The translations under genes were made by a program, and so were the position numbers. The notes beneath the pieces were generated by a model. It did no database searches and was not told where the DNA came from. It worked only from the letters and a program-made list of their open reading frames with translations. This document shows, one piece after another, positions 1 through 64,000 of a stretch of DNA of 64,000 bases (within the stretch, counting starts at the first letter, position 1; the number at the start of each line of letters is the position of its first letter). Location: sequence record SRR2962707_3586; one strand, given 5' to 3'.

Positions 1-11
1 AAAAAAAGGAA

Positions 12-3000
12 TTGAAAATGCGGGAGGAAACATCTGGTTTGAGTCGAATCAAGGTCAGGGGACTACCTTCTACATTTCTATGCCTTTGGCTGATCCTTCA
101 GCTATTCCCGCATAATGGATATTCCCAAAATTTGAAATGTAGGGCTATACCAGCTAATCAGTGGGTTTTACTCGATTCGATAGCTATTGAGCCGGGTTCA
201 ATATCAACGAATTTTCCTTATCAATTTAACGATTCCACACGCATGATTTCGGTTGAGGCTCCAGATGATTCAGTTGAGGTTTGCTATCGCATTCTTTCTT
301 CTTTTCTCACTAAATCGTATCAGAATAGAGATCTATCACTTTATGATGATTCAGGAAATCGTCCAGTGATCAGATCTGTTAACCCGCCCATAGAAAAGGA
401 AGAGCTGTTTGAATTTGGAAGTGTCGAGAAATATGGGGCGATTACAAGAGGGGTTTCATTTGGCAATCGACAAAACTTGTTTGTCAATTCATCCCTAAAC
501 CTTCAAATGGAAGGAAAATTGGATGATAATCTTAACATCTCGGCAGTCATCACCGATCAGAATATACCGTATCAACCTGAAGGTAACACCCAGCAAATAC
601 GCGATTTTGATAATGTCTTCATCAAAATATACAATGATGATTTTGATGTAACTGCCGGTGATATCGTCCTGCAACAGCCTGAAGATGCTGGTTACTTTCT
701 TAAGTATTATAAAAACATTCAAGGTCTTCAAGTAGGAGTAAAGGGAGGGGATAAGTGGCGTCATGAATCCAGGGTTTCAGGAGCATTATCCAAGGGGAAG
801 TTCAATTCAGCATTGATTCCACCAATCGATGGTTTATCAGGCCCATATAAGCTTAGAGGGCCCAACGGTGAACGATTTATCATTATCATGGCAAATTCTG
901 AAAAGGTATTTCTCGATGGAAAGCTACTTGAGCGAGGTTTTGACCGGGACTACATCATTGATTACAACCTGGGTGAAATTACCTTCAATAATCACCTTGT
1001 GATCACTCAATTTTCTATCATAAGGGTTGATTATGAATACGCAGAGCAGTTTTATAGTCGATCGAATATATCAGCTTACCAATCAGTCGAAAATGACAGA
1101 GTAAGCTTCTTTGCTAATTATTATCGTGAAAAGGATAATCCTAATGACAACCTGGGATTCGTTATCGGGGAAGATGACCGTCAGCAACTTCGCTCGATTG
1201 GGGACAATACTGATCAGGCTTTTATCACAGGATATGATTCGGTTCAATTCACAGAAGGAAGGGTGCTATATGAACAAATCGACACGTTGGATCTTGATGG
1301 AAATTTACAAACCATATTTATCTACTCAGTTAATGCAGGTGAAACACTTTACAGCCCAACCTTCTCCGATGTGGGTTTTGGAAATGGAAACTACATATTG
1401 CGCAATAGCAGTACTAATGGTCGAGTGTTTGAGTGGGTTTCACCTAAAAATGGTCAACGCCAGGGTAATTATCAGCCTGGGGCATTTGTGCCATTACCGA
1501 ACAAACGGCAGCTAATTACTTTAGGCAGTATCGTTCAATTGTCAGATTATGAGGAGATTAAACTAGAAGTAGCCTTGTCTGATAGAGACAATAATCTTTA
1601 CTCTGATCTACAGGATGAGGACAATCAGAGCTCAGCCTATTTTACTTCGATTGCTACTAAAAACAGACCTTCATTCATTGAAGGATATCATTGGGATGGC
1701 TCTATTTCGGTAGAGTATGATCAAAAGGACTTCACATTTATTGATAGATATCGATCGATTTTGTTCGATAGAGACTGGAATCACGATCCAACAAACGCTG
1801 CTGTTTCCGAAGATCTACTGGTTTTTGGAAAAATCGGATTGGTGAAAGATCCATTGAATACTGTCTCCCTGGCAATCAATAGAAGGAAAAGAGGTGAATT
1901 CATTGATGGATGGCAACAGGAGGTGATGCTTAACCAGGAAGTTGGGGCTTTTGATTTTCAATCCAGGCATTTCCATTTGGCAAATGATCAGTTGGATACG
2001 GAAACTAGCTGGCTTAGATCAACTTCAGATTTGAGTTTCAGAAAATGGGGAATTGTACCAGGAGTAATCTATGAAGTGGATGAAAATGAAGTTTCTCGTC
2101 AGGATAGCGTCATAAGCACCTTGATGAACTATAGGGCTCAAGAGTTTTACCTTACAAATAATGACTCTACTCGCTCATCTTTCAGGATTGGCTATCGTCT
2201 GCGTCAGGATAAACTTCCTGTAAATGGAGATCTCCAGGAGTATCTCTACTCTAAAAACCTGACAGGTTCTTATGCGATAAAGGGGAATAATGGTCGTTTG
2301 ACACTTGATTTCAATTATCGTAAAGTAGATGATAAGTTGAAGCTCAATCTTGGGCAAGATGAAGTGATCAACGGGAGAATGAATTGGAATCAGTCATTTT
2401 TCAAACGCCAGTTGACACATAACTTTTCTTTTAGTACAGGTAATAGTCGTGAGTTGAGGAGGGAGTTTATTTACCTGCCGGTGACTACAGGTGAAGGAAC
2501 ACATACCTGGCGGGATTTAAACAATGATGGCATCCAGGATTTAAATGAATTCTTCGAGGCAATTAATCCGGATGAACGAAACTATGTGAAGATATTTACT
2601 CCTACAGATGATTACATCACTTCCTTTCAGACCTTTTATGTGCACACCATAGATGCAAGAATGCCTTTCTCGTGGAGAAACCAAGGAGGAGTCAAAGCGT
2701 TCGTCTCTAAAGTCTCACTGAATATAAACTTCAATATCAATTTTAAAACGACTTCCGATTCGTATTCCGATCGACTTAATCCATTTGGGATTCATTTGGG
2801 AGACGATCAATTGCTTTCGACACAGGATTCCAAGCGCTACACTGTATTCTATAATCGTAATGGACGAGGTTTTGGTGCTGATTTCACCAATCAAACTTCG
2901 GACAATAAGCAATTGCTGGTACAAGGATTTGAGACCCGGGAAAAGGAGGAATGGATTTCCAATTTCAAAGTTGACATAACTCCGGATTATACTTTTCGGA

Positions 3001-3470
3001 TGACTTCAACTTTTGGCAATCAGTTGAATCAATCTGATTTTCTTGATTCAAGAAATTTTGAAATTGTAACGGTGATTTACAGACCTCAGTTGATCTGGCT
3101 GCCTACAAATCACATTCGAGTGATAGGAAGCTATGAGAGAAAAAACAGACAAAATGAGTTTACTGAAACATCCGACGAACGGGCTACTTTGCAGTCTTAT
3201 ACCGGAGAGTTAACCTGGAATCAGACCACTAAGGGATCATTGAGAGCCACTTTTTCAATCGTAAATATTGACTTCACGGGCGATTCCGGTACCTATTTAG
3301 GATATCTACTACTTGATGCGTTGCAACCTGGAACCAATCAAACATGGCAGGTTAATTGGCAACAAAGATTGTCAAAGGGGATGCAGCTTTCCATTCTTTA
3401 CAATGGTAGAAAATCGGAGAATAGTGGGGCTATTCATACCGGAAATGTGCAGGTGACAGCTTTCTTTTAG
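12..3470 (+). CDS. Large hypothetical outer-membrane (beta-barrel-like) protein; start uncertain
   Basis: 1152 aa ORF, hydrophobic signal-like N-terminus, alternating beta-strand pattern, C-terminal ...VQVTAFF (terminal Phe), SprA-like motif LERGFDRDYIIDYNLGEITF. Confidence 0.7.
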   Translation: MKMREETSGLSRIKVRGLPSTFLCLWLILQLFPHNGYSQNLKCRAIPANQWVLLDSIAIEPGSISTNFPYQFNDSTRMISVEAPDDSVEVCYRILSSFLTKSYQNRDLSLYDDSGNRPVIRSVNPPIEKEELFEFGSVEKYGAITRGVSFGNRQNLFVNSSLNLQMEGKLDDNLNISAVITDQNIPYQPEGNTQQIRDFDNVFIKIYNDDFDVTAGDIVLQQPEDAGYFLKYYKNIQGLQVGVKGGDKWRHESRVSGALSKGKFNSALIPPIDGLSGPYKLRGPNGERFIIIMANSEKVFLDGKLLERGFDRDYIIDYNLGEITFNNHLVITQFSIIRVDYEYAEQFYSRSNISAYQSVENDRVSFFANYYREKDNPNDNLGFVIGEDDRQQLRSIGDNTDQAFITGYDSVQFTEGRVLYEQIDTLDLDGNLQTIFIYSVNAGETLYSPTFSDVGFGNGNYILRNSSTNGRVFEWVSPKNGQRQGNYQPGAFVPLPNKRQLITLGSIVQLSDYEEIKLEVALSDRDNNLYSDLQDEDNQSSAYFTSIATKNRPSFIEGYHWDGSISVEYDQKDFTFIDRYRSILFDRDWNHDPTNAAVSEDLLVFGKIGLVKDPLNTVSLAINRRKRGEFIDGWQQEVMLNQEVGAFDFQSRHFHLANDQLDTETSWLRSTSDLSFRKWGIVPGVIYEVDENEVSRQDSVISTLMNYRAQEFYLTNNDSTRSSFRIGYRLRQDKLPVNGDLQEYLYSKNLTGSYAIKGNNGRLTLDFNYRKVDDKLKLNLGQDEVINGRMNWNQSFFKRQLTHNFSFSTGNSRELRREFIYLPVTTGEGTHTWRDLNNDGIQDLNEFFEAINPDERNYVKIFTPTDDYITSFQTFYVHTIDARMPFSWRNQGGVKAFVSKVSLNINFNINFKTTSDSYSDRLNPFGIHLGDDQLLSTQDSKRYTVFYNRNGRGFGADFTNQTSDNKQLLVQGFETREKEEWISNFKVDITPDYTFRMTSTFGNQLNQSDFLDSRNFEIVTVIYRPQLIWLPTNHIRVIGSYERKNRQNEFTETSDERATLQSYTGELTWNQTTKGSLRATFSIVNIDFTGDSGTYLGYLLLDALQPGTNQTWQVNWQQRLSKGMQLSILYNGRKSENSGAIHTGNVQVTAFF

Positions 3471-3485
3471 ATACTTAATCAAGGA

Positions 3486-4511
3486 TCAAAGCCGATGAAT
3501 AAACGCAGGACAATTCAGCCTTCGCTGTGATTTTGGAGGTTTGTAACGACTCCTTGGGATTTTGAAATTGTAGATCAAAGCAAACTCATGTGAACCACCT
3601 CCAGCAACAGGATCGAGTCTTGAAAGATTCAAATCGAAACTATAGGCAAACTCAAAATTCAGATATTCAAACCCTGCCAATACGATCACAGCATCCTGGT
3701 TGATTCTTCCGAAAGAGTCGTTGATGATCGGCATGCCTCGGTAGTAAAGTCCTATGATTACTGGCTGCAAGTGCACAGAAGCTCCGGCATCTATTTGTTG
3801 AAAATTGCCTTGTCTCCTATAAAGAATGCTTGGAGCTATAGTAGGAGTGATGGTGCCGATTGGCACCACTTTTTGCAACGGAAACCTGCTTCCAATGTGA
3901 ACAGAATACCGAACTGGTAACACATCAGAACCTTCTAGCAGTGATCGGTTAGGTCGGGTAAGGTGATCAATTGCCAATCCAATCCAATGTTTTTTGGTAT
4001 AAATAAGAAATCCTGTTCCTATGTCCCAATGATTCTTTAATCTGATTGAATTAATCTGTGGATCTTGAGAAGGAGTGCCGTCCACTCCAAAATCAACCTG
4101 ATCACCTAGTACCAGTTTAGTTCGGTCGATATCTCTAAAGACATATCCAAATTTCAAGGCAGGTCTTAAAACCACCTTATCGTTCAGATTAACATTATAT
4201 GAGTATATGAACGAAACGGTAGTATTCTTTAATCCGGCGGTACCTTGTTGATCCTGATGGATCATTGCCCCAAATCCGCTGTTGATATTGTCTCCATTGT
4301 AATCCAGGGAAACAGTGGAATTCGTAAAAGCCTGCGGTAGACTTGGCCATTGGATTCGATGAATGACCACAGCCCGTGTGTTTGGTGCAGTTCCTGCAAA
4401 GGCAGGGTTGAGATACAGCGGATTCGAATAGAATTGAGAATATTGGGCATCTTGAGATATGGCCCATATTGAGTTGACAAGGAATGCAGCAAGCAGTAGT
4501 GATTTCTTCAT
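3486..4511 (-). CDS. PorP/SprF family T9SS membrane protein
   Basis: QDAQYSQFYSNPLYLNPAFAG N-terminal signature, R.QW motif, GGSHE near C-terminus. Confidence 0.95.
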   Translation of the reverse strand: MKKSLLLAAFLVNSIWAISQDAQYSQFYSNPLYLNPAFAGTAPNTRAVVIHRIQWPSLPQAFTNSTVSLDYNGDNINSGFGAMIHQDQQGTAGLKNTTVSFIYSYNVNLNDKVVLRPALKFGYVFRDIDRTKLVLGDQVDFGVDGTPSQDPQINSIRLKNHWDIGTGFLIYTKKHWIGLAIDHLTRPNRSLLEGSDVLPVRYSVHIGSRFPLQKVVPIGTITPTIAPSILYRRQGNFQQIDAGASVHLQPVIIGLYYRGMPIINDSFGRINQDAVIVLAGFEYLNFEFAYSFDLNLSRLDPVAGGGSHEFALIYNFKIPRSRYKPPKSQRRLNCPAFIHRL

Positions 4512-7500
4512 CGTATTAACGTAACGTCCCCCACTTTTACAACATCCTGTCCGTCAGAATATCTTAGCTCCAGTTTGTAGACGTAAACCCCTGAGGGGGC
4601 TAGCCTGTTGTTAAAGTACCCATCCCAACCAGTGTTTTGGGAGTTACTCTCAAATATTAGTTGTCCCCATTGATTGAAAATCAACATTCGGAACTTTTCA
4701 ACTCCTTCTAGTTGTGGTAAGAATATGTCATTAATTTGTGATGGATCACCACTGCCATTTGGGTCTACATTTCCTCCCGAAGGACCGTTTAAGCTAGGAG
4801 TGAAGGCATTTGGTGTATTTACCTGTCCTCCTGATATTGCTTCAACTTCTGCCGAGCGGAAGAGGGTATCAACACATCCAAAATCATTGGAGGCAATTAG
4901 TGTTATGTCATAGAATCCTTCATTTGTAAAGGCATGACTTGGACTTTCTTCGATTGAAGTACTACCATCACCAAAGTCCCAGAAGAAGTTTGTGGCATTT
5001 TCACTTAAATTCTTAAAAACAGCTTCTTGATCAGGTATGAAAACTACCCTTGCTGAAACAAGGAAATCAGCAAATGGCCTTCCATATACGTTGATATAGT
5101 CGTCTCTTTCTATTTCTGAAGTTTCTCCAACCTCATTCTCACCTCTTAATCGCACACTGAAGCTTCCGTCCTGGAAGAAAGTATGAGTCGGGTTGTCTGC
5201 TCTGGAAATACTTCCATCTCCAAATTCCCATAGAAATTCGCCTTCTACTGCATACTGTGAAAGGTTGGTGAATTGTACTGTCAATGGTGCACATCCCTCT
5301 AGTATATCTGCTTCAAAATCAAGTATTGGTGCGGTAGGGAAAACAGTCAAGGATTGAGATGTCTCAACGGTACAAAAAGCATCGGTTACCTCGAGTGTAA
5401 TTTGGTAGGTTCCAAATCGATCATAAATATGAGTTCCGGGATTCTGATCTGTAGAGGTAGAACCATCTCCAAAATCCCATAAATAAGTAAAGCCTGTTCC
5501 TGTAGAACTGTTATTTGTTATTGTTATGGTATTGTCAGGTAATTGTAGTTCCGTTGGATTAATGACGAAATCAGCAACAATTGCGGGGCGTTCTTTCTCA
5601 ATAGTTTCGATCGTGATTTCAGGATCACTATCGCAAGAGGCTAGATTGGTCGTCACAAGGCTGATGGTCACATTGAAGTCATTTCCGGTATTCGCCTGAC
5701 GATTGTAAGCTACCTGTATTTGATCCGTGCCACCAACCGTGATATCAGGAGCAGGATTAAAGGACCATTGGTAATCAGCTAAACCCTTCTGATCAGCTTC
5801 CAGGGACAAGATCACCTGCTCGCAATCATCTTCTCGTGAGAGCGTATAAGTGCCGATCGGTTGAGGGCTGATTTGAATATTGAAGGTATCATTTGAGATA
5901 CAGACACCCGCTTTCTCCGCTTCCAGTACCATCTGATAGTTCACACTTGTTGCAGAAGTATTTTCTATGTTATAGTCCAGTAGGTTGAAGTTTGGATCGG
6001 TGCTTGGAACAACAATAGGATAGCCCGCCAAAGCTCCATTTGCATCAAGCAAAGTCCAGGTGTATTGGTCAGCATTGAGATCAATGGTTGCCTGGTCTAC
6101 GACCATCGTGCTCATCCACGGTGAGCAATTATTGTTAAAGAAATTGTAGGAAGGATCAGAGAAACCGGCCTGTTCATCAGGTGAAATGCGAAAAATAAGC
6201 AAGTTGCTCAAGGTTGTGCAACCATCATCCGAAGTAGCCAGAATTTGCGCCCGATAAGTCCTCGTGGTATCATCCGGATTATCAAATGTTAGCAATGTAT
6301 TTACATCCGTCAGTGGAGTAGAGGAGCTAAAACCTGAAGGTACATGAGTTACTTCCAATGAGTAGGAGGTAGGGAGCGAAGGATTGGAGGAATTATTGGT
6401 GAAGGTAATAATGTCCCCGGGACAGATGTCGGTAACTGCATCATGAGCTAAGAGGGCATCTGGATTAGGATTGATGCTGACCGTTTGCGTGATAATGTCT
6501 GAGCATCCTCCCTTGCTGGTTGTCATTCGAAGTGCTACTGTGTAATCTCCGGCAACTGAAGTTCCTGGTTCAATTCCCGTTGCAATATCAGTGCCGTCAA
6601 GAAACCAATCAAAGTCCGAATTGTCAGCTTGAATTAACTCAACATTAAAGGTGCCATCAAAGCTGAAATCCCATTCGTAAGTGTTTACAAAATCATCGTT
6701 CACCTGAGTAGTTAGTGATGTTATGGCATCTGCTATAGCAGAAAAGCTGGTTCTTTCTCCCTCACAAGCCTCATTGGATGAAAATGTTGGTTGTGGTCGA
6801 CCATAAACGAAGACGGTATCTTCCGCTACGCTTCCGCACAAGGTCAAAGCATTTCTAGCGATGAGTCTGACGATTACATATTCTTCATTAGAAAAATCTC
6901 TGGTGAAATCAGCAATATTGGCCGTGGTATAAACACCACCAGCTGGTTCAGTGTCATCCGGCATACCACTTGTTGGTGGATTGCCCTGGACATAGAACTC
7001 ATACAATAGTTCCGTGTTCGGTACCAAGACGGTATTATCTCTAAACCCCACAGTAAACACAACGCCTCCGGTTTGACAAAAATCAGGGTTGACAGTTGCT
7101 CCAAATACTCCATCATAAAAATCGAATTGGGCTACTGCATCAGGTGACATATTAATGATATCATCAAAAGTTACCACACACACACCATCAGCATTAGGAT
7201 CTGTCGCAATCAATCGAACCAGTTTTTGACCACCTGTATCGAAGCTGTAAGTCGGATTTGTCGCATTCGAAGTGTTTACAATTGGATCCGTATCATTAGG
7301 TCCATCATAAAACTCCCAAGTATAATTGTACGGACCACCTGCCGTTTGATTATCAAAGTATATGTCGGTATTAATGCAAAACTCTGCCAGTGATGCTCCT
7401 CCGGGTCCACCGTCCCGCGCAACAAAAGAGGGAGCCGGTGGTGGAATAATTGTGATTACCACAACCTCAGAAACAGCATCTTCATAATTGGGATTCGCAT

Positions 7501-8380
7501 CAATCCCATTGTATGGATTACATGTGTTCCAATTAAACATGGTGATTTCAAACGTGCTTCCTACCACATTCAAAGCATTTGCTGCCGCGGAGACAGGAAG
7601 TGAAATGTTGTTAGGAGCATCGGCTGGGAATGGAACTTCAAGTACTTCTCCAAAGTATGCCCCTGTAATCATGAGCCCGGCCGTACCTCGAGTTTCTGGG
7701 GTAGATAGGTTACCAGCTCCATCTGTGAGAATTTGTGTGCCCAAGTCTTCGAGTGTTACATCTCTAATTCTACCTACAGCCGGTGCTGCATCGGTTCCGT
7801 ACACAAATTGCGTCCATCTGGATATCTGATTGGGATTGTCCGGATTATCAATGATGTTGCAATTGAACGTAGAAGCATCACTAAAACTTATATTGGTTAT
7901 ATCAGTGTTTTCACAAACATTGTAAGCTCCAGGATTGATGGCGACTATTCCACCGTTTTCATTGTCTACATTCCACGATGGAACAATTTGCGTTTGTTCA
8001 GAAGTTTCACATAAGTCGCCGTTTACGATAACATATGCTTGTGCTTCAAAAAAGCACTCTGGTCCGGTATCCGGATATGGAAAAGGAGAGGCGGTAGCCT
8101 GATAGGTTCGATCTGCATTAGATACGATTAGCCCTGACCCCAAAGCAATTGTTTCGGTAGTATTTGCGGGATCATTCCATACAAATTGAATTTGGATTTG
8201 AGAAGGTATTTGAGCTGCGTTGAATGTATAAGTGACCTCAAAAGTATTGACCGTGACAGGGGCACAGGTTCCGTCTGCACTGAAATCAACGCTTATAGTA
8301 GTGCTGAGTAGGCTACATTGGCTATAGCTCATCAGGCCAACAAAGGCCAGTGTTATGGTGAGAGAGAGACGGGCGATCAT
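4508..8380 (-). CDS. Multi-PKD-domain T9SS substrate with type B (gliding-motility-associated) CTD
   Basis: Repeated W(D/E)FGDG..S...P.H PKD motifs; C-terminal PNAFTP...NDIF.P...IFNQWGQLIF..GWDG..GVYVY..GDVTLIR; ATG 8380 gives a signal peptide (ORF track starts at TTG 8401). Confidence 0.92.
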   Translation of the reverse strand: MIARLSLTITLAFVGLMSYSQCSLLSTTISVDFSADGTCAPVTVNTFEVTYTFNAAQIPSQIQIQFVWNDPANTTETIALGSGLIVSNADRTYQATASPFPYPDTGPECFFEAQAYVIVNGDLCETSEQTQIVPSWNVDNENGGIVAINPGAYNVCENTDITNISFSDASTFNCNIIDNPDNPNQISRWTQFVYGTDAAPAVGRIRDVTLEDLGTQILTDGAGNLSTPETRGTAGLMITGAYFGEVLEVPFPADAPNNISLPVSAAANALNVVGSTFEITMFNWNTCNPYNGIDANPNYEDAVSEVVVITIIPPPAPSFVARDGGPGGASLAEFCINTDIYFDNQTAGGPYNYTWEFYDGPNDTDPIVNTSNATNPTYSFDTGGQKLVRLIATDPNADGVCVVTFDDIINMSPDAVAQFDFYDGVFGATVNPDFCQTGGVVFTVGFRDNTVLVPNTELLYEFYVQGNPPTSGMPDDTEPAGGVYTTANIADFTRDFSNEEYVIVRLIARNALTLCGSVAEDTVFVYGRPQPTFSSNEACEGERTSFSAIADAITSLTTQVNDDFVNTYEWDFSFDGTFNVELIQADNSDFDWFLDGTDIATGIEPGTSVAGDYTVALRMTTSKGGCSDIITQTVSINPNPDALLAHDAVTDICPGDIITFTNNSSNPSLPTSYSLEVTHVPSGFSSSTPLTDVNTLLTFDNPDDTTRTYRAQILATSDDGCTTLSNLLIFRISPDEQAGFSDPSYNFFNNNCSPWMSTMVVDQATIDLNADQYTWTLLDANGALAGYPIVVPSTDPNFNLLDYNIENTSATSVNYQMVLEAEKAGVCISNDTFNIQISPQPIGTYTLSREDDCEQVILSLEADQKGLADYQWSFNPAPDITVGGTDQIQVAYNRQANTGNDFNVTISLVTTNLASCDSDPEITIETIEKERPAIVADFVINPTELQLPDNTITITNNSSTGTGFTYLWDFGDGSTSTDQNPGTHIYDRFGTYQITLEVTDAFCTVETSQSLTVFPTAPILDFEADILEGCAPLTVQFTNLSQYAVEGEFLWEFGDGSISRADNPTHTFFQDGSFSVRLRGENEVGETSEIERDDYINVYGRPFADFLVSARVVFIPDQEAVFKNLSENATNFFWDFGDGSTSIEESPSHAFTNEGFYDITLIASNDFGCVDTLFRSAEVEAISGGQVNTPNAFTPSLNGPSGGNVDPNGSGDPSQINDIFLPQLEGVEKFRMLIFNQWGQLIFESNSQNTGWDGYFNNRLAPSGVYVYKLELRYSDGQDVVKVGDVTLIR

Positions 8381-8507
8381 TAGTTGAATAGAAATATTCA
8401 AAGAACGAATTTAAACATTCGAATATTTCTATAATGATAAAATTAGATAATTATTGTGCCAGAATGCAATATTCTGTGTTATCAAATTTGATAATGCCGG
8501 ATTGGGA

Positions 8508-9260
8508 CTAAATTTTGCCTTTGGCCATTTTCATGAGTCGGCCGGCAAATACGAATTCATTCAATTCATGAACATCTGAATCGCCGATTTCATCATTGGT
8601 TCCGCTCCAAAGGACGTGTCCCTGGTGCATGAAATTGACTTTGTCACCAATTTCTAAAACCGAGTTCATATCGTGCGAGACAACTACGGTGGTCATCTCA
8701 TATTCATCTGTGATGTCTTTGATAAGGTTGTCAATCCTGATGGATGTTTGCGGATCCAGTCCTGAATTCGGCTCGTCGCAAAAGAGATAGTTTGGTTTGG
8801 TGACAATGGCCCGGGCAATTCCAACACGCTTTTTCATACCTCCAGATATTTCAGAAGGCATCTTCTTGTTTACATTTTCAAGATCAACCCGTTCCAGACA
8901 AAAATTGACTCGCTCAAGTTTTTCATCGTATTGTTGTTTGGTAAGTACATTAAGAGGGAACATGACATTTTCTTCCACAGTGAGACTGTCAAAAAGCGCC
9001 CCCCCCTGGAAGAGCATGCCCATTTCGCGTCTTACCTCTGTTTGAAGTTCTTTATTGGCTCTGGTAAATTCCCTATTGTTGAAGGACACATCACCTGTGT
9101 CCGGTTTGATTAGACCGACAATGCATTTAAGCAAAACACTTTTCCCGGTACCACTCGCACCAATAATCATATTGACCTTACCTTTTTCATAGAGCATGCT
9201 GATATCATGCAATACTTGCTTATCGCCAAAGGTCTTAGCTATGTTTTTAACTTCAATCAT
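8508..9260 (-). CDS. mlaF: ABC transporter ATP-binding protein, MlaF/Mkl family
   Basis: Walker A GASGTGKS, ISGGMKKRVGIARA, DEPNSGLDP; coupled to MlaE-like permease. Confidence 0.88.
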   Translation of the reverse strand: MIEVKNIAKTFGDKQVLHDISMLYEKGKVNMIIGASGTGKSVLLKCIVGLIKPDTGDVSFNNREFTRANKELQTEVRREMGMLFQGGALFDSLTVEENVMFPLNVLTKQQYDEKLERVNFCLERVDLENVNKKMPSEISGGMKKRVGIARAIVTKPNYLFCDEPNSGLDPQTSIRIDNLIKDITDEYEMTTVVVSHDMNSVLEIGDKVNFMHQGHVLWSGTNDEIGDSDVHELNEFVFAGRLMKMAKGKI

Positions 9261-10000
9261 GGAGTCAATAGAGGGGCTAATAGGTAAGCAAGTAGATAGT
9301 CACTAGCAAGAATTGCAATACAACTACTGGTCACCGCATTGGTACTTGACTGGCCTACTTCAAGCGCTCCACCTGTAGTGAAAAATCCTTTGTATGAGCT
9401 GATAGCTGCCACTATGAACCCAAAAACCACTGCTTTAATTAATGCAAAGGTGACCTGGAATGGAATGAAGTCCATCTGAATTCCGAGAATGTAGTCATTA
9501 CCAGAAATAACACCAGTAATGAGAGCAGTAAGGTATCCACCATAAATTGATATGAAAGCCGCCATGATTACTAAAACCGGGAACATCAGAACAGATGCGA
9601 TGATTTTTGGTAACACCAGGTAGGACGTGGCGTTGATCCCCATTACCTCAAGCGCATCGACTTGTTCGGTTATTTTCATGGTACCCAATTCCCCTGCAAT
9701 GTTGGAGCCAACTTTACCAGCATAGACGATTGCGGTAATGGTTGGTGCTAGTTCAATCAATGTCATATCTCTTACCACAAGTGCAATGATAGGATCTGCT
9801 ATTAATGGCGAAATAAGATTGTATGCGGTTTGAACGGTTGTTACCGCACCCATGAATGCTGAAACAATGGCCACAATAAATACAGAGTTGTAGCCAACCT
9901 TAATACTTTCATCAACTATTCTTGCCAGATAGGTGCCAAATGACTCCCTCCTTACAAAGAGTTGACCGATGAATATGACGAATTTTCCTAGGCTCTTCAT
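9257..10000 (-). CDS. mlaE: ABC transporter permease, MlaE family
   Basis: ELAP..AGKVGS..A.ELGTMKITEQVDALEVMG signature. Confidence 0.92.
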   Translation of the reverse strand: MKSLGKFVIFIGQLFVRRESFGTYLARIVDESIKVGYNSVFIVAIVSAFMGAVTTVQTAYNLISPLIADPIIALVVRDMTLIELAPTITAIVYAGKVGSNIAGELGTMKITEQVDALEVMGINATSYLVLPKIIASVLMFPVLVIMAAFISIYGGYLTALITGVISGNDYILGIQMDFIPFQVTFALIKAVVFGFIVAAISSYKGFFTTGGALEVGQSSTNAVTSSCIAILASDYLLAYLLAPLLTP

Positions 10001-10066
10001 GAATTGCCGGCTATCAGATTGTTAGCTTTGTCAAACATAACACCTTAAGGAATAACCAAAAAAATA

Positions 10067-10783
10067 ATGATGAATAATTCAGAGAGATTGGTTGTAGTAA
10101 CCGGAGGAACAAAGGGGATCGGCAAGTCCATCATCCATCGATTTGCAGCAGATGGATTCCCTATAGCTACCTGTGCCAGGAGTGAGCATGATCTTACCTT
10201 ATTAAGGGAAGAGATCAATCAGGCTCATGATCAGTTGATTCACACCTATGCAGCAGATCTATCCACTAAGAGCGGTGTTAAGGATTTCATTGAATTTATC
10301 CGAATGACTGGTCAGTCTGTTGAGATACTGATTAATAATACTGGAGTATTTGTGCCAGGTCTGGTGCATGAAGAAGAAGATGGGGTTCTGGAAAAGATGA
10401 TCAACACCAACCTGTATAGTGCGTATCATATGTCCAGAGGGATTATACCACAAATGAAGAAGGATCGAAGTGGGCATATTTTCAACTTGTGTTCTGTGGC
10501 CAGCTTAAAGGCCTACCCAAATGGAGGTTCATATTCCATATCAAAATTTGCGCTTTACGGTTTTTCACAGGCTCTGAGAGAAGAATTAAAATCGTTTAAC
10601 ATTCGGGTGACATCAATTCTTGCCGGAGCAGTAAAAACCCCAAGTTGGGATGGAGTAGATTTACCGGAGGATCGTTTCATGAAACCTGAAGATATCGCAG
10701 AAACCATTCATGCGACTTATCGGTTGAGTGAGCGAACTGTGGTTGAAGATATTGTCTTAAGACCTCAATTAGGTGATATATGA
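10067..10783 (+). CDS. Short-chain dehydrogenase/reductase
   Basis: TGGTKGIG cofactor motif, INNTG, YSISK catalytic YxxxK. Confidence 0.92.
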   Translation: MMNNSERLVVVTGGTKGIGKSIIHRFAADGFPIATCARSEHDLTLLREEINQAHDQLIHTYAADLSTKSGVKDFIEFIRMTGQSVEILINNTGVFVPGLVHEEEDGVLEKMINTNLYSAYHMSRGIIPQMKKDRSGHIFNLCSVASLKAYPNGGSYSISKFALYGFSQALREELKSFNIRVTSILAGAVKTPSWDGVDLPEDRFMKPEDIAETIHATYRLSERTVVEDIVLRPQLGDI

Positions 10784-12726
10784 GCTATAAGTATTGCAAC
10801 AGTCTGACTTCTTATTCCAGGAGAAAAACAAGGGAGGTTTTTATAGGTGATGTGCCATTGGGTGGTAACAATCCTATTCGCGTTCAATCCATGACTACTG
10901 TAGACACCATGGACACCATAGGCTCAGTAGAGCAGGTATTGCGCATGGTTGAATCCGGATGTGAATATGTCAGGATTACTGCTCCAAGCATCAAGGAGGC
11001 TCAAAATCTGGAGAATATCAAAAATGAATTGCGTAAACGTGGATGTCACGTTCCATTGGTTGCAGATATTCATTTCACTCCGAATGCAGCGGAACTTGCA
11101 GCCACAATTGTAGAAAAGGTTCGTGTGAATCCTGGCAACTATGCAGATAAGAAGAAATTTGAACAGATTGAATACACCGATCAAGCTTATGCAGATGAGC
11201 TTAAACGAATAGAAGATAAGTTTTCTCCGCTAGTAGAGATTTGTAAGTCGAATAGAACTGCTATGCGAATTGGGACAAACCATGGCTCATTGTCAGATCG
11301 AATCATGAGTAGATATGGCGACACGCCATTGGGGATGGTGGAATCCGCATTGGAATTTATCAGAATCTGCGAATCGATGGATTACAAAGATTTGGTGGTG
11401 TCCATGAAAAGTAGCAACCCTCAGGTGATGGTTCAGGCATATCGATTATTGGTTCAAAAGTTGGATGAGGAAGGGCTGGAACCTTACCCGCTACATCTGG
11501 GTGTTACCGAAGCAGGTGAGGCCGAGGATGGACGAATCAAATCAGCAGTCGGAATAGGTACTTTGTTAGAAGATGGGCTGGGAGATACGGTAAGGGTTTC
11601 GTTGACTGAAGCACCAGAGGTAGAAGCACCGGTTGCCAAAATCATGGTTGACCGGTTGATTCATAAGAAAGATCAAAAGCTCATTACTCCCATTGATAAT
11701 TATCCGATTAATCCATTCGAGTATCATAGGAGATCAACCAGAGAAGTCTTCAATTTTGGAAACGATAATGTTCCAAGAGTCATAGCCGATTTTTCACTTT
11801 TAGAAAAAATCGATATGAAAGACTTGAAGTCTATTGGCCATTCATACTTACCAGAGCTCGACAAGTGGGGGATGAATGATCTGGGTGCTGACTTCATTTA
11901 TAGTGGTTCCAGACCAATTAATTTTATGTTGCCGAATGGCTTGAAAGAAGTTGTAGACTATGAAGTTTGGAAAGAAAGCACTGATAGAATAAATAAATTT
12001 CCATATATCACTGATATAAAGGAAGTTAATGAAATTCATGATAAGCTAAACTTTATTGAAGTTAACTCTGATTCTTATGACCAAACAATATTTGGTTTTC
12101 TGCAAAAATCATCCAATACGGTGCTTATTGTACATTCCTATAATGCTCACGCTACTGCAAGTGTTCGGAAGTTTGTTGTAGAGCTGATTGACAGAAATAT
12201 TGAGATTCCGGTTGTTTTGAAGTCTTCCTATGAGACACTTTCAGAGGACGAACTGATGATCTATTCATCCACAGATTCCGGCACTCTATTGGTTGATGGA
12301 TTAGGAGATGGTATCATGCTCGCACCACAATCAGCACCAACTATTGATGAGCTAAAGCTTTTTAATAATACTGCATTTGGGATCTTGCAGGCCGCAAGAA
12401 CGAGGATTACAAAAACAGAGTACATATCATGTCCTTCCTGTGGTAGAACCTTGTTTGATCTTCAGGAAACAACAGCAATGATTCGAAAGCGAACGGATCA
12501 TTTGAAAGGTGTGAAGATTGGAATTATGGGTTGTATCGTAAACGGGCCCGGTGAAATGGCCGATGCTGATTTTGGATATGTAGGGTCAGGCAAAGGTAAG
12601 ATTACACTTTACAAAGGCCAGGAGGTCGTGAAACGAGGAGTGCCTTCAGAACATGCCCTTGATGAATTAATCGAACTCATCAAGGAGCATGGGAAATGGG
12701 TAGAACCTGAACCTGCTGAGGTTTAG
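10780..12726 (+). CDS. ispG: (E)-4-hydroxy-3-methylbut-2-enyl-diphosphate synthase, long form with insert domain
   Basis: PIRVQSMT, PLVADIHF, RVNPGN, RIGTNHGSLS, HLGVTEAG, SCPSCGRT, MGCIVNGPGEM. Confidence 0.97.
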   Translation: MSYKYCNSLTSYSRRKTREVFIGDVPLGGNNPIRVQSMTTVDTMDTIGSVEQVLRMVESGCEYVRITAPSIKEAQNLENIKNELRKRGCHVPLVADIHFTPNAAELAATIVEKVRVNPGNYADKKKFEQIEYTDQAYADELKRIEDKFSPLVEICKSNRTAMRIGTNHGSLSDRIMSRYGDTPLGMVESALEFIRICESMDYKDLVVSMKSSNPQVMVQAYRLLVQKLDEEGLEPYPLHLGVTEAGEAEDGRIKSAVGIGTLLEDGLGDTVRVSLTEAPEVEAPVAKIMVDRLIHKKDQKLITPIDNYPINPFEYHRRSTREVFNFGNDNVPRVIADFSLLEKIDMKDLKSIGHSYLPELDKWGMNDLGADFIYSGSRPINFMLPNGLKEVVDYEVWKESTDRINKFPYITDIKEVNEIHDKLNFIEVNSDSYDQTIFGFLQKSSNTVLIVHSYNAHATASVRKFVVELIDRNIEIPVVLKSSYETLSEDELMIYSSTDSGTLLVDGLGDGIMLAPQSAPTIDELKLFNNTAFGILQAARTRITKTEYISCPSCGRTLFDLQETTAMIRKRTDHLKGVKIGIMGCIVNGPGEMADADFGYVGSGKGKITLYKGQEVVKRGVPSEHALDELIELIKEHGKWVEPEPAEV

Positions 12727-12733
12727 CAGGAAT

Positions 12734-13219
12734 TTAAAATTCTTTTATTCCTGTAGAAAGTTGTTTGATAAGATTTGAGTTGTTTTTAAAAAACTTTTGA
12801 TCTGCTTCAACTACCACCAAATAGTTTTTATTTGTTTTTTCACTGTGTAGTGCAGTCAAAAGAGCTTTTCTCTTCTTATTCCGTACCAGGAAACTAAATG
12901 CTTTAAAATTGCTTTCGTAAGCCATAGGGAATTCTTCATCCTCGAAAGAATATTCCATCTCCTTGGCGACATTTTGAAGAATTAGCTTGAGATCCTCATT
13001 ATTTACTTCATTTGTGAATTGCCCCATCTCTTTTATTTCAAGAGATGCCTGTGACTCTTCATGCTCGTAAATAATATGATTTTCTGTTTTAACTTTCTCA
13101 TTAAAAGAATGCGGAACAGCAAAAAAAGTGCTCTCTTTCCACTTTTTGTTGTAAACTGATTGAGCGCTAAGCTCCATTGAAAATAGGATAGACGTGAGTA
13201 TGATTACGATCTGTCTCAT
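12734..13219 (-). CDS. Hypothetical exported protein
   Basis: 161 aa ORF with signal peptide ending ..LSAQ. Confidence 0.65.
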   Translation of the reverse strand: MRQIVIILTSILFSMELSAQSVYNKKWKESTFFAVPHSFNEKVKTENHIIYEHEESQASLEIKEMGQFTNEVNNEDLKLILQNVAKEMEYSFEDEEFPMAYESNFKAFSFLVRNKKRKALLTALHSEKTNKNYLVVVEADQKFFKNNSNLIKQLSTGIKEF

Positions 13220-13479
13220 AGTTAAAAAGTTGTGTAGCTGGTTTTATCACTACGTTTTAAACAAATAATACCCTACCCCTATAGATTATAATTATCTATA
13301 AAGGTTTAATCTGTAATCAGTGGTAGTGATTATTTCAGGTAAAGACACTTACCTGATTGTGCTAGTAACGTATATCTATTGAACAATAGTATCAGTGATG
13401 ATAGTATTTTAAGATATACGTTGCAAAATTAGAATAGAATTTGTTCTCAATTAACGATTCAGGAAAAAATGAATCAAAT

Positions 13480-13510
13480 AAAAAGCCATCCGGAAATCCC
13501 GAATGGCTTT
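13480..13510 (-). terminator. Rho-independent terminator of the lipoprotein gene
   Basis: aaagccat..atggcttt stem with A-run on the left (U-tract on minus strand). Confidence 0.7.
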
Positions 13511-13538
13511 GAAAACCAAATAACATATGATATTACAA

Positions 13539-14132
13539 CTAATTGATGTTGATTGTGAATGGTAGATTCACATCAGTTTCACCATCATTAGAAGTTGAGG
13601 TTGCTGTTTTTATCCCCGGCTGGTGCTTTAGCACAACTCTGAAATTACCCCCAGTTGAGGAAACATCTGAAGTAGTCCAAGTAGTAGAGAGCCCAACCGG
13701 ATTTCCATTATCATCTTGATCATTGTAATTCACCTCATCCGCGCGATTGTCAATGTTGCCATTGCCGGAAGGATCACTGAAGATATCTGTAGTGAAGGAG
13801 AAGAAAAACATGTGTTCATCATCTTCTTCTTCGATCTCTTCTGTGATATCCTCACCTTCCTCAGTATTCTCAAGCTCAAGTGTAAGTGTGTAGGTAGTGT
13901 TTGTTACCAGATTAATAACATCAAGCTCAAAATCTGCAGCTCCTTCTCCGTCAGGATCGATAGCTTCAGCAATGATGGCTGTTCCACCACCCTGAGGTGT
14001 AAATGTCAAGGTTATTAAATCAATCACCTCTTCTTCATTTTCAGCTGCAGGAGCATCATCATCACCACAACTAGTGATCATAATAGTTGAGAGTAGTAGT
14101 CCAATTAATAGGTTTTTTTTGAATTTGATCAT
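13539..14132 (-). CDS. Acidic lipoprotein, probable metal-uptake partner of the TonB receptor
   Basis: Lipobox ITSC followed by GDDD; EEEDDEH and LKHQP motifs; downstream of TBDR and Fur-family genes. Confidence 0.8.
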   Translation of the reverse strand: MIKFKKNLLIGLLLSTIMITSCGDDDAPAAENEEEVIDLITLTFTPQGGGTAIIAEAIDPDGEGAADFELDVINLVTNTTYTLTLELENTEEGEDITEEIEEEDDEHMFFFSFTTDIFSDPSGNGNIDNRADEVNYNDQDDNGNPVGLSTTWTTSDVSSTGGNFRVVLKHQPGIKTATSTSNDGETDVNLPFTININ

Positions 14133-14146
14133 TTGAATTTCATTTA

Positions 14147-14161
14147 TGCAATACTATTGCA
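14147..14161. promoter_or_regulatory. Putative Zur/Fur-family operator
   Basis: TGCAA-TACTA-TTGCA palindrome, 15 nt upstream of lipoprotein start. Confidence 0.75.
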
Positions 14162-14182
14162 AGTATAAGCATTATTCTCTTA

Positions 14183-14197
14183 TGCAACAATGTTGTA
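14183..14197. promoter_or_regulatory. Second putative Zur/Fur-family operator
   Basis: TGCAA-CAATG-TTGTA, one mismatch to the palindrome. Confidence 0.65.
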
Positions 14198-14201
14198 TTA
14201 G

Positions 14202-16574
14202 TTAAAATTCATATTTGATGAATATTCGAAGATTGAGACCTGTATCATCAGCAAAGTACCTTAGTTGATCCGTATACCTCCTGTAGGAGTGATTTAGGAG
14301 GTTTTCAGCACTGATTTTTAAAGAGAATGCCTCTAATTCCGCTCCAATTGAAGCATTGAGTAGGAAAAAGGAATCTGGAGCCGATAAAAAATCAAAGGTT
14401 CCAGAGCGATCGAATACAACAGATTCATTTTCAACAAAGAGGACAGGATCAATAACATCCGGTTGATTTGTTTGCATGGCAGTCCAGCCTGGAGAGAGTT
14501 TAAAGTCGAAAATCCCAATTGACCTTTCTATGTCAAGCATAAAATTGAGCGGCGGAATTCCAATGAAATACTGATCATTTTTAATGTCTCTGGCATAGAC
14601 GTAGGAGGTCTTCAGCGTGGTAGTTGTATTTTGATTCCAGACTTTTTGTAAGTCAAGGTCCATACCAATATAGAGCGCGTTGGTTTGATCATGAATGAAA
14701 TAGGGGAAGGTACCCCTCACTGTATTGGTAAGTCCGTATGGTCTGATGAAGAAATAGTTTTGAATCCAATTGACATAGGGAGTAATCTCTGCGCTGAGAC
14801 CATTTCTATTCATTGTCAGGCTGGTAATCCATTTAAGTCCACGTTCGCTATCAACCGTCTTGTCTGCACTCGATAAAACACGTGATGTAGCAATGCTGTC
14901 AATGACCGGGAATAGTTCATATCTCCAAAGTCCATATTCCACAATGTTTTGATGTTTACCGAAACTATAAAGCTCACTAATATTAGGAGCTCTCCAGGCA
15001 GTACCAATATTGGATCTTATTGTTACTGACTCGCTAAACTCATGGATAGCGCCAAGAGTGAACGTTACGTTCTGATAATTTATATCATCACGATAGATGT
15101 CATTGCTAGAATCTCTACCTCGAATATTCATATTGAGATAATCAAAACGTACCCCGGCTTCAAAAGTGGTTTGATCTAAAGCGTATGATTCTATACCAAA
15201 CAAGCCGATATTGGTGTTGTTGTAATTAGGAACGAATGGGATTGTATTTGTTCCGGGAATGTTGTTGTTGTCCTGTGCAAAAAGTTGCAATCCCAAAGTG
15301 CCAGTCCACTTTCCCTCACTAGGATGGTCCCAGTCCAGGTCCAAAGTATGGGTATTCAGCTGCAGATTTATTGCGGGTACATCGTTGTTGGTACCTCTTC
15401 GAATGTCGAATTCCTTCCGCTTGTTTCGCTGAAAAGCATACTGAATATCAAATTGTTGCTCACCAATAAATATTGAGCTTTTCAGTTTGAATAAATCATG
15501 AACCGTTTCCTGACGAGGAGTTCTTATGTCAAACGAAAATCCACGTGTATCATTGGGTTCATCAGCTCCAATGGCATTGGCCAGATCTTGGAGATTTCCA
15601 TTCACCGACCCTCGCAAAATTCCAAGTTCTTGTTGGAAATGGTTGGCATAGATGTCCAGGTCGATCCAGGAAAAGTGAATCTTGCCTGCCGTTGAAAACC
15701 CAATTTCCTTTTTTCCAGTGTTGGTTAGAAAGTAGTCAGGTGCTTTCAAATCTCCTTGCCTGGAGGCATTCATACTCACCAACCAGGCACTTCGTTCATA
15801 CCCTTTTCCCAATGAAAAAGCTCCTCCATAGGCTCTTCCGTTCGTTTGATATCCCGTTTCTATACTGCCTGCTAGTTTCGAATGATAGACAGGTTGCGGC
15901 GCTTCAATAAGGACCACACCACCTAGTGCATCGGATCCATATCTTACCGTTGATGCACCTTTGATCAGTTGAATACTGTTGATCTGTGACGGATCCAACT
16001 CTGGCGCATGCTCACTTCCCCATGCCTGATAAGAGTGTCGTACTCCATTATTGATAATTAACACCCTGTTTGAATGAAGTCCGTGAACAATCGGCTTAAC
16101 TACATTTTGACCAGTTCTAAGCGTCGATACTCCTGAACTTTGCTCAAGCAATTCTCCAGCAGATGAACCAAAGCCTTCTGATGACTCAATATCAATGGTT
16201 ATGGCTTGCAGTGTTTTAAGCTCATGTGCATTCATTTCAGCTTCTACGACAACACTTTCCAAAAAACCTTCTTCTGGTGCCAGGTAGATAACAGGGTTGG
16301 GGTGATGAAAGTCGTGGTGATGAATAAGCGGTTTGTATCCTAAAAAGCGAATTTCAAGATCAACTTCTTCTTCACAGATATTAGAAAGAGTGAAATGGCC
16401 ATTTGCGTCTGCAACCGATCCTTTTTCTGTACCTACAATTTTGATAGTTGCAAATGGGAGCGGTTCATTTGCATCAAGAGATAGTATCTTACCTGTGATG
16501 CTCTGACAAGGATCTGTTTGAGCATAACCGGATAAAGATAGGATCAGGAGTAGGAGGCCGGAAGCAATTTTCAT
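14202..16574 (-). CDS. TonB-dependent receptor, likely Zn/metal uptake
   Basis: CarboxypepD-like N-domain, HHHDFHH, plug motif IKGASTVRYGSDALGGVV, ENLLN..Y, terminal YEF. Confidence 0.9.
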   Translation of the reverse strand: MKIASGLLLLILSLSGYAQTDPCQSITGKILSLDANEPLPFATIKIVGTEKGSVADANGHFTLSNICEEEVDLEIRFLGYKPLIHHHDFHHPNPVIYLAPEEGFLESVVVEAEMNAHELKTLQAITIDIESSEGFGSSAGELLEQSSGVSTLRTGQNVVKPIVHGLHSNRVLIINNGVRHSYQAWGSEHAPELDPSQINSIQLIKGASTVRYGSDALGGVVLIEAPQPVYHSKLAGSIETGYQTNGRAYGGAFSLGKGYERSAWLVSMNASRQGDLKAPDYFLTNTGKKEIGFSTAGKIHFSWIDLDIYANHFQQELGILRGSVNGNLQDLANAIGADEPNDTRGFSFDIRTPRQETVHDLFKLKSSIFIGEQQFDIQYAFQRNKRKEFDIRRGTNNDVPAINLQLNTHTLDLDWDHPSEGKWTGTLGLQLFAQDNNNIPGTNTIPFVPNYNNTNIGLFGIESYALDQTTFEAGVRFDYLNMNIRGRDSSNDIYRDDINYQNVTFTLGAIHEFSESVTIRSNIGTAWRAPNISELYSFGKHQNIVEYGLWRYELFPVIDSIATSRVLSSADKTVDSERGLKWITSLTMNRNGLSAEITPYVNWIQNYFFIRPYGLTNTVRGTFPYFIHDQTNALYIGMDLDLQKVWNQNTTTTLKTSYVYARDIKNDQYFIGIPPLNFMLDIERSIGIFDFKLSPGWTAMQTNQPDVIDPVLFVENESVVFDRSGTFDFLSAPDSFFLLNASIGAELEAFSLKISAENLLNHSYRRYTDQLRYFADDTGLNLRIFIKYEF

Positions 16575-16991
16575 CTAACCACAGTTAACACAAACCCCAT
16601 CTACTATCATATTTATTCCTTCGATCTTATAGCCACTAGGGACTGTCACCTGAGGAACTTCTTTTTCTTCGAGACATTCGATTTGGCCGCAATTATTGCA
16701 CTTGAAGTGGATGTGATTATGATGATGGTGGTCCGGTGAACAGGTATCATGACAAAGACCATATGTTGCATTTCCGTCTTCATTGGGGATTTTATGAAGA
16801 ATGCCCGAATCAAGGAAACTGTGCAGGGTGCGGTATAATGTTACCCTATCGTAGTTCTTGAATTGGTGTTCAAGATCACCTTGAGATAGTGCACTTTTTT
16901 CGCTTATAAAAAACTGAAGGACGTCCAACCTGCAATTGGTGATCCTTAGGTTGTGCTCTTTTAAGATGCTTACAAATTGTTCTTTTGACAT
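16575..16991 (-). CDS. Fur-family transcriptional repressor (Zur-like)
   Basis: LRIT..R, DRVTLYRTL, HHHHNHIHFKCNNCG, CVNC; ATG at 16991 follows a TATATTTG element (ORF track starts at TTG 17015). Confidence 0.9.
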   Translation of the reverse strand: MSKEQFVSILKEHNLRITNCRLDVLQFFISEKSALSQGDLEHQFKNYDRVTLYRTLHSFLDSGILHKIPNEDGNATYGLCHDTCSPDHHHHNHIHFKCNNCGQIECLEEKEVPQVTVPSGYKIEGINMIVDGVCVNCG

Positions 16992-16997
16992 GCTATA

Positions 16998-17025
16998 CAA
17001 ATATACTATATGCAACTTAATTGCA
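16998..17025 (-). promoter_or_regulatory. -7 promoter element (16998-17005) plus operator TGCAA-CTTAA-TTGCA (17011-17025)
   Basis: Reverse-strand TATATTTG matches Bacteroidota TAnnTTTG; perfect palindrome just upstream. Confidence 0.75.
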
Positions 17026-17063
17026 TTTTATTTCATGAACACTTTAAATAGATTTGTGGTTCT

Positions 17064-17273
17064 ATGACCATGGAAAATAAGGAGCAGCAAAAAGAAGAGA
17101 AGGTGAACTATTTTGATTTTACTGAGGTACTTACCTATTTCTTCAGAAAGAAGGATCCAAATAGGCCCAAGAGCTTTAATCTTATGGCCATGCACACCAT
17201 CAATAAGATCTCCATTCTGATATTTTTGGGTGCTGTAATTGTGATGATTGTTAGAGCTATCTCAAGAGCGTAA
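17064..17273 (+). CDS. Small single-TM hypothetical protein (DUF6728-like)
   Basis: YFFRKKDPNRP..FNL..MH.INKISI pattern; TAGATTTG at 17049-17056. Confidence 0.75.
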   Translation: MTMENKEQQKEEKVNYFDFTEVLTYFFRKKDPNRPKSFNLMAMHTINKISILIFLGAVIVMIVRAISRA

Positions 17274-17282
17274 TTTCATTTT

Positions 17283-18008
17283 ATGAAAAAGATATTTAGC
17301 CTGCTATTGCTAGGAATTTCGACTTGGCTTTCAGCGCAGGAAACCATAAATACGGATAGACCAACACAATCTGCTTCAGCGATAGTAATGCCAAAAGGTG
17401 CATTTCAATTGGAATATGGGTTTATCTCTGAAAGTGCAAGTGACGATCTGACCAATCTCACATTTGGCAATTTTCATTTTAGGTATGGTTTGTTGGACGG
17501 CATTGAGTTACGGGTCACTCAAAATTATCAAGGTCAAAAATCTGGCAATGAAACGGTAAAGGGATTAAGTCCGATAACAATCGGTACTAAAGTTCATCTT
17601 ATCGAAGAAAAGGGAGCAATTCCTCAATTGAGTATGATTGGCCAGGTCACCCTTTCAACAGGAGCAAAACAATTTCAACCGGAAAATCCGTACACGGAAT
17701 TCCGATTCAATTTTCAGAATACCCTTTCTGATAAACTCTCTCTTGGTTATAATGTTGGTGCGGGTTTTCCGAAAGATCAATCCTATTTCTTATACAGCGT
17801 GGTTCTTGGATATGCTATTGCTGATGGTTGGACTGTTTTCGCTGAGCCATATGGTTATCTTCCTGATGGAGATGCAGATCATCGGTTCAATGCAGGTTTG
17901 ATCTATCTGGCCAAAAGCAACCTTCAATTTGATGTGGCAGGAGGGGTCGGACTATCTGAAGTTTCCCCAGACGCCTATATTGGATTTGGCGCTTCCTTTT
18001 TGTTTTAA
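17283..18008 (+). CDS. Outer-membrane beta-barrel 'transporter' (MetA-pathway/phenol-degradation-like family)
   Basis: Signal peptide, INTDRP, FQLEYG, RYGL..IELR, NLQFD, terminal Phe. Confidence 0.8.
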   Translation: MKKIFSLLLLGISTWLSAQETINTDRPTQSASAIVMPKGAFQLEYGFISESASDDLTNLTFGNFHFRYGLLDGIELRVTQNYQGQKSGNETVKGLSPITIGTKVHLIEEKGAIPQLSMIGQVTLSTGAKQFQPENPYTEFRFNFQNTLSDKLSLGYNVGAGFPKDQSYFLYSVVLGYAIADGWTVFAEPYGYLPDGDADHRFNAGLIYLAKSNLQFDVAGGVGLSEVSPDAYIGFGASFLF

Positions 18009-18867
18009 ATCAGCGACTTCCATTCTTCGACCAATTCGTCGCTTGCCTCATAGAGAGGTGGCTTTACGATCCTTGATCCGATACCGAAAGCTTCTAATCC
18101 TCCTTTAATGGATGATGGATTTCCTTCTTTAACCGATAGCGCATATGCTGGTTTAAGTTCTTGATCTAGAGATTCTGCTTCAGTAAGCTTACCCTGCAAC
18201 GCCATGTTGGTCATTTGACTAAAGCTTGAGGGAAGGAGGTTAGCTACTACGCTGATAACTCCATCAGCCCCTAACTTAATTAAGTTCAAAGTATGGCTGT
18301 CGTCACCGGAGAGGAGTGTGAAATCCTCTGGACGCTCATTTGCAATTTGTCTGCATTGCTCCATGTCACCGGATGCTTCCTTCATTCCTATGATATTTGG
18401 ATGGCTGGCCAGGTTGAGCGTTGTTTCTGCCCTCATATTGGAAGATGTCCTGGCCGGCACATTATAGAGAATAATTGGGTGAGGAAATGCATTCGCTAGC
18501 ATTTCATAATGACGAATGATTCCTTTTTGTGAAGGTTTGTTGTAGTAGGGACTCGCAGAAAGGATGGCGTCAATACCATAATCCTTCAGGTCTTTTGATT
18601 TTTCGATCAGATCAAATGTATTGTTGCCACCTAATCCAAAAACAACAGGAATTCGGCCATTGTTCTTGGCCAGAATGAAATCAAGTATCTGAAGTTTTTC
18701 ACGCCATGAGAATACGGGAGATTCACCCGTAGTTCCTTGCACCACCAAATAATCTACTCCACCATTGATGACATGATTCACCAATTCTTCTAGTGATGGA
18801 AAGTCTATGGAATAATCATCGTTTAGGGGAGTAGCCAGTGCTACGCCAGTGCCTCCAAGTGGTCTCA

Positions 18868-18868
<1 letters not shown>
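18005..18868 (-). CDS. dapA: 4-hydroxy-tetrahydrodipicolinate synthase
   Basis: GTTGES, SPYYNKP, LYNVPART, IGMKEASG, LSGDD. Confidence 0.95.
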
Positions 18869-21412
<2,544 letters not shown>

Positions 21413-21482
21413 TCAACTAGATTATGAATCCTTTCTTCGCACAAGCGTTCGATCCTCTTGATTGAATACCTATTTTTGTGGC

Positions 21483-22934
21483 ATGTCACGAAATTTCTCA
21501 GAAGAGCTTTCAAAACTTCCCATTTTTGAAACAGTTAAAGCTGCTGCAAAAAAGTTGGGATTGCCCAGCTATGCCGTAGGCGGATATGTTCGTGACCTGA
21601 CACTGAAACGTCCTTCAAAAGATATTGATTTCGTGTGCGTTGGGAGTGGTATTCAATTGGCTTCTGAGGTAGCTTCCATGTTAGGGAAAGATGCGAAGTT
21701 GTCTGTTTTTAAGAATTTCGGCACTGCTGCTATCCATTTTAATGGATATGAATATGAATTTGTTGGTGCCAGAAAAGAGTCTTATCGTGAAGATTCCCGA
21801 AAGCCTTTAGTTGAAGATGGCTCTTTGGAGGACGATCAAAACAGGAGGGACTTCACCATTAATGCATTGGCAATCAGCCTTAATGAGGATGATTTTGGAT
21901 CATTGGTTGATCCTTTCGATGGCATGGAAGACATGCGCAATATGTTGATCCGGACTCCTTTGGAACCTGGAATCACATTTTCAGATGATCCATTGCGGAT
22001 GATGCGAGCGATTCGCTTTGCTACTCAGCTACATTTTGATATTGAGCCGGATACGTTCCAAGGAATCATCGATCATGTGGATCGCATTTCCATTGTCTCT
22101 CAGGAACGTATTTCGGATGAATTGAATAAGATCATCCTGGCAGATAAACCATCGTATGGATTCCAGCTGCTATTTCACAGCGGATTGTTAATGAAGATAT
22201 TCCCCGAGATGGCCAATCTTCAAGGCGTTGAAACCATAGATGGGAAGGGTCATAAGGATAATTTCTATCATACGATCCAGGTGCTGGACAATATCTGTGA
22301 GATGACGGATGATCTTTGGCTTAGATGGGCTGCCATTATGCATGACATAGCCAAGCCGGCGACTCAGCGATTCAATCAAAAGGTCGGTTGGACCTTTCAT
22401 GGACATGAAGACCTGGGGGCTAAATGGGTACCAAAGATTTTCAAGCGGATGAAGCTCCCGATGGATGAACGCATGAGGTATGTTCAGAAGCTTGTTCGAC
22501 TTCACTTGAGACCAATTGCTTTAGTAAATGATCGTGTGACAGACTCTGCGGTAAGAAGAATGGTGTTTGAAGCTGGAGAAGATGTGGGTGATCTTATGAC
22601 ACTTTGTAAAGCAGATGTCACTTCCAAAAACCCGGAAAGAGTCAAGAAGTACAAGGGAAACTTCAAGAAGGTCGAACAAAAGATTAGGGAGGTAGAGGAG
22701 CGTGATCGTGTGATGAATTTTAATCCACCCCTATCAGGGGAGCGAATTATCGAAGTGTTTCAGATTGAACCGTCGAAGGTAGTAGGTGATATAAAGTCTG
22801 AGATAAAAGAAGCCATCCTCGATGGAAAAATTAAGAATGATGAAAATGAGGCATTCAATTTGATGTTGGAGATTGGTAAAAAATATGGACTAGTCACGAA
22901 TGACAAATTCATTTCTACCAACAAAGACAAATAA
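21483..22934 (+). CDS. cca: CCA tRNA nucleotidyltransferase with HD domain
   Basis: VGGYVRD, DID, RRDFTINA, DDPLRMMRAIRF, MHDIAKP. Confidence 0.9.
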   Translation: MSRNFSEELSKLPIFETVKAAAKKLGLPSYAVGGYVRDLTLKRPSKDIDFVCVGSGIQLASEVASMLGKDAKLSVFKNFGTAAIHFNGYEYEFVGARKESYREDSRKPLVEDGSLEDDQNRRDFTINALAISLNEDDFGSLVDPFDGMEDMRNMLIRTPLEPGITFSDDPLRMMRAIRFATQLHFDIEPDTFQGIIDHVDRISIVSQERISDELNKIILADKPSYGFQLLFHSGLLMKIFPEMANLQGVETIDGKGHKDNFYHTIQVLDNICEMTDDLWLRWAAIMHDIAKPATQRFNQKVGWTFHGHEDLGAKWVPKIFKRMKLPMDERMRYVQKLVRLHLRPIALVNDRVTDSAVRRMVFEAGEDVGDLMTLCKADVTSKNPERVKKYKGNFKKVEQKIREVEERDRVMNFNPPLSGERIIEVFQIEPSKVVGDIKSEIKEAILDGKIKNDENEAFNLMLEIGKKYGLVTNDKFISTNKDK

Positions 22935-22969
22935 CTATGTTTGCACGCTATAAAAATGAACACAGAATA

Positions 22970-23686
22970 ATGAAGAAATTAATTTTAGCTCTGATCGTAT
23001 GTGGTTTTGGATACTCTTCATTTGCGCAGAGTCAGGAAGTTGTACCGGGAGATTCTATTCCATGGGAACTTAGAAAACAGGCTTTTATTTACAATTCAGC
23101 CAAAATGTTCAGCGATCCTATTATTGCTCGAATGGCATTGTACAATCTTCTAGCTGAGAATCCTGGTAATGGTCCACTATATGATTCGCTGGCTTTGTCC
23201 TATTATCAGTATAATCAGAATGCTCCGGCTGCTTTGGTGGCTCAGCAGGCTTTGAAAATCAACCCCAACAACATGTTTGCTGTAGAGATTGCGGCCAATA
23301 GTTTTGATAACCTGGGAGTTAAAGATCGTGCGATCACTTATTTCGAGAAATTGTATTTGAGTAATGGAGATATCAATACCCTTTACAAGATTTCCTTCAT
23401 GCAGTTTGAGAGGCAGAGATATGAGGAGTCCAATACTTCGCTTGATATCATCATCGGTAATCCCGAATCAAAGGAAATTACGATTGGTTTTCCTACAACA
23501 GATGGAAAAGGACAGCAAGTGACGTTAGAAGCTGCTGCCTATCGTGTGAAAGCGATGATCGAAGAAGCAAAAGGTAATACTGAAGTGGCCAAGGCTAAGT
23601 ACCTTGAGGTGCTAAGTATGCAACCTGGATTCCAGATAGTTCAGCAACAATTAAGAGAGCTTACAAAGAAAAAGGAGGGGGAATAA
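22970..23686 (+). CDS. Exported TPR-repeat protein
   Basis: MKK signal peptide, TPR-like helices; TATGTTTG at 22936-22943 supports ATG 22970. Confidence 0.75.
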   Translation: MKKLILALIVCGFGYSSFAQSQEVVPGDSIPWELRKQAFIYNSAKMFSDPIIARMALYNLLAENPGNGPLYDSLALSYYQYNQNAPAALVAQQALKINPNNMFAVEIAANSFDNLGVKDRAITYFEKLYLSNGDINTLYKISFMQFERQRYEESNTSLDIIIGNPESKEITIGFPTTDGKGQQVTLEAAAYRVKAMIEEAKGNTEVAKAKYLEVLSMQPGFQIVQQQLRELTKKKEGE

Positions 23687-24145
23687 TCACCCCTTTTCTG
23701 TTTTTGTTTTAAGGCATTCCAGCCAATTTAGAAGTTCTGCATAAACCTTTTGATGGTTCTCAACCAACACTGTGAATACGCCTTGTAATGAGGTGCTTAC
23801 AGTGACAATGGTCTCATTGTCATCTGATTCGAGGCTCCACACATAAATGCGTTTGACCCAATTGGATTTACCAGTCCACGAAAAAGTACTTGGTTTCTGG
23901 TAGCTCTGAATTTGCGAGTCTGCTTTGAATCGTCCAATGGTCCAGTGGAATTTCGTACCCTCTTCAATCTTACCTTCTACGATCATACGTTTTACCTCTT
24001 TATTCCAGCTCGACCACTCACTTAAGTTGGTTAATATGTCCCATACTTTTTCTATTGGAGCATTGATAATGATCGAGTGTTGATCTCGAATGCTGGCATT
24101 TTCGTTGATTTTTCCTTCCTTGGCTAGTGCGTTGATTCGATTCAT
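23687..24145 (-). CDS. SRPBCC (START-like) family protein
   Basis: IINAPIEKVWDILTNLSEWSSWN motif. Confidence 0.85.
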   Translation of the reverse strand: MNRINALAKEGKINENASIRDQHSIIINAPIEKVWDILTNLSEWSSWNKEVKRMIVEGKIEEGTKFHWTIGRFKADSQIQSYQKPSTFSWTGKSNWVKRIYVWSLESDDNETIVTVSTSLQGVFTVLVENHQKVYAELLNWLECLKTKTEKG

Positions 24146-24181
24146 TTAATCGATGGTTTGGTTTGCAGTGACTAAGCTAAT

Positions 24182-25399
24182 TTATTGAACTTCGGAGACT
24201 TCTTCGACATTTTTCTTCTTCTTAAGCAATCCTGAAGTCATAACCAGGCTTGTAACTATGATTATGAAAAGCAAAATGCCAGACTTAAAGTCCTCAGATT
24301 TAAATTCTGCAGGAATGGAATAGAAGAGCAATAATGTGATCAATCCTCTTGGTGCAATTGTAATTGCTTGTTTAAGATTTTCATGTTTGAATGGAAGAAA
24401 TGAGACCAGTCTTGTGAGGTAGATTAAGCCAAGTATCGCAGCGCTAACGAGTGCTACCTTAATATCAAATAGGGTAGAAAGAGCAATACTAAATCCGAAT
24501 ATGACAAAAAAGAATGTACGGATTACAAATGCCGATTCGATTGTTATCATGAGGAATGTTTCATGAATATTTTCTATGGCAATCGGCTTCAAATACTTCT
24601 TCAATCGTCCTACAAAAAAGAGTTTGTAATTATTCAGTACCAGACCAAAAACCAGGATAACGAGTAGTGAAGAGAGGTGCATGAGTTTTCCAACGCTGAA
24701 AAGGAGAAACAATACACTGATCATCAGAAACAGCTTCACCTTGGTCTCCAGGTTTTGGAAAACGTATATAAGAAAGTAGCTAAGAATGACAGAAGTAACT
24801 ATGGTGATGACCAGATTGAATGTGAAGTCACCAAGAACCAAAACATTGCTTGTCGGTTCTCCAAGTTCCACAAGGAAGTAGAAAATCATGATGCCAAGGA
24901 TATCAGAAAAGGTACTCTCATAGATGTGGAATTCTTCATTCTCCTCGTCCAAATTCACCACAGACGGAATGACTATGGCACTGCTAAGAATTGAAAGAGG
25001 AGTCGCGTAGATCAGTGCCACCATCCATTCCATTTGCGGAAAAGAATAATAGAGGATGCCACCTATACCAAACATGCATAGTAGCAATCCTATGAGAGCA
25101 ATCAGGAAAGATTTGGTTACCAGCTTGAATTTTTCTCTGGCGATTTTAAGTTCGAGGGATGCTTCCAATACGATTAGAATTAGCCCAAGTGTTCCTAAAA
25201 CCTCCAATATTCTAATCCTGGAGAAGGTGTTTAGAATGGTTTCTTTAGGCACTCCTAAAAGCCCAATGAATTCCCTTGCAATCACGCCGAGTATGATCAG
25301 GAGTAAAACAGATGGGATATTCCATTTGTCTGAAACCCGGTTGAAAAGGTATGATAAGATGATAATGAGTGACGCGGCTATAATGATGTAATACTCCAT
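24182..25399 (-). CDS. Cation:proton antiporter (CPA family)
   Basis: About 12 TM segments, GLILIVLE, SSAIVIP, YESTFSDILG, PRGLIT. Confidence 0.85.
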   Translation of the reverse strand: MEYYIIIAASLIIILSYLFNRVSDKWNIPSVLLLIILGVIAREFIGLLGVPKETILNTFSRIRILEVLGTLGLILIVLEASLELKIAREKFKLVTKSFLIALIGLLLCMFGIGGILYYSFPQMEWMVALIYATPLSILSSAIVIPSVVNLDEENEEFHIYESTFSDILGIMIFYFLVELGEPTSNVLVLGDFTFNLVITIVTSVILSYFLIYVFQNLETKVKLFLMISVLFLLFSVGKLMHLSSLLVILVFGLVLNNYKLFFVGRLKKYLKPIAIENIHETFLMITIESAFVIRTFFFVIFGFSIALSTLFDIKVALVSAAILGLIYLTRLVSFLPFKHENLKQAITIAPRGLITLLLFYSIPAEFKSEDFKSGILLFIIIVTSLVMTSGLLKKKKNVEEVSEVQ

Positions 25400-25504
25400 G
25401 CAGTGTATTTATGTCTGTAAATATACAATTCGCTTTTAGTAGGAATACATCTTGAACTAATTCATATAAGAAGAGGTTAGATTTGCTGACTTTTTATTAA
25501 CACT

Positions 25505-26032
25505 ATGGAAAAAGCAACTTTTGGATCAGGATGTTTTTGGTGCTCTGAGGCCATGTTTCAGAAACTGAAAGGGGTAGAGTCAGTGAAGTCGGGATATTCA
25601 GGAGGGACAGTTGAAAATCCTACCTATAAAGAGGTCTGCACAGGTGAGACCGGACATGCTGAAGTAGTTCAAATGGAGTACGACCCACAAATTATCAGCT
25701 TTGATGAACTACTGGAGGTATTTTGGAAAACGCACGATCCAACTACGCTAAACAGGCAGGGTAATGATGTTGGTACGCAATACAGGTCTGTGGTCTTCTA
25801 TCATACCAATGAACAAAAATCACTTGCTGAAGCCTACAAACAGAAACTGTCTGAATCAGAAATTTGGTCAGATCCAATAGTAACCGAAATATCACCTCTC
25901 ACCAATTTCTATCCTGCGGAAGACTATCACGATGACTATTTCAGTCAGAATGGAAGTCAGCCCTATTGTGCTTTGGTTGTAGCTCCTAAGGTGGAAAAAT
26001 TCAAGAAAGTATTTGGGGATAAGCTGGCCTAG
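25505..26032 (+). CDS. msrA: Peptide-methionine (S)-S-oxide reductase
   Basis: GCFWC, GYSGG, TGHAE, HDPTTLNRQGND.GTQYRS, AEDYH. Confidence 0.97.
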   Translation: MEKATFGSGCFWCSEAMFQKLKGVESVKSGYSGGTVENPTYKEVCTGETGHAEVVQMEYDPQIISFDELLEVFWKTHDPTTLNRQGNDVGTQYRSVVFYHTNEQKSLAEAYKQKLSESEIWSDPIVTEISPLTNFYPAEDYHDDYFSQNGSQPYCALVVAPKVEKFKKVFGDKLA

Positions 26033-26574
26033 TTCTGATAGTGTTTGCTTAGATGATGAACATGCAGCCGGATTTTATCCACTCTGTCTGTCACATGCTT
26101 CACATACTTGAATAGTTCAGTCTCTAGTAAATAGATCTGGCCAGAATAGGAGTTAGAACCCACTTCATTGCGGCTATTCTCTGAGTTCTTCTCAATTTCA
26201 ACCATTGCCTTACATTCCTCGTTCATGAAATGAATAAAGCTTTTGGTATCATATTCTTCTTCGAATTTCTTGATATCCTTCAGCGTTTTCTCTACTTCCT
26301 TATCCTTGCTCTTTTTGGAAAGCCTCAATAGTACGCCATAAAGTACCGTGTCGTAGTGGTGAATGTCTTCAAGGAGTTTGAAGATAGTCAGTCTGTATTC
26401 TTCATCTGCGCATAGATTTTGAAGTCCTTCGTATGATGAAAGTTTATCAGCCTCAAGGTCCCAATCATAAGTGATCTGATCTATTTTGTCATCCAGCCTA
26501 TCTTCTCCGTCCTCCTGACCAAATCCTGTGATGCTAATGGTGGCTAGCAACACACAAATTATTTGAGTTTTCAT
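26029..26574 (-). CDS. Hypothetical exported alpha-helical protein
   Basis: 181 aa ORF with signal peptide. Confidence 0.65.
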   Translation of the reverse strand: MKTQIICVLLATISITGFGQEDGEDRLDDKIDQITYDWDLEADKLSSYEGLQNLCADEEYRLTIFKLLEDIHHYDTVLYGVLLRLSKKSKDKEVEKTLKDIKKFEEEYDTKSFIHFMNEECKAMVEIEKNSENSRNEVGSNSYSGQIYLLETELFKYVKHVTDRVDKIRLHVHHLSKHYQN

Positions 26575-26736
26575 TGTGTTATATATCTCACCGATTTGTA
26601 ATACAAATTTCGAACCAATTATTAAACGTCTAAATGGTCGTTGGTGATTATATTTTTCTAGTCATATTAACTACTCAAACAACACTTTTATTGTTTTTGA
26701 AGTAATTTCAACTTTATTAAAGATACTAATAACACG

Positions 26737-27111
26737 ATGATTAAGTCATTTTATTTCGCATTTATTTTAATAGTGTCCATGGGCTGTCAGCAGAAGGGTG
26801 TCACTAAAATTGATTCTGAAGAGCTCAAAAAGATGCAATCAGATGGGGTTGCGGTGATTGATATCCGAACGCCAGGTGAGTATAGCCAGGGTCACATTCC
26901 TGAGGTTCCATTGATCGATTTTCGAGATCCTGATTTCATGAAGAAGATGAGCGAGCTTGACAAGTCCAAGCCGGTTGTACTCTATTGTGCCAGCGGTGGA
27001 AGGAGCGCCAATGCTGCCAATCAGCTTATTAACGCTGGATTTGAAAAAGTCTATGATTATTCAGGCGGTTTTAGCGATTGGTTGAAAAAAGGCGAAGAAA
27101 TTGAGAAATAA
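26737..27111 (+). CDS. Rhodanese-like lipoprotein
   Basis: Lipobox SMGC, IDIRTPGEY..GHIP, YCASGGRS, GGFSDW. Confidence 0.9.
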   Translation: MIKSFYFAFILIVSMGCQQKGVTKIDSEELKKMQSDGVAVIDIRTPGEYSQGHIPEVPLIDFRDPDFMKKMSELDKSKPVVLYCASGGRSANAANQLINAGFEKVYDYSGGFSDWLKKGEEIEK

Positions 27112-27361
27112 GGCACTCTGCCAAAGCAATAAGCGTGGATTTGAATCAGAATCATTGGCGCTTGAGGCGCTCATTCAAAATCACATAATTAACGAGTATA
27201 GAAGCGGACAAGGTCCTGTCAATGTTTATCTATGTGATGAATGTGGACAGTGGCATTTCACGTCAAAAGGCGATAAAAACCCATTATTTGACGATTTAGA
27301 GGTAACTAAGCGCATAGAAAGAGAGCGAAGGGCCAACTACTGGGAGCGTCATTTGAAATAA
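27101..27361 (+). CDS. Small putative zinc-binding protein
   Basis: TTG start overlapping rhodanese stop; C..NKR.F and YLCDECGQWHFTS. Confidence 0.7.
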   Translation: MRNKALCQSNKRGFESESLALEALIQNHIINEYRSGQGPVNVYLCDECGQWHFTSKGDKNPLFDDLEVTKRIERERRANYWERHLK

Positions 27362-27391
27362 AAAAACCGCTCCGTTGGGCCGGAGCGGTTT
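27360..27391. terminator. Rho-independent terminator, stronger on minus strand
   Basis: aaccgctccg-ttgggc-cggagcggtt; 7 A on left, 3 T on right. Confidence 0.8.
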
Positions 27392-27443
27392 AGATTCAAC
27401 TACTTGTTTTATTATGAGAAGATTAACATTTAGATTGAATCCT
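27360..27443 (-). ncRNA. Candidate small RNA
   Basis: Near-consensus -7 element on minus strand at about 27447-27454, GATTCAA/TTGAATC stem, minus-strand terminator, no minus-strand CDS here. Confidence 0.35.
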
Positions 27444-27589
27444 ATGCAAATAGAACCATTTTCATCTTAAAAAGTTGCAATATTTTATATCAATGGTAAA
27501 TAAAAGATTCTTCTTAAGTTGAGGAAAATAATCGCTGGTACCTATCTTGGTGATTAATTGTCACAGTTGAAATAATCAAAGTAAAAAAT

Positions 27590-28225
27590 ATGAGAGCATC
27601 TTACGATCGACTTATCAAGGGGAATGAAAAATGGGTTCAGGACAAACTGAATCTGGATTCTGACTATTTTAAAAGGTTAGCAAAAGGACAGGCTCCAGAG
27701 TTTTTGTGGATTGGTTGTTCAGATAGTCGTGTTCCTGCCAATGAGATTACCGGAACTGAGTCAGGCGAGATATTCGTGCATAGAAATATTGCCAATCAAG
27801 TGGTGCATTCTGACATCAACATGCTCAGCGTGTTGCAATATGCAGTTGAATACCTGCATGTAAAGCATATAATCGTGTGTGGCCACTATGGGTGCGGAGG
27901 TGTTAAAGCAGCAATGGATACCAAATATGTGGGCTTGGTAGGAAGATGGCTTGCACATATCAAGGATGTTTATCAAAATAACATTTCCACATTGGAAAGT
28001 ATTGCTGATGAGGAGGCACGAGAAAAGAAGATGGTTGAGCTAAATGTGATTGAACAAGTTCACAATCTTGCCAAAACATCAATAGTACAGAAAGCCTGGA
28101 AGAATAGGGAGTTGGAAATACATGGTTGGGTATATTCGTTGGAAGATGGTAAGATCATCGATTTGGATGCTGCTTACTCCAATATTGATCAATTGGAGCC
28201 GATATTCCGATTCACAGAGATATAA
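27590..28225 (+). CDS. can: Beta-class carbonic anhydrase
   Basis: WIGCSDSRVP, FVHRNIAN, CGHYGCGGV. Confidence 0.95.
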   Translation: MRASYDRLIKGNEKWVQDKLNLDSDYFKRLAKGQAPEFLWIGCSDSRVPANEITGTESGEIFVHRNIANQVVHSDINMLSVLQYAVEYLHVKHIIVCGHYGCGGVKAAMDTKYVGLVGRWLAHIKDVYQNNISTLESIADEEAREKKMVELNVIEQVHNLAKTSIVQKAWKNRELEIHGWVYSLEDGKIIDLDAAYSNIDQLEPIFRFTEI

Positions 28226-28248
28226 AAGTACTTTTAATTACTAAGTTG

Positions 28249-28276
28249 AAGCCATCGGTTGATGGCTTTTCTTTTT
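28249..28276 (+). terminator. Rho-independent terminator of can
   Basis: aagccatc-ggtt-gatggctt followed by T-rich tract. Confidence 0.85.
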
Positions 28277-28335
28277 AAAATCATCCTTAAATTGAATCAG
28301 GTCGTCTATTCCTTTTATCGTTTTTTCTGATGTCT

Positions 28336-28452
28336 TATCTTTGCGTCGAACTTTAAAACAAGCCTTCAAGAAGTTATCTTCTTTTCCAAAAACCAAATCA
28401 CATCCCAATATATTGAATTCACGTCCCTGGTAAGCGAAAGGAGGGACTTGTG
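28336..28452 (+). promoter_or_regulatory. -7 element and structured leader of the racemase operon
   Basis: TATCTTTG at 28336-28343; hairpin cac-gtccct...agggac-tt-gtg (28420-28452) pairs with the GTG start. Confidence 0.55.
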
Positions 28453-29889
28453 ATTTTAGACATAGCAATTTTTGCTATCTATGTTCTTCTGGTTTTTCTT
28501 GTTGGTCTCTATTTCTACCGAAAAAACAAAACAAGTGATGACTATTATGTAGCCGGAAGAAATGTGTCCAGTTGGCATATTGGTCTTTCTGTGGTTGCCA
28601 CCGACGTTGGTGGTGGGTTTTCGATTGGTCTTGGGGGACTCGGATTTGTCATGGGATTGTCTGGTTCCTGGCTTTTATTCACTGGTTTGATTGGCGCATG
28701 GATTGCTGCAGTATTACTTATCCCCAAGGTCTATCAGCTTCCGGGAATCCAAAAACTCAGCACATTGCCTCAAATATTCGAGCATTTTTATGGTAAGCAG
28801 GTGGCCATACTTGCAGGCTTGATTACCACTATTGGATACCTGGGATTTACCAGTTCACAAATAATTGCCGGAGCAAAATTGGCTTCAGGCACCTTTGTGG
28901 ATCTTTCGTTTACTCATGCCGTTCTGATCATGGGTTTCGTCGCGGTTGGATACACCATTTTGGGCGGATTGAAGGCTGTTATCTACACGGATACCATCCA
29001 ATGGATCATCTTGATGGCCGGATTGTTATTTGCCGGAATCCCTTTTGCATACCATGCAATTGGAGGATGGGAGTCCATTCATGCTGTTTTGGAGAATGAC
29101 TTTCTAAGGTTGGATAATGTTGGTTGGAAACAATTAGTCAATTGGGCTATAACCATCATTCCCATCTGGTTTGTAGGTATGACGCTGTATCAACGAATAT
29201 TTGCAAGTCGAGGTGAAAAGCATGCTCAAAAGGCCTGGTTTATTGCCGGTTTGTTTGAATGGCCAATGATGGCTTTTCTGGGGGTTATTCTGGGCATGTT
29301 TGGTCGGGTTGCTTTCGATCAGGGAATGTTTGAAGCGGTAGGATTTGCAGGCGGAAGCAGTATGGATCCGGAATTGGGTCTTCCTGTGCTCCTCCGAACT
29401 GTGTTGCCGCATGGGTTGATGGGCTTGGTTCTGGCCGCCTATTTTTCTGCAGTCATGTCAACCGCCGATAGTTGTCTTATGGCATGTTCAGGATCTTTTC
29501 TCACTGATATATTACGAATTCAACCGAAAGAAGGCGATTTGGATAAGAAATCACTCCGAGCTTCACAATTAGCCACTTTACTATTAGGGGCAGTTTCACT
29601 AGTGATTGCATTATCCCTGGAAAATGTGCTTGAAGCCATGCTGTTTTCCTATGCTTTTATGGTTTCAGGGCTATTTGTTCCTATCGTTGGAGCTTTTTAC
29701 TGGAAGCGATCTACCGCAATTGGTGCATTTCTGTCGATGGTTTCAGGTGGTACAGTGACGACTGTACTTACGCTATTAAAAATTGAATGGTATGGTCTGG
29801 ATCCCAACTTATATGGAATTGCGACCGCCCTTATCATGTTTATTGTTTCAGGATTCAAATCAAAATCTCAAAATGGATATCACATTTAA
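28450..29889 (+). CDS. Sodium:solute symporter (SSS/PutP-like)
   Basis: DYYVAGR, YTILGGLKAVIYTD.IQ, YQRIFAS, AVMSTADS; about 13 TM segments. Confidence 0.92.
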   Translation: MILDIAIFAIYVLLVFLVGLYFYRKNKTSDDYYVAGRNVSSWHIGLSVVATDVGGGFSIGLGGLGFVMGLSGSWLLFTGLIGAWIAAVLLIPKVYQLPGIQKLSTLPQIFEHFYGKQVAILAGLITTIGYLGFTSSQIIAGAKLASGTFVDLSFTHAVLIMGFVAVGYTILGGLKAVIYTDTIQWIILMAGLLFAGIPFAYHAIGGWESIHAVLENDFLRLDNVGWKQLVNWAITIIPIWFVGMTLYQRIFASRGEKHAQKAWFIAGLFEWPMMAFLGVILGMFGRVAFDQGMFEAVGFAGGSSMDPELGLPVLLRTVLPHGLMGLVLAAYFSAVMSTADSCLMACSGSFLTDILRIQPKEGDLDKKSLRASQLATLLLGAVSLVIALSLENVLEAMLFSYAFMVSGLFVPIVGAFYWKRSTAIGAFLSMVSGGTVTTVLTLLKIEWYGLDPNLYGIATALIMFIVSGFKSKSQNGYHI

Positions 29890-30322
29890 GAAATATTTCC
29901 CTGCCCAAACGGTTGGGCTTTACGAAAAAGAGGAAGTGGTTAGCTTCCTTTATGAGCACCTCGATGAGTTCGGTGACTCAAAGGAAGACATTAGAAAGTG
30001 TATTGAATATGCCCTAAATGCAGGCAAACATCCTGGTGGACTTATCCTAACTGCATGGGATAAGGATAAAATCATTGGAGCGACAATCATCAATAAAACT
30101 GGAATGGAAGGGTATATTCCTGAAAACATACTTGTATATATTGCGACGCATGGTGATTACAGAGGTCAGGGTGTTGGCAAGCAGCTGATGGAGCGTGCAT
30201 TCAAAGAAACCGAAGGAGACATTGCGCTACATGTTGAGCCGAATAATCCAGCCAAGTTTCTTTATGAGAAATTGGGATTCACTAACAAATACCTTGAAAT
30301 GCGATGGAAGAGACCTTCTTGA
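29873..30322 (+). CDS. GNAT N-acetyltransferase
   Basis: YIAT...YRGQGVGKQLM acetyl-CoA motif A, NPA..LYEKLGF; ATG 29873. Confidence 0.92.
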   Translation: MDITFKKYFPAQTVGLYEKEEVVSFLYEHLDEFGDSKEDIRKCIEYALNAGKHPGGLILTAWDKDKIIGATIINKTGMEGYIPENILVYIATHGDYRGQGVGKQLMERAFKETEGDIALHVEPNNPAKFLYEKLGFTNKYLEMRWKRPS

Positions 30323-31440
30323 ATGAACTAATAGCTTTCAGGAGGACACTACATCAACATCCTGAAGTTTCGCAAAAGGAATATCAGACCCAGAAACGGA
30401 TTATTCAGTTTTTGGAAGGTATTGGTATTGAAGGAATGCCCGTCGGGGGTACAGGTGTCTTAGTAGTGTTCGATTCGGGCAAGCCAGGAAAGACACTCTT
30501 GCTTCGTTCCGATCATGATGCCTTGCCGATACAGGAGATCAATGAATTTGAACATAAATCCTCTGTGCCAGGAGTCTCGCACAAGTGTGGTCATGATGGC
30601 CATACAACGATTATGTGTGGGGTAGCCAACCATCTTAAGGAGAATCCACCACCAAGTGGAAAGGTGCATTTGATTTTCCAGCCGGCGGAAGAAAATGGAG
30701 AAGGGGCCAAAGCAGTGTTGGCCGATAAAGGATTTGATGTTAAACCAGATTTGGTTTTTGCCCTTCATAACCTTCCGGGATATGCCTTGCATCAAATAGT
30801 TTACAGAGAAGGATCTTTTACTGCTGCGGCAAAGAGCATCATCATCAAACTTGATGGTAAAACATCCCATGCTGCAGAGCCTGAATTAGGTAAAAATCCG
30901 GCTACAGCTATTTCGGAGCTCATTTCTATGTTCGAAAGGGTGAGTCAGCCCGATCTGAAAAGAGACGATTTCGCGTTAACGACACCTATTTACCTTCATA
31001 TGGGGGAATTATCCTACGGAGTATCTGCAGGTCATGGCGAAGTGCACTATACACTCCGAACCTGGAACAACGAAACTATGGAGCAACTAACCAATCGAAT
31101 TCTGAAAGAGATTGAAGAAATAGCGGTGAAGCATCAACTCAAGACAACCATTAGTTGGACAGAGGAATTTGATGCAAATCAGAACGATCCTAAAGCTATT
31201 GAATTGGTGAAGTCTGCCATTGAAGTGAATGGATATCTTCATGAAGAACGAAAAACCCCATTCAAATGGGGAGAAGATTTTGGATTATTCACAAAGGAGT
31301 ATCCCGGTGCTATGTTCGGAATTGGATCTGGTCTGGATTGTCCGGCACTTCACAATCCCGAATATGATTTCCCCGATGAACTCATTGAAACTGGGATAAA
31401 CATGTTTACCAACATCATCAACAAGGCCCTCGATGAGTAG
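30304..31440 (+). CDS. M20D family amidohydrolase
   Basis: RR.LHQHPE, RSDHDALPI, HKCGHDGH, FQPAEE, EDF, LHNPEYDF. Confidence 0.92.
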   Translation: MEETFLNELIAFRRTLHQHPEVSQKEYQTQKRIIQFLEGIGIEGMPVGGTGVLVVFDSGKPGKTLLLRSDHDALPIQEINEFEHKSSVPGVSHKCGHDGHTTIMCGVANHLKENPPPSGKVHLIFQPAEENGEGAKAVLADKGFDVKPDLVFALHNLPGYALHQIVYREGSFTAAAKSIIIKLDGKTSHAAEPELGKNPATAISELISMFERVSQPDLKRDDFALTTPIYLHMGELSYGVSAGHGEVHYTLRTWNNETMEQLTNRILKEIEEIAVKHQLKTTISWTEEFDANQNDPKAIELVKSAIEVNGYLHEERKTPFKWGEDFGLFTKEYPGAMFGIGSGLDCPALHNPEYDFPDELIETGINMFTNIINKALDE

Positions 31441-32584
31441 CACCTCATACATCGAACTAAAGCGTGAAGCTTATGCAAAAAACCTCGCTTTTTTAAGGGG
31501 TTTGGTAGGAGAGCGTGTCCGAATCTCTTCTGTAGTGAAAGGGAATGCTTATGGACATGGAGTAAAGGATTTTGTCCCTATGGCAGAAGAAGAGGGAATA
31601 GATCATTTTTCTGTGCACAGTGCAGATGAGGCCAGGGAAGTATTGGATGCCTGCAGGAATTCGAATACAGAGATCATGATCATGGGGTTCATTGGCAATG
31701 AAGATATACCATGGGCCATTGAACATGGCATTTCATATTTTGTCTTTGAATTTGATAGGGTAATGGCTTCCATTGAAGCTTCTAAACATTCAAAAAAGAA
31801 CCCCAAGGTTCATATTGAGCTTGAAACAGGTATGAATCGTACCGGTTTCGATCGAGCGGAGATCGAGCGACTTATTCCTATCCTTCAGGAACATAAGGAT
31901 TTGCTGGATATAGAGGGCTTTTGCACACACTATGCTGGTGCTGAGAGCATTGCCAATCATTACCGAGTGCAGGAACAGAAGGAGCGCTTCAAATCACTGA
32001 GTAATCTTCTTCGTGAAAATGGGATTGTGCCTAAGATGGAGCATTCGTGTTGTTCTGCGGCAACTATTCGGGTTCCGGATATGCATGGCGACATGGTTCG
32101 GATAGGGATATTGCAATACGGCTTCTGGCCTAGTAGGGAGATATTCATTGAGTACTTGAAAGGAAAGAAGAGCAAGGAGGAGCCTTTATACCGTCTGATT
32201 TCCTGGAAAAGCTCTGTCATGAGTGTAAAGCATGTCGAGATGGGAGAGTTCATTGGATATGGGACAACCTACCTGGCACAGCGTGATATGAAAATAGCTA
32301 TTATTCCTATTGGCTACTCGCATGGTTTCAGCAGGTCGCTAAGCAATACCGGTAGAGTTTTAGTGAATGGCTATCGTGTCCCGGTCATCGGCATGGTCAA
32401 TATGAACAATATGGCCATCGATGTTTCAGAAATTGAGAACATTCAGAAGGGGGACGAAGTTACACTCATCGGCAGGAGCGGTGAGGTCGAGATCAGCGTT
32501 GCTTCCTTCAGCGAATTGAGTGATCAGCTCAACTATGAATTATTGACAAGATTACCTTCCAGAATACCCAGAATCATTATTTAG
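31433..32584 (+). CDS. alr: Alanine racemase family protein (stand-alone)
   Basis: VVKGNAYGHG PLP Lys, ETGMNRTG, catalytic-Tyr region IGYGTTY, YELLTRLPSRIPR. Confidence 0.9.
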   Translation: MSSTSYIELKREAYAKNLAFLRGLVGERVRISSVVKGNAYGHGVKDFVPMAEEEGIDHFSVHSADEAREVLDACRNSNTEIMIMGFIGNEDIPWAIEHGISYFVFEFDRVMASIEASKHSKKNPKVHIELETGMNRTGFDRAEIERLIPILQEHKDLLDIEGFCTHYAGAESIANHYRVQEQKERFKSLSNLLRENGIVPKMEHSCCSAATIRVPDMHGDMVRIGILQYGFWPSREIFIEYLKGKKSKEEPLYRLISWKSSVMSVKHVEMGEFIGYGTTYLAQRDMKIAIIPIGYSHGFSRSLSNTGRVLVNGYRVPVIGMVNMNNMAIDVSEIENIQKGDEVTLIGRSGEVEISVASFSELSDQLNYELLTRLPSRIPRIII

Positions 32585-33655
32585 ATGGCATTTATAGAAT
32601 TATACAAGGATAAGCTTAAGAAGAATTATACGTTTCTGGACGAGTTGTTCAAAGAGAATGATATCGAGTGGGCGGTGGTTTCCAAGCTACTGTGCGGCAA
32701 TGAAAAGTACCTGAAAGAGGTGATAGATCTCGGTACTATGGAAATCTGTGATTCACGGATCAGTAACCTGGAGACAATTAAAAAGCTCAAGCCCGAGGTG
32801 CAGACTGTTTACATCAAACCTCCAGCCAAGAGGAGTATCGAGCGGTTGGTGAAGTATGCTGATGCCAGTTTCAATACGGAGTATGAAACCATCAAATGGA
32901 TTTCTGATGAGGCTGTGAGGCAGAACAAGAAACATAAGATCATCATAATGATCGAGTTGGGTGATCTCAGGGAAGGGGTAATGGGGGATCAGTTGATGGA
33001 GTTTTACGAATCTGTTTTTAACCTACCAAATATTCAGGTGACAGGAATTGGCGCCAATCTCAACTGCCTTTATGGGGTTATGCCTTCTGAAGATAAGCTC
33101 ATACAACTATCACTATATGAGCAACTTATAGAAGCTAAGTTCAATCAAAAAATACCCTGGGTTACCGGAGGTACTTCTGTAGTGGTTCCATTGATCTTTC
33201 GGAAGCAGATTCCCGAAGGGATCAATCATTTTCGAATTGGTGAGATGCTCTTTTTCGGTCTTGATTTGTTTACTCAGGAGACTGTTCCGGGTATGGAAGC
33301 AGATGTGTTCAAACTATTTGCTGAAATCATCGAGATTACTGAAAAACCGAAGGTACCTTCAGGCTATCTCGACACGAACCCTTCCGGAGATACCTTTGAA
33401 ATTAATGAAGAAGATTACGGAAAGACAAGCTATCGGGCCATCTTGGATGTAGGGTTATTAGAAGTCTCCGAGGATTTTCTTATTCCTGAAGATGAAAATA
33501 TTGAGATTACGGGAGCCAGTTCTGACATGCTCATTGTGGACCTTGGTGAACACAGCGACAACTATAGGGTAGGAGAATTGGTAAGTTTCAAATTGAAGTA
33601 TATGGGTGCCTTAGGACTGTTCAACTCTGATTACATAGAGAAAAGGGTGGTATAA
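32585..33655 (+). CDS. Alanine/ornithine racemase family PLP-dependent enzyme
   Basis: VVSKLLCG, DSRISNL, MIELGDLREG, GANLNC, GGTS, NHFRIGE, GASSDML. Confidence 0.88.
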   Translation: MAFIELYKDKLKKNYTFLDELFKENDIEWAVVSKLLCGNEKYLKEVIDLGTMEICDSRISNLETIKKLKPEVQTVYIKPPAKRSIERLVKYADASFNTEYETIKWISDEAVRQNKKHKIIIMIELGDLREGVMGDQLMEFYESVFNLPNIQVTGIGANLNCLYGVMPSEDKLIQLSLYEQLIEAKFNQKIPWVTGGTSVVVPLIFRKQIPEGINHFRIGEMLFFGLDLFTQETVPGMEADVFKLFAEIIEITEKPKVPSGYLDTNPSGDTFEINEEDYGKTSYRAILDVGLLEVSEDFLIPEDENIEITGASSDMLIVDLGEHSDNYRVGELVSFKLKYMGALGLFNSDYIEKRVV

Positions 33656-33696
33656 TTCAGCTTTTTATACATTTGCGGAGAATCCCCTAACCGCTT

Positions 33697-34269
33697 ATGT
33701 CTACCGAATTTCAAAGTAAGAAACTCGCCTATTTCTTCCATATCCTTGATTTAAACCGAAATGGCTTCATTCAGCTGGAGGATTTTTCTGAGATGGCAGA
33801 GAAGGTCCGAATGATCATGCAGTATGAAGAAGGAAGTAATGAGCATCAACGCATAACCGAAAAGGCTACTAAATTCTTTCACACACTCGTAAAAGACATA
33901 AAGCCGCAGGATAAGCAGCAGATTTCTGAAGGTGAGTGGGTACGTTTTTTTGAAACAGAGATCATCACCGATGAAGATGAGTTGGATATCTACAAAGAGA
34001 TGGTCTTTAATTTCATGTTTGATTTCTTTGATCAAAACCGTGACGGCTTTATCTCAAGAAAGGAATACGAGGATTTTTATGCCATATTCGGAATAGATGA
34101 CCAATACCTGGATAAAGCCTTCCAAAAGCTAGATAACTCCAATGCCTACAAACTAAGCCGATACGATCTCTTATCTGCTGTAGAGGACTTCTTTTCGTCT
34201 ACTGATGAAGCACTGGCCGGGAACTGGGTCTTTGGCCATTGGGAATCTAGTCCACATAAACCGGATTAG
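33697..34269 (+). CDS. EF-hand calcium-binding protein (calerythrin/SCP-like)
   Basis: DLNRNGFIQLED and DQNRDGFISRKE loops, C-terminal GNWVFG; TACATTTG at 33668-33675. Confidence 0.85.
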   Translation: MSTEFQSKKLAYFFHILDLNRNGFIQLEDFSEMAEKVRMIMQYEEGSNEHQRITEKATKFFHTLVKDIKPQDKQQISEGEWVRFFETEIITDEDELDIYKEMVFNFMFDFFDQNRDGFISRKEYEDFYAIFGIDDQYLDKAFQKLDNSNAYKLSRYDLLSAVEDFFSSTDEALAGNWVFGHWESSPHKPD

Positions 34270-36266
34270 TTTATTCCATCAAGGAGGCTGTCATCCACCA
34301 GGTTAGGCAATGTTACTTTCAATGAAGGGGTTCTTTCCATTTCTCTTTTAATGGCAAATAATGCCTCATCGTTTCTTGCCCAGCTTCTACGCGCAATTCC
34401 ATTATTGACATCATAAAAAAGCATGGATTTGAGCCTTCTATCTGCTTCATCTGATCCATCCAGTAGCATGCCAAAGCCACCATTAATAACCTCACCCCAA
34501 CCGACACCACCACCATTGTGAATAGAAATCCACGTGGCGCCCCTAAATGAATCACCAATGACATTTTGAATGGCCATGTCAGCAGTGAATTTGCTGCCAT
34601 CATAGATGTTGCTGGTTTCGCGATAGGGAGAATCAGTACCACTCACATCATGGTGATCACGACCCAACACGATGGGGGCTGAGATTTCACCATCTTTGAT
34701 CGCTTTGTTGAAAGCCTCGGCAATTTTAGCTCTACCTTCCGCATCCGCATATAAGATGCGGGCCTGGGACCCAACCACCAGTTGGTTCCTTTCCGCTTCC
34801 TCGATCCATCTGATATTGTCTTGCATCTGTTGCTGGATCTCAACTGGGGACTGGTCTTTGATCTCACTCATGACTCGAAGAGCTATCTGATCAGACTTTC
34901 TCAAATCATTTGGCTCACCCGAAGTGCAAACCCAACGAAACGGTCCAAAACCATAATCGAAACACATCGGCCCAAGTATATCCTGAACATAGGATGGATA
35001 TCTGAAGTCTATGCCATTTTCTGCCATAACATCTGCACCAGCTCTGGACGATTCCAAAAGGAAAGCGTTTCCATAGTCAAAGAAATAGGTGCCACGAGCT
35101 GTATGCTTGTTTACTGCAGCTGCATGTCTTCTGAGTGATTCCTGCACTTTTTCCTTGAATTTGGCAGGGTTGTTACGGATCATCTCGTTTGATTCTTCGA
35201 AAGTCAGGCCTACCGGGTAGTAGCCTCCAGACCATGGATTGTGTAATGAAGTTTGATCTGATCCAAGCTCAATGAGAATCTCTTCATCATAGAATCGTTC
35301 CCAGATGTCCACCACATTTCCTACGTACGCTATCGATACCATCTCAGCATTTTCCTTGGCTTCCTTAACCCTGATGACAAGCTTGTTCATGTCTTCAATG
35401 ATTTCATCAACCCAGCCCTGGTCGTGACGCTTGTGTGCTGCATTTGGATTTACTTCCGCACATACAGTTACACATCCAGCGATGTTTCCAGCCTTTGGCT
35501 GAGCGCCACTCATGCCGCCCAATCCGGCAGTCAGAAAGATTTTACCAGCAGGAGAAATGCCCGCTCCCAATTTCTTTCTGAACGCATTCATTACTGTGAT
35601 GGTAGTTCCATGGACAATGCCTTGTGGTCCGATGTACATATATGACCCTGCAGTCATTTGACCGTATTGTGTCACGCCTAAAGCATTAAACTTTTCCCAA
35701 TCGTCGGGTTGTGAGTAATTGGGGATCATCATGCCATTGGTGACCACCACTCGCGGAGCTTCCCTGTGTGAAGGGAAGAGCCCCATGGGATGACCCGAAT
35801 ACATATGCAAGGTCTGCTCATCCGTCATGGTGGCCAGGTAATGCATAGTGAGGAGGTATTGTGCCCAGTTCTGGAATACAGCGCCATTGCCTCCGTATGT
35901 TATCAGCTCTTCAGGATGTTGTGCTACCGCTGGATCAAGGTTGTTTTGGATCATGAGCATAATGGCAGCCGCTTGTTGCGATTGTGCAGGATACTCATCA
36001 ATTGGACGAGCATACATGTTGTACTCAGGCAAAAACCTGTACATGTAAATACGACCATACTCATTCAGTTCATCCGCAAATTCTTTGGCCAGTTCGCTGT
36101 GCCACTCGGCAGGGAAGTAACGCAATGCATTTCTTACAGCAAGCTTTTTTTCATCCAAAGACAGGATCTCTTTCCTTTTAGGGGCCCTGTTTACTTCGTT
36201 GCTAAGTGTGCGTTTAGAAGGGATTTGTTTAGGGATTCCCTGAAGTATCTGTTCTTTGAAAGTCAT
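34266..36266 (-). CDS. hutU: Urocanate hydratase (long form)
   Basis: NNLDPAVA, YGQMTAGS.MYIGPQGIVHGT, GLGGMSGAQP, SDQTSLH, GRDHHD, HNGGGVGWG. Confidence 0.97.
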   Translation of the reverse strand: MTFKEQILQGIPKQIPSKRTLSNEVNRAPKRKEILSLDEKKLAVRNALRYFPAEWHSELAKEFADELNEYGRIYMYRFLPEYNMYARPIDEYPAQSQQAAAIMLMIQNNLDPAVAQHPEELITYGGNGAVFQNWAQYLLTMHYLATMTDEQTLHMYSGHPMGLFPSHREAPRVVVTNGMMIPNYSQPDDWEKFNALGVTQYGQMTAGSYMYIGPQGIVHGTTITVMNAFRKKLGAGISPAGKIFLTAGLGGMSGAQPKAGNIAGCVTVCAEVNPNAAHKRHDQGWVDEIIEDMNKLVIRVKEAKENAEMVSIAYVGNVVDIWERFYDEEILIELGSDQTSLHNPWSGGYYPVGLTFEESNEMIRNNPAKFKEKVQESLRRHAAAVNKHTARGTYFFDYGNAFLLESSRAGADVMAENGIDFRYPSYVQDILGPMCFDYGFGPFRWVCTSGEPNDLRKSDQIALRVMSEIKDQSPVEIQQQMQDNIRWIEEAERNQLVVGSQARILYADAEGRAKIAEAFNKAIKDGEISAPIVLGRDHHDVSGTDSPYRETSNIYDGSKFTADMAIQNVIGDSFRGATWISIHNGGGVGWGEVINGGFGMLLDGSDEADRRLKSMLFYDVNNGIARRSWARNDEALFAIKREMERTPSLKVTLPNLVDDSLLDGIN

Positions 36267-36268
36267 CT

Positions 36269-37849
36269 TTAGAATTGATCAAAATCGTTGCTAAATTCTG
36301 TTGAGAGGGTTGTATTATTCGCTTTGGCTGCTTCCATGGCAATGGATACCAGTTCCTTATTTTTTACCATGTCAATGGCGGTTTCCATTTTCTCATTCAT
36401 GATGCCATCCTTGTCGATATGGTCAATTTTGGATCGAACATGCTCGTGAACCCTGGAGAGAATACCACTAGATTTAAGCGGACGGTGAAAGTCGATGGCC
36501 TGCGCCGCACAGAAGACCTCCACACCAATGATCTTCTCCACATTCTCAATGACACGCAAAGCTTTACGCCCTCCAATAGATCCCATACTGACATGATCTT
36601 CCTGTCCCAGAGAGGTCGGAATGCTGTCCGCACTTGCGGGAAAGCAAAGCCCTTTGTTTTCGCTCACCAAAGCTGCTGTGGTATACTGAGGAATCATAAA
36701 CCCTGAATTGGTTCCTGTTTCTTTCAGCAATAGTTTAGGCACACCCGGTGTATCGCCTTCCAGCGAAAGGTAGATCCTACGATCTGAGATATTACCAATT
36801 TCAGCTGCAGCCAGACAAGCATAATCCAGAGGAAGTGCCATCGGTTGTCCGTGGAAATTCCCGCCGCTAATGGTGTGATCTTCACTAAACACAATCGGGT
36901 TGTCGGTTACTGCATTCAGCTCGACCTCCAACATTTCCTTTAGATGCAACCACGCATTTCTGGACGCTCCGTGTACTTGAGGAATGCATCTCAAAGAGTA
37001 GGGGTCTTGCACCCGCGCACAGCTGGCATGCGAATTGACAATTTCAGATTCATTCAGGAGATTTCGGAAGACTGAAGCGACATGGCGATTGCCTTTATAT
37101 GCTCGAAGTTCATGTAGCTCCTTTGAAAATGGTTTGATGGATGCCAGCAATCCTTCTACCATCATGGCACCCGAGATGTCTGCATGGGCCAAAACGTTCT
37201 GTAATTTCTCAACTACTTTAACCGCAAATGCAGCAATGAATTGTGTTCCGTTGATTAAGCCAAGCCCTTCCTTCGCCCCAAGATCAATGGGTTGAAGATT
37301 CTCTGATTTGAGAAAGCTTTCGGTAGCAACGAATTCCCCTTTGTATTTGACTTTACCCATACCGATAAGCGGCAGGAAAAGATGGGAGAGAGGTGCTAAG
37401 TCACCTGAAGCACCTACGGATCCTTGCTCAGGTACCAAAGGGATGATGTCATGATTAATTTGCCAGATAATGCGATCAATCGTTTTTTCCTGCACACCTG
37501 AAAACCCCCGGGCAAGGGCGTGTACTTTCAGGATCATCATCAATTTGGCAATTTCATCGGGGATGGGATCACCCAATCCGACTGCATGGCTCATGAGCAG
37601 GTTCTTCTGTAGATCACTGGTTTGATCCCTGGAGATTTGCGTGGTACACAATGGGCCAAAACCGGTATTGATTCCATAGACAGCAGTGTCTCCATTCGCA
37701 ATGTTTTTAACCGTTTCTGCGCTTTTGATCACTTTCGTTCTCGTATTATCCGAAAGGACGCCTTTGATCTGGCCTCTTGCGATAGCTAATGCGATTCCTG
37801 CTGTAAGGTGATCTTCTCCGTAATGGAATTTGGTTGGGGTTGTTGACAT
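36269..37849 (-). CDS. hutH: Histidine ammonia-lyase
   Basis: VYGINTGFG, GSVGASGDLAPL (MIO ASG), QDPYSLRC, GGNFHGQP, QEDHVSMG; TAACTTTG at 37871-37878 supports ATG 37849. Confidence 0.96.
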   Translation of the reverse strand: MSTTPTKFHYGEDHLTAGIALAIARGQIKGVLSDNTRTKVIKSAETVKNIANGDTAVYGINTGFGPLCTTQISRDQTSDLQKNLLMSHAVGLGDPIPDEIAKLMMILKVHALARGFSGVQEKTIDRIIWQINHDIIPLVPEQGSVGASGDLAPLSHLFLPLIGMGKVKYKGEFVATESFLKSENLQPIDLGAKEGLGLINGTQFIAAFAVKVVEKLQNVLAHADISGAMMVEGLLASIKPFSKELHELRAYKGNRHVASVFRNLLNESEIVNSHASCARVQDPYSLRCIPQVHGASRNAWLHLKEMLEVELNAVTDNPIVFSEDHTISGGNFHGQPMALPLDYACLAAAEIGNISDRRIYLSLEGDTPGVPKLLLKETGTNSGFMIPQYTTAALVSENKGLCFPASADSIPTSLGQEDHVSMGSIGGRKALRVIENVEKIIGVEVFCAAQAIDFHRPLKSSGILSRVHEHVRSKIDHIDKDGIMNEKMETAIDMVKNKELVSIAMEAAKANNTTLSTEFSNDFDQF

Positions 37850-37912
37850 TGTAGGAAGTTGTTGAGGCAACAAAGTTAGCAGGTTAGCTAAATGATCAAC
37901 TAATGACCAGGC

Positions 37913-38815
37913 TTAAAAATACACTTCCTGCGCCAATCGATAAGTGTTGGAGTGAGCTTCCAATATGTCCTTGATGTCTTCCGAATAGCCACCACCCATG
38001 GATGCCACGATTGGAATGTTGCATTTGCGAGCAGTAGTCAAAACCAGTTCATCTCGCTTTTTACAACCTTGAATGGACAAGCCAAGCCGACCCAATTTAT
38101 CCGTAGCAAGCACATCAACACCGGATTGAAAGAATAGGAAATCGGGGTTTACTTTCTCCATTAGCTCATTTAAATGCCTGTAGAGCAGCTCCAGATAGGT
38201 TTTGTCATCCGTCTTGTCCTTGAGAGGTATATCCAGGTCCGATTGCTCTTTTTGGAGTGGATAGTTGTGCTCGCCATGCATGCTGAAGGTGAAAACCTGT
38301 GGATCATTCCTGAAGATTTCAGCGGTTCCATTTCCTTGATGCACATCAAGATCAATAACGAGTATTTGTTTGGCCAAACCATTTCCAAGCAGGTATCTGG
38401 CTGCTATGGCAATATCGTTGAGCAGGCAAAACCCTTCAGCTCTATCTGTGAACGCATGGTGTGTTCCGCCTGCTATGTTCATTGCAATACCGTACTGTAG
38501 GGCGAATTCAGCACATTGAATAGTGCCGGCATTGATGGTGATTTCTCGCTCCACCAATTGACTGGTAATGGGGAAACCACTTCTACGTTCTTCCGAACGG
38601 GTGAAATCAAGGTTTTGAAGTTTATGCCAGTATTGAGGTGTATGAACAGACAGTATTTCATCTTCTGTAAGCTTCCTGGGAGCAAATAGATTTGACTCTG
38701 TAATGGTACCTTCATGGATCAATTGAGAGGGGAGAAGGTCATATTTCTCCATGGGGAAACGATGACCCTCCGGCAATGCATGATTGTATATCCTGGACCA
38801 GGCGACTTTGAGCAT
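37913..38815 (-). CDS. Histone deacetylase family protein
   Basis: HRFPMEKY, GGTHHA, GFC..ND, DLDVHQGNGT, GVD...D.LG, GGGY. Confidence 0.93.
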   Translation of the reverse strand: MLKVAWSRIYNHALPEGHRFPMEKYDLLPSQLIHEGTITESNLFAPRKLTEDEILSVHTPQYWHKLQNLDFTRSEERRSGFPITSQLVEREITINAGTIQCAEFALQYGIAMNIAGGTHHAFTDRAEGFCLLNDIAIAARYLLGNGLAKQILVIDLDVHQGNGTAEIFRNDPQVFTFSMHGEHNYPLQKEQSDLDIPLKDKTDDKTYLELLYRHLNELMEKVNPDFLFFQSGVDVLATDKLGRLGLSIQGCKKRDELVLTTARKCNIPIVASMGGGYSEDIKDILEAHSNTYRLAQEVYF

Positions 38816-38913
38816 ATGTGATTAACAGCTTTGGGGTTGTTATGTTTTTGTTACCCTGCTTAAAATGTGAAGGAAATTATTTACTTTCAATTTCTCACAA
38901 AATAACTCACCCA

Positions 38914-39837
38914 ATGCCTAAAATGAACATCTCCCGGTCTATTACCATTGATACACCTGCTCAAAAGGTTTATGGAATTCTGAATGACTTTAACAACTGG
39001 CAACCATGGTCGCCATGGTTAATTATGGAATCGGAAGCCAAAGTAGTTGTTGCTGATGATGCCAAATCATACGAGTGGGAAGGGAAACGCACCGGATCCG
39101 GGAATATGAAAGTGTTGAATGAGGTTGAGAATGAGTCCATAGATTATGAACTTAATTTCCTAACACCCTGGAAATCTACTGCGGCTACAAGTTTCACCTT
39201 GCATAGCGAAGGAAATGTCACGAAGGTGACCTGGGCAATGAAAAGCAGTTTGCCATTCTTTTTGTTTTGGATGAAGAAAATGATGGAGGCCTATGTAGGA
39301 GCTGATTTTGAAAGGGGATTGGATATGCTTAAGGCGTATGCTGAAACGGGAGAGGTTCCTTCTAAATTGGAATTTAAAGGCAATAGCCAATTTGAGGGTT
39401 GTCAGTGGATCGGATTGAAGTGTACGTGCAAGATCGATGATACGCCAACGAAAATGCCGGAGGATTTTGGCAAACTTCGGGAATACGCTGAATCCAACGG
39501 ACAGAATATCGCCGGCCCGGCTTTCTCCATTTATCACAAATGGGATATCGTCAAAGGGATGGTTTCTTATACCGCAGCTATTCAGGTAAAGGAGATTCCT
39601 GCTGATTTACCGAATGGTTTTGTTTCCGGTTCCATTGCTTCAACCAAGGTGTATGTTCTGAGACATGTTGGACGGTATCAACATTTGGGAAATGCCTGGA
39701 GCACACTTTATTCCATGCATCGCAACAAGGAATTCAAGCCTGTAAAAGGCATTCATCCATTCGAAGTTTATCAAAACAATCCTCAGGAAACACCAGAGAA
39801 AGATTTGATTACAGACATATATTTTGCTGTGAAATAA
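38914..39837 (+). CDS. SRPBCC + GyrI-like small-molecule-binding fusion
   Basis: N-terminal I.RSI.I..P..V...W..WSPW; C-terminal H.G.Y..L..AW and FEVY.N.P...L.T.IY. Confidence 0.85.
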   Translation: MPKMNISRSITIDTPAQKVYGILNDFNNWQPWSPWLIMESEAKVVVADDAKSYEWEGKRTGSGNMKVLNEVENESIDYELNFLTPWKSTAATSFTLHSEGNVTKVTWAMKSSLPFFLFWMKKMMEAYVGADFERGLDMLKAYAETGEVPSKLEFKGNSQFEGCQWIGLKCTCKIDDTPTKMPEDFGKLREYAESNGQNIAGPAFSIYHKWDIVKGMVSYTAAIQVKEIPADLPNGFVSGSIASTKVYVLRHVGRYQHLGNAWSTLYSMHRNKEFKPVKGIHPFEVYQNNPQETPEKDLITDIYFAVK

Positions 39838-39839
39838 GG

Positions 39840-41051
39840 CTAGGGGATAATCAATTCCTCACAGTACTTCAGTACCTGTGGACATCCTTCCGGTTCTGCT
39901 TCGACACAAACGACATAGGAGCCCGGAGCGAATTGATATTCAAATTGATTATCACCATCTGGGCCTTCTTCTTCCATGTCAAGTATCTCATCATTTTGAT
40001 AGATGACCCAGTTATACATTATTTCGTCTTTGGCCTGAAAGTTGGCAATGAATAGATAAGTAAAATCGTTTATCTGATCCTTTTCGAAGGAAACAAACGG
40101 ACACGGATCCTCAATAAAGAATTCCACACAATATTCTACCCCAGCTACACAATCATCCGCTGCTGATGCCACTTTGATGCACACCTCATGCCAACCTGAG
40201 TCGAAAGTCTCTTGCAGCTTATTATCGCCTTGGGAGTTCGAGCCATCTCGTTCTACTTTTACCCCATCTATCCACCAATCATACCCGGACAGTTCGTCTA
40301 TCCCCGGAAAATCAGCTGTGAAGAGATAAGTCGTTCCTTCGATTATTTCATAGCGGAAGAACAGTTGAGGGCATTTTTTGCAGGTATCGAACACCTCGAA
40401 TAGCTCAAAGGCATTGTCAATTTGTTTTTCAACATCGTCTCCAAAATCATATACGGAGAGCGGATAAACATATATCGGCTGCTTGTCAAAGCCTTGTATG
40501 AGTTCGAAATCAAAGTAAGCTTCTTCACTGATGATGGTAACGGTATCATCATTAACATCTACCATTTGGATGGGGTAGATGAAATCAAAGCATTGGGTAA
40601 AATACCGATCGGCCTCTTCTCTCATGGTAAGAATCTCACATTCTTCCAGGGCTGAGATAAACTCACTTTCATTGGTGATAGTCTTGATAACACCACCGTG
40701 ACCAATGGTGATTGGATAATTTACACGATCGACATGAATGCCAGAATTCGCATTGATTGCCAACTCTTCTAAACCGCTGAAATCCTCTACCGTGATTGGA
40801 ATGTCATTGTTGAATTGGAAGGTGATTGGAAAGAATAGTTCGAAGCAGTCGTTTTCATCTGTTAGATACTCCTTTTCCACTGCTCTAAGCATGGATATGA
40901 CTGCTACACTGGGAGTATATGTGGTGGTGTCAGGCTCAGGAAAGTCCAGATCATCTCCGTTTACGCAAGACTGAATGGAAAGCATGGCAAGGATCATCAG
41001 AACCACAAGAAGTCCTGTTTTAGTTGTCCAATCTGCTGCCAATCGTTTCAT
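39840..41051 (-). CDS. Acidic Cys-rich lipoprotein with CF.f.yPi repeats and two PKD/Ig-like repeats
   Basis: Lipobox IQSC; CFELFFPI and CFDFIYPI; F.A.F..Y.W...G...VC...YC repeats shared with neighbour. Confidence 0.75.
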   Translation of the reverse strand: MKRLAADWTTKTGLLVVLMILAMLSIQSCVNGDDLDFPEPDTTTYTPSVAVISMLRAVEKEYLTDENDCFELFFPITFQFNNDIPITVEDFSGLEELAINANSGIHVDRVNYPITIGHGGVIKTITNESEFISALEECEILTMREEADRYFTQCFDFIYPIQMVDVNDDTVTIISEEAYFDFELIQGFDKQPIYVYPLSVYDFGDDVEKQIDNAFELFEVFDTCKKCPQLFFRYEIIEGTTYLFTADFPGIDELSGYDWWIDGVKVERDGSNSQGDNKLQETFDSGWHEVCIKVASAADDCVAGVEYCVEFFIEDPCPFVSFEKDQINDFTYLFIANFQAKDEIMYNWVIYQNDEILDMEEEGPDGDNQFEYQFAPGSYVVCVEAEPEGCPQVLKYCEELIIP

Positions 41052-41104
41052 TCGAGTACTTTTCTAAGCCGGAAGATATTTAAAATTAAAGTCTTTAAGC
41101 AAGT

Positions 41105-41136
41105 AAAAAGAAACTGCCCGAGCCACCGGGCAGTTT
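41105..41136 (-). terminator. Rho-independent terminator between the two lipoprotein genes
   Basis: aaactgcccg-agccac-cgggcagttt with A-rich left flank. Confidence 0.8.
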
Positions 41137-41156
41137 ACAACCAACCTAAGAATTAC

Positions 41157-42569
41157 CTAGTCAACTGAAAAAACATTACATGTTTGTTGATCTAGACAAC
41201 CTCCGTCTTGTAGCAGACAGATTTCGTATTGAACCCCAGGAGTCATTTGCCATTCGAATTTGTGATCATCATCACTTCCGGCCTCTCGGGTTTCAGATCC
41301 TTGAAAATCGTCATTGATATACACCTTCCATATGTAGGTTACATTGTCTCTGGCTTCAAAGTCAGCTGTGAACGTGTAGGTGTTTGTCACCTCATCCAGC
41401 TCAGCTGTATAGGACGTTTGCACACAGTCCACCGTATTAATGGTGATCTCCTCACAGTACTCAACCTCTTCACATCCTTCCTGATCAGTGACCAGGCAGA
41501 CGTTGTAGGTGCCTTCGTCAAACTGCCAGAATAGTTTGTGGTCTGTTTCAACCCCTTCAGCATTCTCAATATCTACTTGCTCATCATTGATGTACCACTT
41601 GTACTTCACATCTTCTTTTTCTGCGAAATCAGCGTGGAATATGTAGGTTAAATCATTTTGCTTTTCCCAATCGAAATGTACTTCAGTAGGACAAACCTGC
41701 TCAATGATGATTTCCTCACAGTAGGATACAGACTCACATCCATCCTGATCAGTCACCAGGCAAACATTGTAGGTACCCGCATCAAATTGCCAGAATAGTT
41801 TATGATCGGTATCATGTCCCTCTGCATTCTCAATATCTACTTGTTCATCATTGATGAACCACTTGTATTTAACCCAATCTTTTTCATCAAAGTCGGCAAA
41901 GAAGAAATAGGAATTTCCACTTTCCATTTCGGTTTCAAATCCCACTTCATGCACACATTCCTCATCCACCACGATTTCTCTACAATACTCAACTTCACCA
42001 CATTCGTCTGTTTCGGCAGTGATACATACGCTATGCGTTCCCGGAGCTAATCGTAGTTCAAGCAGATTGTCTCTGTTATCAGTTAGCGGTTCAGAATCAA
42101 CCAGTTCACCATCCAGGTACCAGTCATAAGCAACCTCATTCATACCCTCAAACTCTGCGACAAATTTGAAGTTGTAATCGTCTATTTGATCTTTCGTGAA
42201 CTGAAGTCCTAAGCACTCATCCACATTTGGATCCACGATGGAGAATTCGATACATCCTTCGATTCGTTGATCACAGGAAGTAGACTCAGCAACGATACAT
42301 ACCTTGTAATCGCCTGGTTCAAATTCCAAATCAAACTCTGTCAGATCCAGTTGACCTGCTGTAAAGGATTCAATCAAGGCATCATTGACGTAAAGTTCAA
42401 ATGCTAAATCCTCAAGTCCGGTGGCTTTAACATGTGCTGTGAAGTTTGCACTGTCAATTTCAACATCCAGCCCAACTCCGGGACATGGATTTTCATCGGT
42501 GTTACAGGCACTTACTAGTACAACCAGCAAAATGGTTGTTAAAATGCCAAATTTGTTAAGCAGTTTCAT
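41157..42569 (-). CDS. Acidic Cys-rich lipoprotein with five ~88 aa PKD/Ig-like repeats
   Basis: Lipobox VSAC; repeated ADF..Y.W..N...HK..W.F..G.Y.VC...C....C units. Confidence 0.8.
   Translation of the reverse strand: MKLLNKFGILTTILLVVLVSACNTDENPCPGVGLDVEIDSANFTAHVKATGLEDLAFELYVNDALIESFTAGQLDLTEFDLEFEPGDYKVCIVAESTSCDQRIEGCIEFSIVDPNVDECLGLQFTKDQIDDYNFKFVAEFEGMNEVAYDWYLDGELVDSEPLTDNRDNLLELRLAPGTHSVCITAETDECGEVEYCREIVVDEECVHEVGFETEMESGNSYFFFADFDEKDWVKYKWFINDEQVDIENAEGHDTDHKLFWQFDAGTYNVCLVTDQDGCESVSYCEEIIIEQVCPTEVHFDWEKQNDLTYIFHADFAEKEDVKYKWYINDEQVDIENAEGVETDHKLFWQFDEGTYNVCLVTDQEGCEEVEYCEEITINTVDCVQTSYTAELDEVTNTYTFTADFEARDNVTYIWKVYINDDFQGSETREAGSDDDHKFEWQMTPGVQYEICLLQDGGCLDQQTCNVFSVD
41440..41960. 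repeat. Intragenic tandem duplication, 264 nt period (boundaries approximate)
   Basis: cattctcaatatctacttg.tcatcattgatg.accacttgta occurs at 41561 and 41825. Confidence 0.85.
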
Positions 42570-42627
42570 AAAGGTGTTTATTGTTTTGTTTCACATCGAT
42601 GGAAGGAATTCCTTCCGTTTGATTTGA

Positions 42628-42655
42628 AACGCACACCCCTGAAAGTGACCCTACC
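42628..42655 (-). promoter_or_regulatory. Putative ECF sigma promoter for the repeat lipoprotein
   Basis: GGTAGGGT-N12-TGTGCGTT on minus strand; both boxes and spacing match 43242-43269. Confidence 0.8.
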
Positions 42656-42726
42656 CCCGGTTTGAATTTTCTTTGCCTTTGCCTTTTGTGATATCTTTCT
42701 AACTTCGGATAGCTTTTAAGTCACCT

Positions 42727-43242
42727 ATGTCGAAAAGAGAACAACCACTTTGCAACGAAGATCAGTTTGATACTTTCTATTCGGAGCATGTCCGCCCGCT
42801 CAGAAATTTCATCTACTATAAGTTCGGAGACGCTGATCAATCAGACGATGTGGTTCAGGAATCTTTTATCAGACTTTGGAATAATTGTGCGAAGGTGACA
42901 ATGGACACGGCCAAAAGCTTTCTTTACCGAATTGCCATCAATCTAAGTACCAGTTTGAAGCGATCGGAGAAAGTGAAATTGAAATACGAGGAAAGAGCAG
43001 TGAAATCAGAATGGGATGCTGAATCTCCGGAGTTTGTCATTCTTGAAAAGGAGTTTATGGAAAAACTCACAGACGCCATCGCAAGTTTGCCGGACAAGCA
43101 GCGTGAAGTATTTCTTATGAATCGTGTGGAAAAAAAGACCTATCGAGAGATAGCAGAGTTGTCAGGTGTCTCTGTAAAAGCAGTTGAAAAATCTATGCAT
43201 AAGGCATTAATAAAATTACGAGAGAAAATTGGTGATGTGTAG
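42727..43242 (+). CDS. ECF RNA polymerase sigma-70 factor
   Basis: DVVQESFIRLW region 2; LPDKQREVF...YREIAELSGVSVKAVEK region 4. Confidence 0.95.
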   Translation: MSKREQPLCNEDQFDTFYSEHVRPLRNFIYYKFGDADQSDDVVQESFIRLWNNCAKVTMDTAKSFLYRIAINLSTSLKRSEKVKLKYEERAVKSEWDAESPEFVILEKEFMEKLTDAIASLPDKQREVFLMNRVEKKTYREIAELSGVSVKAVEKSMHKALIKLREKIGDV

Positions 43243-43269
43243 GTAGGGTATTTCGATCGATTGTGCGTT
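43242..43269 (+). promoter_or_regulatory. Putative ECF sigma promoter for fecR-like and TBDR genes
   Basis: GGTAGGGT-N12-TGTGCGTT immediately after the sigma stop codon. Confidence 0.8.
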
Positions 43270-43289
43270 AGCATTATAATGAGCAAATT

Positions 43290-44204
43290 ATGAGCGAAGA
43301 ATTCAAAGACGATACTTTTTTAGCCCGATGGCTTAATGGTGAACTCACCGATGAGGAGTTGGCATCATTTAAAGCCAGTGCTGAATATAATCTCTACAGC
43401 AAGATTGTATCAGGAGCCGGGAATATTAGCTCTTCTGGTTTTGATCAGGACGAATTGCTTGAAAAAATCAAAACCAAAACACAAGGTGAGAAGAGTACAA
43501 AAAGTTTTAGATGGATTTATGCTGCAGCCGCTTCTCTTATCCTGATCGCTACTTTTTCACTTTACAGCATCTTAAGTGGCCCTGGCCTTACGACTGTCAT
43601 TAGCAAGGTGGGGGAAAAGAAAACACTTGTGCTTCCAGATGGCTCAGAAGTGGTAATGAACGCCAATTCTCAAATTGCTTATTCAAAAGAGGATTGGAGC
43701 AATGAACGCTTAATTGAGCTGAAAGGCGAAGCTTATTTTAAAGTAGCTAAGGGAAAGAAATTTACCGTTAGCTCATCCAGCGGTGACGTCACAGTCTTGG
43801 GTACACAGTTTAATGTGCAAGATGTAGAGGGCTTCTATGAAGTGAAATGCTTCGAAGGAAGTGTGCTTGTAGCCAGCGACAATCAAGAGGAAGTTTTGAA
43901 GCCCAAAAATGCGGTAAGAAAAACGCGAGGATCGAGTTTGCTGGCGCGCGCAATCAATGCAACTTCACCTGATTGGATGGAAAACAGAAGTTCTTTTACG
44001 AGCGTACCATTAAATCATGTGCTGAATTCACTCAAGAATCAATACAAAATATCCTTTGAAGGAACACTGACATTTGGTGAAGAAACATACACTGGAACGT
44101 TCCCGCATGATGATTTGGAGCTGGCTCTAAAAGTGATATTTTCTTCCCTTCCATACGATTATCAGCTGAAAGATAAAGGGGTAGTGGTCATCCTTGAAAA
44201 ATAG
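43290..44204 (+). CDS. FecR-family anti-sigma factor
   Basis: YAAAASL TM, LPDGSEV.MNANS, L.GEAYF.V, VTVLGTQFNV. Confidence 0.93.
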   Translation: MSEEFKDDTFLARWLNGELTDEELASFKASAEYNLYSKIVSGAGNISSSGFDQDELLEKIKTKTQGEKSTKSFRWIYAAAASLILIATFSLYSILSGPGLTTVISKVGEKKTLVLPDGSEVVMNANSQIAYSKEDWSNERLIELKGEAYFKVAKGKKFTVSSSSGDVTVLGTQFNVQDVEGFYEVKCFEGSVLVASDNQEEVLKPKNAVRKTRGSSLLARAINATSPDWMENRSSFTSVPLNHVLNSLKNQYKISFEGTLTFGEETYTGTFPHDDLELALKVIFSSLPYDYQLKDKGVVVILEK

Positions 44205-44207
44205 GTT

Positions 44208-46742
44208 ATGAGACATTATCGACTGATTCTATGCCTGTGGTGTTTGCCCTGGGTTAGTCCCGGACAGGATCAGTCTGCACGTGAATTGGTTGATTACCTC
44301 AATGAAATTTCAGCGTCACACAACGTCCGATTTTCCTACCTGGATGAGGTTATAGCAAGTAAGCGCATTTATCTACCTAATCCTGAAGAGAAGGCGTTAC
44401 TGGCTTTACTGGATGAGATGGAGAAAGCCACCAGATTAAAATTTGAGCTGGTACAAGAAGGTTATGTGACCATTCGTCCTTACCAAGCTTCGGATAAAGT
44501 GCCAGTTTGTGGCTATGTGACGGATTATTCCGGTTCACCATTGGTTGGAGTTACCGTTGGCTATTCACCTAAAGATGGTGGCTTTACTGATGGGGATGGC
44601 TATTTCTCGTTGGATTCCGTGCCATACGGATCCAGGCTTACTATCCGATATGTCGGATTCCTCACGAAGCAATTCAATGTATCAAACCTGAGTTTTTCTG
44701 AATGCAATCGGATCAAACTAGGTGAGTCGGTCAATATGTTGGATGAGGTCACTATCAGTGATTTTCTGGCTGTAGGAATCACAAAGTCAAAAAATGAAGT
44801 AGCAATTGATCCATCGGAGTTTAAAACCCTGCCGGGGTTGATAGAACCGGATGTATTGCAAAGTATCCAGCAGATGCCAGGCGTAAACAGCCCATACGAA
44901 ACTGCTGCCGGACTTTACGTGAGGGGAGGGCTGCCGGATCAAAACCTGGTTCAATGGAATGGAATCAAAACCTACAACCAGGGACACTTCTTCGGCATGA
45001 TATCCGCATTTAATCCTTACATCATTGACAGGGTCACCTTCACCAAGAGTGGAACCAGCGCCCGATTTGGTGATCGTGTTTCCTCTGTTATCGACATTTC
45101 GTCCAATTCAAAAGTGAGTGATCGAGTCTCAGGTGGAGTGGGTACCAATTTGCTATATGGGGACGGATATGTGAATGTACCTGTAGTACAAAACAAGGTA
45201 TCTGTTCAGTTGTCTGGTCGTCGGTCATTTACAGATGTTTTTGAAACCATCACCTATCATCGCATGGCTGACCGTGTATTTCAGAATACCAAAATCAGTC
45301 AGACAATTTCGGGAGATCAACAATCCAGTAATGCGTTCTATTTCAATGATTATACTGCTAATATGAACTGGGAAGTGAATGGCAATAACCGATTGACAAT
45401 CAATACACTATACAACAAGAACGATTTGGATTTTAAGTCTGAAAACCTGACAGCTAATCAGTCTTTCAACGACCTTTTGCTTAATGCCAATGAAGGGTAT
45501 TCTTTGAAATGGGAAAATCATAAACCCGCTAGATTCAGCTTCGATGTGGACGCCAATTATGCCAGGTACATCCTGCGATATGAGTTTGTTAGTTCAGTTG
45601 CCGATACCGTCACTCGATCTTCCAAAAAAAACCTGGTGCAGGAAATGGGTGCCCGTCTCAATACCCACTACAAGCTGAATGAAAACCAAACCCTTCGCCT
45701 TGGCTATCACTTCGCGAAGAATCATACACGGTATGCTTATGAAACCTTTGGGCCCTCATATCAAATAACGCTCGACGATGATGACTCTTCCATCAATACA
45801 CATTCGTTCTATTCAGAATATGATTATGATCTTAATGGCTGGTATTTAAGGCCCGGATTCAGGGTGAATAATTATCGTGAGCTTAGCAAAACTTACTTTG
45901 AGCCCCGATTGTATGCAGAAAGAGCACTTTCTGAGAGTTTTAAATTGAATGTATCGGGTGAATATCGAACACAGGTTGTGAGCCAGATCAAGGAATCAGT
46001 AGTGAGTGATCTGTCTCTTGAAAACAAAGTTTGGGCACTGGCATCTGTTGATCGCTTTCCAGTTATCAGAAGCTATCAAATTACGTTTGGTAGCAGTTTT
46101 AGCCAGAAAGGGTGGCTGGTTGATTTGGAGGGCTATCGTAAACAGGTGATGGATGTGACCACTCTGACATTTGGATTCCTGAATCCGGAAGACAATCAAT
46201 TCAGGATAGGAGATAGTAGGATTCTTGGAACGGACTTCTTTATAAAAAAACAATGGCTGAATTATGAAGCCTGGACTAGTTATTCTTATGTAAGAACTGA
46301 GAACACATTTACGGGGCTCAATGACGACCAATCATTTCCTGGCAGCTGGAACATTGAGCATACGGTGAGATTATCCGGAATTGCATCTGTCAATAGTTGG
46401 GAATTCTCTTTAGGCTGGATATGGCATACCGGCAAGGCATATACCGATGTGATTGAAGAAAGCACTGGGGGAGGACCTATTTCTGTATCCTTTGCTGCCA
46501 TAAATAGCAACAACCTACCGGTTTATCATCGTCTTGATATGTCGATAATGAAGGAATTTCAATCTGTTAAGTATGCCAACTTGAGATATCGCGCAGGACT
46601 CTCCATTCTTAATCTTTACAATCGCAGGAACCTGCTGAATAGGGAATTTCGAACGACACCCTCTCTTGACAATGAGTTAATAGATACCAGAGTCTATTCA
46701 CTTGGTTTTACTCCCAATTTGGTTTTTCGGGTTTTTTGGTAG
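44208..46742 (+). CDS. TonB-dependent transducer (signalling N-domain, plug, barrel)
   Basis: N-terminal STN-like segment, QQMPGV, YVRGG.PDQNL, SARFG.RVSSVIDI, LPVYHRLD, LNLYNRRN. Confidence 0.9.
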   Translation: MRHYRLILCLWCLPWVSPGQDQSARELVDYLNEISASHNVRFSYLDEVIASKRIYLPNPEEKALLALLDEMEKATRLKFELVQEGYVTIRPYQASDKVPVCGYVTDYSGSPLVGVTVGYSPKDGGFTDGDGYFSLDSVPYGSRLTIRYVGFLTKQFNVSNLSFSECNRIKLGESVNMLDEVTISDFLAVGITKSKNEVAIDPSEFKTLPGLIEPDVLQSIQQMPGVNSPYETAAGLYVRGGLPDQNLVQWNGIKTYNQGHFFGMISAFNPYIIDRVTFTKSGTSARFGDRVSSVIDISSNSKVSDRVSGGVGTNLLYGDGYVNVPVVQNKVSVQLSGRRSFTDVFETITYHRMADRVFQNTKISQTISGDQQSSNAFYFNDYTANMNWEVNGNNRLTINTLYNKNDLDFKSENLTANQSFNDLLLNANEGYSLKWENHKPARFSFDVDANYARYILRYEFVSSVADTVTRSSKKNLVQEMGARLNTHYKLNENQTLRLGYHFAKNHTRYAYETFGPSYQITLDDDDSSINTHSFYSEYDYDLNGWYLRPGFRVNNYRELSKTYFEPRLYAERALSESFKLNVSGEYRTQVVSQIKESVVSDLSLENKVWALASVDRFPVIRSYQITFGSSFSQKGWLVDLEGYRKQVMDVTTLTFGFLNPEDNQFRIGDSRILGTDFFIKKQWLNYEAWTSYSYVRTENTFTGLNDDQSFPGSWNIEHTVRLSGIASVNSWEFSLGWIWHTGKAYTDVIEESTGGGPISVSFAAINSNNLPVYHRLDMSIMKEFQSVKYANLRYRAGLSILNLYNRRNLLNREFRTTPSLDNELIDTRVYSLGFTPNLVFRVFW

Positions 46743-46798
46743 CACCGGAAGGATTCGCATAGCTAAGTTGTATATTTTGCATTCTTTAGCGAATTCTC

Positions 46799-47854
46799 AT
46801 GACCACACTTCGATTTATCTTGTTGGTTCAAGGCTTTCTGGCCATTTTCATAGCCGGTGGCTTGTTTTTCAAACATGATAACCTCAAGAACAGGTCAGTA
46901 TCAATTTTCATCCTACTTTTCGGTATTGAAATCCTTGAGTTTCTCTATTCTACAAGCCAGATTGTTGACATCTGGCCTCAACTATTCGGGATTTTCTTCT
47001 TTCCAATTGGATTTCTATATGGGCCATTGTTATGGTTGCATTTCAAGTCATTCGAGGGGCCGATTTCATTGCGCAAAGAATGGTATCACTTTGTGCCGTT
47101 TGTGCTCATGATCATTTCTTATCGTGATATTTTTTTACTTCCGGGAGCTGAGCGAATCAGCTATGCCAGTGAGCATTTCTTCGGCCGGATTATGACCTAT
47201 AACTATGTAAGATCACTTTATATTCTGTGCTACGGAGGTATGGTTTTTACCAAATTCTGGAAATCCAGATATGCCTTGAATTCTACAGATAAAGTTTACG
47301 CCACAGCAGTTTGTATCATTTACCTGTTATCTGCGGTGGTGATTTCTCTATTAACGGCCTTTGCTGACGCATGGAGGCAGTTCATCTATTATTACCTCAT
47401 CGTCAATACCATCTTCCTGATCATGGGGTATATGTTGTATTTCAAAGCTGATTTTCTCAAAGAGATTAGTAATAAATACCTAAGGTCAACCCTGGGAGCA
47501 GAGGATATGAATCGCATCCGGTCCAAAATAGAGCGCTTGATGGAGCAGGATCAGTGTTACCTGGACAATCGGATCACCTTGCAAAAAGTAGCGGATCAAA
47601 TAGACGAGAGCTCGCATAAAATCTCACAGACCCTTTCCGAGGGAATGAAAATGAATTTTAATGAATTGGTCAATGACTATCGAATAGCATTTTCAATGCG
47701 GATGCTAAACGATAAGAATTTCGACCATTTCAAAATTGAAGCGGTAGCACTTGAGTCAGGCTTCAACAACAAAGTCACCTTTCATAAGGCATTTGTGAAA
47801 AAGGCCGGAACCACACCGGCAGCCTTCAGAAATGAACGACATCAGGAGCAGTAA
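46799..47854 (+). CDS. Membrane-anchored AraC-family regulator
   Basis: About 6-7 TM segments, then YLD..ITL..VA, F.ELVN.YRI, A.ESGFNNKVTFHKAF.K..G.TP. Confidence 0.92.
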   Translation: MTTLRFILLVQGFLAIFIAGGLFFKHDNLKNRSVSIFILLFGIEILEFLYSTSQIVDIWPQLFGIFFFPIGFLYGPLLWLHFKSFEGPISLRKEWYHFVPFVLMIISYRDIFLLPGAERISYASEHFFGRIMTYNYVRSLYILCYGGMVFTKFWKSRYALNSTDKVYATAVCIIYLLSAVVISLLTAFADAWRQFIYYYLIVNTIFLIMGYMLYFKADFLKEISNKYLRSTLGAEDMNRIRSKIERLMEQDQCYLDNRITLQKVADQIDESSHKISQTLSEGMKMNFNELVNDYRIAFSMRMLNDKNFDHFKIEAVALESGFNNKVTFHKAFVKKAGTTPAAFRNERHQEQ

Positions 47855-47934
47855 AAGGTATCGGATAATTATCCTTTACCACTAGTGACGAATTATCCCA
47901 ATTTCCATGAATGCAGGCATGTATCATTGCTTGT

Positions 47935-49569
47935 ATGCGAATAATCACAACATTTCTCATTGGTTTGATGCTGGTTCCGGTTTTGGGACTTCAAGCTCAA
48001 AATATTGATTCCCTGATCAAAAAGGATGATCTGCAATCCATCAAGCGTCTTATTACTGAAGATAATAAGCAAGACTTGTTTCGAGTGGCCCTTGAGGCTG
48101 AATCCATGAACATCACCACCTATTTGGTGGAAAATGGCGCTGATGTAAATAAGCCAGATTCAACAGGAAATCTCCCATTGATAGATGCTGTTGCGGTAAA
48201 GAATCTGAAGCTGATTGAACTGCTCATAGAGAATGGAGCAGATGTGAATGGACATCAAACTATGGGGCTGCAAGCTACTCCTTTGATGTATGCAGCAGCA
48301 TACAATCACATACCCATGATCCAATTGTTGATTGCATCCGGTAGCAACATTGATGATGTGGATTTAAATGGCGATCCTGCCATCAATTGGGCTTCCTATT
48401 ATGGTCATGTAAAATCCATGCGAGAGCTTGTAAGGCTCGGTGCAGATCTTACCATCAAGAGCAAACATGGTTTACCGGTAGATGTCGCTTATAGACTTTG
48501 GTATCCGGATTCTGTTGCTGCAGTATTCAGGGATGCAGGATTTGGGAATACACTACCTGGCAAAGAGCAGAAGCTCGTTGAGGCCGTTCGTGGTGGTGAT
48601 ATGATCACTGTTCAAAAATTGCTCAAATCAGGAGTATCAGTTGAGACAAAGGATGAGCTTAATAATCCCATTCTATTTACAGCAACTCATCTGGGCAATA
48701 CCCAAATGGTTGATCTTCTTTTGAGGAACAAGGCCAACGTGGATGCTTTGAATAGGGTAGGTCAAAGTGCCTTGTGCATGGCTTCACGATTTGGACATGC
48801 CGGAATTGTTGACTTGTTGTTGAAGGCAGGAGCTTCACCGAATGCAACAGGTGAAGATTATAAACTAACTCCTCTGATGGGGGCTGGTGTCGGTGGATAT
48901 GTGGAAATAGGGGAAAAGCTCGTTGAAAAAGGGGCCGAGCTCAATAGTCAGGATGTTGTAAACGGGACAACAGCCATGGGATGGGCGTTGTTCCATCAGA
49001 ATGTCGTATATGTTGAGATGTTGCTTGAAAAGGGCGGAGATCCTCTCATCGCTTCTCCGACGTACAAGTTCACCCCAAGGAGTCTGGCTCAGTCCTACAG
49101 GCTAAATGATCTGGTCACCAAAATGGACCGGCAGACAAATCGATTGTTCGGCACCTGGACGATTGAAGAAATCCATTATGTGTATCCAGACACTACAATA
49201 TCACTGGATCTGGAATACAAAGGACGCCTGATGGTAAGTGATTCTCATTACTCAATCATGTACAATCCGTACGGTTCCATTCGGGAGAGTCCGGCAGCAT
49301 TGAGTAAAATGACCGATCAGGAAAAACTCTATTCTTTCCAGACGATTGTATTCAATAGCGGAACATTCAACTATTCAGATACTGACTTTATCACAACTGC
49401 TGATCTGGCCAAAGTAGCTGGTTTTGAAGGCGGTGTACAGTACTATCGCTTAGGAGAGGAGCAAGACCTCATTAGCATGACCATGTATGATGAAACCTAT
49501 CCAAACGGAAACAAACCTGAGTGGTATAAGAAACTCGAGATCAAATTTCTGCTAAGAAAAGAAAGGTAA
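47935..49569 (+). CDS. Exported ankyrin-repeat protein with C-terminal lipocalin-like domain
   Basis: Signal peptide; many TPL..A...G...V..L...GA.VN repeats; C-terminal LFGTW...NSGTF. Confidence 0.85.
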   Translation: MRIITTFLIGLMLVPVLGLQAQNIDSLIKKDDLQSIKRLITEDNKQDLFRVALEAESMNITTYLVENGADVNKPDSTGNLPLIDAVAVKNLKLIELLIENGADVNGHQTMGLQATPLMYAAAYNHIPMIQLLIASGSNIDDVDLNGDPAINWASYYGHVKSMRELVRLGADLTIKSKHGLPVDVAYRLWYPDSVAAVFRDAGFGNTLPGKEQKLVEAVRGGDMITVQKLLKSGVSVETKDELNNPILFTATHLGNTQMVDLLLRNKANVDALNRVGQSALCMASRFGHAGIVDLLLKAGASPNATGEDYKLTPLMGAGVGGYVEIGEKLVEKGAELNSQDVVNGTTAMGWALFHQNVVYVEMLLEKGGDPLIASPTYKFTPRSLAQSYRLNDLVTKMDRQTNRLFGTWTIEEIHYVYPDTTISLDLEYKGRLMVSDSHYSIMYNPYGSIRESPAALSKMTDQEKLYSFQTIVFNSGTFNYSDTDFITTADLAKVAGFEGGVQYYRLGEEQDLISMTMYDETYPNGNKPEWYKKLEIKFLLRKER

Positions 49570-49590
49570 ACCCACAAGTATATTGGTGAA

Positions 49591-49645
49591 GAAAGCCTGT
49601 GAGGAGTGAATGCCGATAATTCGCTCCTCTGGCTTTCATTTTATT
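49591..49645 (+). terminator. Long hairpin, probable terminator
   Basis: gaaagcc..gaggagtgaat / attcgctcctc..ggctttc followed by T-rich tract. Confidence 0.55.
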
Positions 49646-49714
49646 TCATTCACTTTTTATACAACTAATTGATTACTTTCACGTATTGTACAACAAATCA
49701 AACCATGCAATACG

Positions 49715-50050
49715 ATGAAAGGAACACATTTAGGAGAACTTGAAGAACTGGTGTTGCTCACCGTGGGATCATTATTTGATGAGGCCTATGGTGTTGCAGT
49801 AATGGACGAAGTGAAGCTGAAGACGGGTAGAGAGATGAACATTAGTGCCATCCATGCCGTGCTTCGTCGTTTGGAGGAGAAAGGACTCTTGAAGTCAAGA
49901 ATGGGAGGATCTACCAATGAGCGGGGTGGTCGAAGAAAACGACTGTTTACGCTTACCAAAGAGGGAAAACTCGCACTGGACGAAAGTATCAGCATCAGAA
50001 CAGCGCTTTACGAGCGTATTCCAAACATTACTTATCAATTCTCTGTATGA
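49715..50050 (+). CDS. PadR-family transcriptional regulator
   Basis: LGELEELVLL, AYGV, L.RLEEKG, RGGRRKRLF.LT..G. Confidence 0.93.
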   Translation: MKGTHLGELEELVLLTVGSLFDEAYGVAVMDEVKLKTGREMNISAIHAVLRRLEEKGLLKSRMGGSTNERGGRRKRLFTLTKEGKLALDESISIRTALYERIPNITYQFSV

Positions 50051-52641
50051 CGCATCATCCACCAAAATGGGCCGATCGGTTTCTGAGGTGGTATTGCCAT
50101 CCATATTTCCTGGAGGAGATAGAAGGGGACATCTATGAACTCTTTGATAGGCGAGTGGAGGAGCAAAGTCCAAAAAAAGCAAAACTCAAATTCATCTGGG
50201 ATGTCTTTCGATTTTTCAGATGGTCTAATATCAAAAGGTCAAACTCAAAGTATTCAACTATGAACCAACTACAACTATTCAGTAACTACCTGAAACTGGG
50301 ATTACGAAACATTCAAAAAAATCCTGTTTCCTCATTGATTAACATATTCGGGCTTGCCATAGCAATTTGCTTCGCTATCTCGATTTATGTTTTCAGCGAC
50401 ATGCAGCTTAGCATGGATCGATTCCATACGAAGGGGGATCGAATTTTCCAGCTTACCAACTACATCGATCAGGATGGCTCTCAAGAGCTCTGGAGTGACT
50501 CACCCATTCCATTGGCTCCTGCATTGGCAGCTGATCATCCATCTGTTGAAGCTTTTACAAGAGTAGAATATAGAAGTTCAGTCGTAAAAAGCGGATCTGA
50601 TGTATTTGATGAGCTAGCTGTTTTTGTTGACCCGGCATTTTTGGAAATTTTTGATTTCCCTGTGCTGGGTGGTGATCGCAAAGCACTGCATACGAAGAAC
50701 CAAATTGTGATCAACAAGGACATGGCGGTGAAGTATTTTGCCAACGAGGATCCAATAGGAAAAGAAATAACATTCCGATTTACAAATACAGAAGTTCGGC
50801 GATTCATTGTGGGAGCGGTGCTTGACAAATACCCTTACAACAACAGCATGGTATTCAATTTCCTAATACCAATGGATAATTTCTTCGATCTGGAATTCGA
50901 AAATACCAATGACTGGTCATTCTTGACGGATGCAACATTCGTGTTGATGCGAGAAGGAGAATCCATCAATTCAATCATGGATTCATTCGATGGATACGTC
51001 GAAACACAGCGTGGAAGTAATCCGGAATGGAAGTTGGAATCCATTCATCCGATTAACCTGTATGACCTCTCAGTTGAATCGTATCAAATAGTGGGCTCTG
51101 TTTCTGGAGGTGGCCACCCTGCCGGAAGATTTGCAATGATCATTATCGCATTATTCCTTTTGGGCATGGCATGTTTCAATTTCATGAACATTTCAGTGGT
51201 GAGTGCTTCTAAGCGCTTGAAAGAGATCGCACTGCGCAAGGTTATGGGTAGCGTGCGTAAGGAGATCATTAAGCAATTCATGACTGAGAATTTACTTCAA
51301 TGCTTTTTTGCGTTACTTGTCGGCGTATTGCTGGCCTATTTTCTCCTTGTGCCCTGGTTTGATGTAATGATCGACGAAATGGAAATTAAGTTCAGAACGT
51401 ACAACTCGACTGATTTCATCTTGTTCCTTGTTGGTTTGTTGCTATTTGTTGGCTTGTTAAGTGGGGCGTATCCTTCTTTTTACATCTCCAAATTTGACAC
51501 CATCACCATTTTCAAAGGCAAGGAGAAGTTTGGTAGCAAAAACCTCTTTTCAAAGATCTTACTTGGCTTTCAGTTCTTTTTGGCGATAATGACCATTGTT
51601 GGCTGTTTCATTATGACGGAGCAGAGCATTTATTTAGGTCAGAAAGATTGGGGGTATGATCCGACAGGAACCATGTCCATTTATGTGCGAGATGCGGAAC
51701 AATATGAATTACTTAAAAATGAGTTGTTAAGCCATCCTGCCATACTTAAACACACCTCTTCAGATCAGCTTATTGGAAGGGGGATATCTAAAGTTTCATT
51801 GGAGTGGGGAGATCGCCAGCTTGGCGTTCGGAGGGTCAGAGTAGCAGAGGACTACTTCGATACTTTTCGAATACCTATAAAGGAAGGGCGAGCACTGACA
51901 GATCAGGCTTTTGACCAGAAAAGTGGGGCTGTTGTCAATGAAAAATTTGTTCAATCTATGGGCTGGGAGGATGCCATCGGTCAGACGTTCATGTACGACA
52001 GTATTCAGCGTACGGTTGTAGGTGTCATGAAGGACTTCCATTATTACGATTTCTTTTCAGAGATAAACCCGATGATGGTCTTAGGCCTGGAAGAAAAACC
52101 GATTCATTACCTGACCATTCAGGCGAATCCTGATCAGGTGGCCGATCTGGATGCCTTTGCACAGGAGGCTTGGTTGCGAATTGCACCAAATGATCCTTAT
52201 GACCGTGTTTTTCAGGAAGATGTATTCGATGGCTTTTACAGTGAAAATGAAACAAACATTACTATTCTGGCGCTGATTACAGGTATTGCTATTATCCTGG
52301 CGTGCCTGGGCTTGTACGGATTGCTGTCTTTCAATGTGCAGGGAAAACTCAAGGAATTCAGCGTTCGGAAGGTTCTAGGTGCTGAGCCTCGCGCTATTGT
52401 GAAGATCGTAAGTAAGCAATACATGTGGGTTTTGATTATTTCGTTTGTCCTGGGAGCTCCACTTGGATCAATTGGGATGATGAAGCTAATCGTCACCATT
52501 TTCCCACATCCTAAAGAGGTTACAGCTGGCCCATTTATCGTGGCGATGCTGTTGATTCTGATCACACTGATCATAACAGTAGCAGGTCAGGTGAGTAAAG
52601 CAATAAAGGTGAATCCTGCCGAGTTGCTAAGAAGCGAGTAA
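50047..52641 (+). CDS. Duplicated MacB/FtsX-type ABC permease (ADOP-like) with N-terminal prefix domain
   Basis: PPKWA.RFL.WYC...EEIEGD prefix; two KE..RKV.G FtsX repeats; terminal NPAELLRSE. Confidence 0.92.
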   Translation: MTHHPPKWADRFLRWYCHPYFLEEIEGDIYELFDRRVEEQSPKKAKLKFIWDVFRFFRWSNIKRSNSKYSTMNQLQLFSNYLKLGLRNIQKNPVSSLINIFGLAIAICFAISIYVFSDMQLSMDRFHTKGDRIFQLTNYIDQDGSQELWSDSPIPLAPALAADHPSVEAFTRVEYRSSVVKSGSDVFDELAVFVDPAFLEIFDFPVLGGDRKALHTKNQIVINKDMAVKYFANEDPIGKEITFRFTNTEVRRFIVGAVLDKYPYNNSMVFNFLIPMDNFFDLEFENTNDWSFLTDATFVLMREGESINSIMDSFDGYVETQRGSNPEWKLESIHPINLYDLSVESYQIVGSVSGGGHPAGRFAMIIIALFLLGMACFNFMNISVVSASKRLKEIALRKVMGSVRKEIIKQFMTENLLQCFFALLVGVLLAYFLLVPWFDVMIDEMEIKFRTYNSTDFILFLVGLLLFVGLLSGAYPSFYISKFDTITIFKGKEKFGSKNLFSKILLGFQFFLAIMTIVGCFIMTEQSIYLGQKDWGYDPTGTMSIYVRDAEQYELLKNELLSHPAILKHTSSDQLIGRGISKVSLEWGDRQLGVRRVRVAEDYFDTFRIPIKEGRALTDQAFDQKSGAVVNEKFVQSMGWEDAIGQTFMYDSIQRTVVGVMKDFHYYDFFSEINPMMVLGLEEKPIHYLTIQANPDQVADLDAFAQEAWLRIAPNDPYDRVFQEDVFDGFYSENETNITILALITGIAIILACLGLYGLLSFNVQGKLKEFSVRKVLGAEPRAIVKIVSKQYMWVLIISFVLGAPLGSIGMMKLIVTIFPHPKEVTAGPFIVAMLLILITLIITVAGQVSKAIKVNPAELLRSE

Positions 52642-52737
52642 TCCTTGCAAATACCTTAGGGTATTGGTTACTAACTAATGAATTCGTCTGTATGCAATCA
52701 GTCGAATTCATTAGTTTTATTGTGATAAGTAACCTAA

Positions 52738-54114
52738 ATGAAAGAGAATCCCGATTCACCCATTACGCCTAAATGGCTTCACGAATTGCAACAACGCAGT
52801 TGGGAGCCAGAGATTCTATTATCCGGTATTGTGCTATACGGAATGTTCAAGGTTCCAGGCCTTTTGGATGAATTTCTTTCCTTTTTCAAACTCAATATTT
52901 TCGGAAGTTCCCAGGACATTGACAACTTGGTTGCTCTGTTTAAAATGGGTATCTATTGGCTTATTTCAGGGCTCATACTCCATTTGATTTGTCGTGGTAT
53001 CTGGATTGGAATGGTGGGATTAAGCTACACGTTCACTGACGGGATACGAAGTGAAAAGCTGGATTACAAAGGCAAATTCAATGATAAGATCGAACGCATC
53101 CCAACCTTCGAGTTGATCGTTATTCGTCTGGAGAAGATTTGTAGCTCATTGTTCAGCATCTCCTTCATGTTGTTCATGAGTTTGATAGGAGGCTACCTGT
53201 ATTTCTTCGTCCTGGTTGTGTTTCCATTTACAGTCACATTTATCTACTTCGGTATCGGGTTTGTTGGGGAGGTTTTTCAATTCTTTCAATACTATGTGCT
53301 CCTTGTAGTTGGAGTGGGAGTTATTGGTCTGCTGGATTTCATTAGCCTTGGCTATTTCAGAAAGTTCAATTGGATTGCAAAGTTCTACTGGCCGGTTCAC
53401 CGTTTTATCAGTGCCCTCACGTTATCACGATTCTATCGACCGATCTACTATGGAGTTGTGACCAATTTCAACAAATGGGCATTTTTTGTTTTCCTCCTAG
53501 TTTTTTCCGTTGTTAGCATCATGGGTGCTGGTTCAATAACGGATACAACTTATCCGGGAGATGCATATTCCAGGTTAACCATGTGGGGACATAATCAGGA
53601 GTATTCTGCTTTTTCGGGATACTACGATGATCAAAATCAAGATTTGGCATCTGTCAGAGCGCACATTCCTTCTGATATAATTAATGGAGATGTACTCAAG
53701 CTTTTTGTGGTGGCCAACATTGCATATGAAGACAAAATGCTAGAAAACATGTCACTGGATTCATTGAGAGAAATGTATCCGGATACCTCCCAGCATGTGC
53801 TCACCATGATGATTGTGGATTCATTTTTTAACGTGTCCATTGACGGAGATTCTATCGAAGTTCCTCAATGGTTTTTTCACTATAAAATCACGACCAACCA
53901 ACGTGGATATGTTACTTATCTGGATATCAGTGGCTTAAATGAAGGTCCTCATACGTTGGTGTTGAAAGGGCCGAAAGGGCAATATGGATATCCTTTTGCG
54001 ACGATACCATTCTATCGAGATATCACAATGCCACGGGAATCAAAACAAACTGAGCAATCGGCAGATGAAGGAGAGGTAGATTTTCAGCCCAAACCTTTCG
54101 GTATTAGAAAATAA
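52738..54114 (+). CDS. Conserved hypothetical multi-pass membrane protein
   Basis: WL.ELQQRSWEPEILLSG, R..WIG.VGL, LE..CS; several TM segments and a soluble C-domain. Confidence 0.75.
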   Translation: MKENPDSPITPKWLHELQQRSWEPEILLSGIVLYGMFKVPGLLDEFLSFFKLNIFGSSQDIDNLVALFKMGIYWLISGLILHLICRGIWIGMVGLSYTFTDGIRSEKLDYKGKFNDKIERIPTFELIVIRLEKICSSLFSISFMLFMSLIGGYLYFFVLVVFPFTVTFIYFGIGFVGEVFQFFQYYVLLVVGVGVIGLLDFISLGYFRKFNWIAKFYWPVHRFISALTLSRFYRPIYYGVVTNFNKWAFFVFLLVFSVVSIMGAGSITDTTYPGDAYSRLTMWGHNQEYSAFSGYYDDQNQDLASVRAHIPSDIINGDVLKLFVVANIAYEDKMLENMSLDSLREMYPDTSQHVLTMMIVDSFFNVSIDGDSIEVPQWFFHYKITTNQRGYVTYLDISGLNEGPHTLVLKGPKGQYGYPFATIPFYRDITMPRESKQTEQSADEGEVDFQPKPFGIRK

Positions 54115-54146
54115 AAAAGCAGACGCCCAATGGATCTGCTTTCTTT
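54113..54146. terminator. Bidirectional terminator
   Basis: aaagcaga...tctgcttt with A- and T-rich flanks between convergent genes. Confidence 0.75.
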
Positions 54147-54169
54147 GATTCTGTTATTCATTCTTAAGT

Positions 54170-54547
54170 TCACTTTTGTATCATAGGCAGGTATTTATTC
54201 TTGTTTTCTATGATTATCCAGCCAAGTATGACGGCCATGATATAGGCAATGATGGCAGGATCACCGAATGTGAGATGGTGGACAACAATTCCGACCATCA
54301 ATGGTACCAGTATGATTGCCCCTAATGCCCGATATCGGGGGATAATCAGAAGAAGGCCCCCGATGGCCTCAAAAGCACCAATGAGTGGTATCAGCCATGG
54401 GATTTCAGTCATAGCCATAAAGGTCTTCATCATGTGGTCCGGTAGATCTTCAGGTACAGGGATATAATTGAAAAACTTGTTCAGCCCGGCATTGATAAAC
54501 ATCAACCCGGTGAGTACAGATAGTACAATTAGTGTTTTAGCTTTCAT
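54170..54547 (-). CDS. DoxX family membrane protein
   Basis: MFINAGLNKF, E.IGGLLLIIPR.RALGA. Confidence 0.88.
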   Translation of the reverse strand: MKAKTLIVLSVLTGLMFINAGLNKFFNYIPVPEDLPDHMMKTFMAMTEIPWLIPLIGAFEAIGGLLLIIPRYRALGAIILVPLMVGIVVHHLTFGDPAIIAYIMAVILGWIIIENKNKYLPMIQK

Positions 54548-54648
54548 CGTTATTGCATTGATTTGAATGCAAGTTAGATGCGATCATCTGGAATTAATGG
54601 AGGGTTTCACGACGTTCCAACGGGGTAATTACGACACAGAATGAAAGC

Positions 54649-56148
54649 TCAGTTTTCGTCGCTTAAGCGCTGATTGATGTCTCTGAGCGCATTGTCCAGT
54701 TCAGTTGCTGATTCATGCAGGCTTTTATTGATAAAGTCGAGGTTCTCGTTGTTTTCAGCGTCATACAGATCAACCAATCCAAGGATTCTAGCCAGGGGTG
54801 CCCTCACAATATGCGAGTTGCTGGATAGGTATTCCTTCAGTTGCTTATTCCTTTTTTTAAGTTCTGCGGTCCTTCGGTTTACAATGAGCTCAAGGTTGTT
54901 ATTGATCACCGTAATTTCCTGGTTGGCTCGTTGGAGTTCTATCGATTGTGTTTCAATCTGCATGTTCAACTTGCGGAGCTCTTCGTGGGCTTTACGTTTA
55001 CGTGTAAAATTCCGGTAAAACTGGATGGCAATGAAAATCATCGCTATCAATCCTACAAGTAGCGTATTACGCATCCAAATGGCGCTGGCCAATTCCTTTT
55101 CCTGTTCCAGTTCCTGTTTACGCCGTTCAATTTCTTCCCTTGCTTTGGTCTGATTAAACTCAAACTCCGCTTCCTGGAAGGCGATTCGACGAGTGATGTT
55201 TCTGTTTACCAACGAGTCATCTAGCGATTTGTAAATCTTGTAGTATTTCAGTGCATTTTGAGGGTCATTATTTTGCTCATAAGTGCTGGAGAGATATTGG
55301 GCCGCATCACGTTGCTCGGAACGCATGCCCACATCTTCAGCGATCGAATAAGCCTCCTCAAACCGTTCTCTGGCTTCCTGGCTGTTGTCTTGCTTCAGAC
55401 CCAGCAATCCAAAATCAATGCTGACCAAGCTGAGAATGTATTGGTCTCTGAACTTCATGGCAAGTGATTCTGCATTTTGGAGATACTTCCGTGCCGAGTC
55501 TGGTTGGTTCAATTGAACGTAAACACTGCCGATGTTATAATTAGGGTAGAGTAAGCTTCGTTCATCTTGCACTTCCTTTGCCCGGCTCAGCGATTGATGC
55601 AGTGTCTCGAGGGCCTTATCATACTCACCTCTAAGCTTATGTATGTAACCGATGTTGTTAAGAATATTTCCTTCACGCATAAGATTATTCAGTTCTGCAT
55701 ACTGCCGGACCGATATCTCATAATAATTTAAGGCTTGTTCATAATCCTCAATGAAATTGTAGATTCTGCCGATGTTGTTAGTATTGGCAGCTATGCGATC
55801 TTTTTCACCCAATGCTTCGAACGTTACCTGGCTTTGCAGGAATAGCTGGAGGGCGCTGTAGTAATTTCCTAGTGCAGTATAGGCGATGGCTCTCCGCATT
55901 TTGGCATCAGCAATGCCCAGTTCATAGTTGGCATATTTGGCCAGTTCCTCACTTTGTTGGCTGAGCAAGATGGTGCTGTCAGGGTTTGTCATGCGCAACT
56001 GGTAGGCCAACGCATTCAGTGCATCTACTTTCTGCACAGGATCTTTGGATTGATTTATTAGACGTGTGAGACTGTCTGCTTCAGTTTGAGCTGAAGCCAG
56101 TAATGCTGTGAAGCATATGGTGGCTACTATAAAATGTCTAGGAGTCAA
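54649..56148 (-). CDS. TPR sensor protein with TM, coiled coil and HisKA H-box but no ATPase domain
   Basis: Signal peptide, NNIG TPRs, TM, SHIVRAPLARILGL, stop about 45 aa later. Confidence 0.8.
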   Translation of the reverse strand: MTPRHFIVATICFTALLASAQTEADSLTRLINQSKDPVQKVDALNALAYQLRMTNPDSTILLSQQSEELAKYANYELGIADAKMRRAIAYTALGNYYSALQLFLQSQVTFEALGEKDRIAANTNNIGRIYNFIEDYEQALNYYEISVRQYAELNNLMREGNILNNIGYIHKLRGEYDKALETLHQSLSRAKEVQDERSLLYPNYNIGSVYVQLNQPDSARKYLQNAESLAMKFRDQYILSLVSIDFGLLGLKQDNSQEARERFEEAYSIAEDVGMRSEQRDAAQYLSSTYEQNNDPQNALKYYKIYKSLDDSLVNRNITRRIAFQEAEFEFNQTKAREEIERRKQELEQEKELASAIWMRNTLLVGLIAMIFIAIQFYRNFTRKRKAHEELRKLNMQIETQSIELQRANQEITVINNNLELIVNRRTAELKKRNKQLKEYLSSNSHIVRAPLARILGLVDLYDAENNENLDFINKSLHESATELDNALRDINQRLSDEN

Positions 56149-56260
56149 TAAGTTAATTGACGGTGATGCTACCTAAGATACTAAAAAAGTTAAATGACTG
56201 CAATGGTAGGCTAGCCATGGCATTCAAACCACCGTTTGTGTAGAAGTCCAACTAAATAGT

Positions 56261-57136
56261 ATGATAAATCCGTATTTTACTAGCATGGTTGTTTCAACAA
56301 GGAAGAGACGCTTTATCCAATGGTCACTTGTCGTGGGATTGACTTGGTCCGTCATTGGCTTCATCTCAAACTGGCTTATGCAGATGCATAGCGGAAATCT
56401 TCTATCGTCTTATCAGCTTTTTGACATTTCATTTTACTACTTCACTCCGTTGATTAGCTGGTTCGTTTTATCACTGATTGTTTGGCATACGGCACGATGG
56501 ACTGCAGGAGCTAAAGCGAAATCATGGATTTGGCTCATTGCTACTATAGTTCTGTTGGCACCTTTTGTTCGATCCGTTGATATTTTACTTGATTTCATCA
56601 TTAAGTATGTGATCGGAATGGTTGAGACTAACCCGTTGGCTATCCTATCAGATGTTTGGCTGGTTATTCTCTCTTCCTCGCCTGAAGCCGTATTCCGTAT
56701 GGTGGCTATTATTGGTATCTATTGGTATCTCAGTCCTGGAAGCCAAAATCAGACCTTCACGGTCAAGAAATCAGGAGGGGAGCTTATCAGGATCAACATG
56801 ATGGAAGTAGTATTTATTCAGTCTAGTGCCAACTATGTTCACATTCATACCCTCAATGAAGTACACAAGGTACGATCGACTTTAAAATCAGTTCTGGATA
56901 AGCTTGATACTAACTTTTACAGAATTCATCGTTCTACGGTAATGAATGTTCAGTTCATACTCAGTATAAAGCATTGGCGTAATGGAGAGTATTTAGTGAT
57001 GATGAAAAATGGTAAGGCGTTGACCTCCAGCCAGACTTTCAGTGATGAGCTGGCAAAGGTTAAGAAAAGGATAGGCAATCGGCAGGACACCATAAAACAT
57101 CCCGAAATAGACATAATTCATCCCTTGGCGACCTGA
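56261..57136 (+). CDS. Membrane-bound LytTR-domain regulator (start possibly 56285)
   Basis: N-terminal TM segments; S.ANYV.IH, R.TL, F.RIHRS..N. Confidence 0.85.
   Translation: MINPYFTSMVVSTRKRRFIQWSLVVGLTWSVIGFISNWLMQMHSGNLLSSYQLFDISFYYFTPLISWFVLSLIVWHTARWTAGAKAKSWIWLIATIVLLAPFVRSVDILLDFIIKYVIGMVETNPLAILSDVWLVILSSSPEAVFRMVAIIGIYWYLSPGSQNQTFTVKKSGGELIRINMMEVVFIQSSANYVHIHTLNEVHKVRSTLKSVLDKLDTNFYRIHRSTVMNVQFILSIKHWRNGEYLVMMKNGKALTSSQTFSDELAKVKKRIGNRQDTIKHPEIDIIHPLAT
57091..57124 (+). promoter_or_regulatory. Putative LytTR direct-repeat binding site
   Basis: CATAAAACATCCC (57091) and CATAATTCATCCC (57112), 21 bp period. Confidence 0.6.
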
Positions 57137-57188
57137 TTCAGAAGTATTTCATTAGTTCTGTTTGCATATTTAATATCAAAAAGGAGTG

Positions 57189-57596
57189 ATGAAAATAAAA
57201 AGTGTACTGCTATTTCTAATGTCAGCCAATTATGCCAATACATTTATAACCAATGGTTGGGCAAAGTTTGATCCTGAAGGCTTTTGGTCAGGTGCGTTCA
57301 TTGATCGCTGGGGCTATGGACTATACTTTATGTTCTTTATTGGTGTATTAGAATTTTTGGGAGGAATTGGCATTCTGATCCCTAAAATCAATAAGTATGC
57401 GGCCTTCACATTGGCAGTGGTTATGCTTGGCGCTGTAATCACACGATTGGTATTTGGAACCAGTCTTGATGATGTCATTTGGATCACCTTCACGATGGTT
57501 ACACTGCTTTATATCTCTATAGAAAGAGGCATTGGTGATACCTTTTTGTTGTTGAAAAATAAGTTTGGACAACAATCAGTCACTAACCCAGAGTGA
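57189..57596 (+). CDS. DoxX family membrane protein
   Basis: GWAKF, F.RWGY, IGVLEFLGGIGILIP, MLGAV. Confidence 0.85.
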   Translation: MKIKSVLLFLMSANYANTFITNGWAKFDPEGFWSGAFIDRWGYGLYFMFFIGVLEFLGGIGILIPKINKYAAFTLAVVMLGAVITRLVFGTSLDDVIWITFTMVTLLYISIERGIGDTFLLLKNKFGQQSVTNPE

Positions 57597-57746
57597 GAAA
57601 TGATGCTTTATCTGCGTTCTATCAACGAAAAAATCCCATAAACGCAGCATACATCCTTCGATCAAAATAAGTAGGTATTCGATTGTTGGCTGTGGTATAT
57701 TTGATAAGGAGCTATAATCCTTTTCAAAAACCTAACAACTCTCATT

Positions 57747-59279
57747 ATGAAATCCAGAATACTACTTATTCCTGCATTACTCATCGGTGTATTAGCAATC
57801 GGTCAGGAGAAAATTGATACAGAAGCCATCCAAAAGATCAGGGATGAAGGTTTCAATAACTCGCAGGTAGAGCAAATTGCTTTTGAATTGCTCGATAAAT
57901 CAGGTCCACGACTTACCAACTCGAACGGATATGCCAGAGCGGCAAGTTATGCCATGAATCAACTGGCAGAGTGGGGTCTGGAAAACACAGAGAAGGAAGC
58001 TTGGGGAGAGTTTGGAAGAGGATGGGAGCTTAAGAAAAGCTACATAGCAATGACCAAGCCGTACTACATGCCGTTCATAGCTGTACCTAAGGCTTGGACT
58101 GAAGGCACGGATGGTCCCGTATCAGGCAAGGTGATTTTTGTGGAAATCAATAGCGAAGAGGACTTTGCTACCTATGAAGGGAAGCTCAAGGGTGCAATTG
58201 TCGCCTTTAAACCTCGTGGCGATCAGGGACCTGATTTTGAAGCAGATGCTGTGCGATTTACGGAAGAAGAGCTTGCTGAGATGGAAGAACCGAGAGCTCC
58301 GAGGAGTTCATTCACACCCGATCAAATTGCGGCATTCCGTAAGCGAAGGGAGTTTACGCAGACATTGAACAACTTTCTCACAGAACAGGGTGTGGCGCTT
58401 GTGATCAAAGGAGTGAATGGTAAGCATGGAACGCTTTTTACCAGCAGTCCTCGAGGATACCTGAAAGATACACCTGAGGGTGCCAGTGAGATCGAAATGG
58501 CGCCTGAGCACGTCAACCTCATGGCCCGATTGGCAGCCAATGGGGTAGATGTGGAAGTCGAAGCGGAAGTGGAGACAGCTTTTAATGAAGAAGATCTTCA
58601 GGGTTACAATGTGATTGCTGAAATCCCGGGTACGGATCGAAAGTTGAAATCCGAGGTAGTGATGTTGGGAGGTCACCTGGATTCTTGGCATGGAGCTACT
58701 GGAGCAACGGATAATGGTGCCGGATGCATTGTGATGATGGAGGCTGTAAGGATTTTGAAAGCAGCAGGATTACAACCCAAGCGAACCATCCGGATTGCAC
58801 TTTGGGGAGGAGAGGAGCAAGGATTACATGGCTCACGAAACTATGTGAAAAACCATTTTGGTGATGCCGAAACCATGACCTTAAAGCCTGAGCAGAAGAA
58901 AGTCTCCGCTTATTATAACATTGATAATGGAACCGGAAGAATTCGAGGAATCTACCTGCAGGGCAATGAAGAAGTTAGACCCATCTTCAAGGATTGGTTT
59001 GCTCCGTTTGATGATGTAATCGACAACACCACTATCACGATTCGTAATACCGGTGGAACAGATCACCTAGGTTTTGATGCCATTGGCATACCGGGTTTCC
59101 AGTTCATTCAGGATCCAATTGAATACCGATCTCGCTCACACCATACCAATATGGATACGTACGAGCGATTGGTAATTGATGACTTGAAACAGATTGCTGT
59201 GATCGTGGCTTCCTTCGTGTACAATACAGCACAGCGCGACGAGATGCTGCCACGGGAGGTGTTGGAAACAACCGAGTAA
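57747..59279 (+). CDS. Exported M28 family metallopeptidase with PA insert
   Basis: GPRLT.S, GGHLDSWH, GATDNG, GEEQGL.GS, NIDNG, TDH, HHTNMD; TATATTTG at 57696-57703. Confidence 0.92.
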   Translation: MKSRILLIPALLIGVLAIGQEKIDTEAIQKIRDEGFNNSQVEQIAFELLDKSGPRLTNSNGYARAASYAMNQLAEWGLENTEKEAWGEFGRGWELKKSYIAMTKPYYMPFIAVPKAWTEGTDGPVSGKVIFVEINSEEDFATYEGKLKGAIVAFKPRGDQGPDFEADAVRFTEEELAEMEEPRAPRSSFTPDQIAAFRKRREFTQTLNNFLTEQGVALVIKGVNGKHGTLFTSSPRGYLKDTPEGASEIEMAPEHVNLMARLAANGVDVEVEAEVETAFNEEDLQGYNVIAEIPGTDRKLKSEVVMLGGHLDSWHGATGATDNGAGCIVMMEAVRILKAAGLQPKRTIRIALWGGEEQGLHGSRNYVKNHFGDAETMTLKPEQKKVSAYYNIDNGTGRIRGIYLQGNEEVRPIFKDWFAPFDDVIDNTTITIRNTGGTDHLGFDAIGIPGFQFIQDPIEYRSRSHHTNMDTYERLVIDDLKQIAVIVASFVYNTAQRDEMLPREVLETTE

Positions 59280-59280
59280 T

Positions 59281-60708
59281 TTAAAAACCGAAATAGTGAT
59301 TGCATCCGTCGTGATCTACGATGGAGTTAATAGTCAAAAGGTATTGGATCAGACTCTCTGCAGTAGTCAGAGGTCTGATCTCTGCTTGTTCAAGAGGAAA
59401 GAATTCTTCGTACAAAGCCGGCAAGTAGTCATTGGTGCCAATTTTAAGTATGATATCATCCGAAAGGAGATCTCCATTTTGGTCCCGCATAATGATGTCT
59501 TGTCCGTCACGCTCCATCATCACACCTGATACATGAAGCGCCTGACCTGTTTCGATAAAGAAATCCTTGATTTCTCTTACAGTTTTGTTGAACACAACAC
59601 TTCCATTGTTAAATGGATCAATGGAGTAAATCTCAAAAGCAGTGACATCACCTTGATCAAGATCACTACGAATGCCGCCATGATTTTGAAATGAGATATC
59701 TACATCCATATAGCTGCGAAGCGCTTCTGTGTAAAAACAGCCAACTTCAGTTCGGTCATGATGTGAATTAGCGATACCTATCACTTCATCAAAGGCCTCA
59801 TTGTTTTCGTACGCGTTTATGACATTCAGGAGGTCCTCATCAACGCTTGAATATGAATCAAGATCGATCAAATCTGTTTCAAAACTGATTATTTCTCCGT
59901 CCTCAATAATCATGTCAATACGGCCCAGATGGCTAAGGTTTCTACCTGCCATTAAGGTTGGAATTCCATTGGTAGACGTCTCATTCAAGTGATTGGAATG
60001 ACCGCCAATGATCAGGTCAAAATACGGATAGTCGCTGGCTAGATTTTGATCTGCAAAAAGCCCCAAATGAGTAAGGGCAATGAGAAGATCTGCTTCCTCT
60101 GTTGTTTTAAGATCCGTGTATTGACCAACAACATTTTGGTAGGGCTCAAATGTGATGTCTGCTACTCTCCACGGATGAGTGGAAGGGATGATCTTTTCGG
60201 GGTGTCCGTTTGTCTCTACCAATCCCAGAAAGGTCACGGTAAGGTCACCCACTTCAATGGTTTTGTGGGCATCCGGTTGAGCTAATACCGAAGATCCGGT
60301 ATTGACATTGGCACACACCCAGTCAAAGGTGGATTGCTTCATTCGGTCGTCTAGTATTTGCAATCCATAATCGAATTCATGATTGCCAATCACCGCCATA
60401 TCAAAACCGGCCTGGTTCATCACATCTATGATAGGATAACCTTTTGGATCGTATTGATCCACATAAGGACTACCACTGAATATGTCCCCTGCAGCAACTA
60501 ACAATACATTTGTTTCTGCTTCAGCTTCATCCACTATGTATTTAATCTTGGCAAAGTTGGTGAGTTGGGAGTGAGGGTCATTGATGAAAAAGATGGTGAG
60601 TTCAGATGCCTCTTCAGGATTTCTAACCGGGTTTTTACTGTCACGATCACATGAAGTGAAGATCAGGAGTAGCCAAAGTAGAGCGAAAGTGGTGAGGGAT
60701 TTCAGCAA
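59281..60708 (-). CDS. Bifunctional metallophosphatase/5'-nucleotidase lipoprotein
   Basis: Lipobox FTSC, NDPH, AGD, GNHEFDYG, THLG, GGHS, N.GGIR, PF.N. Confidence 0.9.
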   Translation of the reverse strand: MLKSLTTFALLWLLLIFTSCDRDSKNPVRNPEEASELTIFFINDPHSQLTNFAKIKYIVDEAEAETNVLLVAAGDIFSGSPYVDQYDPKGYPIIDVMNQAGFDMAVIGNHEFDYGLQILDDRMKQSTFDWVCANVNTGSSVLAQPDAHKTIEVGDLTVTFLGLVETNGHPEKIIPSTHPWRVADITFEPYQNVVGQYTDLKTTEEADLLIALTHLGLFADQNLASDYPYFDLIIGGHSNHLNETSTNGIPTLMAGRNLSHLGRIDMIIEDGEIISFETDLIDLDSYSSVDEDLLNVINAYENNEAFDEVIGIANSHHDRTEVGCFYTEALRSYMDVDISFQNHGGIRSDLDQGDVTAFEIYSIDPFNNGSVVFNKTVREIKDFFIETGQALHVSGVMMERDGQDIIMRDQNGDLLSDDIILKIGTNDYLPALYEEFFPLEQAEIRPLTTAESLIQYLLTINSIVDHDGCNHYFGF

Positions 60709-60817
60709 AATGTTATTGATTTATGCAATCATAAGATAAAGCATTTAGCCTAACCAGCAGGTTAGACATTCTTAATAATTACTTAAAACAACCTGGAGTC
60801 TATTCATTCAATCATCC

Positions 60818-61204
60818 TCAATGCAAGCTAATCAACGTGTTTTGAATGGCTTCCTCCATCTGATGCATGTTGAATGGCTTGCTAAACCATTGGTGAATGA
60901 TCTTATTGCTCATGGCTTTTTCTATCTCCTCATTGCTTGGAAATCCTGTTAAGATGAAATAGACGATTTTGTCATGACGGTCTCTCGCTTTCTTGATAAA
61001 CTCAACACCGTTCATTCCGGGCATCTTCATGTCGCTGATTACCACAATTATTTTATCGCTATTCTCTTCCAGAACCTTCAAACCTTCCTCACCCGAAGAA
61101 GCGGTGAAGACAGGATAACGAGACCCAAAATTCAAATCAAAGAAGAAAAGATTGGCTTCTTCATCATCTACATAGAGAATGGCGATATTCTTAGGATCTA
61201 TCAT
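60818..61204 (-). CDS. Single-domain response regulator
   Basis: ILYVDDE, ISDMKMPGMNG, LTG, KPF. Confidence 0.93.
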   Translation of the reverse strand: MIDPKNIAILYVDDEEANLFFFDLNFGSRYPVFTASSGEEGLKVLEENSDKIIVVISDMKMPGMNGVEFIKKARDRHDKIVYFILTGFPSNEEIEKAMSNKIIHQWFSKPFNMHQMEEAIQNTLISLH

Positions 61205-64000
61205 GTTTTTGGTAGTAAAATGGTAAATGTTGTGCCCTTGTTGATTTTTGAGTCGACGCTAATTTTTCCTTTGTGTTCCTGAATGATAGAGTGAGTAATT
61301 GACAAACCTAAACCGGTACCTTTTCCAACTTCTTTGGTAGTAAAAAACGGATCAAATATTCTCCGCTGATTTTCTTTTGATATTCCTTTTCCAGTATCAC
61401 TGATGGTTGCTTTGAAATGTCCGTTTTCGAAAGCTGTTGATATAGTTATTGTTCCTTTTTCAGTGATTGCATGCTCCGCATTAGATAGGAGATTCAAAAA
61501 GACCTGATGGAGCTTTCCTCTGTTGCCATTGATCGAAGTGCCCTTGGTTGTGTAGTCTTTCACTATCTCCACCTTCCCAATGGTTTGGCTATTGAGCAAT
61601 ACAAGGCAATCATCTACAATAGCTTCAATATTGCAATCTTCATCAAACGCAGCGTCTGCCCGACTGAAGTTGCTCAAGCTTTTTACAATTTGAGCAGCTC
61701 TGTTTACACTATCCTGGATGAAACTCATGCAGATATTCACCTTCTGTGATTCAAGGATATTGGTGCTCAATTCATCTCTTAACCCGACCAAGGCCTGGTT
61801 GATAATATTTAAAGGATTGTTTATTTCATGCCCAACACCTGCAGAGAGTGTTCCGAGGGCAGCCATCTTTTCACTTTGTATAAGTCTATTCTGTGTTAAT
61901 TCTTTCTCCTCAATGGTCTTCTTCAACTTACGATTGGCAATTCTCAACTTCTCCGTTCGCTGTTCTACAAGGGATTGCAATTTGAGTTCTCTCCTTTCAA
62001 GGCTTCTGATCCGCAGACCAGTCACTAGCAGAATCATGATCAATACAACTCCGACAATCGTCATTCTAAACCAGACTGTTTCCCAGTACGGTGCTGATAT
62101 CACAATGTAGATGCTCGCCGGCGTGCTATCCCAGGTCCCGCTATTGTTAGATGATTTCACCTTAAAGAGGTATTCACCGGCAGGTAGGGAAGAATAATTA
62201 GCGAATCGTCTGCTTCCGACATAATTCCAGTCTTCCTCAAGGTTTTCGAGGTAATATGCATATTGATTTAGTTCCGAAATAGTGTGGTTCGATCCCTTGA
62301 AATCGAAACTCAGCATGTTTTGATCATAGTCAAGAATCAACGTATCCACATCCATGATAGGCGCATTGACATTGAGGTCGGCAGGTGCTATGCGATTGTT
62401 CTTTAGGTAAAAACCGGTAATGTGTGTTTCCGGAAGAATCGGGTTCTCCAACATGCCGGGATTGAAATAATTGAGTCCCTGTACACCTCCGAAATAGAAA
62501 ACGCCATTGGGTGATTTGTAATAAGCACTGGTGTTGAACTCATTACTCTGAAGGCCATAGCTTATATCAAGGTTTACGAAGCTCTTGGATTGATCATCAA
62601 AGCGAGACAAGCCATGATTGGTACTCATCCACAATAATCCTTTGTCATCTTCTAAAATCCCGTAAATGACATCATTAGGTAGGCCGTCTTTTCGCGTGTA
62701 ATGATCCAGTTGATCTGCAGATCTATCCCACCTGAAGAGCCCATCACCGGATGTTCCAATCCATATGACACCTTTTTGATCCTGTTCAATGCATTTTATA
62801 AAACTGTTTTCCAGCAGGGAAAGGGTAGGATTTTCCAGTTTTGAGACCGCTTGAGTCGACAGCTCCAATGTGTACAAGCCAGCTGAAGAGCCCAGTAGCA
62901 ATTGGTCGTCCAGTTTAAGAATGCCAGTAATCCAGTCACCTGTGGTACGACCTCTGGTAAGGGTAGAAGAAGGAAGAAAGGTATCCGTTTCCTTCGTCCT
63001 CAAGTCGAGCCTGGTGACCCCAATGGCTGAGGCAATCCACAAATACCTGTCATCGAATCCTTTGATGGCCCTGATGTGCAGCAATTTATCAATGGGATAG
63101 GTCTCTTTGACTTCCAGCCTATCTATATCAATGGAAAGCAGCTCGTCATTCGCAGCAGCCCAATAACCTCCATTGACTTCAGATAGAAAATCTACCCTGA
63201 ATGGATAGATTTTGCGAACAGTAGATTTTTTGGTATCAAACAAGTCCAGACTTGTTGCTGTTCCTATCAGGATTTTTTCATCATCCTTCGTCAGGAAGGA
63301 GGTAACGTAGCTGTTGGTCAATGAAGGGGAGTAACCGGGCTTATATCCCAGGTAGCCAAGTGTCGGTTTGTTGGGGTCGTATTTGTTCACTCCATACCCA
63401 GCCGTACCAATCCACCAAATCCCATCTTTTCCAATATGTATGGCCGATAGGGTATTGTCCAGCAGAGTGTTTTCTGTATCCGGTTCATGTTTGTAGGCCT
63501 CAAGCAGATTCCCCTCTAGATCGTACACATGAAGTTTGCCGCGAAGTATGTAGATGTGACCTTCATTGTCTTCTGTTATTTCGGTACTATACGTGCTTAG
63601 GGCCTCTGAGAACAGTGTCTTTGTTGTTGTGAGATCAGAATCAATCAAGAGTGTATTTTCATTGGTGACGACCCATATGTTATTGTTGGTATCAGAATGC
63701 AGTGCCCTGACATTATCCACTTTTATTTGCCTGGCTTCCTTGGTGGCTATGTCAATGAGATGAATGTGACCCATGGAATACAGTAAGATCTTTTTGTCTT
63801 TGGTTATTTCCAGAAATCCATTGTCACCATTGATTTGTAGGAGGCTATCGCTTTCGAATGCATCAAATAGATTGGATTGGAAGTAGGCTCCATTGGCAAC
63901 ATCAAAAAAATAAATACCCTGGGTTGTACCCAGTATAAGCGTGTCTTTTGCCCATTTCTCAATCGTGATGATTTTGCGCCCAATAAGCTCCTCGTCTGTG
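61201..64000 (-). CDS. Beta-propeller/Y_Y_Y sensor histidine kinase, 5' end beyond window
   Basis: Reg_prop repeats (WIGT..G), Y_Y_Y, TM, LIQSEKMAALG.L.AGVGHEINNPL, N, G1, F, G2 boxes; frame checked open from 63774 to the window end. Confidence 0.93.
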   Translation of the reverse strand, partial: TDEELIGRKIITIEKWAKDTLILGTTQGIYFFDVANGAYFQSNLFDAFESDSLLQINGDNGFLEITKDKKILLYSMGHIHLIDIATKEARQIKVDNVRALHSDTNNNIWVVTNENTLLIDSDLTTTKTLFSEALSTYSTEITEDNEGHIYILRGKLHVYDLEGNLLEAYKHEPDTENTLLDNTLSAIHIGKDGIWWIGTAGYGVNKYDPNKPTLGYLGYKPGYSPSLTNSYVTSFLTKDDEKILIGTATSLDLFDTKKSTVRKIYPFRVDFLSEVNGGYWAAANDELLSIDIDRLEVKETYPIDKLLHIRAIKGFDDRYLWIASAIGVTRLDLRTKETDTFLPSSTLTRGRTTGDWITGILKLDDQLLLGSSAGLYTLELSTQAVSKLENPTLSLLENSFIKCIEQDQKGVIWIGTSGDGLFRWDRSADQLDHYTRKDGLPNDVIYGILEDDKGLLWMSTNHGLSRFDDQSKSFVNLDISYGLQSNEFNTSAYYKSPNGVFYFGGVQGLNYFNPGMLENPILPETHITGFYLKNNRIAPADLNVNAPIMDVDTLILDYDQNMLSFDFKGSNHTISELNQYAYYLENLEEDWNYVGSRRFANYSSLPAGEYLFKVKSSNNSGTWDSTPASIYIVISAPYWETVWFRMTIVGVVLIMILLVTGLRIRSLERRELKLQSLVEQRTEKLRIANRKLKKTIEEKELTQNRLIQSEKMAALGTLSAGVGHEINNPLNIINQALVGLRDELSTNILESQKVNICMSFIQDSVNRAAQIVKSLSNFSRADAAFDEDCNIEAIVDDCLVLLNSQTIGKVEIVKDYTTKGTSINGNRGKLHQVFLNLLSNAEHAITEKGTITISTAFENGHFKATISDTGKGISKENQRRIFDPFFTTKEVGKGTGLGLSITHSIIQEHKGKISVDSKINKGTTFTILLPKT

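Follow-up and report, generated by a model that had tools for sequence, protein, structure and literature searches.

The window, a stretch of DNA of 64,000 nucleotides analyzed as a whole, carries a predicted five-gene operon of marine Bacteroidota whose gene content and profile matches suggest a pathway, not previously described, that acts on a D- or N-acetyl amino acid. Its genes encode a sodium:solute symporter (SSS), a small GNAT N-acetyltransferase (GNAT), an M20D amidohydrolase (M20D), an Alr-family racemase paralogue (ALR), and an ornithine-racemase-family fold-III PLP enzyme (ORR). Almost without exception in related genomes, GNAT and ORR form the obligate core, to which SSS, and M20D together with ALR, are additions. 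The reading we prefer, to which we give a probability of about 45%, is that the core pair would convert an ornithine-like amino acid to its N-acetylated D-form or the reverse, with the transporter feeding the pair and with M20D and ALR extending or reversing the route. No published description of the five-gene set was found in literature searches, and a sequence-only reading of the same DNA had likewise known of no characterized pathway with this content.

Operon layout and upstream region

The five genes follow one another on the plus strand (Table 1), and the overlaps or abutments of 17, 19, 8, and 0 nt described in the sequence-only reading were reproduced from the open reading frames and the junction sequences, as was its assignment of all five products to families when Pfam and NCBIfam profiles were applied. 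The single −7 element that had been proposed for the predicted operon, TATCTTTG, matches TAnnTTTG, the Bacteroidota −7 consensus, and it proved to be the sole intergenic plus-strand match between positions 28226 and 33655; a second plus-strand match in this interval (33391) falls within ORR. The consensus is depleted in the 64-kb window (27 sites observed vs 52.9 expected), and the operon element was kept as TAyCTTTG/TACTTTTG in an upstream alignment of six Ekhidna loci. The perfect palindrome AAGAAGTTATCTTCTT lies between the −7 element and the SSS start codon, occurs as a single copy in the window (0.01 expected), and was found in exact form at 5 of 126 loci, all in Ekhidna relatives, where it is an invariant block of the upstream alignment; it is a candidate operator or 5′-UTR hairpin. 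No riboswitch was detected in the operon leader by Rfam (best E-values 1.8 and 2.4). Upstream, a terminator-like hairpin (28248-28269) ends a carbonic anhydrase gene and, downstream, an EF-hand protein gene (33697) has its own TAnnTTTG-type element, TACATTTG, at 33668-33675. The EF-hand gene and the neighboring hutU and hutH were ruled out as members of the module, being restricted to close relatives (7 of 36 and 6 of 36 loci, respectively).

Table 1. Predicted operon genes and upstream elements, with positions in the window
Feature	Coordinates	Strand	Length	Remarks
−7 promoter element (putative), TATCTTTG = TAnnTTTG	28336..28343	+		Sole intergenic match upstream of the operon
Perfect palindrome, AAGAAGTTATCTTCTT	28368..28383	+		Between the −7 element and the SSS start codon
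SSS, sodium:solute symporter (SSS family)	28450..29889	+	479 aa	GTG start; PF00474, 172.8 bits
GNAT, small GNAT N-acetyltransferase	29873..30322	+	149 aa	ATG start; 17-nt overlap with SSS
M20D, M20D amidohydrolase	30304..31440	+	378 aa	19-nt overlap with GNAT
ALR, Alr-family racemase paralogue	31433..32584	+	383 aa	8-nt overlap with M20D
ORR, ornithine-racemase-family fold-III PLP enzyme	32585..33655	+	356 aa	0-nt gap after ALR

Separately, one biofloc metatranscriptome run was found to contain 17% of the words sampled. Contigs from this source span parts of SSS, M20D, and ALR, with one (31344-31578) bridging the M20D/ALR junction; such contigs cannot show a single transcript, DNA carry-over is possible, and they were kept out of the evidence.

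Conservation of the cluster in Bacteroidota

Neighborhood conservation, a check proposed in the sequence-only reading, was examined in an even set of 401 Bacteroidota genomes, and the cluster was found to be strongly conserved across Bacteroidota orders. ORR was detected in 52 genomes, GNAT in 50, and both in 49; because the carriers are related, these counts are not statistically independent, and the Fisher values calculated from them exaggerate the support. The two genes were adjacent at 47 of the 52 ORR loci, with the remaining five being (i) two contig ends; and (ii) three loci with the most divergent ORR homologues, two of them beside a MutL-type gene (PF13941). Ten arrangements were observed among the sampled ORR loci, including four orders of the five genes, and through these rearrangements GNAT-ORR and M20-ALR each remained units, with M20D directly 5′ of ALR in every locus holding both. 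SSS adjoined the cluster at 34 of 52 ORR loci, and M20-ALR was beside ORR in 24 to 26 of the 52 ORR-positive genomes; at 24 of the 52 loci (plus two uninformative contig ends), GNAT or ORR lacked an adjacent M20 gene. Across 87 loci, the recurrent flanking ORFs were ORR (86), GNAT (78), SSS (62), M20 (54), ALR (53), and an M23-like gene (15), with no others. The earlier treatment of the five genes as one unit is therefore upheld as regards a conserved cluster and revised as regards its makeup, since SSS and M20-ALR are add-ons to the core. These data already contradict the notion that an ordinary alanine racemase and unrelated neighbors were packed together by chance. All of the families are common in bacteria and ALR is above the cut-off of the alanine racemase profile TIGR00492, yet the same order was found at 27 of 36 close loci and all five genes at 28, co-occurrence was near perfect over the 401 genomes, the association outlasts four gene orders, and relatives carry a separate MurF-Alr; we consider chance packing highly improbable.

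The racemases and their partner enzymes

Both racemases retain their PLP lysine, as had been noted previously, ALR within VVKGNAYGHG and ORR at K34. ALR scored 287.4 bits against TIGR00492 (cut-off 168), and its catalytic lysine and tyrosine (GYGTTY) are conserved. When 31 cluster ALRs were compared with five MurF-Alr domains and four solved Alrs, NMN was found for CMD, GYSHG for GYADG, and CSAA for NSAA, so that the motifs of characterized Alr enzymes are not preserved. The Alr fold and catalytic residues are common to ALR and the Alr domain of the MurF-Alr housekeeping fusion of Bacteroidota; unlike the fusion, ALR is standalone, has these motif changes, and occurs in just 40 of the 401 sampled genomes. 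Its subfamily was confined to ORR-positive genomes (40 of 40, vs 0 of 349 ORR-negative genomes), even where the genes are unlinked. A search for a separate murF-alr, also suggested in the sequence-only reading, identified one (L037; NF008897, 990 bits, cut-off 804) in the complete genome closest to the window, and this evidence from relatives indicates that ALR does not serve as the housekeeping alanine racemase. Additional PF01168 genes were present in each of five related genomes examined, comprising the full MurF-Alr (L037), open frames of 806-831 aa in three more, and, in G003, a 456-aa piece with a match restricted to the Alr half. Given its usual catalytic residues, ALR could simply be an alanine racemase.

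ORR matched NF040742 (Orr) over its full length at 311.6 bits, with an Ekhidna orthologue at 321.3 bits; the ORR score is below the NCBI cut-off of 480, which counts against our preferred reading. The PLP lysine K34 was invariant in 37 of 37 sequences, with lysine also present in 123 of the 124 further family representatives, and R129, N158, C161, and R217 were likewise invariant. For Salmonella OrnR, a catalytic set of Lys36, Arg129, Asn161, Cys164, and Arg220 was shown experimentally (PMC13397332), with the catalytic Cys164 three residues past Asn161, which replaces the stacking His. The five ORR residues correspond to this set, including the Asn/Cys pair. ORR is similar to OrnR/Orr (Salmonella STM2358 and Clostridium sticklandii Orr) in being a fold-III PLP enzyme with the same Lys, Asn-x-x-Cys, and two Arg residues, and differs in falling below the Orr cut-off, in being 32-44% identical to other family members, and in its gene context, which is GNAT instead of a D-ornithine decarboxylase, aminomutase, or arginase. 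In addition, substitutions (R78K, H315M, Q292L, and L76Y) were found at positions conserved in the 124 other family members and, for this reason, ornithine may not be the substrate of ORR. Of 23 long ORR-family members scanned, 17 were arginase fusions, one had a 2,4-diaminopentanoate dehydrogenase domain, and one had a VanX-like M15 domain; the arginase and dehydrogenase fusions tie the family to ornithine. The AF2 model of ORR (pLDDT 93.5) has the Alr fold and retrieved only generic Alr-fold matches by Foldseek (10-16% identity), while sequence searches of solved structures gave no match with the single ORR sequence and only a marginal lysine-racemase match with the profile (E 0.0033). RacX, which we take to be a PLP-independent Asp/Glu-type racemase, was set aside. 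The mechanism given for it in PMC12838360 is based on Cys193 and Ala79.

The GNAT protein matched PF13508 (53.9 bits) and PF00583 (47.8 bits), and an alignment of 32 sequences had 33 invariant columns, including R97, G100, and G102, with G98 nearly invariant. The acetyl-CoA loop, R/Q-x-x-G-x-G/A in GNAT enzymes, is present as R97-G98-x-G100-x-G102. When a closer placement was sought, only generic RimI/NAT-like relatives were found. Similarly, SSS scored 159 bits against the PutP equivalog (cut-off 515.5) and is assigned to the general SSS family only; in-frame SSS-GNAT fusions were detected in 7 of 9 long GNAT relatives and at locus L011. When a complex of one GNAT and two ORR chains was modeled, the score was 0.44 (runs 0.44, 0.56, and 0.00; best control 0.20), with a partner pLDDT of at least 83 and contacts agreeing by at least 94% between runs. 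In the calibration, 51 of the 78 solved complexes reached the mark, as did 2 of 108 mismatches, and scores of 0.60 or less included just 5 of the 78 solved complexes but all 4 mismatches that passed; modeling thus weakly supports a physical association of ORR and GNAT.

M20D passed TIGR01891 (235.7 bits, cut-off 153.75) and scored below the specific equivalogs DoeB2 (205 vs 550) and CpsA (181 vs 500), its best solved relatives being YxeP, 4ewt, an ILR1-like protein, and N-acyl-glutamine aminoacylase. A Mur-ligase middle domain was found in 15 of its 15 closest long relatives (33-40% identity), and all three that were scanned were above the MurD cut-off. A gene for a cytoplasmic M23-type peptidase was 3′ of ORR at 14 of 52 sampled loci, near ORR on the opposite strand at L029, and adjoining ALR at the unlinked locus L121. 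These features, along with the VanX-like D-Ala-D-Ala dipeptidase domain of one ORR-family member and the Alr catalytic Lys and Tyr of ALR, favor salvage of peptidoglycan-derived D-amino acids or small peptides, in which M20D (with the M23-like peptidase in some lineages) would cleave N-acyl amino acids or small peptides that contain D-Ala, ALR would convert D-Ala to L-Ala, ORR would racemize the second residue, and GNAT would acetylate the unusable remainder. We regard salvage as unlikely, as it leaves the obligate GNAT-ORR pairing (49 of 50) unexplained and ALR never occurred without GNAT/ORR (40 of 40), though an ordinary racemase for D-Ala would have a use by itself. Moreover, the window lacks the M23-like gene, and we know of no SSS transporters that carry peptides.

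Proposed pathway and related systems

In the preferred reading, ORR, as a Lys/Cys-type PLP racemase, and its dedicated GNAT would be the obligate core of a Bacteroidota-specific pathway. ORR would racemize X, an ornithine-like amino acid with a free α-amine, in either direction, and GNAT would acetylate one enantiomer irreversibly, pulling the ORR equilibrium to the N-acetylated product; in the simplest case, L-X would become N-acetyl-D-X. The Na+ symporter may supply X or a close precursor to GNAT, to which it is fused in some relatives. M20D and the atypical ALR would be an optional second unit that either (i) liberates an amino acid bound in N-acyl or peptide form and racemizes it; or (ii) dismantles the acetylated product. 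An acetyltransferase and a co-expressed deacetylase would form a futile cycle unless opposite in stereo- or regio-specificity, which the model assumes, and the core model leaves the role of ALR unexplained, a point against it. The two racemases may, as suggested in the sequence-only reading, reflect two substrates or two stereocentres.

PLP racemases form an aldimine with the free amine, and the α-amino group of the substrate must be free. Since both racemases are PLP enzymes, the acetylate/racemize/deacetylate chemistry that the sequence-only reading had proposed by analogy does not fit in its literal form. The model for that analogy was the marine D-glutamate route DgcN-DgcA(-DgcH), which places N-acetylation (and, according to the sequence-only reading, deacetylation) around a stereo-inversion; the DgcN-DgcA pathway is mentioned in PMC10845958. 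The operon differs in its enzyme families and, because its PLP racemases cannot act on an α-N-acetyl amino acid, the order of steps must differ as well. Inversion of a dibasic D-amino acid in the manner of the Dgc route could be accommodated if, after import, GNAT acetylated the side-chain amine, ORR/ALR racemized Cα, and M20D deacetylated the product to the L-form. The acetyltransferase, deacetylase, and racemase content resembles that of the DgcN-DgcA route (PMC10845958), the SSS-GNAT fusions would put acetylation straight after uptake, and the less polar residues of the GNAT-linked ORR clade (H315M, Q292L, and R78K) would, were they pocket residues, be compatible with an acetamido side chain. 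We nonetheless find this scheme quite unlikely, as acetylation would be superfluous when known ornithine racemases use the free amino acid (PMC13397332). The ORR loci without an M20 gene adjoining GNAT or ORR also argue against it, and two racemases would remain unexplained.

A "deacylate, racemize, re-acetylate" module making an N-acetyl-D-ornithine-type solute appears improbable. The Bacteroidota arginine pathway carbamoylates acylated ornithine and, to our knowledge, proceeds without free ornithine; an L-specific M20D would release L-ornithine from the N-acyl-L-ornithine of this pathway, ORR would racemize it, and a D-specific GNAT would trap it in an acetylated D-form that is metabolically inert. 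The product would serve as a compatible solute or store, with the symporter scavenging the solute or its precursor. If true, such a module would be the racemase-based counterpart of the AblAB acetyl-β-lysine pathway, in which a dibasic amino acid isomerase and a small GNAT lead to the neutral acetylated product N-ε-acetyl-β-lysine. ORR-GNAT similarly pairs an isomerase of a (proposed) dibasic amino acid with a small GNAT; the operon, however, has a racemase instead of an aminomutase, plus a hydrolase and a second racemase. A GNAT that produces a compatible solute is also described, the lysine N-α-acetyltransferase of Salinicoccus halodurans.

The module occurs in about one-eighth of the sampled Bacteroidota genomes, where its genes are annotated only generically (e.g., "alanine racemase" and "GNAT family"). 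A large and poorly understood share of marine organic nitrogen consists of D-amino acids and N-acetyl amino acids, of which Bacteroidota are major consumers. The strict GNAT-ORR pairing offers a clean two-enzyme system for in vitro work. Identification of the substrate would allow an entire clade within the ornithine-racemase family to be assigned a function, account for a second and atypical subfamily of Alr enzymes, and reveal how acetylation is used together with PLP racemases, unlike in the Dgc route.

Layout and boundaries of the operon

The family assignments of the five operon proteins, a sodium:solute symporter (SSS), a small acetyltransferase (GNAT), an M20D amidohydrolase, an Alr-type racemase (ALR), and an ornithine-racemase-type fold-III PLP enzyme (ORR), were confirmed by Pfam and NCBIfam. 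The ORF coordinates agreed with the junctions of the earlier sequence-only reading, with overlaps of 17, 19, and 8 nt and no gap between ALR and ORR, and the single -7 element it had placed before the operon was also recovered. The TAnnTTTG consensus was rarer than expected in the window (27 matches vs 52.9 expected). As the downstream EF-hand gene has a -7 element of its own, the operon most likely stops after ORR. Outside Ekhidna, this EF-hand gene, on which hutU and hutH converge, was seen at just one locus, in Roseivirgaceae. The palindrome AAGAAGTTATCTTCTT, which has no second copy in the window, was exact in five Ekhidna loci, with a sixth carrying a one-base change just ahead and the flanks variable; it may act as an operator or form a hairpin in the leader.

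Features of the operon region and of related loci (window positions unless a locus is named)
Feature	Position	Strand	Remarks
Terminator-like hairpin	28248-28269		3' of carbonic anhydrase gene, upstream of operon
-7 element TATCTTTG	28336-28343		sole intergenic TAnnTTTG ahead of operon
Palindrome AAGAAGTTATCTTCTT	28368-28383		perfect; ~25 nt downstream of -7 element
SSS symporter	28450-29889	+	ORF
GNAT	29783-30322	+	open frame; ATG at 29873, 149-aa protein
M20D amidohydrolase	30304-31440	+	ORF
ALR	31433-32584	+	ORF
ORR	32585-33655	+	ORF
-7 element TACATTTG	33668-33675		belongs to EF-hand gene
EF-hand protein gene	33697-34269	+	190 aa; 3' of operon
M23-type metallopeptidase	L083:7379-7975	-	3' of ORR
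Third Alr paralogue	L123:3788-8178	+	
Lone GNAT	L109 (genome G180):7032-7472	+	after sdhA-sdhB

Gene orders across Bacteroidota

An ORR scan at one genome per species gave 36 loci spanning Cytophagales, Flavobacteriales, Chitinophagales, Sphingobacteriales, and Phaeodactylibacter, with the closest match in Ekhidna (88% identity). Cultured carriers include Algoriphagus sediminis (L006), Marinoscillum pacificum (L023), and Phaeodactylibacter luteus (L020). The window's five-gene order was kept in 27 loci, and all five genes with GNAT first were found in one more. Reduced clusters were SSS-GNAT-ORR (L012) and GNAT-ORR (L034 and L035); L016 was without SSS, L002 was cut by the contig start, and ORR stood alone in L010, L027, and L033. 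Because these loci are biased to close relatives, a second search covered 401 evenly sampled Bacteroidota genomes (E ≤ 1e-20 for ORR, 1e-15 for GNAT, and 1e-70 for ALR); the two sets may overlap in genomes, so their counts are not fully independent. Homologues of ORR were detected in 52 genomes, of GNAT in 50, and of both in 49. All 52 ORR loci were fetched, and GNAT adjoined ORR in 47; the other five were (i) two contig ends; and (ii) three loci with the most divergent ORR homologues (36-40% identity), two of them beside a MutL-type gene (PF13941), as in ornithine-fermentation clusters. The neighbourhood behind the proposed D-amino-acid pathway is thus conserved across Bacteroidota, and we consider it extremely improbable that these genes are neighbours by chance.

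Ten arrangements were found across the 52 loci, mainly GNAT-ORR (11), SSS-GNAT-ORR-M20-ALR (11), SSS-GNAT-ORR (8), the window's order (7), and GNAT-ORR-SSS-M20-ALR (3); M20 and ALR are a separate, optional unit. When every flanking ORF of 87 loci was clustered, the only recurrent genes were those for ORR, GNAT, SSS, M20, ALR, and an M23-type metallopeptidase (~200 aa, without signal peptide). The latter lies 3' of ORR in one lineage (L083, L079, L084, L085, L087, L088, L091, L092, L094, L096, L097, L099, L103, and L108) and near ORR, on the opposite strand, in L029. In NCBIfam it scores best (120 bits) against the central part of PRK06148, a 1015-aa model that does not represent a peptidoglycan hydrolase. 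The sole sampled genome with GNAT but without an ORR homologue has the gene alone at L109; as L012 has the same sdhA-sdhB neighbours, this GNAT seems to be a vestige of the cluster.

The two racemases

The Orr model of NCBIfam was matched by ORR over its full length but below the cut-off (311.6 vs 480 bits). The predicted structure (pLDDT 93.5) has the alanine-racemase fold, and no close solved relative was found by single-sequence and profile searches of solved structures. A 2025 paper on the Salmonella ornithine racemase showed that enzymes of its family have no counterpart of the catalytic Alr Tyr and rely on Lys36 together with Cys164, with Asn161 in place of the stacking His, Arg129 and Arg220 binding PLP, and an inactive C164A mutant (PMC13397332). 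Residues K34, R129, N158, C161, and R217 of ORR were invariant in 37 sequences, K34 being the PLP lysine, and were common to 124 other family representatives. At positions conserved in other family members, the GNAT-linked ORR clade diverges (R78K, H315M, Q292L, L76Y, and D288). Among 23 long family members scanned, 17 were fused to an arginase-family domain (proteins P0173-P0261), with one further fusion each to a 2,4-diaminopentanoate dehydrogenase and a VanX-like domain; these architectures link the ORR family to ornithine. The arginase fusions imply a direct route from arginine through L-ornithine to D-ornithine in the organisms that carry them.

The second racemase, ALR, scored above the alanine-racemase equivalog cut-off of NCBIfam (287.4 vs 168 bits) and retains both the catalytic Tyr and the catalytic, PLP-binding Lys. 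Its motifs are NMN, GYSHG, and CSAA; MurF-Alr domains (n = 5) and alanine racemases of solved structure (n = 4) have CMD (or TMD), GYADG, and N(S/T/A)AA instead. Since the closest complete genome, G001, also encodes a full MurF-Alr (990 bits vs cut-off 804), together with a YggS-size and an aldolase-like protein, ALR is an extra paralogue. Of the 401 genomes, 40 had close homologues, and every one of these was ORR-positive, some with ALR far from ORR; the 12 unlinked loci had an M20 neighbour (4), an M23-type neighbour (1), or neither (7, one a short contig). This confinement and the altered motifs argue that ALR serves the ORR-GNAT pathway and not general alanine metabolism.

A third Alr paralogue (L123, L124, L125, L126, and L044), also seen only in ORR-positive genomes, is preceded by a weak ATP-grasp gene and a ~660-aa protein without Pfam match. 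It has Asn at the position of Alr Tyr354, as do VanT serine racemases.

Proposed ORR-GNAT reaction and its alternatives

The operon enzymes are members of known families, with generic source annotations (e.g., 'alanine racemase' and 'alanine/ornithine racemase family'), and no account of the five-gene set was found in the literature searched, in keeping with the sequence-only reading, which named no characterised pathway for it. That reading's chain of acetylation, racemisation, and deacetylation cannot be literal, since PLP racemases such as ORR and ALR require a free alpha-amine. Both the Dgc route and AblAB are comparable in logic to a racemase-plus-acetyltransferase module, although the operon differs from them in chemistry and step order; a Dgc-like inversion by way of a side-chain acetyl form appears improbable.

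A Mur-ligase middle domain was found in all 15 of the closest long M20D relatives (a MurD-M20D fusion in 3/3 scanned). Salvage of peptidoglycan peptides by the operon is somewhat less improbable than such an inversion, and still unlikely. The fusions themselves (P0280-P0294, 791-897 aa, 15 clusters) are analogous to MurF-Alr, and their hydrolase half might supply MurD with D-glutamate from an N-acyl or peptide form.

GNAT and ORR depend strictly on each other, in both directions, a pattern suggesting that GNAT takes the enantiomer made by ORR. In-frame SSS-GNAT fusions (7/9 long GNAT relatives and locus L011) suggest that it may also acetylate the symporter's imported cargo. When two ORR chains were modelled together with a single GNAT chain, the score (0.44 vs 0.20 for the best control) weakly supported a putative complex. 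The irreversible GNAT reaction would pull the racemase equilibrium, and, if the substrate is an endogenous L-form, the only sensible net product would be an N-acetyl-D-amino acid. We put at about 0.45 the probability that ORR and GNAT form a module interconverting an ornithine-like amino acid and its N-acetylated D-form.
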